NCBI RefSeq assembly: GCF_009931435.1
Contig: NZ_CP043414.1
Source: Escherichia coli
GTDB lineage: Bacteria; Pseudomonadota; Gammaproteobacteria; Enterobacterales; Enterobacteriaceae
DNA length: 64,000 nt
Direction: 5' to 3' (one strand)
The notes under the pieces are model-generated. The model was not told the origin of the DNA. It searched no databases and saw only the letters and a program-made list of their open reading frames with translations. The position numbers were made by a program, and so were the translations under genes. Shown here piece after piece: positions 1-64,000 of the stretch. Position 1 is the first letter of the stretch. Each line of letters begins with the position of its first letter.

Positions 1-275
1 ACATGCTGCGCTCGGGAAAGCGTGCGTAGCAGAAGTCGTTGCCACAACGATCAGGCCAATCTGGTCTTTATCAATGCCCGCCATCTCAATTGCGCGTGTC
101 GCCGCTTCAAAGCCCATGGTTGAAACGGTTTCGTTTGGTGCAGCAATGTGGCGTTCGCGGATGCCGGTACGAGTGACAATCCACTCGTCAGAGGTATCCA
201 CCATTTTTTCCAAATCGGCGTTTGTCCGCACTTGTTCGGGCAGATAGCTGCCAGTACCAATAATCTTCGTATACA
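1..275 (-). CDS. fabH: 3-oxoacyl-ACP synthase III FabH, N-terminal ~91 codons; gene continues past the window start
   Basis: Minus-strand translation from ATG at 273-275 gives [34 protein letters not shown]...; lies downstream of plsX as in the fatty-acid operon. Not in the ORF track because it has no in-window stop. Confidence 0.9.
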
Positions 276-343
276 TGTACGCTCAGTCACTTTTCGGTTA
301 TATACCGTCACTTGCAAACTGCGAGTTCGCTGGCAGCGTCCTG

Positions 344-1414
344 CTACCGCAGAGTTCCGCTTTTGCCACCGTCCAGCAGCTCAAAACCAGCTGGGTATAC
401 AGATTCCAGGCGAGCGGCAATTCGCTGAGGAACTTGTCGCTGCACCGCCTGCACTGCCTGTTCAATCGCGACCGCAAAAGCTCGCTGATTGGCTGCACCA
501 TGACTTTTTATCACCGTGCCGCGCAATCCTAACAGACAGGCGCCGTTATACTGGTCGGGGTTGAGGTGACTGAATCGCCTCGTCAGGCTCTTTTGTAGCC
601 AACGCTTTAATAACAGTAGCCACCACGACCGTTTTTTCCCTTCACCCTGAGATTTCAGCAGAGAAAGGAACATCCTGACAACACCTTCCATCGTCTTTAA
701 TGTGACATTTCCTGTAAAGCCGTCACAAACCAGCACATCTGTCTTGCCAGTTAACAACTCATTGGCTTCAAGATAGCCGATATAATTGATAGAAGGGATT
801 GTTTTAAGCACTGCTGAGGCATCCCGAATACTGTCGAGACCCTTTACTTCTTCTTCACCAATATTGAGCAACGCCACGCGAGGATTGGGAATTTCCACCA
901 CCTCTTCAGCCAGAACTGAGCCCATAATGGCAAATTGCACCAACATTGTACTGTCACAATCGACGTTGGCCCCTAAATCGAGGACCACCGTTTTGCCCTT
1001 TTGCTGATGCGGTAATACCGTCACCAGCGCCGGACGCTCAATCCCCTCCAGGGGCTTGAGTAATAATTTTGCCAGCCCCATCAGCGCCCCGGTATTACCG
1101 GCACTGACACAGGCTTGCGCTCGACCTTCTTTCACCAGCTCCAGGGCCACGCGCATTGAACTCCCACGACTGGCGCGGATAGCTTGCGAAGGCCGGGCAT
1201 CACTGGCGATAACTGACTGCGCAGGAATAATCTGCAGACGCGAACGTTGTTCAAAGTCAGCTTTAGCAAGTAATGGCGTGATGGCGTCGGGATTGCCGAC
1301 TAAAAGAAGAGTGAGTTGCGAATTAGAATTCAGTGCCTGCAATGCTGCAGGCACTGTCACGGAAGGGCCAAAATCCCCTCCCATGACATCTAACGCCAGG
1401 GTTAGACGTGTCAA
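344..1414 (-). CDS. plsX: phosphate acyltransferase PlsX
   Basis: 356-aa [36 protein letters not shown]..., recognised as PlsX; sits between rpmF and fabH. Confidence 0.95.
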
Positions 1415-1494
1415 GGTATCGTCGCCGCCCGGTTTGGTCTTTCCCCAGTTGCCTGGGGAAAATCCTCACTAAGCTTCATCACGCAGACGCGTGA

Positions 1495-1680
<186 letters not shown>

Positions 1681-1719
1681 TCAATTACGGTTTATCCCCG
1701 ATCCAACGGGGAGCACCAA

Positions 1720-2253
<534 letters not shown>

Positions 2254-2276
2254 TTAACTTTGTAACGTCATAGAGT

Positions 2277-2445
2277 CAAAGAAAAAGGCAGCCTGTGGTT
2301 GCCTTTTGCCAATAATTCGCACACATTGCGGGTTACTGCTTTATTTTCGTTCAGTGCTGATAACGAACATCAACCTGCAAAACGAAGCGCATAGTTTAAA
2401 ATGGCTATCATCAATACGCTATATCTGATGGAAAAAAATATGCCT
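2277..2445 (-). ncRNA. sraB: possible SraB small RNA in the yceD leader region; approximate coordinates
   Basis: From memory, SraB maps between yceF and yceD, co-oriented with yceD. No boundary can be read from sequence alone. Confidence 0.25.
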
Positions 2446-3024
2446 AAACTTATTTTAGCCTCCACCTCGCCCTGGCGTCGCGCTCTTCTGGAAAAACTGC
2501 AAATCTCTTTTGAATGTGCAGAACCCGAGGTCGACGAAACCCCACGCAGCGACGAATCACCGCGACAGTTGGTGCTTCGACTGGCACAAGAAAAAGCGCA
2601 ATCTCTGGCGTCACGTTATCCGGATCATTTAATTATTGGTTCAGACCAGGTATGTGTTCTTGATGGCGAAATCACCGGTAAACCGTTAACGGAAGAAAAT
2701 GCCCGTCTGCAATTACGCAAAGCCAGCGGCAATATCGTCACCTTCTATACTGGACTGGCGTTGTTTAATTCGGCGAATGGGCATCTGCAAACAGAAGTGG
2801 AGCCTTTTGACGTCCATTTCCGTCACCTGAGCGAGGCGGAGATTGATAATTACGTGCGTAAGGAGCATCCCCTGCACTGCGCGGGTAGCTTTAAGAGTGA
2901 AGGATTTGGCATTACGCTGTTTGAGCGTTTAGAAGGGCGTGACCATAACACGCTGGTTGGTTTACCGCTAATCGCGCTGTGTCAGATGTTACGTCGGGAA
3001 GGGAAAAATCCGCTGATGGGATAG
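2440..3024 (+). CDS. yceF: Maf-like nucleotide pyrophosphatase YceF
   Basis: Track ORF 2401-3024 trimmed to internal ATG at 2440 ([21 protein letters not shown]...), giving 194 aa. Confidence 0.9.
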
Positions 3025-3032
3025 TTTTTTAC

Positions 3033-3104
3033 GCCGGATGCAGGTATGTCGCATCCGGCAATCGGTGCTGGCGGCCTGATGCGGCGTAAACGCCTTATCA
3101 GGCC
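3033..3104. repeat. REP/BIME palindromic unit pair
   Basis: gccggatgcaggtatgtcgcatccggc followed by gcctgatgcggcgtaaacgccttatcaggcc between convergent yceF and rluC. Confidence 0.8.
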
Positions 3105-3135
3105 AACCGCCCATTATCAGGTTTATATGCTTGTA

Positions 3136-4095
3136 TTAGCGCGCGTTACGCAGCTTTTGCAAACAACGCTTCAAACCTTCATCCATCGGCGCTTCGATAC
3201 GCATCACCTCACCGGTTCCCGGATGGGTAAACTTCAACGCTGCGGCGTGCAGGAACAGACGATTTAATCCCGTGCCTGCTTCAGTGAGCTGTCTATCAAA
3301 TTCACGGTCACCGTAGCGATCGTCAAAGGCAATCGGATGACCCGCATACTGTGTATGCACACGGATCTGATGAGTACGCCCAGTTACCGGGCTACAACGC
3401 ACCAGGGTGGCAAATGCATAGCGTTCTTCCACTTTAAAGCGTGTTTCCGACGGTTTACCTTCCTGACTCACACGCACGATACGTTCGCCACTTTGCAGAA
3501 TATTTTTCAGCAACGGCGCTTGTACGCTCTTCACATGCGACTGCCACTGACCGCGCACCAGCGCCAGGTAATCTTTTTGCATCCCTTTTTCACGTAATTG
3601 CTCATGCAGAGAACGCAACGCCGAGCGTTTTTTCGCTACCAGCAACACACCGGAAGTGTCCCGGTCGAGACGATGTACCAGTTCAAGGAACCGCGCTTCC
3701 GGGCGCAACGCCCGTAAACCTTCGATAACGCCGAAGCTTAAACCACTGCCGCCATGTACTGCCGTACCGGAAGGTTTATTCAGCACCAGGATATGCTCAT
3801 CTTCATATAAGATGACGTCCGCCAGCGCCGCCACCTTTTGCAGATGTGGCGAAACCGCCTCCTCTTCACGTTCAGCAACGCGAACCGGTGGAATACGCAC
3901 CTCATCACCTGCTTCGAGTTTATATTCAGGCTTAATACGTTTTTTGTTCACCCGCACTTCGCCTTTACGCAAAATACGGTAAATCATACTTTTAGGTACG
4001 CCTTTCAATTGGGTACGCAAAAAGTTGTCGATACGTTGCCCCGCTTCGTCCGCGGTGATAGCAACAATTTTTACGGATGGAGTCTCTGTTTTCAT
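3136..4095 (-). CDS. rluC: 23S rRNA pseudouridine synthase RluC
   Basis: 319-aa ORF MKTETPSVKIVAITADEAGQRIDNFLRTQLKGV... with S4 and pseudouridine synthase motifs (HRLDRDTSG). Confidence 0.95.
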   Translation of the reverse strand: MKTETPSVKIVAITADEAGQRIDNFLRTQLKGVPKSMIYRILRKGEVRVNKKRIKPEYKLEAGDEVRIPPVRVAEREEEAVSPHLQKVAALADVILYEDEHILVLNKPSGTAVHGGSGLSFGVIEGLRALRPEARFLELVHRLDRDTSGVLLVAKKRSALRSLHEQLREKGMQKDYLALVRGQWQSHVKSVQAPLLKNILQSGERIVRVSQEGKPSETRFKVEERYAFATLVRCSPVTGRTHQIRVHTQYAGHPIAFDDRYGDREFDRQLTEAGTGLNRLFLHAAALKFTHPGTGEVMRIEAPMDEGLKRCLQKLRNAR

Positions 4096-4306
4096 GGTGG
4101 GCGATTCTAATTAGCCAACAGGATTCGCGCCACTCATTTTTCTATGCTTATATTTAGTTTTGCACCTTATTACTCCACTACGTCATCACTTTATTGATGG
4201 TTATTAAACCAATCACCATTAAGAAGTGAAAAAACTGTGAGTAAGCGGGTGATAAATGGTAAAAGTCATCTTGCTATAACAAGGCTTGCAGTGGAATAAT
4301 GAGAAC

Positions 4307-4667
4307 GTTTCCGTGTCCATCCTTGTTAAAACAAGAAATTTTACGGAATAACCCATTTTGCCCGACCGATCATCCACGCAGCAATGGCGTAAGACGTATT
4401 GATCTTTCAGGCAGTTAGCGGGCTGCGGGTTGCAGTCCTTACCGGTAGATGGAAATATTTCTGGAGAGTAATACCCAGTCTGTTTCTTTGATAATTGCGC
4501 TGTTTTTCCGCATGAAAAACGGGCAACCGACACTCTGCGCCTCTTTGAGCTGACGATAACCGTGAGGTTGGCGACGCGACTAGACACGAGGCCATCGGTT
4601 CACACCCGGAAAGGCGTTACTTTGCCCGCAGCTTAGTCGTCAATGTAAGAATAATGAGTAAGTTACG
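4307..4667 (+). promoter_or_regulatory. long rne 5' leader (autoregulatory UTR) and promoter region
   Basis: About 570 bp of non-coding sequence precedes the rne ATG; rne is known to have a ~361-nt structured leader. Boundaries estimated, not read from sequence. Confidence 0.5.
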
Positions 4668-7600
4668 ATGAAAAGAATGTTAATCAACGCAACTCAGCAG
4701 GAAGAGTTGCGCGTTGCCCTTGTAGATGGGCAGCGTCTGTATGACCTGGATATCGAAAGTCCAGGGCACGAACAGAAAAAGGCAAACATCTACAAAGGTA
4801 AAATCACCCGCATTGAACCGAGTCTGGAAGCTGCTTTTGTTGATTACGGCGCTGAACGTCACGGTTTCCTCCCACTAAAAGAAATTGCCCGCGAATATTT
4901 CCCTGCTAACTACAGTGCTCATGGTCGTCCCAACATTAAAGATGTGTTGCGTGAAGGTCAGGAAGTCATTGTTCAGATCGATAAAGAAGAGCGCGGCAAC
5001 AAAGGCGCGGCATTAACCACCTTTATCAGTCTGGCGGGTAGCTATCTGGTTCTGATGCCGAACAACCCGCGCGCGGGTGGTATTTCTCGCCGTATTGAAG
5101 GCGACGACCGTACCGAATTAAAAGAAGCACTGGCAAGCCTTGAACTGCCGGAAGGCATGGGGCTTATCGTGCGCACCGCTGGCGTCGGCAAATCTGCAGA
5201 GGCGCTGCAATGGGATTTAAGCTTCCGTCTGAAACACTGGGAAGCCATCAAAAAAGCCGCTGAAAGCCGCCCTGCTCCATTCCTGATTCATCAGGAGAGC
5301 AACGTCATCGTTCGCGCATTCCGCGATTACTTACGTCAGGACATCGGCGAAATCCTTATCGATAACCCGAAAGTGCTCGAACTGGCGCGTCAGCATATCG
5401 CTGCATTAGGTCGCCCGGATTTCAGCAGCAAAATCAAGCTGTACACTGGTGAAATTCCGCTGTTCAGCCACTACCAGATCGAGTCGCAGATCGAGTCCGC
5501 CTTCCAGCGTGAAGTTCGTCTGCCATCCGGTGGTTCCATTGTTATCGACAGCACCGAAGCGTTAACAGCCATCGACATCAACTCCGCACGCGCGACCCGC
5601 GGCGGCGATATCGAAGAAACCGCGTTTAACACCAACCTCGAAGCTGCCGATGAGATTGCTCGTCAGCTGCGCCTGCGTGACCTCGGCGGCCTGATTGTTA
5701 TCGACTTCATCGACATGACGCCAGTACGCCACCAGCGTGCGGTAGAAAACCGTCTGCGTGAAGCGGTGCGTCAGGACCGTGCACGTATTCAAATCAGCCA
5801 TATTTCTCGCTTTGGCCTGCTGGAAATGTCCCGTCAGCGCCTGAGCCCATCATTGGGTGAATCCAGCCATCACGTCTGCCCGCGCTGCTCCGGTACCGGC
5901 ACCGTGCGTGACAACGAATCCCTGTCGCTCTCTATTCTGCGTCTGATTGAAGAAGAAGCGCTGAAAGAGAACACTCAGGAAGTGCATGCCATTGTTCCTG
6001 TACCAATCGCTTCTTACCTGCTGAACGAAAAACGCTCTGCGGTAAATGCCATTGAAACTCGTCAGGACGGCGTGCGCTGTGTGATTGTGCCAAACGATCA
6101 GATGGAAACCCCGCACTACCATGTGCTGCGCGTGCGCAAAGGGGAAGAAACCCCAACCTTAAGCTACATGCTGCCGAAGCTGCATGAAGAAGCGATGGCG
6201 CTGCCGTCTGAAGAAGAGTTCGCTGAACGTAAGCGTCCGGAACAACCTGCGCTGGCAACGTTTGCCATGCCGGATGTGCCGCCAGCGCCAACCCCAGCTG
6301 AACCTGCCGCGCCTGTCGCAGCCCCAGCACCTAAAGCTGCATCAACAACACCAGCAACTCCTGCACAACCTGGGCTGTTGAGCCGCTTCTTCGGCGCACT
6401 GAAAGCGCTGTTCAGCGGTGGTGAAGAAACCAAACCGACCGAGCAACCGGCACCGAAAACTGAAACGAAACCGGAACGTCAACAGGACCGCCGTAAGCCA
6501 CGTCAGAACAACCGTCGTGACCGAAATGAACGCCGCGACACACGTAGCGAACGTAATGAAGGCAGCGATAATCGCGAAGAAAACCGCCGTAATCGTCGCC
6601 AGGCACAGCAGCAGACTGCCGAGACGCGTGAGAGCCGTCAGCAGGCTGAGGTAACGGAAAAAGCGCGTACCACCGACGAGCAGCAAGCGCCGCGTCGTGA
6701 ACGTAGCCGCCGCCGTAATGATGATAAACGTCAGGCGCAACAAGAAGCGAAAGCGCTGAATGTTGAAGAGCAATCTGTTCAGGAAATCGAACAGGAAGAA
6801 CGTGTACGTCCGGTTCAGCCGCGTCGTAAACAGCGCCAGCTGAATCAGAAAGTGCGTTACGAGCAAAGCGTAGCCGAAGAAACGGTAGCCGCACCAGTGG
6901 TTGAAGAAACTGCCGCTGCCGAAACCATCGTTCAGGAAGTGCCTGCTCCGCGTACAGAACTGGCGAAAGTCCCGCTGCCAGTCGTAGCGCAAACTGCGCC
7001 GGAACAGCAGGAAGAGAACAATGCTGATAACCGTGATAACGGTGGCATGCCGCGTCGCTCTCGCCGCTCGCCTCGTCACCTGCGCGTAAGTGGTCAGCGT
7101 CGTCGTCGCTATCGTGACGAGCGTTATCCGACCCAGTCGCCAATGCCGTTAACCGTAGCGTGCGCGTCTCCGGAACTGGCCTCTGGCAAAGTCTGGATCC
7201 GCTATCCGATTGTACGTCCGCAAGATGTACAGGTTGAAGAGCAGCGCGAACAGGAAGAAGTACAAGTGCAACCGATGGTGACTGAGGTCCCTGTCGCCGC
7301 CGCTGTCGAACCTGTTGTTAGCGCGCCGGTTGTTGAAGAAGTGGCTGAAGTCGTAGAAGCCCCCGTTCAGGTTGCCGAACCGCAACCGGAAGTGGTTGAA
7401 ACGACGCATCCTGAGGTGATTGCCGCCGCGGTAACTGAACAGCCGCAGGTGATTACCGAGTCTGATGTTGCCGTAGCCCAGGAAGTTGCAGAACACGCAG
7501 AACCGGTGGTTGAACCGCAGGAAGAGACGGCTGATATTGAAGAAGTTGCCGAAACTGCTGAGGTTGTGGTTGCTGAACCTGAAGTTGTTGCTCAACCTCC

Positions 7601-7853
7601 CGCGCAAATCGTCGCTGAAGTCGCAGCAGAAGTTGAAACGGTAGCCGCTGTTGAACCTGTATTAGCTGTTGAGCATAACCACGCTACCGCGCCAATGACG
7701 CGTGCTCCGGCTCCGGCATATGTTCCGGAGGCACCGCGTCACAGTGACTGGCAGCGCCCTGCTTTTACCTTCGAAGGTAAAGGTGCTGCAGGTGGTCATA
7801 CGGCAACGCATCATGCATCTGCCGCGCCTGCGCGTCCGCAACCTGTTGAGTAA
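4668..7853 (+). CDS. rne: ribonuclease E
   Basis: 1061-aa [64 protein letters not shown]...; catalytic N-terminal half followed by Arg-rich and acidic low-complexity scaffold. Confidence 0.97.
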
Positions 7854-7871
7854 TAATTAGCTCAAGTAATC

Positions 7872-7902
7872 AAGCCCTGGTAACTGCCAGGGCTTTTTTA
7901 TT
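7872..7902 (+). terminator. intrinsic terminator after rne
   Basis: agccctggtaactgccagggc stem-loop followed by ttttttattt, in the convergent rne/flgL gap. Confidence 0.7.
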
Positions 7903-8047
7903 TCATCTTTAAATCAACATATTAAAATTCATCGAATGGCATCCTTGCTAACCAACAATACAAAATAGGCAAAAAAATGCCCGCCCCGGCGATCCCAGAG
8001 CAGGCAGACAAAACATACCCAGTTTCATGATATGTTTTAAAGCGAGC

Positions 8048-9001
8048 TTATTTGTTGAGCTGGAACAGCGACAATCCCTGCATATCGGTAAATGCTTTAT
8101 ACGATGCCTGCAATGCCGTTTGCTGCATGATGTAAGATGAAATAGTTGCATTCCAGTCCACATCAACCAGATCGCTCATCTGCTGCGTTTGCCCTAAAGC
8201 GCGATCGCTACCTAATGAATCCAGCGACTCCAGTTCGTTCAGCTGCGTGCCTAATTCCGCGCGAACGGTCAGCACATTATTCAGCGAATTTTTCAGTCCG
8301 CGGTTGGTTTTATCCAGTGTCGCAGCGGCGGTTTCTTTATCCGCTTCGCTATCCGCGACCGGCGTTTTCAGGGCTGCGATGGCGCTATCCAGCATGGCAA
8401 AAAGATTGGTTTCAGAAGCGCTACCGTCTGGTTCCGCTACCGCGTTGCTGGTAATACTGTCGAAAATTTTGTCACCCGTGTGCCCTATCACCATCGAACG
8501 CGAAGCATCGACCTGTTGTTTAATACTTTCTGCTCCGCCAACATATTCGCCGTCTGCCTCACTAAACGGCGCAGTTTCTGTTTTATAACCGGCAAAAATG
8601 TAGCGCCCGTTACCGTCAGTGGTGTTCGCCAGATTCAGCAACTGGTCACGAAGCCCCTGAATATCCGTAGCCAGTGAGGCCCGGTCATCGTCACTCAAGG
8701 TGCCATTGCTGGCGTAGACAATTTTTTCCTGAGCATTCTGGATAGCAGTGGTGACCTGGCTAAGCACACTCTCTTCCAGTGACACTTTTTGAGTGGCGAA
8801 AGTACGCGCCAGCGTGTACTGACTGTTTTGCGCCTGTGCCTGGGAGAGAACAACAGCTTGTGATGCAGCAATGGGATCATCTGAAGGGTTAACGACTCGC
8901 TTACCCGTCGACATCTGTTCGCCGTACTTCATCCATTCTGCCTGAGAATTGGTGATGCCACGCATGTTTTGCTGGTACATCATCTGGGTACTGAAACGCA
9001 T
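8048..9001 (-). CDS. flgL: flagellar hook-associated protein 3 FlgL
   Basis: 317-aa ORF MRFSTQMMYQQNMRGITNSQAEWMKYGEQ...; last gene of the flgB-L series. Confidence 0.95.
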   Translation of the reverse strand: MRFSTQMMYQQNMRGITNSQAEWMKYGEQMSTGKRVVNPSDDPIAASQAVVLSQAQAQNSQYTLARTFATQKVSLEESVLSQVTTAIQNAQEKIVYASNGTLSDDDRASLATDIQGLRDQLLNLANTTDGNGRYIFAGYKTETAPFSEADGEYVGGAESIKQQVDASRSMVIGHTGDKIFDSITSNAVAEPDGSASETNLFAMLDSAIAALKTPVADSEADKETAAATLDKTNRGLKNSLNNVLTVRAELGTQLNELESLDSLGSDRALGQTQQMSDLVDVDWNATISSYIMQQTALQASYKAFTDMQGLSLFQLNK

Positions 9002-9012
9002 TTTATCTCCCC

Positions 9013-10656
9013 TTAGCGAATGTTAATCAGCGCATCAAAAATCGCGTTTGCCGTCTGCAGAACCTGCGCATTCGCCAGGTAATACTGCTGAAAACGTTGC
9101 AAATTTCCGTACTCCTCATCGAGATTGACACCGGAAATCGACTGCTGCTGATTGGAAAGCTGCGTCACCACATTACCTTGCGTGGCGCTACTGGTTTTCA
9201 ACGTCGCGGTTTTATTACCGATATCACTCACTAACGATGCATAAGCATCGTTAAAGGATTTCGCACCGCCCACCGTTTTACTGTTGCTTTGCAGATCCAG
9301 CAGGGCCTGACCGTTGCGGTTGTCGCTATCACCCGCATCTTCTTCGCTCGCCATGGCGATTTTCGCTTCGTCAGTGATTAATACATCCATGTTGACGATG
9401 GCGTCACTTACCGGTTTCAGCGTGAAGCTGTCGTTAACGGCAGGCGTTCCTGTAAACGTCAACTCCAGACCATCAAATGCCACTTTACCGTTGGCATCCG
9501 GCGCCACCGTAAAAGTGGTATTGCTGGCAAGGCGGGTGACCTGCCACTGATTATTATCGAACGAGATTTTGTAATCTGTCGCCAGTACCGCGGAGGCATC
9601 AGTTACCGTTGCACCGATCGCAACGCCACCATTGTTGTTAGTATTTTGCAGAACCGCGGGCTTACCGATAGCAAAGAAATCCTCCCCTTCTTTACCATTG
9701 GCATCATACCCCTTGTTATGTTGGGCATTGAAAGCCTCGGCAAATGCCAGCGCCAGTTGTCCGAGCGTATTACGCGTCTGGTCGAGATCCTGAGAACGAA
9801 ATGTCAGAATACCGCCCAGTGACCCGGTATTCAGCAATTTCTCCGGGATCTCAAGATTGCCCGCAGTCCCATCAACATAAGCGACAGTCGTACGAGAAGG
9901 GTCGGCGCTGGAAGGAACTGCCGCCAGCTGCCGCGCCGTACTACCCTGAACCAGTGAGTAGCCATTGGCCATCGTGATGTTATAAGTGCCACCATCCTGA
10001 ACGCTGACTTCTACGCCAACAATCTGGTTTAATTCGCTCACCAGTTGATCGCGTTGATCCAGCAGATTGTTAGGTGACGCCCCTGCCCCCACGCCTGTCA
10101 GGCGGGAGATCTGATCGTTCAGGCTGGCGATTTGTTTAGCGTAATTGTTGATCTGATCAACGCTGGCACCTATCGCGATATTGACCTGTTTGTCCTGGTC
10201 GCGCAGATATTGATCGGTGGTTTTAAACTGATTCACCAACCCTTCTGATTTCCCAATCAGCGCCTGGCGTGCTGCCGGGTCTTCCGCGTTACTTACCAGC
10301 GTTTGCAGGCTGGTGAAGAAATCCTGCATCTGTGTTGCCAGCGAAGAGGTACTGGTGGAGAGCATATTGTCGATTTTCGACATCTGCTCATAGCGGGCAG
10401 TCAGGCCGCTACTTTGCGTCTGCGCAGCACGTAACTGGTTGGTAATAAACGCATCATACTCACGCTGCACACCAGAAACGTAGACGCCATTGCCAACCCA
10501 GCCACCCGCGCCCAACGTGCTGTTGGCCTGCGCCATAATAGTGGTTTGGCGGGTATATCCGGCAACGTTATAGCTGGAAATATTATTACTTGCCGTATTT
10601 AACGCCGCCTGAGCCGCGTTCAGTCCGCTCATGGCGTTATTGATCAAGCTGGACAT
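9013..10656 (-). CDS. flgK: flagellar hook-associated protein 1 FlgK
   Basis: 547-aa ORF MSSLINNAMSGLNAAQAALNTASNNISSYNVAGYTRQ... Confidence 0.95.
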   Translation of the reverse strand: MSSLINNAMSGLNAAQAALNTASNNISSYNVAGYTRQTTIMAQANSTLGAGGWVGNGVYVSGVQREYDAFITNQLRAAQTQSSGLTARYEQMSKIDNMLSTSTSSLATQMQDFFTSLQTLVSNAEDPAARQALIGKSEGLVNQFKTTDQYLRDQDKQVNIAIGASVDQINNYAKQIASLNDQISRLTGVGAGASPNNLLDQRDQLVSELNQIVGVEVSVQDGGTYNITMANGYSLVQGSTARQLAAVPSSADPSRTTVAYVDGTAGNLEIPEKLLNTGSLGGILTFRSQDLDQTRNTLGQLALAFAEAFNAQHNKGYDANGKEGEDFFAIGKPAVLQNTNNNGGVAIGATVTDASAVLATDYKISFDNNQWQVTRLASNTTFTVAPDANGKVAFDGLELTFTGTPAVNDSFTLKPVSDAIVNMDVLITDEAKIAMASEEDAGDSDNRNGQALLDLQSNSKTVGGAKSFNDAYASLVSDIGNKTATLKTSSATQGNVVTQLSNQQQSISGVNLDEEYGNLQRFQQYYLANAQVLQTANAIFDALINIR

Positions 10657-10685
10657 GGAGGTTCCTTATAAGCCTTCAATTACAG

Positions 10686-10722
10686 AGTATTATCGGCAGC
10701 GACACGCCGGACTTGAGTTATT
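10686..10722 (-). promoter_or_regulatory. candidate sigma-28 (class 3) promoter for flgKL
   Basis: Minus strand reads ...tcaagtccggcgtgtcgctGCCGATAAtactc; the GCCGATAA -10 motif lies about 35 nt upstream of the flgK ATG. The -35 match is imperfect. Confidence 0.4.
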
Positions 10723-11663
10723 CAGAACAGATTATCAATGTTCATGCTGTAGGTTTTGCTCACCTTGTCGCTTATCGATTTCATCTGCTGAATCATGCTG
10801 GTGAGTTTGCGGGCATAGTGAGGATCGGTGGCATAGCCCGCGTCCTGTAGGGCCTGCGCCCCCTGCTCCGCACTCGCGGCGGTCGTCACGGCAGCGTAGC
10901 GCGGGTTACGTGTTAATAGCCCAACGTAATCCGACAATGCTTCCAGATACGAGCTGTAGACCCGAAACTTCGCTTTTACTTTCTTCGCTTCGCCATTTTC
11001 ATATTCAGTCGTGGTGATTTCAGTGACTGGCCCTTTCCAGTTGCCAGAGGCTTTGACGCCAAACAGGTTATAGCTCGGCTCGCCGTTTTCACGGCGGATT
11101 TGCCGTTGTCCCCAGCCAGATTCCAGCGCCGCCTGAGCGAGGATCAAATGATGTGGCACACCGCTTTGCTGGCTTGCCAGTTGGGCGGGCAACGAGAGTT
11201 GCGCGAGGAATGCTTTACTGTCACCCGGCAGCGAATCATCGTAGTTACGTGGTACGGCCTTTTGCACCAGCTGCGAAAGCGTCTGATTTTGATAACGCAC
11301 CACGGTTTCGAGCGGGAATTTCATCGGTGCTGCTGGCGTGGACTCCTCTGGCGATGGTTGTTCTGGCGTCATCTGTTTAACCATCATCTCTGCCAGCCCC
11401 AGACCTTTGCCCGCCGTCATCTGTTGGGCAATCTGCTGGTCATACATACTGGTATACAGGCGAGTGTGCTCGCTGCTGAACAGGCCATCTTTTGGTAAAG
11501 CGTCGCGCATGCTTTTCAACATCATCTGCACGAACATCCCTTCCACCTGGCGGGCCACCGGACGGATATTTGCCGCCGGATCTTCGCCCGCTTTCGCCTT
11601 AAGTTCGTTGAGCGATTGTGCATCCCAGGCCGCACTTGCCAGTAGTTTGCTGTCGCTGATCAT
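10722..11663 (-). CDS. flgJ: flagellar rod assembly protein / muramidase FlgJ
   Basis: Track ORF trimmed to ATG at 11661-11663 ([22 protein letters not shown]...), 313 aa; the start overlaps the flgI stop as ATGA. Confidence 0.92.
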   Translation of the reverse strand: MISDSKLLASAAWDAQSLNELKAKAGEDPAANIRPVARQVEGMFVQMMLKSMRDALPKDGLFSSEHTRLYTSMYDQQIAQQMTAGKGLGLAEMMVKQMTPEQPSPEESTPAAPMKFPLETVVRYQNQTLSQLVQKAVPRNYDDSLPGDSKAFLAQLSLPAQLASQQSGVPHHLILAQAALESGWGQRQIRRENGEPSYNLFGVKASGNWKGPVTEITTTEYENGEAKKVKAKFRVYSSYLEALSDYVGLLTRNPRYAAVTTAASAEQGAQALQDAGYATDPHYARKLTSMIQQMKSISDKVSKTYSMNIDNLF

Positions 11664-12760
11664 CAGATGATTTCCAGTTTTGCCCGCAGACATCCCGCAC
11701 TTTGCATTGATTGCAGTATGGACATCAGATCCATCGGCGTAGCGCCCAGCGCATTGAGCGCACGCACCACGTTATTGAGGCTGGCGCTGGAACGTACGCT
11801 TTGCAGCGAACCGCCGCTCTGGCGTAAATCGATCTGCGTCTGTGGAGTAACCACAGTCTGCCCGCCACCAAACGGTGTATCTGGCTGGCTGACATTGGCC
11901 TGCCGATTTACCGTAACCGAGAGATTCCCCTGCGCTACCGCGCAGCTGTCGAGGGTCACTTCGCGATTCATCACCACCGAACCAGTGCGCGAGTTAATCA
12001 CTACTTTAGCGTCCTGCGGGGAGACATTAACCTGCATATTCTGGATATCGGCAAGGAAACGGACCTGGGAACTGTTGCCACTCGGTACGCGCACCTGAAT
12101 AGTCCGCGCATCTAACGCGGTGGCGCTGCCATATCCACGCACGCGGTTGATGGTGTCAGCGATTTGCTGCGCCATACTGAAATCTTCGTCGTTAAGTTGC
12201 AAATTAAGGGTATTCCCGACGCCAAACTGGCTGGGCAATTCACGTTCAATAACCGCACCATTGGTGATCCGTCCACCGTTCAGTTGGTTCACCTGAACAC
12301 TGCTACCGCCAGCGGAGGCCCCTGCGCCGCCAACCAGAATATTGCCCTGTGCCAGCGCATACACCTGACTGTCAACGCCCTTAAGCGGTGTCATCAATAA
12401 CGTACCGCCACGCAGACTTTTGGCATTTCCCATGGAAGAAACCACCACGTCAATGGTTTGCCCCTGACGTCCAAACGGTGGAAGTGACGCCGTCACCATT
12501 ACCGCAGCGACGTTTTTTAGCTGCATATTAGTGCCCGTCGGAACGGTAATTCCCAGCTGTGAGAGCATGTTATTAAGCGTTTGTGTGGTAAACGGCGTCT
12601 GAGTTGTCTGGTCACCGGTGCCATCCAGCCCCACCACCAGGCCATAGCCAATCAGTGAGTTTTGCCTTACCCCCTGAACACTGGTGAGATCGCGAATACG
12701 CTCAGCCTGAGCTGCCGTGATAACCAGTAGAAGAATTAATGCAGAGAGAAATTTAATCAC
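11663..12760 (-). CDS. flgI: flagellar P-ring protein FlgI
   Basis: ORF (M)[30 protein letters not shown]...; two consecutive GTG codons at the 5' end, the second chosen to give 365 aa. Signal peptide present. Confidence 0.92.
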
Positions 12761-12771
12761 CACAGCCTCAC

Positions 12772-13470
12772 TTACATTGGCGACAGGTTAAGGAAGAAAC
12801 GCTGCAACCAGCCCATATTTTGCGCTTCGTTAATGTAGCCATTGCCTACGTATTCAATGCGCGCATCCGCCACCTGAGTAGACGGTACGGTATTACTGCC
12901 GCTGATGGTGCGAGGATTAACTACACCAGAGAAGCGAATAAATTCGGTACCCTGATTAATGGCGATCTGTTTTTCACCCACCACATGCAGGTTGCCGTTG
13001 ACCAGTACCTGGTCAACCGTCACCGTCAACGTGCCGCTAAAGGTATTGCTGGCATTGGCCCCGCCTTTTCCGTTGAACGTGTTGCCACCAGAGGCTTCGA
13101 CATCGGCACGAGCGTTACCAAACAGCCCCTGCAAATAGCGCGGCACAGTATCAAAGCCAAAATTAGTTTTACCGTCACGGCTGGCATTCGCAGAGGAGCT
13201 TTTGCTGGCGCTGACGTTCTCCTGCAACACGATGGTCAGCGTATCGCCAATATTGCGTGGTCGACGATCTTCAAACAGCGGTTGATAGCCATAGTTAATC
13301 GGCTGAGCAGACTGGAAAATAGAACCGTTGGCGACGGGCGTCGGACCGGGAACCGGTTGTGCACTGGTCGCCCCCTGTACCAGCGGCGTGGAGGGTATCC
13401 AGGCGCAGCCGGTTAGTGAAAGCACCAACAAGCTGGAAATGGCATAAGTATGCGCAGCGTTTTTTTGCAT
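12772..13470 (-). CDS. flgH: flagellar L-ring lipoprotein FlgH
   Basis: Track ORF trimmed to ATG at 13468-13470 ([24 protein letters not shown]..., lipobox LTGC), 232 aa. Confidence 0.92.
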
Positions 13471-13522
13471 GGCTATCATCTTCAAAAATCAGTAACCCGG
13501 TGAATCTGCCACCGGTTATGCC

Positions 13523-14323
<801 letters not shown>

Positions 14324-14349
14324 TTATTGACAAAATGCATATGTCTTCA

Positions 14350-14393
<44 letters not shown>

Positions 14394-14475
14394 AAAAATC
14401 AATAAATTGCGATGTACCCCGTAGACCGATAAGTTTGCACACCGGGCAACTTACGTTTGTCATGTATCCGTTCAA

Positions 14476-15231
14476 TTAACTCATCGACAGCAGTTGGTTG
14501 GCACGGCCTGCGTTATCATCGACGCTGCTGATCACCTTCATCTGCATTTCAAAACGCCGCGCGCTGGCAATCATGTCGCTCATTGCCGCAACGGCATTGA
14601 CGTTACTGCCTTCCAGAACCCCCGACATCACACGTAAGGTTGGATCTGCCTGCAGTACCGGCCCACGCGTAGCCTGGCTTTCTGCGCTTAAACGAAAAAT
14701 GCCGTCGTCACCGCGCTGCACTTCGCTGCCCGTGGCTTTCACCAGCTTCAGACGCCCCACTGGTGCAACCGTATTTGCCGGATCGCCAGAATTCAGCGCT
14801 GAGATTGTGCCATCGGCAGCAACAGTGATTTCCGCCCCTTCCGGCACAGCAATTGGCCCCGCCTCGCCGATCACCGGATGCCCCTGAATTGTCAGTTGCC
14901 CGGTGGGATCAACCTGAATGCTGCCATTACGCGTATACCCTTCGCTACCGTCATCGGTCTGCACGGCCAGCCAGCCGTCCTGCTGCAACGCGACGTCCAG
15001 CGGGCGCGAGGTGTAATCCATCTTACCGGGCGTCATGTCAGCACCCGGTGTTGACGCCGTAACCAGCGTGCGCGTGGGTAGTGAAAGCCCTTCCACCGGC
15101 ACTGCACGCAAGGCGTTTAACTGTGCGCGAAAACCGGGCGTAGAGGCATTGGCCAGATTACTGGCGGTCACCGCCTGTTGATTCAGCGTCTGGCTGGCTG
15201 CCCCCATCGCGGTATAAATTGCGTGATCCAT
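14476..15231 (-). CDS. flgF: flagellar proximal rod protein FlgF
   Basis: 251-aa ORF MDHAIYTAMGAASQTLNQQAVTASNLANASTPGFRAQ... Confidence 0.95.
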   Translation of the reverse strand: MDHAIYTAMGAASQTLNQQAVTASNLANASTPGFRAQLNALRAVPVEGLSLPTRTLVTASTPGADMTPGKMDYTSRPLDVALQQDGWLAVQTDDGSEGYTRNGSIQVDPTGQLTIQGHPVIGEAGPIAVPEGAEITVAADGTISALNSGDPANTVAPVGRLKLVKATGSEVQRGDDGIFRLSAESQATRGPVLQADPTLRVMSGVLEGSNVNAVAAMSDMIASARRFEMQMKVISSVDDNAGRANQLLSMS

Positions 15232-15250
15232 TGAGCTATCCCGTCAGCGA

Positions 15251-16456
15251 TTAGCGTAAGTTAACCAGCGTGTTGAGGATCTGGTCCTGGGTTTTGATGG
15301 TCTGGGCGTTAGACTGATAGTTACGCTGGGCAACGATCATATTGACCAGTTCTTTGCTGAGATCGACATTGGACGCTTCCAGCGCACCGTTGGTCAGGGT
15401 GCCAAAGTTGCCCGTCCCGGCTGTCCCCAACAGCGCCACGCCAGAAGATTGCGTCGCAGACCAGACGTTGTCGCCTTCGGATGCCAGACCTTCGTTGTTG
15501 GCAAAGTTCGCCAGTACAATCTGCCCCAGCAGTTGGGTTTGTTCGTTGGAATAGTTGCCGACAACCGTACCGTCATCATTGATTTGATAACTCACCAGAT
15601 CGCCCGGTTTGTAGCCGTTCTGGGTGGTTGCCACAATGTTGTTAGCACCGGTATTTTGCTGCATGGAGTTGAGGAAGCTCAGGCTAAACGTGGCGGGATC
15701 TGCGCCGTTAATTGCTCCGGTGGTAATATCCTTTGTTGGATCTGAGGTCAGAACGCCATTGGCATTAAACACCAGCGTCGTTGCAGGGTTAGCTGTGCCT
15801 TTTGGATCACTGCTATCCAGGGTGTAAACATCCCAGTTATTATCCCCGGTCTTCACAAAATAAACGCTCATATCATGAGCATTACCCTGACTATCGAAAA
15901 CAGTCACCGAACCTTTTTTGTTATAGCTATCCGCATTGCTGGCATCGAATCCTTTAACAGAGGGAAGCGGATCACTGGAATTCAGGTTGATCTGCATCGA
16001 CGCCGTGGTGGTAGTTTTCGCTGCCATCAGGGTATTCGGGATCGAAATATTGGTCGGATTCGCCCCTTGTTGAATAGTCGGCGGCGTACCGGTTGCCGGA
16101 TACCCCGTCAGCTGTAATCCTTGCATGTTCACCAGGTTACGATTTTCATCAAGCTTAAATTGTCCATTACGGCTGTAAAAAACCGAACCATTGCTGTCTA
16201 CCAGACGGAAAAAACCATTCTGGCTGATAGCAACGTCCAGACCTCGCCCGGTGTTGGTGGTCGTGCCATCGGTAAAGTCCTGAGTGATACCGGCAACTTT
16301 TACCCCCAGTCCCACTTTCGAACCGGCAAACATATCGGCAAAAGAGGCCGTGCCTGATTTAAAGCCGTAGGTGGCGGAGTTGGCGATATTGTTGCCAATA
16401 ACATCGAGGTTGGTGGCGGCAGCGTTTAATCCGCTAACCGCTTGAGAAAAGGCCAT
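15251..16456 (-). CDS. flgE: flagellar hook protein FlgE
   Basis: 401-aa ORF MAFSQAVSGLNAAATNLDVIGNNIANSATYGFKSG... Confidence 0.95.
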   Translation of the reverse strand: MAFSQAVSGLNAAATNLDVIGNNIANSATYGFKSGTASFADMFAGSKVGLGVKVAGITQDFTDGTTTNTGRGLDVAISQNGFFRLVDSNGSVFYSRNGQFKLDENRNLVNMQGLQLTGYPATGTPPTIQQGANPTNISIPNTLMAAKTTTTASMQINLNSSDPLPSVKGFDASNADSYNKKGSVTVFDSQGNAHDMSVYFVKTGDNNWDVYTLDSSDPKGTANPATTLVFNANGVLTSDPTKDITTGAINGADPATFSLSFLNSMQQNTGANNIVATTQNGYKPGDLVSYQINDDGTVVGNYSNEQTQLLGQIVLANFANNEGLASEGDNVWSATQSSGVALLGTAGTGNFGTLTNGALEASNVDLSKELVNMIVAQRNYQSNAQTIKTQDQILNTLVNLR

Positions 16457-16481
16457 GACTGACTCCTGAAATTTGAGGGCT

Positions 16482-17177
16482 TTAAATTATCTGCCGTACT
16501 TCGTCGAGGGTGGTGGTGCCGTAAGTGCCGAGATCCAGCGTATTACCGTTGTTGCCGCGGATCACACCCTGCACCAGAGCAAACTGCAGCGGCTGGGCAA
16601 CCAGTTGTGTACCACCGCTACTGGCGCTAATCGCTACATTGTAAGAACCGTTCGGCGCAGTGCTGCCGTCAGTCAACGTACCGTCCCAGGTGAAACTGTG
16701 GACTCCGGCAGTCAGTTCACCGATATCAATGGTACGGACAACCGCGCCGTTTTTATCGGTGATGGTGGCCGTAACTTTGTCTGCCGCCTGCTGCAACTCA
16801 ACACCAAACGGTGTGGTCGTGGTCACAGCCCCTTCTTCACTGCCGGTTCCGGCAAGAACTGTGGTGCCGGGGATCATCACACCGTGACCGATCAGGTTAC
16901 TGGCCTGTAACGACTGGCTGTTATCAATCTGTCCGGAAATAGATCCGAGCGTGGTATTGAGTTTTTCAATCCCGCTGACCGTGCTGATTTGTGCCAATTG
17001 CGACGTCAGCTCGTTGTTTTCCATTGGATTGGTCGGGTCCTGGTTTTTCAGCTGCGCCACCAGCAAAGTCAGAAAACTGCTTTGTAAATCTGCGGCGTTG
17101 CTACCCGTGAGTGAGCTACTGCTGGTGGTGCTGACGCCGGTATTTGTCGGATCGGTGGTGGTTACCGCAATGGACAT
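16482..17177 (-). CDS. flgD: flagellar hook capping/assembly protein FlgD
   Basis: 231-aa ORF MSIAVTTTDPTNTGVSTTSSSSLTGSNAADLQSSFLTLLVAQLKNQDP... Confidence 0.95.
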   Translation of the reverse strand: MSIAVTTTDPTNTGVSTTSSSSLTGSNAADLQSSFLTLLVAQLKNQDPTNPMENNELTSQLAQISTVSGIEKLNTTLGSISGQIDNSQSLQASNLIGHGVMIPGTTVLAGTGSEEGAVTTTTPFGVELQQAADKVTATITDKNGAVVRTIDIGELTAGVHSFTWDGTLTDGSTAPNGSYNVAISASSGGTQLVAQPLQFALVQGVIRGNNGNTLDLGTYGTTTLDEVRQII

Positions 17178-17188
17178 AGATTTCTCCT

Positions 17189-17593
17189 TTATTGACCAAG
17201 CGTAAGGGTTTTCAGCATCATGCTTTTCACCGTGTTGAGCACTTCAACATTGGCCTGATAGCTGCGTGACGCCGACATGGTGTTAACCATCTCGCCGACA
17301 ACATCAACGTTTGGCATTTTCACGTAGCCCTTTGCATCCGCCAGCGGATTACCCGGTTCATAAACCAGTTTGTCCGGAGCCTGACTTTCTATAACATCGG
17401 CAACCTTTACGCCGCCTGTCGCAGCGCCTGGCGCAGCGTTCACCTGGAATACCACCTGTTTTGCCCGATATGGCTGTCCATCGGGACCGGTCACGCTATC
17501 AGCATTCGCCAGATTACTGGCCGCCACATTCAGGCGCTGGGACTGGGCAGTTAACGCCGACCCGGCGATATCAAAAATGTTCAGCAGTGCCAT
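17189..17593 (-). CDS. flgC: flagellar proximal rod protein FlgC
   Basis: 134-aa [37 protein letters not shown]... Confidence 0.95.
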
Positions 17594-17596
17594 CCG

Positions 17597-18013
17597 TTAA
17601 TTTCCGCTCTGTAAAACGTTCATCATGCCTTTGATTTGCCCGCTCAACGCGCTAAGGCTCATCTGGTATTGCAGGCTGTTATCGGCAAACTGAGTGCGTT
17701 CGCGATCCATATCGACGGTATTACCGTCCAGCGAAGGCTGGTCCGGAATACGGTATTGCAGTTCTGCGGTAGGAGGCGTCAGCGCCTGCGCCGGAATGTG
17801 TTGCGTTGAGGTCATCGTCAGCGCAACCATGCTGGTTTCATCCCGTCCACGCTGCATGACCTTTTTAAGTTCACTGGCAAAATCGATATCGCGTGCCTGA
17901 TAACCAGGGGTATCGGCATTGGCGATGTTTGCTGCCAGCACTTCCTGACGCTGGGCGCGCAGATTGAGCGCCTCTTGTTGAAAACGTAAGGCGGCGTCGA
18001 GCTTATCGAGCAT
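17597..18013 (-). CDS. flgB: flagellar proximal rod protein FlgB
   Basis: 138-aa [48 protein letters not shown]... Confidence 0.95.
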
Positions 18014-18167
18014 ATCTCCTCCGCAAGTATCAAAATTCTGCCATCAGCTTAAATGCCTTTACGCGCGCGTTATCGGCGGAATAAACGCAAAATGGGTCGC
18101 TATTTATGCCGTTGATGGTCATTGCGTACAGGTACAATTCACGTTGTAGAAATGGCTGGGAGCGAAA
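18014..18167. promoter_or_regulatory. divergent flgB / flgA promoter region (FlhDC-dependent class 2 promoters expected)
   Basis: 154-bp divergent spacer between flgB (-) and flgA (+). The FlhDC dependence comes from established knowledge, not motif matching here. Confidence 0.5.
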
Positions 18168-18827
18168 ATGCTGACAATAAAACGTAGCGTGGCGATCATT
18201 GCGATACTGTTCAGTCCGTTAAGTACGGCGAGCAATCTCACATCGCAGTTACAAACCTTTTTTAGCGCCCAGCTCGCGGGAGTAAGTGATGAGGTTCGTG
18301 TTTCTATTCGTACATCGCCCCATCTACTTCCGCCGTGCGAGCAACCACTGCTTTCGATAAGCAATAATTCCCGCCTGTGGGGAAATGTGAATGTGCTGGC
18401 ACGCTGCGGTAACGACAAACGATATTTGCAAGTCAATGTACAGGCCACAGGAAATTATGTGGTTGCCGCGATGCCCATTGTGCGGGGAGGAAAGCTGGAA
18501 GCTGGCAATGTAAAACTGAAACGCGGACGACTGGACACCTTGCCGCCGCGTACTGTGTTGGATATCAATCAACTTATTGATGCCGTTAGCCTGCGCGATC
18601 TATCACCCGAACAACCTATCCAATTAACCCAGTTGCGCCAGGCCTGGCGTGTAAAAGCGGGACAACGCGTCAACGTGATCGCCAACGGTGATGGATTTAG
18701 CGCCAACGCTGAAGGTCAGGCGTTGAACAATGCTGCCGTCGCACAGAATGCGCGGGTGCGCATGGTATCGGGACAGGTGGTCAGCGGCGTTGTTGATGCA
18801 GATGGGAATATTCTTATAAACCTGTAA
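18168..18827 (+). CDS. flgA: flagellar P-ring assembly chaperone FlgA
   Basis: 219-aa ORF MLTIKRSVAIIAILFSPLSTASNLTSQLQTFFSAQLAGVSDEVRVSIRT... Confidence 0.93.
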   Translation: MLTIKRSVAIIAILFSPLSTASNLTSQLQTFFSAQLAGVSDEVRVSIRTSPHLLPPCEQPLLSISNNSRLWGNVNVLARCGNDKRYLQVNVQATGNYVVAAMPIVRGGKLEAGNVKLKRGRLDTLPPRTVLDINQLIDAVSLRDLSPEQPIQLTQLRQAWRVKAGQRVNVIANGDGFSANAEGQALNNAAVAQNARVRMVSGQVVSGVVDADGNILINL

Positions 18828-18832
18828 GCTGT

Positions 18833-18859
18833 TAAAGATTACCCGACCCATGCCGATAA
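18833..18859 (+). promoter_or_regulatory. sigma-28 (FliA) class 3 promoter for flgMN
   Basis: TAAA-gattacccgacccat-GCCGATAA, an exact match to the TAAA-N15-GCCGATAA consensus, about 45 nt upstream of the flgM ATG. Confidence 0.75.
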
Positions 18860-18902
18860 ATAAGCAACACATGATAAAAGCGCCCTCAATGAGGAATAAA
18901 CC

Positions 18903-19196
18903 ATGAGTATTGACCGCACTTCACCTCTGAAGCCCGTAAGCACCGTTCAACCGCGTGAAACCACTGACGCGCCGGTAACGAATACCCGGGCGGCAAAAAC
19001 AACCGCCGCCACCAGCACCAGTGTGACGTTAAGCGACGCGCAAGCAAAACTAATGCAACCCGGCAGCAGTGATATCAATCTTGAACGTGTCGAAGCGTTA
19101 AAACTGGCGATTCGTAACGGTGAACTAAAAATGGACACCGGCAAAATTGCCGATGCGCTAATCAACGAAGCGCAGCAAGACTTGCAGAGTAACTGA
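18903..19196 (+). CDS. flgM: anti-sigma-28 factor FlgM
   Basis: 97-aa [41 protein letters not shown]... Confidence 0.95.
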
Positions 19197-19200
19197 TCGT

Positions 19201-19617
19201 ATGACGCGTCTTGCAGAGATCCTCGACCAGATGTCCGCAGTGCTTAACGATCTCAAAACAGTAATGGATCAAGAGCAGCAACATCTCTCAATGGGGCAGA
19301 TCAACGGCAGCCAGTTGCAATGGATTACAGAACAAAAAAGCTCACTGCTGGCGACGTTGGATTACCTCGAACAGTTACGCAGAAAAGAACCCAATGCAGA
19401 AAATAGCGTTGATATTAGTCAACGTTGGCAGGAAATTACGGTGCAAACTCAGCAACTACGTCAAATGAATCAACATAATGGCTGGTTACTGGAAGGACAG
19501 ATTGAGCGCAATCAACAGGCGCTGGAAATGTTAAAACCGCATCAGGAACCGACGCTGTACGGGGCGAACGGTCAGACATCAATACCCCATCGCGGCAGTA
19601 AAAAGATTTCGATCTGA
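19201..19617 (+). CDS. flgN: flagellar export chaperone FlgN
   Basis: 138-aa ORF MTRLAEILDQMSAVLNDLKTVMDQEQQHLSMGQINGSQLQ... Confidence 0.95.
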   Translation: MTRLAEILDQMSAVLNDLKTVMDQEQQHLSMGQINGSQLQWITEQKSSLLATLDYLEQLRRKEPNAENSVDISQRWQEITVQTQQLRQMNQHNGWLLEGQIERNQQALEMLKPHQEPTLYGANGQTSIPHRGSKKISI

Positions 19618-19627
19618 AGATTATCTC

Positions 19628-19648
19628 CGGCCTGCAGTGCAGGCCGGA
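19628..19648. terminator. palindromic hairpin in the convergent flgN/murJ spacer (probable bidirectional terminator)
   Basis: ccggcctgc-agt-gcaggccgg, a 9-bp perfect stem; the flanking T-tract is weak. Confidence 0.45.
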
Positions 19649-19656
19649 ATGCATTG

Positions 19657-21279
<1,623 letters not shown>

Positions 21280-21301
21280 CTACCGCCAGATGTTACAGGG
21301 T

Positions 21302-22225
21302 TTATTCACTCATCGCATCGCGCCAGATCTTGTCAACGATACGTTGCGCCAGCACGGCCTGTTCGCCGGCGGTTTGCGGAACTGTCTGATTTTGCACGCA
21401 TTCAATGAAGTGCCGCGCACAGCCGACAAATCCACGTTGCTCAAGAGTACTCTGCCAACCAGGAATCGGTTTATGCACCACGCCCTGCCCGCGCTCCTCA
21501 CGCCATTCGCGCATATCCGTAATGTCGATGAGCGCACCGTCAGTCACGGCCTGCACGGTTTCACGCTGACTTCCGGCACGGCGATGCATACAGGTGGTGA
21601 TCTGCAAAGGACCGGCCGAAAAATGGTGCTCGGCAAACAGCATTTCGCCCGCGTCATTAGTCAGTAGCGTACCGCCATCCAGAGAGGCTTTACCGCCCGA
21701 CAACCACAGCACGGTATCCACCACATGCAGATAATCATCCAGCAACGTGAAATAAAGGTCGTGTGGCCCGACGCTATTACTACGATGTTTATCCATTCTT
21801 AGCGAGGCGGCGGTGGAGAGTTGTGTTTTTAACTCAACGTAGAGTGGTGCGAAGCGACGGTTAAAACCGACCATCAACGTCAGTTTTTTCCGCGCCGCCA
21901 GTTCAACCAGCCGTTCAGCATCGCGCAGATTTTCTGCCAGCGGTTTATCGACACAGACATGCACCCCCGCATTGAGTAACGCACTGACCACGTCAAAGTG
22001 GCTGGCGGTGCTGGAATGCACATAAACAGCGTCACAACAGGCAGCAAGGCTGGATAACGAATCGGCATAAGGAATGCGCCAGCTTTCACAAATTGGCAGG
22101 GCTTTCGCGCGCGTTGGCGACCAGGCGCCTTGTAAGGTCCAGTCAGATGCTGCCGCCAGCACCGGCAACCACGCTTTTTGCGCGATGCCGCCTAATCCCA
22201 CTACGCCGATACGTAATTTTTTCAC
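21302..22225 (-). CDS. yceM: Gfo/Idh/MocA-family oxidoreductase YceM (MviM)
   Basis: ORF contains (V)KKLRIGVVGLGGIAQKAWLPVL... Rossmann motif; GTG start chosen to give 307 aa. The track start is a TTG 11 codons upstream. Confidence 0.85.
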   Translation of the reverse strand: MKKLRIGVVGLGGIAQKAWLPVLAAASDWTLQGAWSPTRAKALPICESWRIPYADSLSSLAACCDAVYVHSSTASHFDVVSALLNAGVHVCVDKPLAENLRDAERLVELAARKKLTLMVGFNRRFAPLYVELKTQLSTAASLRMDKHRSNSVGPHDLYFTLLDDYLHVVDTVLWLSGGKASLDGGTLLTNDAGEMLFAEHHFSAGPLQITTCMHRRAGSQRETVQAVTDGALIDITDMREWREERGQGVVHKPIPGWQSTLEQRGFVGCARHFIECVQNQTVPQTAGEQAVLAQRIVDKIWRDAMSE

Positions 22226-22226
22226 T

Positions 22227-23469
<1,243 letters not shown>

Positions 23470-23704
23470 TCTATACCTACTCCTTCCCGTAACGTCTTTA
23501 ATACGCTGTAAGTATTACTATACCTGCGCAACCAGACCCTGTGAAAAGTCCAGAATGCCGTTTTCTGCATTATTCACATATTTGATAAAAACTCTCTATC
23601 AAAGCGACGTTTTGATAAAAAAATATTGTCCCCGAAGTGATGGGAAAAGTCTTAACGGCAATGCAGAATAGAAAGTGCTCATCTTTTATTTCCCGGGAGG
23701 GGAA

Positions 23705-24913
23705 ATGTCCCGCGTGTCGCAGGCGAGGAACCTGGGTAAATATTTCCTGCTCATCGATAATATGCTGGTCGTGCTGGGGTTCTTTGTTGTCTTCCCGCTG
23801 ATCTCTATCCGCTTCGTTGATCAAATGGGCTGGGCCGCCGTCATGGTCGGTATTGCCCTTGGTCTACGTCAGTTTATTCAGCAAGGTCTGGGGATTTTCG
23901 GCGGCGCAATTGCCGACCGCTTTGGTGCCAAACCGATGATTGTCACCGGTATGCTGATGCGTGCCGCCGGATTCGCCACAATGGGTATCGCCCACGAACC
24001 GTGGCTACTGTGGTTTTCATGCCTGCTTTCGGGACTCGGCGGCACGTTGTTTGATCCTCCGCGTTCGGCGCTGGTGGTGAAACTAATCCGTCCACAACAG
24101 CGTGGTCGTTTTTTCTCGCTGTTAATGATGCAGGACAGTGCCGGTGCGGTCATTGGCGCATTGTTGGGGAGCTGGCTGTTGCAATACGACTTTCGCCTGG
24201 TCTGCGCCACAGGGGCAGTTTTGTTTGTGCTGTGTGCAGCGTTCAATGCGTGGTTGTTACCGGCATGGAAACTCTCCACCGTACGCACGCCCGTTCGCGA
24301 AGGCATGACCCGCGTGATGCGCGACAAGCGTTTTGTCACCTATGTCCTGACGCTGGCGGGTTACTACATGCTGGCTGTACAAGTGATGCTGATGCTGCCA
24401 ATTATGGTCAACGACGTCGCGGGCGCGCCGTCTGCCGTTAAATGGATGTATGCCATTGAGGCGTGTCTGTCGTTAACGTTGCTCTACCCTATCGCCCGCT
24501 GGAGTGAAAAACATTTTCGTCTGGAACACCGATTGATGGCTGGGCTATTAATAATGTCATTAAGCATGATGCCAGTGGGTATGGTCAGCGGCCTGCAACA
24601 ACTTTTCACTCTGATTTGTCTGTTTTATATCGGGTCGATCATTGCTGAGCCTGCGCGTGAAACCTTAAGTGCTTCGCTGGCAGATGCAAGAGCACGCGGC
24701 AGCTATATGGGGTTTAGCCGTCTGGGTCTGGCGATTGGCGGCGCGATTGGTTATATCGGTGGTGGCTGGCTATTTGACTTGGGTAAATCTGCGCACCAAC
24801 CAGAGCTTCCGTGGATGATGCTGGGCATTATTGGCATCTTCACTTTCCTTGCGCTGGGTTGGCAATTTAGCCAGAAACGCACCGCGCGTCGTTTGCTGGA
24901 ACGCGACGCCTGA
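23705..24913 (+). CDS. mdtH: MFS multidrug efflux transporter MdtH
   Basis: Track ORF trimmed to ATG at 23705 ([27 protein letters not shown]...), 402 aa. Confidence 0.92.
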
Positions 24914-24976
24914 TTTGATACTCCCCCCTGACTCCTCCATACTGAAAGTGAACTGACAGCCAAATGGAGGAGTCAC

Positions 24977-25624
24977 GTGAAGCTATACATTTACGATCAC
25001 TGCCCTTACTGCCTCAAAGCCCGCATGATTTTCGGCCTGAAAAATATCCCCGTCGAATTACATGTTCTGCTCAATGACGACGCAGAAACACCCACCCGGA
25101 TGGTCGGTCAAAAACAGGTTCCCATTCTGCAAAAAGATGACAGCCGCTATATGCCAGAAAGCATGGACATCGTTCACTATGTCGATAAACTCGACGGCAA
25201 ACCGTTACTGACCGGCAAACGTTCACCTGCCATTGAAGAATGGCTGCGCAAGGTCAACGGCTACGCCAACAAACTGCTGTTACCGCGTATTGCCAAATCG
25301 GCATTTGATGAGTTTTCTACTCCCGCCGCACGCAAATATTTTGTCGACAAGAAAGAAGCCAGCGCGGGTAATTTTTCCGACCTGCTGGCCCACTCTGACG
25401 GTCTGATTAAGAATATCAGCGATGATTTACGTGCGCTGGACAAACTTATCGTCAAACCGAACGCCGTGAATGGCGAACTTTCGGAAGACGATATTCAGCT
25501 ATTTCCGCTCCTGCGTAATCTGACGCTGGTAGCCGGAATCAACTGGCCAAGCCGCGTTGCTGATTACCGCGATAATATGGCGAAACAGACACAAATCAAT
25601 TTGTTATCATCAATGGCGATTTAA
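24977..25624 (+). CDS. grxB: glutaredoxin 2
   Basis: 215-aa ORF MKLYIYDHCPYCLKARMIFGLKNIPVELHVLLNDD... (CPYC active site). Confidence 0.95.
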   Translation: MKLYIYDHCPYCLKARMIFGLKNIPVELHVLLNDDAETPTRMVGQKQVPILQKDDSRYMPESMDIVHYVDKLDGKPLLTGKRSPAIEEWLRKVNGYANKLLLPRIAKSAFDEFSTPAARKYFVDKKEASAGNFSDLLAHSDGLIKNISDDLRALDKLIVKPNAVNGELSEDDIQLFPLLRNLTLVAGINWPSRVADYRDNMAKQTQINLLSSMAI

Positions 25625-25757
25625 TCCTGACCCGCCGCGGCAGCCTGTATTCGCGGGTTGCCGCCGTTTTCAGTTTTTTCTGCTGGCGAGTTTATCGCTG
25701 GTGACACATGCTGCGTTGTGTCAGGATATTGACGCAGATTTCATGTCGAGGACTACC

Positions 25758-26318
25758 ATGAACAAGTTTTTATTTGCCGCTGTATTGTTCGTCAGTGGCC
25801 TGCTCGTTGGCTGTAATCAACTCACCCAATACACCATCACCGAACAAGAAATTAACCAGTCGCTTGCGAAACATAATAATTTCTCAAAAGATATCGGTTT
25901 ACCCGGCGTGGCTGACGCCCATATTGTTCTGACAAACCTGACCAGCCAAATTGGTCGCGAAGAGCCGAATAAGGTTACCCTAACCGGAGACGCCAATCTG
26001 GACATGAACTCCCTGTTCGGTAGCCAGAAAGCGACCATGAAACTGAAGCTGAAAGCGCTGCCTGTGTTTGATAAAGAAAAAGGCGCGATCTTCCTGAAAG
26101 AGATGGAAGTAGTCGATGCGACGGTACAACCGGAAAAAATGCAAACGGTGATGCAAACGTTGCTTCCCTATTTGAACCAGGCATTACGCAATTACTTTAA
26201 CCAGCAACCTGCTTATGTCCTGCGCGAAGATGGCAGTAAGGGCGAAGCAATGGCGAAGAAACTGGCGAAAGGTATTGAAGTGAAGCCTGGTGAAATTGTC
26301 ATTCCGTTTACTGATTAA
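25758..26318 (+). CDS. yceB: lipoprotein YceB (DUF1439)
   Basis: Track ORF 25557-26318 overlaps grxB; trimmed to ATG at 25758 (MNKFLFAAVLFVSGLLVGCNQ..., lipobox LVGC), 186 aa. Confidence 0.9.
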   Translation: MNKFLFAAVLFVSGLLVGCNQLTQYTITEQEINQSLAKHNNFSKDIGLPGVADAHIVLTNLTSQIGREEPNKVTLTGDANLDMNSLFGSQKATMKLKLKALPVFDKEKGAIFLKEMEVVDATVQPEKMQTVMQTLLPYLNQALRNYFNQQPAYVLREDGSKGEAMAKKLAKGIEVKPGEIVIPFTD

Positions 26319-26321
26319 TCA

Positions 26322-26349
26322 CGAGGGCGCATTTGCGCCCTTTATTTTT
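26322..26349 (+). terminator. intrinsic terminator after yceB
   Basis: gagggcgca-ttt-gcgccct followed by ttatttttc. Confidence 0.7.
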
Positions 26350-26356
26350 CGTGCAA

Positions 26357-26372
26357 AGGAAAACGTTTCCGC
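26357..26372. promoter_or_regulatory. PurR operator-like site upstream of pyrC
   Basis: ggaAAACGTTTccgc resembles the PurR box core AAACGTTT; pyrC is a known PurR regulon member. Confidence 0.5.
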
Positions 26373-26423
26373 TTATCCTTTGTGTCCGGCAAAAACATCC
26401 CTTCAGCCGGAGCATAGAGATTA

Positions 26424-27470
26424 ATGACTGCACCATCCCAGGTATTAAAGATCCGCCGCCCAGACGACTGGCACCTTCACCTCCGCGATGGCGACATGTT
26501 AAAAACTGTCGTGCCTTATACCAGCGAAATATATGGACGGGCTATCGTAATGCCCAATCTGGCTCCGCCCGTGACCACCGTTGAGGCTGCCGAGGCGTAT
26601 CGCCAGCGCATTCTTGACGCCGTACCTGCCGGGCACGATTTCACCCCGCTGATGACCTGTTATTTAACAGATTCGCTGGATCCTAATGAGCTGGAACGTG
26701 GATTTAACGAAGGCGTGTTCACCGCTGCAAAACTTTACCCCGCAAACGCAACAACTAACTCCAGCCACGGCGTGACGTCGGTTGACGCAATCATGCCGGT
26801 ACTTGAGCGCATGGAAAAAATCGGTATGCCGCTACTGGTGCATGGTGAAGTGACACATGCAGATATTGACATTTTTGATCGTGAAGCGCGCTTTATTGAA
26901 AGCGTGATGGAACCGCTGCGCCAGCGCCTGACCGCGCTGAAAGTCGTTTTTGAGCACATCACCACCAAAGATGCTGCCGACTATGTCCGTAACGGAAATG
27001 AACGGCTGGCTGCCACCATCACTCCGCAGCATCTGATGTTTAACCGCAACCATATGCTGGTTGGTGGCGTGCGTCCACACCTGTATTGTCTACCCATCCT
27101 CAAACGCAATATTCACCAACAGGCACTGCGTGAACTGGTCGCCAGCGGTTTTAATCGCGTATTCCTCGGTACGGATTCTGCGCCGCATGCACGTCATCGC
27201 AAAGAGAGCAGCTGCGGCTGCGCGGGCTGCTTCAACGCCCCAACCGCGCTGGGCAGTTACGCTACCGTCTTTGAAGAGATGAATGCTCTGCAGCACTTTG
27301 AAGCATTCTGTTCTGTAAACGGCCCACAGTTCTATGGCTTGCCGGTCAACGACACATTCATCGAACTGGTCCGCGAAGAGCAACAGGTTGCTGAAAGCAT
27401 CGCATTGACTGATGACACACTGGTGCCATTCCTCGCCGGGGAAACGGTACGCTGGTCCGTTAAACAATAA
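26424..27470 (+). CDS. pyrC: dihydroorotase
   Basis: 348-aa [49 protein letters not shown]... Confidence 0.96.
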
Positions 27471-27504
27471 AAATCGTAGCTTCCTGTTGTCATTAGGTTA
27501 TTTT

Positions 27505-27524
27505 AACTGTATAAATAACCAGTA
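27505..27524. promoter_or_regulatory. LexA (SOS) box upstream of dinI
   Basis: aaCTGTataaataacCAGta, CTG-N10-CAG, about 20 nt upstream of the dinI ATG. Confidence 0.75.
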
Positions 27525-27543
27525 TATTCAACAGGGGGCTATT

Positions 27544-27789
27544 ATGCGAATTGAAGTCACCATAGCGAAAACTTCTCCATTGCCAGCTGGGGCTATTGAC
27601 GCCCTGGCTGGCGAACTTTCCCGCCGTATTCAGTATGCGTTTCCTGATAATGAAGGCCACGTATCGGTACGTTATGCCGCAGCGAATAATTTATCGGTTA
27701 TTGGCGCAACAAAAGAAGATAAACAGCGCATTAGCGAAATTCTCCAGGAAACGTGGGAAAGCGCCGATGACTGGTTTGTCAGCGAATAA
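27544..27789 (+). CDS. dinI: DNA damage-inducible protein I
   Basis: Track ORF trimmed to ATG at 27544 (MRIEVTIAKTSPLPAGAIDALAGELSRRIQYAFPDNEGHVSVRYAAANNLSV...), 81 aa. Confidence 0.93.
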   Translation: MRIEVTIAKTSPLPAGAIDALAGELSRRIQYAFPDNEGHVSVRYAAANNLSVIGATKEDKQRISEILQETWESADDWFVSE

Positions 27790-27810
27790 TATGCAGTGAT
27801 TTTTGTTTTT

Positions 27811-27838
27811 GCCGGGTCGCCCCGGCTTTTTTATTTTA
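27811..27838 (+). terminator. intrinsic terminator after dinI
   Basis: gccggg-tcgc-cccggc followed by ttttttatttt. Confidence 0.75.
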
Positions 27839-28078
27839 CTTACGAATTTCGAGTACAAAATTTCTACACTTCCTCAAAATAATTGCACAATATGCTAAAA
27901 AAATATGAATGACATGCTGTTTTATTGTTCATATAAATCTTAAAAGCAAAAATTTATCTGTTCCCCCCTTTAAAAATTCGGTGAATACCCTTACTTATTG
28001 GTATACTGAAGTTGCTTCAGATAAAAACGCATTGAACCTCGAATAACGTTGTCTAGTAACACGAATTAGGGGGCCATG

Positions 28079-28333
28079 ATGGAAAAAAATAATGAAGTCA
28101 TTCAGACTCATCCGCTCGTAGGGTGGGACATCAGCACCGTTGATAGCTATGATGCGCTGATGTTGCGTTTGCACTACCAGACCCCAAATAAGTCCGAGCA
28201 GGAAGGGACTGAAGTTGGTCAGACGCTCTGGTTAACCACTGATGTTGCCAGACAATTTATTTCGATATTAGAAGCAGGAATCGCCAAAATTGAATCCGGT
28301 GATTTCCCGGTAAACGAGTATCGGCGTCATTAA
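28079..28333 (+). CDS. bssS: biofilm regulator BssS (YceP)
   Basis: ORF (M)MEKNNEVIQTHPLVGWDISTVDSYDALMLRLHYQTPNKSEQ...; tandem ATG at 28076/28079, the second chosen to give 84 aa. Confidence 0.88.
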   Translation: MEKNNEVIQTHPLVGWDISTVDSYDALMLRLHYQTPNKSEQEGTEVGQTLWLTTDVARQFISILEAGIAKIESGDFPVNEYRRH

Positions 28334-28447
28334 CATGACATGACCATCCACCCAAAAGGCACCTCACTGGTGCCTTTACCATTTCTGGGTTGTATATCTG
28401 CATTCAGTTAATTACTCTGCTTAAACCATGAGAGCAGAGAGAAAAAA

Positions 28448-29566
28448 ATGAAATACGATCTCATCATTATTGGCAGCGGTTCCGTAGGCGCTGCCGCCGG
28501 GTATTATGCAACCCGTGCCGGTTTAAACGTGCTAATGACCGACGCCCATATGCCACCGCATCAACACGGCAGCCACCACGGCGATACGCGATTAATTCGC
28601 CATGCTTATGGTGAAGGCGAAAAGTATGTCCCGCTGGTCCTCCGCGCGCAAACGCTGTGGGATGAACTCTCCCGCCACAACGAAGAAGATCCCATTTTTG
28701 TACGCTCGGGTGTCATTAACCTTGGCCCGGCTGATTCCGCATTTCTCGCCAACGTCGCCCACAGCGCTGAACAGTGGCAACTCAACGTTGAAAAGCTCGA
28801 TGCGCAAGGGATTATGGCACGCTGGCCAGAAATACGCGTCCCGGACAACTACATCGGCTTATTTGAGACTGATTCCGGCTTTTTACGCAGCGAACTGGCG
28901 ATTAAAACCTGGATCCAACTGGCGAAGGAAGCGGGTTGTGCGCAGTTGTTCAACTGCCCGGTCACCGCAATTCGTCATGACGATGATGGCGTAATTATTG
29001 AAACGGCTGACGGTGAGTATCAGGCGAAAAAAGCGATCGTCTGCGCGGGAACATGGGTAAAAGATCTGCTCCCGGAACTGCCTGTCCAGCCCGTACGCAA
29101 AGTATTTGCCTGGTATCAGGCCGATGGTCGCTATAGCGTGAAGAATAAATTCCCGGCGTTTACCGGTGAACTGCCCAATGGCGATCAATATTATGGTTTT
29201 CCGGCAGAAAACGACGCGTTGAAGATTGGCAAACATAACGGAGGCCAGGTTATCCATTCAGCGGATGAACGTGTTCCGTTTGCGGAAGTCGTCAGCGATG
29301 GCTCGGAAGCCTTCCCGTTCTTGCGCAATGTGTTGCCGGGTATCGGTTGCTGCCTGTACGGCGCTGCCTGCACCTATGATAATTCGCCTGACGAAGATTT
29401 TATTATCGATACTCTACCCGGCCACGATAATACACTGCTCATTACCGGCCTGAGCGGGCACGGTTTTAAATTTGCGTCAGTTTTAGGGGAAATAGCTGCC
29501 GATTTTGCGCAAGACAAAAAAAGCGATTTTGATTTGACGCCATTCAGGCTTTCCCGCTTCCAATAA
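28448..29566 (+). CDS. solA: N-methyl-L-tryptophan oxidase
   Basis: 372-aa [51 protein letters not shown]... (FAD-binding GSGSVG). Confidence 0.95.
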
Positions 29567-29576
29567 TCATCATTAC

Positions 29577-29600
29577 GGCCTCCAGAATGAGGCCGTTTTT
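29577..29600 (+). terminator. intrinsic terminator after solA
   Basis: cggcctc-cagaatg-aggccg followed by ttttt. Confidence 0.6.
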
Positions 29601-29727
29601 ACAGGAGTATTTAATGCGTCGGCTGTTGCACTATCTCATCAATAATATTCGCGAGCATCTGATGCTTTATCTTTTTCTCTGGGGACTGTTGGCAATTATG
29701 GACCTGATCTACGTGTTTTATTTTTAG
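29587..29727 (+). CDS. yceO: small membrane protein YceO (46 aa if ATG 29587; 37 aa if ATG 29614)
   Basis: Manual translation: (MRPFLQEYL)[37 protein letters not shown]. The internal ATG at 29614 has an AGGAG Shine-Dalgarno 7 nt upstream; the upstream ATG lies inside the solA terminator hairpin. Below the ORF-track size cut-off. Confidence 0.6.
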
Positions 29728-29988
29728 TTTTTCCGCACTGACATAAACTGACAAATATTTAATCTCCCTTTCATTTAGCGTGAAAAATTGAATGAGATTC
29801 TTCCTACCTCTACAGCACTCACCAGACCTTCCAGATGCTGAACCCACTAAACTTATGAAGATTCTTTCATTATTAATTCAAAATTATTGAAATAAAAATA
29901 AATATCATTCAATTTGTTATTTTTGTGTTGCAATTCATTCTCCGACACGCCATTTTCTTTCTCTCGCAAATTCGTTTTGGATGCACTT

Positions 29989-30555
29989 ATGTCATTCACA
30001 AATACCCCTGAACGCTATGGTGTTATATCTGCGGCCTTCCATTGGCTAAGCGCAATTATTGTCTATGGCATGTTTGCTTTAGGTCTGTGGATGGTCACGC
30101 TCAGTTATTACGATGGCTGGTACCACAAAGCACCCGAATTGCATAAAAGCATCGGCATTTTGTTAATGATGGGGCTGGTTATTCGCGTTCTTTGGCGTGT
30201 CATATCTCCACCGCCGGGTCCGCTGCAAAGTTATTCGCCCATGACTCGTGTTGGCGCAAAGGCTGGACATCTTGCATTGTACCTATTGCTCTTTGCCATC
30301 GGCATCAGCGGCTATCTGATCTCCACTGCCGATGGTAAACCGATCAGCGTTTTTGGCTGGTTTGACGTCCCCGCGACCCTTGCCGATGCAGGCGCACAGG
30401 CTGACTTTGCCGGTGCCCTGCATTTTTGGCTCGCGTGGAGCGTCGTAGTACTGTCCGTTATGCACGGATTTATGGCCCTGAAGCATCATTTCATCGATAA
30501 GGACGACACTCTGAAGCGCATGCTGGGAAAGTCGTCATCTGACTATGGAGTATAA
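29989..30555 (+). CDS. yceJ: cytochrome b561-family protein YceJ
   Basis: Track ORF trimmed to ATG at 29989 (MSFTNTPERYGVISAAFHWLSAIIVYGMFALGLWMV...), 188 aa. Confidence 0.9.
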   Translation: MSFTNTPERYGVISAAFHWLSAIIVYGMFALGLWMVTLSYYDGWYHKAPELHKSIGILLMMGLVIRVLWRVISPPPGPLQSYSPMTRVGAKAGHLALYLLLFAIGISGYLISTADGKPISVFGWFDVPATLADAGAQADFAGALHFWLAWSVVVLSVMHGFMALKHHFIDKDDTLKRMLGKSSSDYGV

Positions 30556-30558
30556 AAA

Positions 30559-31134
30559 ATGAAAAAAAGCCTGCTTGGTTTAACCTTCGCTTCCTTGATG
30601 TTCTCTGCGGGTTCAGCGGTTGCCGCCGATTACAAAATTGACAAAGAAGGTCAGCACGCCTTTGTTAACTTCCGCATCCAGCATCTTGGCTATAGCTGGT
30701 TATATGGCACCTTTAAAGATTTCGACGGTACTTTTACCTTTGATGAAAAAAATCCCGCTGCTGATAAAGTGAATGTGACAATTAACACCACCAGCGTCGA
30801 TACTAATCACGCCGAACGCGATAAACATCTTCGCAGTGCAGATTTCCTCAATACCGCAAAATATCCACAGGCAACATTCACCTCCACCAGCGTGAAGAAA
30901 GACGGTGACGAACTGGATATTACCGGCGATCTGACGCTGAACGGGGTCACCAAACCCGTCACGCTGGAAGCGAAATTAATTGGTCAGGGCGACGACCCGT
31001 GGGGCGGTAAACGTGCAGGCTTTGAGGCCGAAGGCAAAATTAAGCTCAAAGACTTCAATATCAAGACAGATTTAGGTCCAGCTTCTCAGGAAGTGGACCT
31101 GATTATTTCAGTGGAAGGCGTACAGCAGAAGTAA
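30559..31134 (+). CDS. yceI: periplasmic YceI-family protein
   Basis: 191-aa [49 protein letters not shown]... Confidence 0.93.
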
Positions 31135-31146
31135 GCGTGAAATGTT

Positions 31147-31170
31147 GCCGGATGACACGCATCCGGCAAT
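31147..31170. repeat. REP palindromic unit
   Basis: gccggatgacacgcatccggc between convergent yceI and yceA. Confidence 0.75.
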
Positions 31171-31175
31171 GATAT

Positions 31176-32228
31176 TTATTCTGTTGGATCAGGAATGCCC
31201 AGTGTTGTATTCAGACGTCCACGAGACTTATTAAAGATCTTATTGCCATTTTCACGTCCTGCCCGACGGCGTCGCTGTTCTTCTGGCGGTAACGCGCTTT
31301 CTTCGCAGCAAATCTCACTGCAACAACCTTTGTATTTTTCTGCACATACTGGACACTGAATAAACAGCAGGTGGCAGCCATCATTTTTACAGTTGGTATG
31401 GCTGTCGCACGGCGCACCGCACTGGTGGCAATGCGCGATAATCTCATCAGATATACGTTCGCCCATCCGCTCGTCAAACACAAAATTTTTGCCAATAAAA
31501 CGCACCGGTAAGCCCTGCTCGCGCGCCTTACGGGCGTATTCAATAATTCCGCCTTCGATATGCCAGACTTTATTGAATCCGTTATGTTTCATCCAGGCAC
31601 TGGCCTTTTCACAACGAATGCCGCCGGTGCAGTACATAACGATTTTTTTATCTTTATGTTCCTGCATCATCTCGACTGCTTTTGGCAGCTGCTCACGGAA
31701 GGTATCTGCCGGAATTTCCAGCGCGTTTTCAAAGTGCCCCACTTCATACTCATAATGATTACGCATGTCGATAAACAGAGCATCGGGATCGTCAAGCATG
31801 GCGTTCACTTCTGCCGCTTGCAGATACTCACCAACATTGCTGGCATCAAAGTGAGGATCGTCAATACCGTCGGCTACGATGCGATCGCGCACCTTCATGC
31901 GCAGTACCCAGAAGGATTTCCCGTCATCATCCAACGCGATGTTCAGGCGTAAGCCATCTAAAGCCGGGTCGAAGCCGTATAGCTGTGCGCGAAATGTTTC
32001 AACATTGCTCGCAGGTACACTGACTTGCGCGTTAATCCCCTCATGCGCCAGATACACTCGCCCAAAAATATTCAGCGCGGTAAACAGCTGATATAAAGCG
32101 TCACGGGTCGCTTTCGGATCGGCGATGTGGAAATACTTATAAAACGAAATGGTGGTGCGCGGTTCACGCTCAGCCAACATTTTGGCTTTCAGCGCGTCGT
32201 TGGAAATGCGGTTGTGTAACACTGGCAT
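31176..32228 (-). CDS. trhO: rhodanese-domain tRNA uridine(34) hydroxylase YceA (TrhO)
   Basis: Track ORF trimmed to ATG at 32226-32228 ([24 protein letters not shown]...), 350 aa; rhodanese Cys motif CTGGIRC and C-terminal Cys-rich region. Confidence 0.9.
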
Positions 32229-32452
32229 GGTGTACGGTTCCTGCGAGATGGGAAAGTAAAAATCCGCGGCATGATATAGCAATTATCGATAATTAACATC
32301 CACACATTTTACGCTACATTTGCGCATTAAAAATTATTTATTATTTACAAGCGCGGTAATTTCGCCCAGTCTTCAGCCACAAATTTTGGTTGCGGGCGAA
32401 AAAATGCGACAATACATACAATTGCCCGAATAGGTTGAAAAACAGGATTGAT

Positions 32453-33373
32453 ATGACGAATCTACCCAAGTTCTCCACCGCACTGCTTCATCCGCGTTAT
32501 TGGTTAACCTGGTTGGGTATTGGCGTACTTTGGTTAGTCGTGCAATTGCCCTACCCGGTTATCTACCGCCTCGGTTGTGGATTAGGAAAACTGGCGTTAC
32601 GTTTTATGAAACGACGCGCAAAAATTGTGCATCGCAACCTGGAACTGTGCTTCCCGGAAATGAGCGAACAAGAACGCCGTGAAATGGTGGTGAAGAATTT
32701 CGAATCTGTTGGTATGGGGCTGATGGAAACCGGCATGGCGTGGTTCTGGCCAGACCGCCGGATCGCCCGCTGGACGGAAGTGATCGGCATGGAACACATT
32801 CGTGACGTGCAGGCGCAACAACGCGGCATCCTGTTAGTTGGCATCCATTTTCTGACTCTGGAGCTGGGTGCGCGGCAATTTGGTATGCAGGAACCCGGGA
32901 TTGGCGTTTACCGCCCGAACGATAACCCACTGATTGACTGGCTACAAACCTGGGGCCGTTTGCGCTCAAATAAATCGATGCTCGACCGCAAAGATTTAAA
33001 AGGCATGATTAAAGCCCTGAAAAAAGGCGAAGTGGTTTGGTACGCACCGGATCATGATTACGGCCCGCGCTCAAGCGTTTTCGTCCCGTTGTTTGCCGTT
33101 GAGCAGGCGGCGACCACCACCGGAACCTGGATGCTGGCGCGGATGTCCGGCGCATGTCTGGTGCCCTTCGTTCCACGCCGTAAGCCAGATGGCAAAGGGT
33201 ATCAGTTGATTATGCTACCGCCAGAGTGTTCTCCGCCGCTGGATGATGCCGAAACCACCGCCGCGTGGATGAACAAAGTGGTCGAAAAATGCATCATGAT
33301 GGCACCAGAGCAGTATATGTGGTTACACCGTCGCTTTAAAACACGTCCGGAAGGCGTTCCTTCACGCTATTAG
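32453..33373 (+). CDS. lpxL: lipid A biosynthesis lauroyltransferase LpxL (HtrB)
   Basis: Track ORF trimmed to ATG at 32453 ([30 protein letters not shown]...), 306 aa. Confidence 0.93.
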
Positions 33374-33382
33374 ATCTCCCAT

Positions 33383-33410
33383 GCCGGATGCTTCAAAATG
33401 GCATCCGGCA
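33383..33410. repeat. REP palindromic unit
   Basis: gccggatgcttcaaaatggcatccggc downstream of lpxL. Confidence 0.75.
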
Positions 33411-33544
33411 TTCCCACAGCAAATCCTCCTGATTTAGCGATAAAAGCTCTCTGGATTGCGCCCCCTGGAAGTCGGGCGCATAATTAGTGTGCTTATCTTT
33501 TCTTCTTATGTTCACCGCGCCTGGCGCACCAACAGCGGATTGCT

Positions 33545-34771
33545 ATGTCACCCTGTGAAAATGACACCCCTATAAACTGGAAACGAAACCTGATCGTCGC
33601 CTGGCTAGGCTGTTTTCTTACCGGTGCCGCCTTCAGCCTGGTAATGCCCTTCTTACCCCTCTACGTTGAGCAGCTTGGCGTTACCGGCCACTCCGCCCTG
33701 AATATGTGGTCCGGTATTGTCTTCAGCATTACATTTTTATTTTCGGCCATCGCCTCACCGTTTTGGGGTGGACTCGCCGACCGTAAAGGCCGAAAACTCA
33801 TGCTATTACGCTCTGCCCTCGGCATGGGCATCGTGATGGTGTTGATGGGGCTGGCACAAAATATCTGGCAGTTTTTGATCCTGCGGGCGCTTCTTGGTTT
33901 ACTTGGCGGATTTGTCCCCAACGCTAATGCTCTTATCGCCACACAAGTACCGCGTAATAAAAGCGGCTGGGCGCTGGGTACGCTCTCCACAGGCGGCGTT
34001 AGCGGTGCGTTGCTCGGCCCAATGGCTGGCGGTTTGCTTGCCGATAGCTACGGCTTACGTCCGGTATTCTTTATTACCGCCAGTGTGCTGATACTTTGCT
34101 TTTTCGTCACCCTGTTTTGCATCCGAGAAAAATTCCAGCCAGTCAGCAAAAAAGAGATGCTGCATATGCGGGAAGTGGTGACATCACTTAAAAACCCGAA
34201 ACTGGTACTCAGCCTGTTTGTCACCACGTTAATCATCCAGGTGGCGACGGGTTCAATTGCCCCTATTCTGACGCTGTATGTCCGCGAACTGGCGGGTAAC
34301 GTCAGTAATGTCGCCTTTATCAGCGGCATGATCGCCTCGGTGCCTGGCGTGGCTGCTCTGCTGAGTGCACCACGACTCGGCAAACTTGGCGATCGAATCG
34401 GACCCGAAAAGATCCTGATTACAGCGTTGATCTTTTCTGTACTGCTGTTGATCCCAATGTCTTACGTTCAGACACCGTTACAACTTGGGATCTTACGCTT
34501 TTTGCTCGGTGCTGCCGATGGTGCACTACTCCCCGCCGTACAGACACTGTTGGTTTACAACTCGAGCAACCAAATCGCCGGGCGTATCTTCAGCTATAAC
34601 CAATCGTTTCGTGATATTGGCAACGTTACCGGGCCATTGATGGGAGCGGCGATTTCGGCGAACTACGGTTTCAGAGCGGTATTCCTCGTCACCGCTGGCG
34701 TAGTGTTATTCAACGCCGTCTATTCATGGAACAGTCTGCGCCGTCGTCGGATACCCCAGGTATCAAACTGA
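33545..34771 (+). CDS. mdtG: MFS multidrug efflux transporter MdtG
   Basis: 408-aa [48 protein letters not shown]... Confidence 0.93.
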
Positions 34772-34853
34772 TTTTTCGCCTTTCATACTTGCAATAGCGG
34801 AGAATCAGCTATCCTTTTCCCTGAAACCTCATCAACTCAAAGGGAGAATCGTG

Positions 34854-35228
34854 ATGACCATGTACGCAACGCTTGAAGAAGCCATTGACGCTGCACGCGA
34901 AGAATTTCTTGCAGACAACCCCGGCATCGACGCCGAAGACGCGAATGTGCAACAGTTCAATGCCCAAAAATACGTTTTGCAGGACGGCGACATCATGTGG
35001 CAAGTTGAGTTTTTTGCCGACGAAGGGGAAGAAGGTGAATGTTTACCCATGCTTAGCGGTGAAGCCGCGCAAAGTGTCTTTGACGGCGACTATGATGAGA
35101 TAGAGATCCGCCAGGAGTGGCAGGAAGAGAATACATTACATGAATGGGACGAGGGGGAATTTCAGCTTGAGCCACCGCTGGATACGGAAGAAGGACGGGC
35201 AGCGGCTGATGAGTGGGATGAACGCTAA
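34854..35228 (+). CDS. msyB: acidic protein MsyB
   Basis: ORF (M)MTMYATLEEAIDAAREEFLADNPGIDAEDANV...; ATG at 34854 chosen (124 aa); the track start is a GTG one codon upstream. Confidence 0.9.
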   Translation: MTMYATLEEAIDAAREEFLADNPGIDAEDANVQQFNAQKYVLQDGDIMWQVEFFADEGEEGECLPMLSGEAAQSVFDGDYDEIEIRQEWQEENTLHEWDEGEFQLEPPLDTEEGRAAADEWDER

Positions 35229-35456
35229 TTACTCATACGGGCCATGATGAATGTCGATCGGCAGCAGTAAAGTATCAAAAACCAGGGAGAATGGCAGATC
35301 AAGGATCGTGACATAACGCCAGGCGGAGTCACGCACATCCCATTGCACACCAGGATAATATTGGTTGCCATGCCCCTGCCCCGGTATAGTGCGACTAATA
35401 ATACTGCCGCAGCCACTCAACAAGGTCACCATAATACTGACCATGATGAAACGCAT
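35229..35456 (-). CDS. yceK: lipoprotein YceK
   Basis: 75-aa ORF MRFIMVSIMVTLLSGCGSIISRTIPGQGHGNQYYPGVQW... (lipobox LSGC); its stop abuts the msyB stop. Confidence 0.9.
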   Translation of the reverse strand: MRFIMVSIMVTLLSGCGSIISRTIPGQGHGNQYYPGVQWDVRDSAWRYVTILDLPFSLVFDTLLLPIDIHHGPYE

Positions 35457-35520
35457 TTGATACCTCTCCCGTAAAAAAATACCGGCATAACGCCGGTATT
35501 TTTATTGGCTCGTTGATTTT

Positions 35521-35618
35521 GCCGGATGCAGCGTGACCGCCTTGTCCGACCTACAAAATATTGCAAAATCAATACATCGTAGAACGTTGTAGGCCTGATA
35601 AGCGTAGCGCATCAGGCC
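35521..35618. repeat. REP/BIME palindromic units
   Basis: gccggatgcagcgtgaccgccttgtccgacctac ... gtaggcctgataagcgtagcgcatcaggcc downstream of opgH. Confidence 0.8.
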
Positions 35619-35626
35619 ACTACGTT

Positions 35627-39809
<4,183 letters not shown>

Positions 39810-40091
39810 TCAGCACGCTGGCTCATGGATTAAGCACCTGATTGCAACCGTTTTCACTTTCCGTGCTTCTCCTAAAGACAGAAGCATCGACTTCGTGTAG
39901 GGTTTGCCAGCAAATTTATTTATCAACCGTCTTACAGACGCTTCCATTCTGGTTAGTGGTAGCGATGATGCTATGCATAAAAACCTTGAAGCCTGCGTCT
40001 GGCGCGGTCAGGTCGGTGTCGCTATGGCAACAAGCCTAAAGGCATAACCCGACAGGGATAAGACGAAAAATCCGAGATTAGTTAACCATAT

Positions 40092-41249
40092 ATGAATCCA
40101 GTACCCGCGCAACGTGAATATTTCCTCGACTCCATCCGCGCCTGGCTGATGTTGTTAGGGATCCCTTTTCATATTTCTTTAATCTATTCGAGCCATACAT
40201 GGCATGTGAATAGCGCCGAACCGTCATTGTGGCTGACCCTTTTTAATGACTTCATCCACTCGTTCCGCATGCAGGTATTTTTCGTTATATCCGGGTACTT
40301 TTCTTACATGCTTTTTTTACGCTATCCCCTGAAAAAATGGTGGAAAGTACGTGTCGAACGTGTAGGGATCCCGATGTTAACAGCCATCCCCCTACTGACA
40401 TTGCCGCAATTTATTATGCTGCAATACGTCAAAGGGAAAGCGGAAAGTTGGCCTGGGCTGTCATTGTATGACAAATATAATACGTTGGCCTGGGAATTAA
40501 TATCACACCTGTGGTTTTTACTGGTGTTAGTGGTCATGACGACGCTGTGCGTATGGATATTTAAACGCATCAGAAATAATTTAGAAAATTCTGATAAAAC
40601 GAATAAAAAATTCTCGATGGTAAAATTATCGGTGATTTTTTTGTGCCTCGGCATCGGTTATGCGGTAATAAGAAGAACGATTTTTATTGTGTATCCACCC
40701 ATTCTGAGTAACGGCATGTTCAATTTTATTGTCATGCAAACGTTATTTTATTTGCCGTTCTTTATCCTCGGCGCACTGGCTTTCATTTTCCCTCATCTTA
40801 AAGCCTTGTTTACCACGCCGTCTCGTGGCTGTACCCTTGCAGCAGCATTGGCGTTTGTCGCTTATTTACTCAACCAGCGCTATGGCAGTGGCGATGCCTG
40901 GATGTACGAAACCGAGTCGGTGATCACCATGGTCCTCGGTCTGTGGATGGTGAATGTGGTCTTCTCCTTCGGCCACCGTTTGCTTAACTTCCAGTCAACG
41001 CGGGTAACTTACTTTGTTAACGCATCGCTATTTATCTATCTGGTTCACCACCCGTTAACGCTGTTTTTCGGCGCGTACATTACACCGCACATCACCTCCA
41101 ACTGGCTTGGTTTTCTCTGTGGCCTGATATTCGTAGTAGGGATTGCGATAATTCTGTATGAAATTCATTTACGCATCCCGTTACTGAAGTTTTTGTTCTC
41201 TGGTAAACCGGTTGTTAAGCGTGAGAACGATAAAGCACCAGCCCGTTAA
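40092..41249 (+). CDS. opgC: OPG succinyltransferase OpgC (MdoC), membrane acyltransferase family
   Basis: 385-aa [44 protein letters not shown]... Confidence 0.93.
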
Positions 41250-41256
41250 GCCGCGT

Positions 41257-42687
41257 TTACAATAACCATTCCACAGGCAATATCGACGCCAGTCTGACCA
41301 TAACCCGCTTCCAGAAACTGGTAGCGGGTTCTTTTTTGAGAACAATTTCTTTCTTTGCATGACGATCAACCCAGTTGATCCGCCCCCACCTGTCCAGACG
41401 GAGCTGCCAGGCCGCATCATACTGGCTCTGAATAAAGCGTTTATCAATTAACTGTGCCAGCGTTTCGCTCTCTATCACGAACCCCATTTCAGTATTGAGC
41501 AATGTCGAACGTGGATCGAAATTGAAAGAGCCAATAAACACCGTTTTACCATCGATGCTAAAGGTTTTAGCATGCAGGCTGGCACCGGAATTACCGGTTA
41601 TGCCGCGATCGTGTAACGTACTACTTTGTTCACGCGTCGGCTTGAGTTCATATAACTCCACGCCGTAGCGGAGCAATTTTTTGCGCCAGCGCGCGTATCC
41701 GGCATGGACGACAGCAACATCGTTAGCGGCAAGAGAATTGGTTAGGATCGCAATCTTTACCCCTTTTCTCACCATCCGTAAGAGTTGCGCCACACCTGCG
41801 CGTGTCGGTACAAAATAGGAAGAGATAATATCGATGCGTTCACTGGGTGAGCCCATGATATCGAACAGGCGCTGCGGTAACAGTGAATGCCGTTTTGCCT
41901 TGCCTTCCCCTTTCGCCGGATCATCACTTAATAAACGTGTTTTCGCCCAGATAAGCGGCAACGTTCCATCAACCAGATGATTTATAAACGGGCTGGATTC
42001 CATTTTGCGTAAATAACGATGCGTCATGGCATCGTCATGCCAGGAGGCGGGTAACTCGATGCGATCCGCCATTTCACCTTCCGGGACATCCAGCACCTGC
42101 TGTAAGGGTGAAACCGATTTACAATACCAGTAGCGGGCGAAATCATCGGCAACGTCCTCTACAACTGGTCCTATTGCCATGACATCTAAATCCGAAAAAA
42201 GTGGCTCTTCCCCTGCACCAAAATAGGCATCACCAATATTTCGTCCCCCCACCAGAGTCACCACACCATCGACGGTGAAACTTTTATTGTGCATACGGCG
42301 ATTGAGACGGGAAAAGTCGGTGATATAACCAAGCGGACGTAGCAGTCGAAACGAAAAAGGATTAAAAAGCCGGACTTCAATGCGGGGATGACTGTCAAGC
42401 AAGCGTAAAATGTCGTCAAGTCCGGGTGTATTGTTGTCGTCCAGCAACAAACGGACGCGAACGCCACGCTTTGCTGCGGCTAACAGGGCGGAAAACAGTA
42501 ACCGACCCGACATATCGTCCTGCCAGATGTAATACTGAACATCCAGCGTATGCTCTGCCATTTCGGCCAGACGATACCGGGCGGCAAACGCATCCAGACT
42601 TTTCTCCAGAGGGAAAAGGCCACACTGACCGGGATGTTGCGAACACAGTGGCAGCACCGCGCTCGCCAGCCGGGGCAAATCATTCAT
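41257..42687 (-). CDS. clsC: cardiolipin synthase C ClsC (YmdC), two PLD/HKD domains
   Basis: Track ORF (496 aa) trimmed to ATG at 42685-42687 ([21 protein letters not shown]...), whose start overlaps the ymdB stop as ATGAATGA. Exact start uncertain by a few codons. Confidence 0.85.
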
Positions 42688-43213
42688 CTCCTTGTTGGGT
42701 AAGGAGTCTTTCGTAGAGGTGGGCGTTTTCTTCATCATAACAGACAAAGTATACCTGTTCGGGTAAAGCGTGACGGGTAATAAATTCTGAAACGGTTTTT
42801 ACTGCGATTTCAGCCGCTGCCGCACGAGGGTAACCATAAACCCCAGTACTAATTGCAGGAAAAGCCACTGACGTATAGCTGTTTGCCGCCACCAGTCGTA
42901 GGCTATTGAGATAGGCATCCTGCAAAAGCTGGTCTTCGTTTTGTTCACCACCACGCCAGACTGGCCCGACGGTGTGCACTACGGCTTTAGCGGGAAGATC
43001 GCCTGCAAGCGTAATAACGGCATGCCCCGTAGGGCAATCGCCCTGCTGTTGCCTGACTTTTAAACAGGCATCCAGAAGGGCCGGACCCGCTGCGCGATGA
43101 ATGGCTCCATCGACGCCGCCGCCTCCCATTAATGACGGATTAGCCGCATTCACAATCACATCAACGGCCAGTTTGGTAATATCACCCTGCACAACATGAA
43201 TACGCGTTTTCAT
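42680..43213 (-). CDS. ymdB: macrodomain O-acetyl-ADP-ribose deacetylase YmdB
   Basis: 177-aa [46 protein letters not shown]... Confidence 0.95.
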
Positions 43214-43307
43214 AACGCCTCCTTACACCTTCTTGTTTCTTAAGTGTACAGCAGGCTTTTTGGTTAAATCGCATTTTTCTGCTCAGCAAGGTGAGTTGTT
43301 CAGAAAC

Positions 43308-43687
<380 letters not shown>

Positions 43688-43688
43688 C

Positions 43689-44072
<384 letters not shown>

Positions 44073-44130
44073 ATTCTTCTCCCGAAAAAAAACAGGGCTT
44101 GCGCCCTGTTTCTTTAATACAGAGGATGTA

Positions 44131-44586
44131 TTAGTACTGATGAGCGGTCGCGTTGTTACCAAAGCCAACCTGAGTGACGTTAACGCTGGAGTTAGATGCA
44201 GTCTGGTCAACAGCAGCACCGTTACCGCCACCGAACTGTTTAACAGTCATAGTAGAATCTTTACCATTCCACTGATCAAGAGTGGCGCTGTTACCGAAGC
44301 CACGCTGAGTCAGATCGATTGAGCTGTCATCTGAGCCCTGACCAACATCTGCACCGTTACCACCGCCATGCTGGGTAATAGTCAAGTCAGAGTTACGGGC
44401 ATCAGTTTGCAGAGCAAGTGCAGAGTTACCGCCACCGTACTGGTAAATGTTCAGCTCTGAATTTGGGCCGCTATTATTACCGCCACCACCGTGGTTACCG
44501 CCGCCGCCGTACTGAGGAACAACACCTGCCAGAGCGCTACCAGAGAATACGATTGCTGCAATTGCTGCTACTTTTAAAAGTTTCAT
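44131..44586 (-). CDS. csgA: major curlin subunit CsgA
   Basis: 151-aa ORF MKLLKVAAIAAIVFSGSALAGVVPQYGGGGNHGGGGNNSGPNSELNIYQYGGGNSALALQ... with five imperfect Q/N-rich amyloid repeats. Confidence 0.96.
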   Translation of the reverse strand: MKLLKVAAIAAIVFSGSALAGVVPQYGGGGNHGGGGNNSGPNSELNIYQYGGGNSALALQTDARNSDLTITQHGGGNGADVGQGSDDSSIDLTQRGFGNSATLDQWNGKDSTMTVKQFGGGNGAAVDQTASNSSVNVTQVGFGNNATAHQY

Positions 44587-44626
44587 GTAAAACCCCCATC
44601 GGATTGATTTAAAAGTCGAATGGAAA

Positions 44627-45082
44627 TTAACGTTGTGTCACGCGAATAGCCATTTGCGACTGTCTCTGCACTACAATTGCCGTTTTTTGAGTACCATACT
44701 GTGTAATATTTGCTTTATTACCAGAACCTTTCTGGATAATCATCGCAGTATTACCATAAGCACCTTGCGAAATACTGGCATCGTTGGCATTGCCCGCCTG
44801 ATCAATATATGCAAGGTTATAATCTCCTGTCTGGTCAATCTTTGCCCGGTTGCTACTACCTTCTTGCGCAACAACCGCCAAAAGTTTTGAGCCTCCCTGC
44901 CGTAACTGAGCACTATTATTAGTCCCAGCTTGACCAATTATGGCTGCCTGATTAAATGAAGACTTACTCAATTCATTTACCGCGAAGTTATATTCTGAAT
45001 TAGCTAAATCATAACCTGCTGCGGCTGCAATCCCAGGCGCACCCAGTATTGTTAACATCATAAATAACAATTTGTTTTTCAT
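44627..45082 (-). CDS. csgB: minor curlin subunit / nucleator CsgB
   Basis: Track ORF trimmed to ATG at 45080-45082 (MKNKLLFMMLTILGAPGIAAAAGYDLANSEYNF...), 151 aa. Confidence 0.93.
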   Translation of the reverse strand: MKNKLLFMMLTILGAPGIAAAAGYDLANSEYNFAVNELSKSSFNQAAIIGQAGTNNSAQLRQGGSKLLAVVAQEGSSNRAKIDQTGDYNLAYIDQAGNANDASISQGAYGNTAMIIQKGSGNKANITQYGTQKTAIVVQRQSQMAIRVTQR

Positions 45083-45837
45083 GTTGTCACCCTGGACCTG
45101 GTCGTACATTTAAGAAATTAAATCATTTCAACTTAGTTGTTAACGCAACCTGTATTTTGTTAACGCCGCGTTACGATGGAAAGTATGTCTGCGGAAATAT
45201 TTTTAATAACTCACCCGCGCGTTGTATTTTTCTTTTTTTGTTCATACCAAAGTATTAAAACCCACGTAAATACGCTGTTATCTACGCAAAAAAAATATTT
45301 TGTTTTCTTTTAAATTTCGGTTTTCCGCAATCAAAAATCACCAGACAGTCATTCTTCTTGCCCGTCGCTGATTGCTGCGATATGTCTTGCGCACAAGCCG
45401 TGACAAACCTCGTCTTTTTGCAGTAAAAAATTGTCCACGGAGGTGTGGAGAAAAAACAAGAACGTTTTACATGACGAAAGGACTACACCGAAATATTTTT
45501 TATATGCATTATTAGCAAGTTAGCACCATTTGTATGATTTTTTAAAATTGTGCAAGAAAAACCAAATGTACAACTTTTCTATCATTTCTAAACTTAATAA
45601 AACCTTAAGATTAACATTTTAATATAACAAGTTACATTTAGTTACATGTTTAACACTTGATTTAAGATTTGTAATGGCTAGATTGAAATCAGATGTAATC
45701 CATTAGTTTTATATTTTACCCATTTAGGGCTGATTTATTACTACACACAGCAGTGCAACATCTGTCAGTACTTCTGGTGCTTCTATTTTAGAGGCAGCTG
45801 TCAGGTGTGCGATCAATAAAAAAAGCGGGGTTTCATC
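45083..45837. promoter_or_regulatory. csgBAC / csgDEFG divergent control region
   Basis: 755-bp AT-rich divergent spacer; the csgD -10 candidate TAGATT at 45679-45684 places the start site about 148 nt upstream of the csgD ATG. Confidence 0.7.
45631..45656 (+). promoter_or_regulatory. OmpR-binding site of the csgD promoter
   Basis: gttacatttagttacatgtttaacac, tandem GTTACAT half-sites just upstream of the csgD -35 region. Confidence 0.6.
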
Positions 45838-46488
<651 letters not shown>

Positions 46489-46492
46489 AGCC

Positions 46493-46882
46493 ATGAAACG
46501 TTATTTACGCTGGATTGTGGCGGCAGAATTCCTGTTCGCCGCAGGGAATCTTCACGCCGTTGAGGTAGAAGTCCCGGGCTTGTTAACTGACCATACTGTT
46601 TCATCAATTGGCCATGATTTTTACCGAGCCTTTAGTGATAAATGGGAAAGTGACTATACGGGTAACTTAACGATTAATGAAAGGCCCAGTGCACGATGGG
46701 GAAGTTGGATCACAATAACGGTCAATCAGGACGTTATTTTCCAGACTTTTTTATTCCCGTTGAAAAGAGACTTCGAAAAAACTGTCGTCTTTGCACTGAT
46801 TCAAACTGAAGAAGCACTAAATCGTCGCCAGATAAATCAGGCGTTATTGAGTACGGGCGATTTGGCGCATGATGAATTCTAA
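46493..46882 (+). CDS. csgE: curli secretion specificity factor CsgE
   Basis: 129-aa [41 protein letters not shown]... Confidence 0.95.
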
Positions 46883-46906
46883 ATAAAAAATTGTTCGGAG
46901 GCTGCA

Positions 46907-47323
46907 ATGCGTGTCAAACATGCAGTAGTTCTACTCATGCTTATTTCGCCTTTAAGTTGGGCTGGAACCATGACTTTCCAGTTCCGTAATCCAAACTTTG
47001 GTGGTAACCCAAATAATGGCGCTTTTTTATTAAATAGCGCCCAGGCACAGAACTCGTATAAAGATCCGAGCTATAACGATGACTTTGGTATTGAAACGCC
47101 ATCAGCGTTAGATAACTTTACCCAGGCCATCCAGTCACAAATTTTAGGTGGGCTACTGTCGAATATTAATACCGGTAAACCGGGCCGCATGGTGACCAAC
47201 GATTATATTGTCGATATCGCTAACCGCGATGGTCAATTGCAGTTGAATGTGACGGATCGCAAAACCGGACAAACCTCGACCATCCAGGTTTCGGGTTTAC
47301 AAAATAACTCAACCGATTTTTAA
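46907..47323 (+). CDS. csgF: curli assembly protein CsgF
   Basis: 138-aa [47 protein letters not shown]... Confidence 0.95.
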
Positions 47324-47349
47324 GCCCCAGCTTCATAAGGAAAATAATC

Positions 47350-48183
47350 ATGCAGCGCTTATTTCTTTTGGTTGCCGTCATGTTACTGAGCGGATGCTTA
47401 ACCGCCCCGCCTAAAGAAGCCGCCAGACCGACATTAATGCCTCGTGCTCAGAGCTACAAAGATTTGACCCATCTGCCAGCGCCGACGGGTAAGATCTTTG
47501 TTTCGGTATACAACATTCAGGACGAAACCGGGCAATTTAAACCCTACCCGGCAAGTAACTTCTCCACTGCTGTTCCGCAAAGCGCCACGGCAATGCTGGT
47601 CACGGCATTGAAAGATTCTCGCTGGTTTATACCGCTGGAGCGCCAGGGCTTACAAAACCTGCTTAACGAGCGCAAGATTATTCGTGCAGCACAAGAAAAC
47701 GGCACGGTTGCCATTAATAACCGAATCCCGCTGCAATCTTTAACGGCGGCAAATATCATGGTTGAAGGTTCGATTATCGGTTATGAAAGCAACGTTAAAT
47801 CGGGCGGTGTTGGGGCAAGATATTTTGGGATCGGTGCCGACACGCAATACCAGCTCGATCAGATTGCCGTGAACCTGCGTGTCGTCAATGTGAGTACCGG
47901 TGAGATCCTCTCCTCGGTGAACACCAGTAAGACGATACTTTCCTATGAAGTTCAGGCGGGGGTCTTCCGCTTTATTGACTACCAGCGCTTGCTGGAAGGG
48001 GAAGTAGGTTACACCTCGAACGAACCCGTTATGCTGTGCCTGATGTCGGCTATCGAAACAGGCGTCATTTTCCTGATTAATGATGGTATCGACCGCGGTC
48101 TTTGGGATTTGCAGAACAAAGCAGAACGGCAGAATGACATTCTGGTGAAATACCGCCATATGTCGGTTCCACCGGAATCCTGA
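47350..48183 (+). CDS. csgG: curli secretion channel lipoprotein CsgG
   Basis: 277-aa ORF MQRLFLLVAVMLLSGCLTAPPKEAARPTLMPRAQSYKDL... (lipobox LSGC). Confidence 0.96.
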   Translation: MQRLFLLVAVMLLSGCLTAPPKEAARPTLMPRAQSYKDLTHLPAPTGKIFVSVYNIQDETGQFKPYPASNFSTAVPQSATAMLVTALKDSRWFIPLERQGLQNLLNERKIIRAAQENGTVAINNRIPLQSLTAANIMVEGSIIGYESNVKSGGVGARYFGIGADTQYQLDQIAVNLRVVNVSTGEILSSVNTSKTILSYEVQAGVFRFIDYQRLLEGEVGYTSNEPVMLCLMSAIETGVIFLINDGIDRGLWDLQNKAERQNDILVKYRHMSVPPES

Positions 48184-48192
48184 TAGATAAAA

Positions 48193-48220
48193 ATGCCGGA
48201 ATTATCATCCGGCATTTTAC
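48193..48220 (+). terminator. intrinsic terminator after csgG
   Basis: atgccgga-attatca-tccggcat followed by tttac. Confidence 0.65.
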
Positions 48221-48233
48221 TGTTCAAGCGAAA

Positions 48234-48261
48234 GCGTGAGTGCCCCTCACGCTTTATTTTT
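48234..48261 (+). terminator. second hairpin/T-tract terminator; overlaps the ycdZ stop codon
   Basis: gcgtgag-tgccc-ctcacgc followed by tttatttttg. Confidence 0.55.
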
Positions 48262-48738
48262 GATTTGCTGCTCACGGTGAGCCGTCTTTGCACTACGCGC
48301 CGCCAGCCACAAGCCGCTGTTTTTCATTGCGTAACCAAATACCAGTCCAAGCGCCAGCGAAGGTAACACCAGTTTCCAGTCACCCTGCCCGGCAAACGTC
48401 GCGCATGCGCCTATAAACGTCCCCGGAACAAATGAAAGCAGCAGCTGTTTCGCCTGAATACACATCAGAAACGCGACAATACCGGTTATGACATAACCGA
48501 GAATTTCCAGATGTGGTGCCAGTGCACTACCGTAAATAATGACCATCGCCCACACCACGCCACTAAGCAGGGTTGCAGCGGAGATCGCCAGCCCTTTCAG
48601 CCCACCTTGCGGGCAGGCAAAGTAGGCCGTACAGCCCAGGAAGCCCGCCCAGCTTAGTAAGCCCAGGGAAACAGCCACCCATCCCCAGATACCGGAGAGA
48701 ATGCCTGTTGTGATTGCAATAGAGAGAAGTATGTTCAT
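48247..48738 (-). CDS. ycdZ: inner-membrane protein YcdZ (DUF1097)
   Basis: Track ORF trimmed to ATG at 48736-48738 (MNILLSIAITTGILSGIWGWVAVSLGLL...), 163 aa. Confidence 0.88.
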   Translation of the reverse strand: MNILLSIAITTGILSGIWGWVAVSLGLLSWAGFLGCTAYFACPQGGLKGLAISAATLLSGVVWAMVIIYGSALAPHLEILGYVITGIVAFLMCIQAKQLLLSFVPGTFIGACATFAGQGDWKLVLPSLALGLVFGYAMKNSGLWLAARSAKTAHREQQIKNKA

Positions 48739-48839
48739 GCCGCGCATGATAGCAGAAAACGCGGCCATGAATGAGATCGAGCACACATTTTATGCAACAA
48801 CAAATTATCTGTTGCAGTTATGAGTGATGGAGATCACAT

Positions 48840-49394
48840 TTACTCTTCAGAATCTTCTTCCAGCTCGTCCCACATTGCACTAATAGCATCGCGGGTTAGC
48901 GGTGCCATGGTGCGCCAGAAAGGCGTAGTTGCATGGGCCTCCACTTTGCCAAGGAACGCACCACACCAGGGTAACAGATACTCACTGAACAGTGTTTCCA
49001 GTGCTTCGCTCTCATCTTCCGTTGACTGATCTTCCAGCCAGGAAGCCGCGAGCAGCAATGTACCGATGTGATCGGCTGGCGTATCCGCTAATGGCATCCC
49101 TCGTTCGGAAAGAAAAGCGCGCACTTCCGCTTCCGTCGCGCCCTCAACCCATGCGCTACGATATGGCGGCACAGCACATTCATCGCCGATAAACAACGCA
49201 TTGTATTCGGCAGAGACTTGCGCCATATCACAGCTTTTCTGTAAACGTGTCAGTAACTCATCCTGCTCCAGTGGCCAGTTCGCAGCCAGTTTCCCCTCAC
49301 GAATCAGGGTAAACAGCGGCACCAGTAAAGGATCTTGCGGTTGGCGGTAATAGAGCGAACCCAGCACACGACAGAGGATAGAAAACTCGTTCAT
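48840..49394 (-). CDS. ycdY: TorD-family redox enzyme maturation chaperone YcdY
   Basis: 184-aa ORF MNEFSILCRVLGSLYYRQPQDPLLVPLFTLIREGKLAANWPLEQ... Confidence 0.92.
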   Translation of the reverse strand: MNEFSILCRVLGSLYYRQPQDPLLVPLFTLIREGKLAANWPLEQDELLTRLQKSCDMAQVSAEYNALFIGDECAVPPYRSAWVEGATEAEVRAFLSERGMPLADTPADHIGTLLLAASWLEDQSTEDESEALETLFSEYLLPWCGAFLGKVEAHATTPFWRTMAPLTRDAISAMWDELEEDSEE

Positions 49395-49417
49395 TAATAT
49401 ATTTCCATTACTAGTAA

Positions 49418-50155
49418 TTAAAGGTCTGCAAATTCCGCAATCGGTGCCATACCACGAGATTCAAGGAAGTTCAGTAAGCGGCGCGGAGAAACATTCAAAA
49501 TGCGCTCTGGCGGAAAATCTACCGCGTCGAGGATTTTAAGACACTCTTCAAATTCACCCATGGTAAACGCGGTGTGAGAATCCGAGCCTAATGCCACCCA
49601 ACCTCCAGCGTCACGTACCGCTGCGGCTACCGCACGACAGTTGTCTTCACTGCCCTTACGTGAGTGTAAAAATGAGGAATTATTGATTTCCAGCGCCACC
49701 TGATGTTTCGCAGCTGCTTCAGCAACGGCTTTAACATCTATTTCATATTTCGGATTTCCGGGATGGCTTATTATATGCACATTGCCGCTGGCGATAGTGG
49801 CGATCATCGCTTGCGTATTGGTCGCTTTGTCATGCGGCGCAAACACCGGCTCATGAAAACCGGCAATAATCAGATCCAGCGAATCAAACATTTTGCCACT
49901 GCAGTCAATTTCACCGTCAACATTTTTAATGTTAGCTTCGATCCCGCGCAGGATCCCAACCCCATCAACCACTCGCGGCCAGATACGCATGTTAATGAAG
50001 TGCCAGTGATGCGGCGCATCTTCCATATCCGGGCCATGATCGGTGATCGCAAAAAGTTTAATGCCCTTTTGTTTGGCCTGGGCAATGTAATCACTCAATG
50101 TGCTATATGCATGCGTGCTAGCAACGGTATGCATATGAAGGTCGACGGGATACAT
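49418..50155 (-). CDS. ycdX: PHP-domain zinc phosphatase YcdX
   Basis: 245-aa [56 protein letters not shown]... Confidence 0.93.
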
Positions 50156-50209
50156 AACTCTCTCCTGTATTCAATTCCCGCCAAGGATAGCAGGAAACCT
50201 GATGCTTTA

Positions 50210-51187
<978 letters not shown>

Positions 51188-51381
51188 TTATCGTTATGAT
51201 CTACAAAGGCCACCAGCATAACAAATCCGTGGTCGGTGGCAAAAAAAGCAGATTTCGCTTATTAAAACTGCATATTGATTGAAGTTTGAATAAACGCGCG
51301 ATTTTTTTAAAAAGTTTGTTGACCTCAGGTCATGATTTCCCTAAATTAGCGCCCGTTCCAGCAAGACAGGAACGACAATTT

Positions 51382-51469
51382 GGTGAGGTGTCCGAGTGGC
51401 TGAAGGAGCACGCCTGGAAAGTGTGTATACGGCAACGTATCGGGGGTTCGAATCCCCCCCTCACCGCCA
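51382..51469 (+). tRNA. serX: tRNA-Ser (anticodon GGA), CCA encoded
   Basis: ggtgaggtgtccgagtggctgaaggagcacgcctggaaagtgtgtatacggcaacgtatcgggggttcgaatccccccctcaccgcca; long variable arm, T-loop GGTTCGAATCC, anticodon GGA. Confidence 0.93.
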
Positions 51470-51931
51470 TCTTTAAAGAAGAGCTCGTACGAAAGTACGG
51501 GCTTTTTTTTCGTATATTGCACACACCGGGGGGATGAGAAGCCCCGACAGGGGTTCGACAACTGGCGACAGCCAGTTGGACAGACCGTGAACGCAGTGAG
51601 CGGGCTGCCCGCAGGGCGAGCGAAGCGAGTCAATCCCCCCCTCACCGCCATCTTTAAAGAAGAGCTCGTACGAAAGTACGGGCTTTTTTTTTGTATATTG
51701 CACACACCGGGGGGATGAGAAGCCCCGACAGGGGTTCGACAACTGGCGACAGCCAGTTGGACAGACCGTGAACGCAGTGAGCGGGCTGCCCGCAGGGCGA
51801 GCGAAGCGAGTCAATCCCCCCCTCACCGCCATCTTTAAAGAAGAGCTCGTACGAAGGTACGGGCTTTTTTTTCGTATATTGCACACACCGGGGGATGAAA
51901 AGCCCCGACCGGGGTTCGACAACTGGCGACA
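51470..51931 (+). repeat. tRNA-linked tandem direct repeat array: about 2.5 copies of a 181-bp unit, each ending with the 3'-terminal 19 nt of serX
   Basis: Copies at 51470-51650, 51651-51831 and a truncated copy at 51832-51931. Copies 1 and 2 differ by one C/T; copy 3 has about four substitutions or indels. The tRNA 3'-end motif aatccccccctcaccgcca recurs at 51451-51469, 51632-51650 and 51813-51831. Confidence 0.9.
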
Positions 51932-51934
51932 AAC

Positions 51935-53302
51935 TCAATCATCATCCTTGCAGTTGATAAGAATTTCTGCCTCTTTTACAACTATCTTATTACGTCCGGT
52001 TTCTTTCGCTTCATATAGTGCATTATCAGCCATTCGATAGATTTCATTCGGATTTAACGCACTTCCCTGAGTCACCACAGCGCCAATGCTAATCGTCACT
52101 TTTTGCGGTATGGCGTATTCAGGATTATCGCCTGTCAAACGCTCTACATTTGCCCTTATCCTTTCGGCTAAAACTTTCGCGCTTTCAGTATCGGTCTCCG
52201 TCAGCAAGACGCCAAACTCTTCGCCGCCAACGCGTGCTAAAAGGTCATTTGGTCGTATGCTTTTCCCAATGATGCTCACCACTGTTTTTATCACCTGATC
52301 GCCAACCGGATGCCCCCACGTATCGTTAACTTTTTTAAAGTGATCGATATCCATAATCATGACACAATAAGACGTTTTTTGGGCTGATGCTGATTGAGCC
52401 TTCAGTTCATTGAAAAAATAATTCCTGTTAAATATATTAGTTAATGGATCGCGATGGGCAATGTTCTTTGTTACTCGTAGCGCACTGAAAATATGGCACA
52501 TAAATATTACCATAACGGTTAATTTACTGACTACTTCAATAGTGCGGCTAATATACCAAGTGGACACACTATACCTGCTCATAAATAACAGAGAGATATT
52601 ATACAGCACGGCACAGAAAGCAATCACTGATACTCCATTCCAGATATCACAGCGTAAACCATTAAAGTATAGATTAACCAAAAGCAAGATTAACCACATG
52701 AAAATTATTATGGTAACATATGAGGTTTTCCAGACTACCTGACCATTTTCATTTGTTAACTCGGCAATATGTAAACTGTAGTCATCATAATGACTACTTA
52801 GCATGTGAGCAACTGCCGCCCCCCCATAAATAAAAAATAGGCTTATACACAATGTCATTTTTTTGGAAAAAAAACAGCGTTTCTTATTGTTTTCACTAAC
52901 TTTATTCACCAGCGCTAGCAATATTAACATGCACAAACTCATCTGACGAAACAAATAATAAATTGCAATATCATTTTGTACAACGCTGCTTATCAAATGC
53001 CCCTCAATAAATTGCTGAATGATAATGACAGTTTTAACAAAGTAAATCAAACAACTCAGAAACGCTAAACTAAGTATACAGTTTGAAAATTGCACACGAT
53101 CATAAATGAAATACAATTGCATGAAAATAAATGCAACGGTATCGATAAAAAATAAAGCAATCATAACCATTAGATAGGTTGATCGTGGAACAACCTCCTC
53201 AACGGTTGGCTGATTAAACCAACTATTTACCAAAACGAATGCAAGCCCAAACAATAAGCTCACCAATACAGTACTACTAATTCCCAAATAGTCTTTTTCC
53301 AT
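51935..53302 (-). CDS. dgcT: diguanylate cyclase DgcT (YcdT), MASE4 membrane domain plus GGDEF
   Basis: Track ORF trimmed to ATG at 53300-53302 (MEKDYLGISSTVLVSLLFGLAFVLVNSWF...), about 455 aa; GGDEF active-site variant RVGGEEFGVLL. Confidence 0.9.
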   Translation of the reverse strand: MEKDYLGISSTVLVSLLFGLAFVLVNSWFNQPTVEEVVPRSTYLMVMIALFFIDTVAFIFMQLYFIYDRVQFSNCILSLAFLSCLIYFVKTVIIIQQFIEGHLISSVVQNDIAIYYLFRQMSLCMLILLALVNKVSENNKKRCFFSKKMTLCISLFFIYGGAAVAHMLSSHYDDYSLHIAELTNENGQVVWKTSYVTIIIFMWLILLLVNLYFNGLRCDIWNGVSVIAFCAVLYNISLLFMSRYSVSTWYISRTIEVVSKLTVMVIFMCHIFSALRVTKNIAHRDPLTNIFNRNYFFNELKAQSASAQKTSYCVMIMDIDHFKKVNDTWGHPVGDQVIKTVVSIIGKSIRPNDLLARVGGEEFGVLLTETDTESAKVLAERIRANVERLTGDNPEYAIPQKVTISIGAVVTQGSALNPNEIYRMADNALYEAKETGRNKIVVKEAEILINCKDDD

Positions 53303-53649
53303 AAAGCTACACCAATCTGTAGGTTGTAGATCCCTTTCTGTCACTAATAGATATAAGAACTGTACTGTTGTCAATATAAAAATCCACCACAAACAATACC
53401 AATGATGATAGTTGCAGACCGCAATTATTATTACCTTAGTGCTTTATACATTCTTCGCGACAAGACAGGCTTGCAAATACATATAAATGGTTATAAGGAA
53501 ATCCTTATAAAACATTAATTCATAGATATATTAGGAATAACAATTGAATCCGTGAGTACAGTAACGCTGCATTTCATCAGGACTTTCGAAAAATCCGATA
53601 TCATGCATCGGAATTTACTGATTTAATTATTTTAATCCTAATTTATTTT

Positions 53650-53891
53650 GAAAAAGGCATTGGAATTTATGCCGTATTCCTGAAGTTCCTCATCATTGGA
53701 ATGGATTTTCGGGCGAGAAAAGGATTTTATATGGATACTCTACTCATCATTTCTTCTTCTCATCATCAACAATTCACGTCTCTCTTCCGCGTTTAATAAC
53801 GGATTATGATGTGCATAAAAAATATCTTTCGTTTCAGTTACCTGTAATTAGATACAGAGAGAGATTTTGGCAATACATGGAGTAATACAGG
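53650..53891 (+). promoter_or_regulatory. pgaA 5' leader with multiple GGA motifs (CsrA-type)
   Basis: GGA motifs recur in ...ttggaatggatt..aaaggatt..tatggata..cggattatg..catggagtaatacaggATG, including one in the Shine-Dalgarno. The pgaA leader is a known CsrA target; boundaries estimated. Confidence 0.5.
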
Positions 53892-56315
53892 ATGTATTCA
53901 AGTAGCAGAAAAAGGTGCCCGAAAACCAAATGGGCTTTGAAAATTCTTACTGCCGCATTTTTAGCAGCGAGTCCCGCGGCGAAGAGTGCTGTTAATAATG
54001 CCTATGATGCATTGATTATCGAAGCTCGCAAGGGAAATACTCAGCCAGCTTTGTTATGGTTTGCACAAAAATCAGCACTCAGTAATAACCAAATTGCTGA
54101 CTGGTTACAGATTGCCTTATGGGCCGGGCAAGATAAACAGGTTATTACCGTTTACAACCGCTACCGTCATCAGCAATTACCAGCGCGTGGTTATGCAGCT
54201 GTCGCCGTCGCTTATCGTAACCTGCAACAATGGCAAAACTCGCTTACACTGTGGCAAAAGGCACTCTCTCTGGAGTCGCAAAATAAGGATTATCAACGGG
54301 GACAAATTTTAACCCTGGCAGATGCGGGTCACTATGATTCTGCGCTGGTTAAACTTAAGCAGCTTAACTCTGGAGCACCGGACAAAGCTAATTTACTCGC
54401 AGAAGCCTATATCTATAAACTGGCGGGGCGGCATGAGGATGAATTACGGGCGATGACAGGGTCATTACCTGAAAATGCCTTAACGCAACAATATCCCACA
54501 GAATACGTGCAGGCATTACGGAATAATCAACTTGCTGCCGCGATTGACGATGCCAATTTAACGCCAGATATTCGCGCTGATATTCATGCCGAACTGGTCA
54601 GACTGTCGTTTATGCCTACGCGCAGTGAAAGTGAACGTTATGCCATTGCCGATCGCGCCCTCGCCCAATACGCTGCATTAGAAATTCTGTGGCATGATAA
54701 CCCTGACCGCACTGCCCAGTACCAGCGTATTCAGGTTGATCATCTTGGCGCGTTATTAACTCGCGATCGTTATAAAGACGTTATTTCTCACTATCAGCGT
54801 TTAAAAAAGACGGGGCAAATTATTCCGCCCTGGGCGCAATATTGGGTTGCGTCGGCTTATCTCAAAGAACATCAGCCAAAAAAAGCACAGTCAATAATGA
54901 CAGAGATCTTTTATCACAAGGAGACCATTGCCCCGGATTTATCCGATGAAGAACTTGCGGATCTCTTTTACAGCCACCTGGAGAGTGAAAATTATCCCGG
55001 CGCGCTAACTGTCACCCAACATACCATTAATACTTCGCCGCCTTTCCTTCGGTTAATGGGCACGCCTACGAGCATCCCGAATGATACCTGGTTACAGGGG
55101 CATTCGTTTCTCTCAACCGTAGCAAAATATAGTAATGATCTTCCTCAGGCTGAAATGACAGCCAGAGAGCTTGCTTATAACGCACCAGGAAATCAGGGAC
55201 TGCGCATTGATTACGCGAGTGTGTTACAAGCCCGCGGTTGGCCTCGTGCGGCAGAAAATGAATTAAAAAAAGCAGAAGTGATCGAGCCACGTAATATTAA
55301 TCTGGAGGTTGAACAAGCCTGGACAGCATTAACGTTACAAGAATGGCAGCAGGCAGCGGTCTTAACGCACGATGTTGTCGAACGTGAACCGCAAGATCCC
55401 GGCGTTGTACGTTTAAAACGTGCGGTTGATGTACATAATCTTGCAGAGCTTCGTATCGCTGGTTCAACAGGAATTGATGCCGAAGGTCCGGATAGTGGCA
55501 AACATGATGTCGACTTAACCACCATCGTTTATTCACCACCGCTGAATGATAACTGGCGCGGTTTTGCTGGATTCGGTTATGCCGATGGACAATTTAGCGA
55601 AGGAAAAGGGATTATTCGCGACTGGCTTGCGGGTGTTGAGTGGCGGTCACGTAATATCTGGCTTGAGGCGGAGTACACCGAACGCTTTTTCAATCATGAG
55701 CATAAACCCGGCGCGCGCCTGTCTGGCTGGTATGATTTTAATGATAACTGGCGTATTGGTTCGCAACTGGAACGCCTCTCTCACCGCGTTCCATTACGGG
55801 CAATGAAAAATGGTGTTACAGGCAACAGTGCACAGGCTTATGTTCGCTGGTATCAAAATGAGCGGCGTAAGTACGGTGTCTCTTGGGCTTTCACTGATTT
55901 TTCTGACAGTAATCAGCGTCATGAAGTCTCACTTGAGGGTCAGGAACGCATCTGGTCTTCACCATATTTGATTGTCGATTTCCTCCCCAATCTGTATTAC
56001 GAACAAAATACAGAACACGACACCCCATACTACAACCCTATAAAAATGTTCGATATTGTTCCGGCATTTGAGGCAAGTCATTTGTTATGGCGAAGCTATG
56101 AAAATAGCTGGGAGCAAATCTTCAGCGCAGGTGTTGGTGCCTCCTGGCAAAAACATTATGGCACGGATGTCGTCACCCAACTCGGCTACGGGCAACGCAT
56201 TAGCTGGAATGACGTGATTGATGCTGGCGCAACGCTACGCTGGGAAAAACGACCTTATGACGGTGACAGAGAACACAACTTATACGTTGAATTCGATATG
56301 ACATTCAGATTTTAA
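53892..56315 (+). CDS. pgaA: poly-beta-1,6-N-acetylglucosamine outer-membrane export porin PgaA
   Basis: 807-aa ORF MYSSSRKRCPKTKWALKILTAAFLAASPAAKSAVNNAYDALIIEARKGN... (TPR region plus C-terminal beta-barrel). Confidence 0.96.
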   Translation: MYSSSRKRCPKTKWALKILTAAFLAASPAAKSAVNNAYDALIIEARKGNTQPALLWFAQKSALSNNQIADWLQIALWAGQDKQVITVYNRYRHQQLPARGYAAVAVAYRNLQQWQNSLTLWQKALSLESQNKDYQRGQILTLADAGHYDSALVKLKQLNSGAPDKANLLAEAYIYKLAGRHEDELRAMTGSLPENALTQQYPTEYVQALRNNQLAAAIDDANLTPDIRADIHAELVRLSFMPTRSESERYAIADRALAQYAALEILWHDNPDRTAQYQRIQVDHLGALLTRDRYKDVISHYQRLKKTGQIIPPWAQYWVASAYLKEHQPKKAQSIMTEIFYHKETIAPDLSDEELADLFYSHLESENYPGALTVTQHTINTSPPFLRLMGTPTSIPNDTWLQGHSFLSTVAKYSNDLPQAEMTARELAYNAPGNQGLRIDYASVLQARGWPRAAENELKKAEVIEPRNINLEVEQAWTALTLQEWQQAAVLTHDVVEREPQDPGVVRLKRAVDVHNLAELRIAGSTGIDAEGPDSGKHDVDLTTIVYSPPLNDNWRGFAGFGYADGQFSEGKGIIRDWLAGVEWRSRNIWLEAEYTERFFNHEHKPGARLSGWYDFNDNWRIGSQLERLSHRVPLRAMKNGVTGNSAQAYVRWYQNERRKYGVSWAFTDFSDSNQRHEVSLEGQERIWSSPYLIVDFLPNLYYEQNTEHDTPYYNPIKMFDIVPAFEASHLLWRSYENSWEQIFSAGVGASWQKHYGTDVVTQLGYGQRISWNDVIDAGATLRWEKRPYDGDREHNLYVEFDMTFRF

Positions 56316-56323
56316 GGATAAAT

Positions 56324-58342
56324 ATGTTACGTAATGGAAATAAATATCTCCTGATGCTGGTGAGTATAATTATGCTCACTGCGTGCATTAGCCAGTCAAG
56401 AACATCATTTATACCGCCACAGGATCGCGAATCTTTACTCGCCGAGCAACCGTGGCCGCATAATGGTTTTGTGGCGATTTCATGGCATAACGTTGAAGAC
56501 GAAGCTGCCGACCAGCGTTTTATGTCAGTGCGGACATCAGCACTGCGTGAACAATTTGCCTGGCTGCGCGAGAACGGTTATCAACCGGTCAGTATTGCTC
56601 AAATTCGTGAAGCACATCGAGGAGGAAAACCGCTACCGGAAAAAGCAGTAGTGCTGACTTTTGATGACGGCTACCAGAGTTTTTATACCCGCGTCTTCCC
56701 AATTCTTCAGGCCTTCCAGTGGCCTGCTGTATGGGCCCCCGTCGGCAGTTGGGTCGATACGCCAGCGGATGAACAAGTAAAATTTGGCGATGAGATGGTC
56801 GATCGAGAATATTTTGCCACGTGGCAACAAGTGCGAGAAGTTGCGCGTTCCCGGCTCGTTGAGGTCGCTTCTCATACATGGAATTCTCACTACGGTATTC
56901 AGGCTAATGCCACCGGCAGCTTATTGCCTGTATATGTAAATCGTGCATATTTTACTGACCACGCACGGTATGAAACCGCAGCAGAATACCGGGAAAGAAT
57001 GCGTCTGGATGCTGTAAAAATGACGGAATACCTGCGTACAAAGGCTAAGGTAAATCCACACGTTTTTGTTTGGCCTTATGGTGAAGCGAATGGCATAGCG
57101 ATAGAGGAATTAAAAAAACTCGGTTATGACATGTTCTTCACCCTTGAATCAGGTTTGGCAAATGCGTCACAATTGGATTCCATTCCGCGAGTATTAATCG
57201 CCAATAATCCCTCATTAAAAGAGTTTGCCCAGCAAATTATTACCGTACAGGAAAAATCATCACAACGGGTAATGCATATCGATCTTGATTACGTTTATGA
57301 CGAAAACCGCCAGCAAATGGATCGCAATATTGATGTGCTAATTCAGCGGGTGAAAGATATGCAAATATCAACCGTGTATTTGCAGGCATTTGCTGATCCC
57401 GATGGTGATGGGCTGGTCAAAGAGGTCTGGTTTCCAAATCGTTTGCTACCAATGAAAGCAGATATTTTTAGTCGGGTTGCCTGGCAATTACGTACCCGCT
57501 CAGGTGTAAACATCTATGCGTGGATGCCGGTATTAAGCTGGGATTTAGATCCCACATTAACGCGAGTAAAATATTTACCAACAGGGGAGAAAAAAGCACA
57601 AATTCATCCTGAACAATATCGCCGTCTATCTCCTTTTGATGACAGGGTCAGAGCACAAGTTGGCATGTTATATGAAGATCTTGCCGGACATGCTGCTTTT
57701 GATGGCATATTGTTCCACGATGATGCTTTGCTTTCAGATTATGAAGATGCCAGTGCACCGGCTATCACGGCTTATCAGCAAGCAGGCTTTAGCGGGAGTC
57801 TGAGCGAAATTCGACAAAACCCGGAGCAATTTAAACAGTGGACCCGCTTTAAAAGTCGTGCGTTAACTGACTTCACTTTAGAACTTAGTGCGCGCGTAAA
57901 AGCCATTCGCGGTCCACATGTTAAAACTGCACGAAATATTTTTGCACTTCCGGTAATACAACCTGAAAGTGAAGCCTGGTTTGCACAGAATTATGCTGAT
58001 TTCCTAAAAAGCTATGACTGGACCGCTATTATGGCTATGCCTTATATGGAAGGTGTCGCAGAAAAATCGGCTGACCAATGGTTAATACAATTGACCAATC
58101 AAATTAAAAACATCCCTCAGGCTAAAGACAAATCTATTTTAGAATTACAGGCACAAAACTGGCAGAAAAATGGTCAGCATCAGGCTATTTCTTCGCAACA
58201 ACTCGCTCACTGGATGAGCCTATTACAACTGAATGGAATGAAAAACTATGGTTATTATCCCGACAATTTTCTGCATAACCAACCTGAAATAGACGTTATT
58301 CGTCCTGAGTTTTCAACAGCCTGGTATCCGAAAAATGATTAA
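56324..58342 (+). CDS. pgaB: poly-beta-1,6-N-acetylglucosamine N-deacetylase lipoprotein PgaB
   Basis: 672-aa [51 protein letters not shown]... Confidence 0.96.
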
Positions 58343-59660
58343 TCGCATCGTATCGTTTTTTATATTATGTCTGGTGTTATGCATACCCCTATGCGTAGCG
58401 TACTTTCACTCTGGTGAACTGATGATGAGGTTCGTTTTCTTCTGGCCGTTTTTTATGTCCATTATGTGGATTGTTGGCGGCGTCTATTTCTGGGTATATC
58501 GTGAACGCCACTGGCCGTGGGGAGAAAACGCACCAGCTCCCCAGTTGAAAGATAATCCGTCTATCTCCATTATCATTCCCTGTTTTAATGAGGAGAAAAA
58601 CGTTGAGGAAACCATACACGCCGCTTTAGCACAGCGTTATGAGAACATTGAAGTTATTGCCGTAAATGACGGTTCAACAGACAAAACCCGTGCCATCCTG
58701 GATCGCATGGCTGCACAAATTCCCCACCTGCGGGTCATTCATCTGGCGCAAAACCAGGGGAAAGCCATTGCGCTTAAAACCGGAGCTGCCGCGGCGAAAA
58801 GTGAATATCTGGTGTGCATTGATGGCGATGCGTTATTAGACCGCGATGCGGCGGCATATATTGTGGAACCGATGTTGTACAACCCGCGTGTGGGTGCCGT
58901 AACCGGTAATCCTCGTATTCGAACACGTTCTACCCTGGTGGGTAAAATTCAGGTTGGCGAGTATTCCTCAATTATTGGTTTGATCAAGCGAACCCAGCGT
59001 ATCTATGGAAACGTATTTACCGTTTCTGGTGTTATTGCCGCATTTCGTCGCAGCGCCCTGGCAGAAGTGGGTTACTGGAGTGACGATATGATCACCGAAG
59101 ATATTGATATTAGCTGGAAGCTGCAGTTGAATCAGTGGACGATTTTTTACGAGCCACGGGCGCTGTGCTGGATATTAATGCCTGAAACGTTAAAAGGGCT
59201 GTGGAAACAGCGCCTGCGCTGGGCTCAGGGCGGTGCAGAAGTATTCCTCAAAAATATGACAAGGCTATGGCGCAAAGAAAACTTTCGAATGTGGCCACTG
59301 TTTTTTGAATACTGTCTGACGACAATATGGGCCTTTACCTGCCTGGTCGGTTTCATTATTTACGCAGTCCAACTTGCAGGTGTACCGTTAAATATTGAAT
59401 TGACACATATCGCTGCGACACATACTGCCGGAATATTATTGTGTACGTTATGTTTACTGCAATTTATTGTCAGCCTGATGATCGAGAATCGCTATGAGCA
59501 TAATCTGACTTCATCGCTTTTCTGGATTATTTGGTTCCCGGTTATTTTCTGGATGCTGAGCCTGGCAACGACATTGGTATCATTTACACGAGTCATGTTG
59601 ATGCCTAAAAAGCAACGCGCCCGTTGGGTAAGTCCCGATCGAGGGATTCTGAGAGGTTAA
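58335..59660 (+). CDS. pgaC: poly-beta-1,6-N-acetylglucosamine synthase PgaC (GT2)
   Basis: 441-aa [52 protein letters not shown]...; its start overlaps the pgaB stop. Confidence 0.96.
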
Positions 59661-59661
59661 T

Positions 59662-60075
59662 ATGAACAATTTAATTATTACGACCCGACAATCGCCAGTA
59701 CGTTTAATGGTTGATTATGTTGCCACAACCATCTTATGGACATTATTTGCTTTGTTCATATTCTTATTCACCATGGATCTGCTGACGGGTTATTACTGGC
59801 AAAGTGAGGCCAGAAGCCGACTTCAGTTCTATTTTTTGCTGGCAGTGGCGAATGCCGTCGTGTTAATTGTCTGGGCGCTGTACAATAAGCTGCGTTTTCA
59901 AAAACAGCAGCATCATGCAGCCTACCAATATACGCCGCAAGAATATGCAGAGAGCTTAGCAATACCTGATGAGCTCTATCAGCAACTACAAAAAAGCCAC
60001 AGGATGAGCGTACACTTCACCAGCCAGGGGCAAATAAAAATGGTTGTTTCAGAAAAAGCGCTAGTCCGGGCATAA
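59662..60075 (+). CDS. pgaD: PGA synthase accessory membrane protein PgaD
   Basis: 137-aa [50 protein letters not shown]... Confidence 0.95.
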
Positions 60076-60089
60076 ACACCCAAAACAAA

Positions 60090-60106
60090 GCCCGGTTCGC
60101 CCGGGC
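60090..60106 (-). terminator. hairpin terminator in the convergent pgaD/phoH spacer
   Basis: gcccgg-ttcgc-ccgggc; on the minus strand it is followed by tttgttttgggtgttt, so it likely terminates phoH and may act bidirectionally. Confidence 0.55.
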
Positions 60107-60124
60107 TCTGCGCCGATAATACAC

Positions 60125-61189
60125 TTAACTGTATGCATGTAGCGTACGTTGGCAAAGTGCCGAACGTACGCAATCCTCTTTACCGAATCGGACGATCCCG
60201 ACCATTTCATCTTCTTCGAAACGTTCCAGCGCGTCACTTAATCCGGAGCGCACGCCGCGAGGCAAATCGCATTGCGTGATATCACCGTTGACGATAACCG
60301 TCACGTTCTCCCCGAGGCGGGTTAAAAACATTTTCATTTGCGCGGCAGTCACATTCTGCGCCTCGTCAAGAATGACGACTGCATTTTCAAAGGTACGTCC
60401 ACGCATATAGGCGAACGGCGCGATTTCCACCTTCCCTATTTCCGGTCGCAGGCAGTACTGCATAAAGGAAGCCCCTAAGCGCCGGACCAGCACGTCGTAG
60501 ACCGGACGAAAATAGGGAGCAAACTTTTCTGCGATATCTCCAGGTAAGAAGCCAAGATCTTCATCGGCTTGCAGAACTGGACGGGTGACGATAATCCTGT
60601 CGACATCCTTATGTATCAGGGCCTCTGCCGCTTTTGCTGCGCTGATCCAGGTTTTTCCGCACCCGGCTTCGCCGGTGGCGAATATCAGCTGCTTACTCTC
60701 AATAGCCTTCAGATAGTGCAATTGCGCTTCATTTCGCGCGAGGATGGGCGAGGTATCGCGACTGTCGCGGGCCATACCAATGGCTTCTACGCCGCTCATC
60801 TGCACAAGCGAGGTGACCGATTCTTCTTCACGCTGCTTATGGCTGCGCGAATCCCGTCTCAGCACACGTTTTGCCTCGCGACGAGCTTTGATCACTGCTT
60901 TTTGTCTTCCCATGGAGAGCACCTTGAGTTGTTTGTATTCATCACACGCGCCGTTGGCAGCGCGATTATGCGCACGAACATCAGAGGGTTGGCTTCCTTG
61001 TAAGCCATAGTTTGCTTTTGGATAAAATGCCGAAAAACGGCTACGCGCACCGTTTACGGCGTCGGTAACACATGAAAAGAAAGGTTGAGGTTGAAAATGC
61101 AAAGTGACGAGATGACTACCGGAGGAGAAATCTCCGCGAGTGGTGGAGCGTTGCTTAACAAAACATTGTCCAGTACAGGACGTTACCAT
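60125..61189 (-). CDS. phoH: phosphate starvation-inducible ATPase PhoH
   Basis: 354-aa ORF MVTSCTGQCFVKQRSTTRGDFSSGSHLVTLHFQ...; Walker A GEAGCGKT in the C-terminal domain. Confidence 0.93.
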   Translation of the reverse strand: MVTSCTGQCFVKQRSTTRGDFSSGSHLVTLHFQPQPFFSCVTDAVNGARSRFSAFYPKANYGLQGSQPSDVRAHNRAANGACDEYKQLKVLSMGRQKAVIKARREAKRVLRRDSRSHKQREEESVTSLVQMSGVEAIGMARDSRDTSPILARNEAQLHYLKAIESKQLIFATGEAGCGKTWISAAKAAEALIHKDVDRIIVTRPVLQADEDLGFLPGDIAEKFAPYFRPVYDVLVRRLGASFMQYCLRPEIGKVEIAPFAYMRGRTFENAVVILDEAQNVTAAQMKMFLTRLGENVTVIVNGDITQCDLPRGVRSGLSDALERFEEDEMVGIVRFGKEDCVRSALCQRTLHAYS

Positions 61190-61336
61190 CCGCGATCTCC
61201 ATAGTGACTGACTATCACTGCCGGGAACTTCCGCTGCTACTTAATAATTACAACAGATCTCGCATTCATTGCAACAATATATTCACTTATATTTAACTAT
61301 AAAACACCATTTCAGTGACATTAGTTTCTACTGGAA

Positions 61337-61358
61337 AGATGACAGAGTGATGACAGTG
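61337..61358 (-). promoter_or_regulatory. Pho box (PhoB binding site) upstream of phoH
   Basis: Minus strand reads aCTGTCATcactCTGTCATctt, two direct CTGTCAT repeats spaced 11 bp, about 150 nt upstream of the phoH start. Confidence 0.65.
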
Positions 61359-61387
61359 ATGAAAAAAGCTGTGTGCTTTCAGCAGGA

Positions 61388-61552
61388 TTCGCATCAGGCA
61401 TCAACGCACGAACGCCGGATGCGGCGTGACCGCCTTATCCTGCCTACCAAACCCGCACCGATTGTAGGCATGATAAGACGCGCAAGCGTCGCATCAGGCA
61501 TCAGCGCACGAGCGCACGAACGCCTGGTACGGCGTAAACGCCTTATACGCCT
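61388..61552. repeat. cluster of REP/BIME palindromic units
   Basis: gcatcaggcatcaacgcacgaacgccggatgcggcgtgaccgccttatcc ... gtaggcatgataagacgcgcaagcgtcgcatcaggca ... ggcgtaaacgccttatacgcc between efeB and phoH. Confidence 0.8.
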
Positions 61553-61559
61553 AAAAACA

Positions 61560-62831
61560 TTAAACCCGCAATAATGCGCTTCCGAGATAATCGCTCGCGT
61601 CCTTCACCCCCGGCAGCGCAAAAAAATAACCGCCGCCGATGGGTTTAACGTATTCCTCCAGCGCTTCACCATTGAGCCTTTTTTGTACTGTCAGGAAGCC
61701 CTTTTCCAGATCGTGTTGGTAGCAGACAAACAGCAACCCCATATCCAGTTGCCCGGAATTGGTGACGCCCAACGAATAACTGTAGCCACGACGCAGCATC
61801 AGGCTGGACTCGCTCTCCGCCGTGCGGGGATTCGCCAGCCGGATATGGCTGTCCAGCGCGATCACCTTCCCTTCCGGATCACTGGCATAATCGGGAACAT
61901 CATGCTCATGCTGCATTCCCAGCGGCGCACCGGTTTGCTTATCGCGACCAAAAATTGTCTGCTGTTCTTTCAGCGGCGTTCTGTCCCAAAATTCCACTCG
62001 AAACTGAATCAAACGCACCGCCTGGTAGCTGCCACCGATTGTCCACGCAGGCTCCTGCTGATCTGCCGTTACCCACACCACTTTTTGCATCAACTTATCA
62101 TTCTGGCTATCGGGATTGGCAGTGCCGTCTTTGAAACCCAGCAAATTAATCGGCGTCTCTTTGCCTTTACTACGCGCTGCGTGATCGGAAATAAACCCTT
62201 CCCGCTTCCAGCGCACACTGAGCAAATCCGGCGTATGTTTGATGATATCGCGCAGCGCATGGATCACCGTGTCCTGGGTGTTGGCGCAAATTTGTAGCAA
62301 CACATCACCATGACATAACGCCGCATCCAGCGAGTCGTTGGGGAAACGCGTCATCTTCTGCAACTTTTTCGGCATCTGTGGCGCAAGACCAAACCGTTCA
62401 TCAAACAACGAGTGACCAACTGACAACGTGATGGTGAGATTGTCGGGCGCAATGTAGCCGCCAAGAATGCCGGAATCGAGTGGTGGCAGGCGCGGATTTG
62501 GCGTTTCTGGTGCTGCTCCGCCCTGAGTCAGAAAAGCAAAACGCTGAGTCAACAAGCGAAACAATCGCTCAAGATCAGCTTTATCGCTGGCAAGCACATC
62601 AAACGCCACCAGCATCATTGCCGCCTGCTGCGGCGTCAGAATACCCGCCTGATGTTCGCCATAAAACGGCTGCGCTTCACTGCGCGCATCCGGTGAAAGC
62701 GTCCCCGGCGCACTTTGCGTTTTTTGAGCATGCGCTACCGGACAACTTCCTGCCAGTGCCAGCGCGCCAATCCCTTTCAGTAAACGTCGGCGTGACGGTT
62801 CATTCACGCCGTTTTCATCTTCATACTGCAT
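61560..62831 (-). CDS. efeB: Tat-exported DyP-type haem peroxidase EfeB
   Basis: 423-aa [39 protein letters not shown]... (twin-arginine signal SRRRLLK). Confidence 0.95.
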
Positions 62832-62836
62832 AACGC

Positions 62837-63964
62837 TTAATCCAGTCCCAGCACACCACGAAGTTGCGCCAGATCTTCCGCCAGCGCAGTAATCGGCCCT
62901 TTCAGCGCATTACGGTCGGCATCGGTCAGCTTGTCGTAAGTTTCATAACCGTCTTTGGTTCGGTATTTCGCCAGAATGGTATCTACCTTTTTGAAGTTGG
63001 CATCGACTTTTGCCAGCAGTTCCGGGTTGGCTTTTTGCAGTTGCGGACGCAGCAGATCGACAATTTTCTGCGAGCCTTCAACGTTAGCCTGGAAGTCCCA
63101 CAGATCGGTGTGGCTGTAGCGATCTTCTTCACCGCTGATTTTGCTGGCTGCCACTTCCTCAATCAGTCCGGCTGCGCCGCCGACCACTTTTGAAGGTGGG
63201 AAAGCCAGTTCACTGATCCGTTTTTGTAAATCGACCACATCGGTATAAAGCTGGTCAGCATACTGATCCATTCCTTTGGTGGTGTTGTCGCCAAACAATG
63301 CTTTTTCCAGACGGTGGAAACCGGTGAATTTCGGATCGCCGGCTTTTTGCTCGTAATCATCTTCACGGGCGTCAATGCTACCATCCAGATCAGAGAACAG
63401 CTCAGCAATCGGTTCAATGCGCTCATAGTGCTGGCGCGTCGGCGCATACAGTGCTTTCGCTTTTTCGATATCGCCTGCTTTAATAGCGTCGGTAAATGCT
63501 TTGGTGTCGGTCACCAGCTGCGTGGTTTCCGCCATGACATACGCTTTATATGCAGTAATTGCACCACCAAGACTTAACAGCGCATCACTTTGCGTCGCAT
63601 CCGCCGTTGCTTCACCTTTAACGATCAACTTCCCTTTCGGGTTAGTCAGCAGACCGCAGGTCATATCGTATTCGCCAGGCTGTAAATTCGCCGTCATTTT
63701 CTGGCTAAAACCAGGGGCGATATTTTCCCGCTCTTCCACCACCATCACGCCTTTGAGGATCTCCCACTCCAGCGCCTTCTGGCTGTGGTTCTGAATAATG
63801 AACTGTGTTTTCCCGGCGTTAACCGTAATGGTCATCGGTTCGCACTGTTTATCCGTCACGGTCACTTTGACCTGCGGAACATCAGCAGCGTTAGCCATAA
63901 AAGCAGAGGAGAACAGCGCAGCCACGCTTAATTGCAGTGCACTATGGCGGAAGTTAATGGTCAT
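62837..63964 (-). CDS. efeO: periplasmic iron-uptake component EfeO
   Basis: 375-aa [52 protein letters not shown]... Confidence 0.95.
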
Positions 63965-64000
63965 GACGAGACTATCCCTTTAAAGTATGTTGTAACTAAG
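63961..64000 (-). CDS. efeU: 3' end of ferrous iron permease gene efeU (gene continues past the window end)
   Basis: Minus-strand frame ends ...GIVSS* with its TGA overlapping the efeO ATG (ATGA). Only about 13 codons are in the window, so the call rests on operon context. Confidence 0.4.

Follow-up and report, generated by a model that had tools for sequence, protein, structure and literature searches.

The window, a stretch of 64,000 nucleotides from the Escherichia coli chromosome, carries the genes csgDEFG, ycdZ, ycdY, ycdX, ghrA, serX, dgcT, and pgaABCD in this order. The tRNA gene serX and the repeat array behind it are located on the plus strand and dgcT (ycdT) on the minus strand, which confirms the convergent geometry proposed in a preliminary description of this DNA. 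dgcT in turn is divergent from pgaABCD, with pgaA on the plus strand, and this synteny was found to be identical at every locus examined. The start codon of dgcT is an ATG at 53302 (minus strand) and its stop codon occupies positions 51935–51937. As the array ends at 51931, only 3 nt separate the two, so that the earlier statement that the repeats run to within 4 nt of the stop codon was correct. The features of the interval are the following.

51382–51469, plus strand: serX, tRNA-Ser(GGA) (ARAGORN; Rfam tRNA, 53.8 bits)
51451–51631, plus strand: tRNA-linked repeat (TLR/RtT) unit 1 of 181 bp, comprising the 19-nt 3' end of serX, a terminator and a tRNA-like body (Tandem Repeats Finder, repeat search, Rfam RtT match at 51514–51650)
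51632–51812, plus strand: TLR/RtT unit 2, 99% identical to unit 1 (Tandem Repeats Finder, repeat search, Rfam RtT match at 51695–51831)
51813–51931, plus strand: truncated TLR unit 3, 0.66 of a unit (alignment of the units)
51456–51469, 51637–51650, and 51818–51831, plus strand: 14-bp core CCCCCTCACCGCCA (exact match)
51475–51510, plus strand: predicted intrinsic terminator T1 of serX, AAAGAAGAGCTCGTACGAAAGTACGGGCTTTTTTTT (predicted fold −20.4 kcal/mol, z −5.3)
51656–51691, plus strand: predicted terminator T2, the copy in unit 2 (terminator scan)
51837–51872, plus strand: predicted terminator T3, the copy in unit 3 (predicted fold −20.5 kcal/mol, z −6.1)
51932–51934, no strand assigned: spacer AAC of 3 nt between the end of the array and the dgcT stop codon (sequence)
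51935–51976, minus strand: dgcT stop codon and codons 443–455 (KEAEILINCKDDD), the haplotype-specific tail (alignment)
51935–53302, minus strand: dgcT (ycdT), 455 amino acids (Pfam, alignment, RefSeq annotation of the near-identical strain WL297)
53892–56315, plus strand: pgaA

A single array was detected by Tandem Repeats Finder (51451–51931, period 181, 2.7 copies, 98% matches), and a repeat search placed the beginnings of the units at 51451, 51632, and 51813. The array lies directly downstream of the tRNA gene and starts inside its 3' end, the last 19 nt of serX being at the same time the first 19 nt of unit 1. This 19-nt sequence, AATCCCCCCCTCACCGCCA, opens each unit and closes both full units; the terminator hairpin comes next, and the remainder of the unit, about 115 nt in length, has a cloverleaf-like predicted fold (−60.2 kcal/mol, z −3.4). 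The third unit is cut in the loop of a hairpin, CAACTGGC-GACA-GCCAGTTG. Repeats of this kind are the tRNA-linked repeats (TLRs), reportedly the subject of work by Egan and Landy in 1978 and by Rudd in 1999. When compared to the Rfam RtT model RF00391 the units of the window score 41.7 bits (E 4.5e-6), which is below the gathering score of 45, and the orthologous units of a K-12-like genome score 46.3 bits, which is above it. The units of the window fall just short because of one substitution, of a stem base, relative to the K-12-type units. The serX units of K-12-like genomes carry the RefSeq/PGAP annotation ‘RtT sRNA’. To our knowledge no RNA product of the serX TLR units has been described, and a literature search linking RtT with serX found nothing specific.

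In K-12, 22 TLR copies are distributed over ten loci, the first of which was found behind tyrT, and every copy ends with 18–19 nt of the upstream tRNA or rRNA; according to the same authors no function of the TLRs is known (PMC8144298). The serX array resembles this tyrT prototype, a 178-bp × 3.14 array, in the length of its tandem units (about 180 bp) and their place immediately after a tRNA gene, in the 19 nt of tRNA 3' end contained in each unit and in the match to the RtT covariance model. It differs in that the units have a serX-type 3' end with an intrinsic terminator directly after it, and in that a protein-coding gene in convergent orientation is fused to the last unit. The number of copies per locus, 2.7 in the window and 0.7 to about 4.4 in relatives, agrees with the one to five copies that are the norm of the family. 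Across the strains examined 0.7, 1.7, 2.7, and about 4.4 copies were found, and strain WL297, although 99.5–99.7% identical to the window, lacks one of its units. Such changes in copy number would arise by recombination between repeat units.

The 14-bp core CCCCCTCACCGCCA occurs at exactly three places in the window, with none expected. It is the reverse complement of TGGCGGTGAGGGGG, the 14-bp direct repeat on either side of the serX island OI-48, whose integrase, of the P4 family, uses it (PMC3064760). Since the serX interval of the window contains neither an integrase nor an island, the putative attB site is unoccupied; serX sites that are occupied were seen at three other loci (L007, L041, and L043). 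The window thus shares the site with islands of the OI-48, SpLE1, and SRL-PAI type and has their integrase core in triplicate, but the island itself is absent.

All three terminators predicted on the plus strand consist of a hairpin of 16 pairs and about −20.5 kcal/mol followed by U8, with z about −6 as compared to shuffled sequences. Between the end of the last one and the dgcT stop codon there are 62 nt. In combination with the convergent geometry, which is real, this short distance invites the explanation that read-through from serX yields an antisense RNA over the 3' end of dgcT, which down-regulates the gene and is tuned by the copy number of the repeats. [quoted passage not shown] However, the window has three such hairpins (about −20 kcal/mol, with U8 in every case) between serX and dgcT. 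B2-type strains get by with a single terminator and K-12-type strains have kilobases of island in this place, neither case suggesting that dgcT depends on the arrangement. Regulation by such an antisense RNA is considered improbable, and read-through from serX into dgcT at a substantial level is unlikely given three predicted serial terminators. One to three serX-type terminators would rather insulate dgcT from serX transcription, an effect deduced from the predicted folds.

On the minus strand the palindrome of T3 gives a weak predicted hairpin (−9 kcal/mol, z −2.4) followed by UCUUCUUU, an interrupted U tract, and the terminator scan flagged a terminator-like site at 51861–51848 on this strand. 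We infer from these predictions that the T3 palindrome read on the minus strand may serve as the terminator of dgcT. If it ends the dgcT transcript, the truncated unit 3 would constitute the 3' untranslated region of dgcT and would supply the 62-nt stretch from the stop codon to the terminator palindrome. Like the bidirectional intrinsic terminators of convergent genes, the palindrome is GC-rich and lies between an A tract and a T tract. Compared to these it is strongly asymmetric, with −20.5 kcal/mol and U8 in one direction and −9 kcal/mol and UCUUCUUU in the other. As in the rRNA operons, a TLR of the array is placed between one predicted terminator and the next, behind a gene for a stable RNA. 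One might go further by analogy and propose that the truncated unit was co-opted as the 3' untranslated region and terminator of dgcT and that the serX TLRs, transcribed by read-through, feed into CsrA control of the dgcT–pga biofilm genes, as an insulator or sponge that is adjusted by the number of copies. The link between the serX TLRs and the CsrA-controlled dgcT and pga genes is speculation, and we regard this combined proposal as very improbable. A promoter-like match facing into dgcT was also seen (51916–51945, 9 of 12 positions), which is at chance level.

The DgcT protein of the window consists of a MASE4 domain (amino acids 41–274; Pfam, 5.9e-64) and a GGDEF domain (amino acids 282–439; Pfam, 3.2e-50), with an intact GGEEF motif and RxxD I-site and with RPNDLLARVGGEEF present in the alignment. 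It shares these domains and motifs, as well as its position beside pgaA, with the known DgcT (YcdT). To the DgcT proteins of K-12 and of B2 strains it has 88–89% amino acid identity (dS 0.35–0.43). The C-terminus differs from that of K-12. The protein of the window, with a length of 455 amino acids, ends with ...GRNKIVVKEAEILINCKDDD, and the K-12-like protein, with 452 amino acids, ends with ...GRNKVVVRDVVNFCESP, so that a tail of 13 residues (KEAEILINCKDDD) stands against one of 10 residues (RDVVNFCESP). The KEAEILINCKDDD tail is absent from K-12/O157-type loci. DgcT of the window and of WL297 ends with ...KIVVKEAEILINCKDDD, that of a B2-type strain with ...KVVVKEAEILINRKDDE. The tail is located outside the Pfam GGDEF domain, which ends at amino acid 439 in both forms. 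The window can be aligned with the K-12-type locus up to 51931 from the repeat side and up to about 51978 from within dgcT; a finer alignment showed that the first two codons of the K-12 tail (RD) are still homologous to KE. The suspicion that the C-terminus differs from that of K-12 and that a recombination junction lies at the end of the gene was therefore borne out, as the alignment of the two haplotypes breaks inside the last dgcT codons. Repeat or island DNA as the source of the short tail was rejected, since only chance matches of at most 14 nt were found.

What lies between dgcT and the repeats at the other type of locus was seen by comparison with O157:H7 and K-12. In O157:H7 dgcT is followed by pdeT/vmpA (an EAL gene), an island of about 33 kb, ycdU, a TLR remnant, and the OI-48 integrase, and the end of the island contains an intact malonyltransferase gene and ycdU. 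The corresponding interval of K-12 measures 2.76 kb and contains ycdU, a fragment of the ACP S-malonyltransferase gene (ymdE), and an IS3. K-12 equals O157 with an IS3 located 11 bp after the dgcT stop codon and with 31,726 bp missing, a length which matches the published size of OI-47 of 31,727 bp (PMC8565820). K-12 keeps only an IS3-deleted remnant of the OI-47/ycdU island.

Because the IS3 lies immediately downstream of dgcT in K-12-like genomes and the protein there is 3 amino acids shorter, the K-12 tail might be suspected to be an artefact of the insertion, either encoded or truncated by the IS element. This is extremely improbable. The IS3 starts 11 bp past the stop codon, and O157:H7, which has no IS3 at this place, has an identical tail and the same 11 bp downstream, so that a tail encoded by IS3 was rejected and the K-12 tail is instead part of the OI-47/ycdU boundary. 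The K-12 tail always adjoins DNA of the OI-47/ycdU island, and it is with this island and not with the repeat array that the K-12 state is associated. As the boundary of OI-47 is located inside the last dgcT codons, the recombination junction at the end of the gene is real. OI-47 (vmpA/pdeT to ycdU) occupies the same chromosomal site as the serX–dgcT interval of the window, which is without OI-47, and its boundary defines the K-12-type tail of DgcT. On arrival the OI-47/ycdU island would have replaced about 84 bp, consisting of 38 bp of repeat, the 3-nt spacer, the stop codon, and the last dgcT codons, and K-12 would later have lost 31.7 kb of the island next to an IS3.

The frequencies of the two forms were estimated in 5426 complete E. 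coli genomes from RefSeq, a biased sample, and the counts obtained by BLAST with probes of 69 nt are approximate. A 353-nt probe for the body of the gene detected dgcT in 4230 of the 5426 genomes. A 69-nt probe over the junction of the window found the short junction in 1479 of the approximately 4230 dgcT carriers (about 35%), and a matching probe over the K-12 tail found the latter in 2727 (about 65%), so that the two tail classes together cover essentially all dgcT-carrying genomes. Among the carriers of the short form are Nissle 1917, UTI89, and the type strain ATCC 11775. The preliminary description had considered the C-terminus to be possibly strain-specific; it does differ from K-12, but with 1479 genomes sharing the short class it is not specific to a strain. 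An uninterrupted order of serX, repeats, and dgcT like that of the window was found in 1135 genomes, and in others an integrase island lies between serX and the last repeat unit. The arrangement is old and common, and well over a thousand public genomes contain it in annotated form.

The short junction was also found well beyond the allele of the window. The B2 allele, with 89% amino acid identity of DgcT to the window, has the tail xEAExxxNxKDDx. The same tail pattern occurs in a plasmid copy (85% amino acid identity), which is located beside TraG/TraT/Rep3 genes on contigs labelled Salmonella, and in a divergent lineage of Escherichia whose records are labelled E. coli, in which DgcT has 77% amino acid identity and the csgG-ghrA-serX flank 90.2% nucleotide identity. 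In the carriers of all these kinds, as in the window, the TLR unit is cut at one common place, after CAACTGGCGACA(G) and 3–5 nt from the dgcT stop codon; the cut point of unit 3 is identical in the B2-type strain, in the Escherichia locus L010, and in the plasmid copy. Since the junction recurs in other E. coli alleles, in the divergent lineage and on the plasmid, the adjacency of repeat and dgcT is not due to chance. It is quite likely that the window contains the ‘short’ haplotype of the serX–dgcT interval, an old fusion of a TLR with dgcT that keeps the native DgcT tail, and that the tail of K-12 and O157 is derived from the island. The anatomy, the haplotype frequencies, the conservation of the junction, and the link to the island are direct observations in this explanation.

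Three further findings mark the gene end as a recombination junction, namely the hybrid dgcT of strain HH97 described below, the change in repeat copy number between near-identical strains, and the deep divergence of the dgcT allele of the window. The dS of its dgcT relative to K-12 and B2 is 0.35–0.43, as compared to 0.06–0.08 for the flanking genes pgaA and ghrA. The divergent stretch extends from the last repeat unit to about the dgcT start codon, the promoter region being 99–100% B2-like. Fast evolution or positive selection as the cause was rejected, as dN/dS is 0.13–0.15 and dS is 5–6 times that of the flanking genes. The combination of a low dN/dS with such an elevated dS indicates an old or imported allele.

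The 46 bp that are specific to the short type were absent both from the O157 locus (40 kb compared) and from the K-12 locus (30 kb compared), and none of the K-12 tail, ycdU, and pdeT occurs in the window. Neither form can therefore have been obtained from the other by simple deletion or insertion. The short junction is probably ancestral, as it is found in dgcT alleles which are 11–23% apart, in the divergent Escherichia lineage and in the plasmid copy. RDVVNFCESP occurs only in a single group of closely related alleles, to which K-12 and O157 (98.7% identical to each other) belong and which nests next to the B2 allele (92.5%). The short tail is conserved to the same degree as the rest of the protein, with 9 of its 13 residues matching the lineage of 77% identity. 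As it is common to deeply diverged alleles, we infer that KEAEILINxKDDx would be the native, ancestral C-terminus of DgcT and K-12 the derived state. This direction of change is deduced by parsimony over a handful of allele groups, with E. albertii and the named cryptic clades lying outside the sample. A search for DgcT in a collection of species-representative genomes yielded one Escherichia locus (L010) and 26 unrelated GGDEF proteins. The nearest clear outgroup, E. fergusonii, does not polarise the tail change: its DgcT (cluster P0034, 63% amino acid identity) is encoded beside pgaA and not beside serX, with its own terminator and a third, unrelated tail.

The opposite direction has been weighed as well, with the long arrangement of K-12 and O157 being ancestral and the short form being an island deletion which left a new DgcT tail at the scar beside the array. 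Both excision and internal deletion of islands at serX have been described (PMC3064760), and one strain, HH97, has an island-free locus with a K-12-type dgcT body. In HH97 a dgcT of the K-12 type runs through ...RDV and then into short-type tail DNA with a frame shift of one base (RDVRNSYQPQG*); the island is absent, and 0.7 of a repeat unit is present. Yet this hybrid junction was seen once in 5426 genomes, and it shifts the reading frame, which the common short form does not. Furthermore, the short-specific 46 bp have no source in the loci of the long haplotype, the short tail is conserved at the protein level, and the short junction is identical across alleles with dS of 0.35–1.0, the lineage with the 90% flank and the plasmid. 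An ancestral long arrangement has, in our judgement, little chance of being correct.

All components of the locus are known, including TLR/RtT, the serX island hot spot, OI-47 and OI-48, IS3D and ymdE in K-12, and DgcT/YcdT, and nothing points to a new kind of system; the window is an ordinary old haplotype, and the altered gene end belongs to K-12. The papers on YcdT variation that were covered treat the island and the IS element near the gene, and none was found to mention that DgcT has two alternative tails. The comparison calls for caution with the reference strain, as the DgcT which has been studied, that of K-12, has a derived tail and a derived 3' context consisting of an IS3 and an island remnant. 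About a third of the dgcT-carrying E. coli keep the other tail, with a TLR as the 3' flank, and if the tail or the 3' untranslated region affects the stability or expression of DgcT, results from K-12 may not transfer to them. The locus is also a clear example of a TLR array and a tRNA island hot spot shaping the end of a neighbouring gene. Within the short class the exact allele of the window is rare, with about 30 genomes matching it at 99% identity or above, and the C and the final D of its ...INCKDDD end are specific to this allele.

The window segment 51855-53300, which comprises the open reading frame of the diguanylate cyclase gene dgcT and the last repeat unit, forms a local pocket of deep divergence. 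Nucleotide identity to both K-12 and B2 is 87-91% across dgcT as compared to 97-99% in the flanks, and the synonymous divergence (dS) is 0.35-0.43 for dgcT and 0.06-0.08 for pgaA and ghrA. The ratio dN/dS of dgcT is 0.13-0.15, and its promoter region (53278-53678) is 99-100% B2-like. Judged from these sequence comparisons, the divergent stretch looks like an allelic replacement with its limits at the ends of the reading frame. At 51920-51931 the repeat unit fused to dgcT was cut within the four-nucleotide loop of a hairpin with 8 bp in perfect pairing, CAACTGGC-GACA-GCCAGTTG, and this cut was found to be identical in all lineages of the short haplotype which were examined.

The gene end was compared with that of other loci, which are located as follows.

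Loci compared with the dgcT end of the window
9771-9782 of L003: junction of dgcT end and IS3 in K-12-like genomes
1788-33513 of L041: O157 DNA absent from K-12-like genomes
3508-3580 of L042 (E. coli HH97, NZ_CP116409.1): hybrid dgcT end
5001-6540 of L039 and L040 (contigs labelled Salmonella enterica): pgaABC-dgcT copy
4876-6300 of L037 (E. fergusonii-type contig): E. fergusonii DgcT orthologue

In K-12-like genomes 11 bp separate the dgcT stop codon from IS3, and 31,726 bp found in O157 are absent, a loss which reproduces the published size of OI-47. What these genomes retain of this island is ycdU and the ymdE pseudogene. The dgcT end of HH97 is a singleton hybrid with a K-12-type body up to ...RDV followed by DNA of the short-type tail, the fusion being shifted one base out of frame to yield RDVRNSYQPQG*; at this locus the island is absent and the repeat amounts to 0.7 unit.

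The pgaABC-dgcT copy on the Salmonella-labelled contigs has a tail of the short type, and 68 bp of the repeat unit are present with it. As it adjoins TraG, TraT, Rep3, and integrase genes and breaks at GCACTGTTGCAAAG, which we take to resemble an end of the IS6/IS26 family, this biofilm locus has been mobilised on a plasmid. In E. fergusonii the orthologue of DgcT has 63% amino acid identity and its gene adjoins pgaA; on the 3' side it is followed by a terminator of its own and a CadC-like regulator, with neither serX nor the repeats.

Among the 5426 complete E. coli genomes of the collection, about 1200 lack the 3' region of dgcT altogether, which agrees with reports that ycdT and pga are often absent as a pair (PMC5635171).

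Five further matches to Rfam families in the window were above threshold, and all are of the kind to be expected in this region of the E. coli chromosome.

Further Rfam matches in the window
2278-2446: SraB
4307-4643: rne 5' UTR
26374-26423: PyrC leader
45691-45782: ES056
60130-60323: Ysr251

Follow-up and report, generated by a model that had tools for sequence, protein, structure and literature searches.

The 589 bp that separate the divergently transcribed genes dgcT and pgaA in this Escherichia coli strain are very probably orthologous to the dgcT-pgaA control region of E. coli K-12, and the pgaA-proximal 237 nt would constitute the pgaABCD mRNA leader, which is expected to act as it does in K-12. 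The element is already known and ordinary: its sequence is a rare variant, and all of the known control motifs that could be placed on it are preserved. The strain carries a complete pgaABCD operon together with a predicted CsrA/Rho/NhaR control region of the textbook type, and PGA-dependent biofilm formation is therefore expected to be regulated as in K-12, which gives the finding little importance beyond annotation. In what follows, the window is the whole stretch of 64,000 nucleotides that was analyzed, and positions are counted from its first letter.

Gene context of the dgcT-pgaA spacer

The genes at the locus and the spacer between them are as follows.

51935-53302, minus strand: dgcT (ycdT) coding sequence, diguanylate cyclase of 455 amino acids (from the ORF list and the RefSeq annotation of near-identical strains)
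53303-53891: dgcT-pgaA divergent intergenic region, 589 bp, 33.3% GC
53892-60075, plus strand: pgaA, pgaB, pgaC, and pgaD, all full length (807, 672, 441, and 137 amino acids)
53892-53894, plus strand: pgaA start codon

Both neighbors are identified by their counterparts in annotated genomes. The closest complete genome, that of strain 2020CK-00188 (NZ_ABACVG020000001.1), is 100% identical over the spacer and 99.7% identical over dgcT and its downstream flank, and its RefSeq annotation places there a coding sequence for a GGDEF protein (the dgcT orthologue) that ends at the spacer, followed by pgaA. In K-12 C600, the homologous pair is annotated as dgcT and pgaA in the same layout, with a spacer of 586 bp. 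The first-pass annotation of this DNA had put the two starts about 590 bp apart, which agrees with our measurement, but its start coordinate for the region, 53393, falls 90 bp into the spacer, directly after a mechanical TTG-started ORF that ends at 53392. The interval 53393-53891 still takes in the entire pgaA promoter and leader. The spacer had also been called AT-rich, and at 33.3% GC compared with 49.7% for the whole 64-kb window it clearly is. RefSeq records carry no annotation within the dgcT-pgaA spacer, and because an Rfam scan of 53200-54000 (E of at most 1) returned only two chance-level matches, no curated RNA family can be assigned to the leader.

The pgaA leader retains the K-12 layout

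The locus and gene order are those of the K-12 pgaABCD promoter and leader described previously (Wang et al. 2005; Goller et al. 2006; Figueroa-Bossi et al. 2014, PMC4052769). The K-12 pgaA 5' UTR is 234 nt long and contains six CsrA sites (PMC4052769, summarizing Wang et al. 2005). Two 5'-proximal sites lie in +61 to +81, the left arm of a hairpin that spans +61 to +107, while the right arm (+82 to +107) is the 5' half of the Rho utilization (rut) site, and the C>G bubble with phased YC dimers that marks this site extends from +50 to +130 (PMC4052769). [quoted passage not shown] Transferred to the window, this layout gives the following features.

53655-53891, plus strand: predicted pgaA 5' UTR, 237 nt, with +1 placed by homology to the K-12 234-nt leader
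53656-53673, plus strand: 5'-terminal hairpin GGCAU-UGGAAUUU-AUGCC, with a loop GGA at 53662-53664 (P(unpaired) of 0.98 in the predicted fold)
53698-53705, plus strand: tandem GGA pair UUGGAAUGGAU, at +44 and +49
53704-53784, plus strand: C-rich, G-poor bubble, the putative Rho utilization site (+50 to +130, interval from PMC4052769)
53715-53761, plus strand: anti-terminator hairpin, +61 to +107 (PMC4052769)
53715-53735, plus strand: left arm of the hairpin, with mapped CsrA sites 1 (GGA at 53722) and 2 (GGA at 53733), identical to K-12
53736-53761, plus strand: right arm of the hairpin, 5' half of the rut site, with C82U (53736) and G88A (53742) in its apical part
53731-53796, plus strand: 21-codon upstream open reading frame (uORF) MDTLLIISSSHHQQFTSLFRV, ending in a stop codon
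53801-53803, plus strand: GGA at +147 (ACGGAUU), the sole GGA between the hairpin and the Shine-Dalgarno sequence
53879-53882, plus strand: GGAG Shine-Dalgarno sequence, mapped CsrA site 5 (PMC4052769, PMC7652899)
53890-53892, plus strand: GGA over the AUG, mapped CsrA site 6 (PMC4052769, PMC7652899)

With +1 placed at 53655, the published hairpin limits are reproduced, G61 pairing with C107, and the numbering is good to within 1 nt, because the AUG of the uORF falls at +77 compared with 78 in PMC4052769.

A match to the CsrA-repressed K-12 leader had been proposed from the sequence, to be checked by alignment and at risk from substitutions that disrupt GGA motifs. The alignment bears the proposal out: the two leaders are 96.2% identical (237 versus 234 nt), all eight GGA motifs of the window leader have K-12 counterparts, and 8/8 K-12 GGA motifs are retained. 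Six substitutions and one 3-nt insertion separate the alleles, and no GGA is destroyed.

53664 (+10): G>A
53686 (+32): substitution
53736 (+82): C>U
53742 (+88): G>A
53810 (+156): G>U
53815-53817: AUA insertion, inside a length-variable A tract
53831 (+174): substitution

The AUA insertion explains the difference between 237 and 234 nt. The only change at a GGA is the one at +10, where GGGA becomes GGAA at 53664 (UUGGGAUU to UUGGAAUU) and the GGA is thereby shifted by 1 nt; this G>A change is unique to the window allele among the alleles compared, and the GGA of the 5'-terminal hairpin is apparently not among the six mapped CsrA sites. The window agrees with K-12 at every position from -55 to +9, in the hairpin left arm, which holds CsrA sites 1 and 2, in the bottom stem, and over the final 60 nt. 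The GGA at +147 and the ACAGAGAGAGA run (53854-53864) are likewise identical to K-12, the nearest changes being G156U at 53810 and the AUA insertion at 53815-53817. From its place in the leader, the +147 GGA is probably mapped CsrA site 3.

The leader GGA motifs begin at 53662, 53698, 53703, 53722, 53733, 53801, 53879, and 53890. At least six had been noticed in the last approximately 240 nt before pgaA, and we count eight in the last 237 nt. One of them, however, had been misplaced: the motif read as the Shine-Dalgarno sequence, caGGAtg, has its GGA at 53890-53892, overlapping the A of the start codon, and the true Shine-Dalgarno sequence is GGAG (53879-53882), located 9 nt before the ATG. 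The further claim that posttranscriptional control of PGA synthesis is intact in this strain holds for the cis elements only, as csrA, csrB/C, nhaR, rho, and nusG lie outside the window.

Expected mechanism and stability of the anti-terminator hairpin

By homology to K-12, where the mechanism is known, we infer that transcription would proceed from an NhaR-activated promoter just upstream of 53655 and that CsrA dimers would bind GGA-containing sites in the leader. CsrA at the GGAG Shine-Dalgarno sequence (53879) and at the AUG GGA (53890) would compete with the 30S subunit and so repress translation, while CsrA at the left-arm sites (GGA at 53722 and 53733) would melt the weak +61 to +107 hairpin, exposing the C-rich Rho entry site (approximately 53704-53784) and leading to premature Rho-dependent termination in the distal leader. 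The E. coli glgC leader, a classic target of CsrA translational repression in which a CsrA dimer bridges a hairpin-loop GGA and the Shine-Dalgarno GGA and blocks the 30S subunit (PMC7652899), works on the same principle but has no sequence homology to the pgaA leader, has fewer sites, and lacks a module for CsrA-induced Rho termination.

The predicted stability of the hairpin is practically equal in the two strains, with a minimum free energy (MFE) of -6.0 kcal/mol in the window and -6.4 kcal/mol in K-12 and ensemble energies of -7.4 and -7.8, respectively. Only this comparison between alleles is meaningful, because the published Mfold value of 9.9 kcal/mol, given without a sign (PMC4052769), rests on other folding parameters. 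The window and K-12 share the bottom stem GAGAA.AAGGA/UUCUU.CUUCUC, and the apical pairing alone differs. The composition that would favor Rho entry is also kept: the 78 nt after site 2 contain 26.9% C, 10.3% G, and 15 YC dimers in the window, compared with 28.2%, 12.8%, and 15 in K-12.

Could the same element have been retuned, so that C82U, G88A, G10A, G156U, and the AUA insertion shift the CsrA/Rho set point and PGA expression measurably differs from that of K-12? The allele is rare, the stability of this hairpin is described as deliberately borderline, and changes of 2 to 3 nt swing expression both ways (PMC4052769). The window has two natural substitutions within the hairpin that fall in its apical part and in the rut site (+82 and +88) and change the predicted apical MFE structure, a further one in the 5' hairpin loop (+10), and two differences close to the +147 GGA (+156 and the insertion). 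Against this, the two predicted energies lie only 0.4 kcal/mol apart, nothing has changed in the bottom stem or in the two CsrA sites of the hairpin, where binding nucleates, the number of YC dimers is unaltered, and other strains, EC-10 and C1, share the C82U/G88A haplotype. We therefore regard quantitative retuning as possible but not indicated, and as a rather unlikely account of the differences. The rare leader and dgcT haplotype is nevertheless a natural variant that could be used to test the borderline-stability idea for the anti-terminator hairpin.

A reading of C82U and G88A as a compensatory pair (C-G to U-A in the apical helix of the K-12 MFE structure) was considered and rejected. 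That helix has only 2 bp, the double mutant gains just 0.3 to 0.4 kcal/mol over the single mutants on the K-12 MFE structure, the window's own MFE structure has a different apical pairing, and the two changes are linked in one haplotype and both synonymous in the uORF.

Conservation of the leader among natural alleles

Divergence from K-12 climbs steeply across the locus from pgaB towards dgcT, as the nucleotide identities show.

pgaB, 5' part: 98.9%
pgaA: 97.8%
pgaA leader: 96.2%
spacer upstream of +1: 91.5%
dgcT: 88.3%

The spacer upstream of about -56 has diverged from K-12 by 8% and dgcT by 12%. Synonymous divergence in pgaA is 0.066 and uniform along the gene. With 6/234 substitutions (2.6%), the leader has changed less than the synonymous sites of pgaA (6.6%; Poisson p = 0.006) and less than the upstream spacer (8%), and it is thus conserved above its neighboring synonymous sites. 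The window allele is a rare one: only 5/4166 complete genomes have a leader at least 99% identical to it, and 148 have a whole spacer at least 99% identical.

For a wider comparison, 86 sequences from complete genomes, one GTDB representative, and 70 metagenome contigs were collapsed into 27 distinct promoter-to-ATG alleles. Run against metagenomes, the promoter block matched 70 loci, which all carry E. coli-type alleles, and a scan of genome contigs with PgaA residues 1-300 returned two loci only. Across this set, the GGA motifs at the Shine-Dalgarno sequence and AUG are kept in 27/27 alleles and those at site 1, +44, and +49 in 26/27, the exception being an allele with a 133-nt deletion, while the GGA motifs at site 2 and +147 are kept in 19/27.

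The last figure reflects a divergent E. coli pga class of the same architecture (for example, strains SCPM-O-B-8794, NT1N25, and PT62; alleles L011 and L013-L016 belong to it), and identity to allele L011 reaches 90% or more in approximately 106 complete genomes. This class shares with the window the promoter block, the 5' hairpin with its loop GGA, site 1, the Shine-Dalgarno and AUG sites, and a 21-codon uORF, but it has lost the GGA of site 2 (AUGGAC to AUGAAC) and that at +147 (CGGAU to CGGGU), and it has a weaker predicted hairpin (-4.0 kcal/mol). The window allele belongs to the K-12-like class and, unlike the divergent class, keeps all eight GGA motifs. Natural alleles thus point to the indispensable leader motifs: the GGAs of the Shine-Dalgarno sequence, the AUG, and, apart from the deletion allele, site 1 do not vary, while those at site 2 and +147 are lost in one E. 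coli allele class.

Several further observations were made on these alleles. In the divergent class, the PgaA N terminus is 88% identical and the leader approximately 80% identical, some of its genomes have two matching places per chromosome, and seven spacer matches lie on plasmids; a second or mobile pga locus is possible. In E. coli DETEC-P61 (L010, NZ_CP116152.1, 520-710), the pgaA leader is interrupted near +124 by an IS1 element, which cuts off the promoter, CsrA sites 1 and 2, the hairpin, and the greater part of the rut site from the Shine-Dalgarno-proximal leader, a natural case of a truly disrupted leader. [quoted passage not shown] A 382-bp contig of the Tannerella forsythia ATCC 43037 assembly (L012, NZ_JUET01000049.1) carries the K-12 pgaA promoter, leader, and first 15 codons and is almost certainly E. 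coli contamination of that assembly.

An upstream open reading frame over the rut site

CsrA site 1 (AAGGA) coincides with the Shine-Dalgarno position of the 21-codon uORF, 7 nt upstream of its AUG, and site 2 overlaps that AUG. Sites 1 and 2 might accordingly be thought to act mainly as the ribosome-binding site of a translated uORF that runs over the rut site, with CsrA controlling Rho access by blocking uORF translation, instead of or besides melting the hairpin. If this were true, CsrA would gate Rho access partly by shutting off uORF translation, and cells with little CsrA would produce a small peptide, MDTLLIISSSHHQQFTSLFRV. The arrangement of sites 1 and 2 mirrors that at pgaA itself, and the Shine-Dalgarno spacing is ideal. 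The frame is open and exactly 21 codons long in 25/27 distinct alleles, including a class that differs at 13/66 nt, and its segment is free of indels in those 25 alleles while its flanks have indels. Changes within it comprise 7 synonymous versus 8 nonsynonymous ones over 15 and 48 sites, respectively (binomial p = 0.045), and both substitutions in the window hairpin (C82U and G88A) are synonymous third positions of the uORF.

These statistics are marginal, however, and are confounded by constraints on the hairpin and rut site and by haplotype linkage. There are six amino acid replacements between the two allele classes, and the frame is shifted in one allele (L031). Figueroa-Bossi et al. mutated the uORF AUG without effect on pgaA expression and judged it nonregulatory (PMC4052769). 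An exact look-up of the uORF peptides in a protein collection gave no match, and the literature searched offered nothing relevant on a uORF or small protein of pgaA. A main role of sites 1 and 2 as a ribosome-binding site is thus improbable in our view, and control of Rho access through uORF translation has an equally small chance of being correct; the direct action of CsrA on the hairpin, as known from K-12, is the reading that we follow here.

Enrichment of GGA motifs

The spacer together with the ATG contains 12 plus-strand GGA motifs, 8 of them in the last 237 nt. This leader count exceeds the 2.4 expected from mononucleotide shuffles (p = 0.0006) and the 4.7 expected from dinucleotide-preserving shuffles (p = 0.024), and approximately 1% of 240-nt windows within the 64 kb reach eight. 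The upstream 352 nt of the spacer, equally AT-rich, show no GGA enrichment (4 seen versus 2.5 to 2.8 expected). The GGA richness of the leader is real and modestly above chance. That it should be a compositional accident of an AT-rich spacer, without a regulatory role in this strain, is scarcely tenable: the excess over dinucleotide-preserving shuffles is indeed modest and 2/8 GGA motifs are missing from another natural E. coli allele class, but the motifs coincide with experimentally mapped K-12 sites, the upstream part of the spacer is unenriched despite its equal AT content, conservation of the leader is 2.5 times that of the neighboring synonymous sites, and none of the 27 alleles varies at the Shine-Dalgarno and AUG motifs.

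The promoter side of pgaA

Upstream of the predicted transcription start, the sequence contains the following elements.

53586-53598, plus strand: T-N11-A box TCGAAAAATCCGA, -69 to -57, candidate NhaR site
53600-53654, plus strand: pgaA core promoter, -55 to -1, 100% identical to K-12
53644-53649, plus strand: -10-like TATTTT

Between 53600 and 53663 there are no differences from K-12. A simple sigma-70 consensus scan did not call the pgaA promoter, as would be expected of an activator-dependent promoter. The TCGAAAAATCCGA box matches the NhaR consensus TCgaAAAAatCtA proposed in PMC6307784 at 10/13 positions, is invariant in 9 aligned alleles and in the divergent allele L011, and has the same 3' end, ATCCGA, in the 13 alleles that reach it. 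NhaR is a LysR-type regulator whose T-N11-A sites would lie upstream of the -35 region, and on the strength of this match the box is a putative NhaR site. It overlaps an inverted repeat, TCCGA-N9-TCGGA, at 53594-53612. Two minus-strand "terminator-like" flags raised by a scan, one at this inverted repeat and one at the reverse complement of the 5' leader hairpin, are not read as terminators.

dgcT and its flanks

The dgcT-proximal part of the spacer would carry the promoter and 5' UTR of dgcT. This gene has itself been reported as a target of CsrA and, under the name ycdT, appears among the classical targets with one copy of the consensus (PMC6028588).

53303-53402, minus strand: dgcT 5' region
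53402-53373, minus strand: promoter-like TTGGTA-18-TATATT from a consensus scan, putative dgcT promoter, with a transcription start predicted near 53366
53329-53337 (plus-strand coordinates): AAAGGGAUC, with the single minus-strand GGA (TCC at 53331-53333), approximately 30 nt upstream of the dgcT ATG, a candidate CsrA site

The minus-strand GGGA block in this element is invariant in 9 alleles and in the divergent allele L011.

The dgcT gene is 88.3% identical to its K-12 counterpart at the nucleotide level and 90% identical at the amino acid level, with the GGEEF motif retained, and its synonymous divergence (pS) is 0.21 to 0.33 compared with 0.066 in adjacent pgaA. Only 16/4158 complete E. 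coli genomes have a dgcT allele at least 99% identical, most being at 80 to 95%; among complete genomes none has an identical dgcT, and the best match is 99.8%. RefSeq does not give the gene name dgcT to the window allele. This divergence points to allele classes of ancient origin or to introgression, and the boundary of recombination would lie inside the spacer.

The spacer itself is a mosaic in other strains. Strain C1 is K-12-like over the first approximately 100 bp beside dgcT and window-like beyond, and THO-010 resembles the window in its middle part and K-12 in its leader, a pattern that indicates recombination breakpoints within the intergenic region, as judged from these alignments.

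On the other side of dgcT, the stretch at 51188-51934, between ghrA/tRNA-Ser(GGA) (tRNA at 51382-51469) and dgcT, lacks three elements that K-12 has there: ycdU, a pseudogene fragment of an ACP S-malonyltransferase, and a copy of IS3. At its gathering threshold, Rfam identified only the tRNA in the window. Parts of the 465-bp stretch before dgcT are annotated as RtT sRNA repeats in other genomes, with 3 to 15 per genome.
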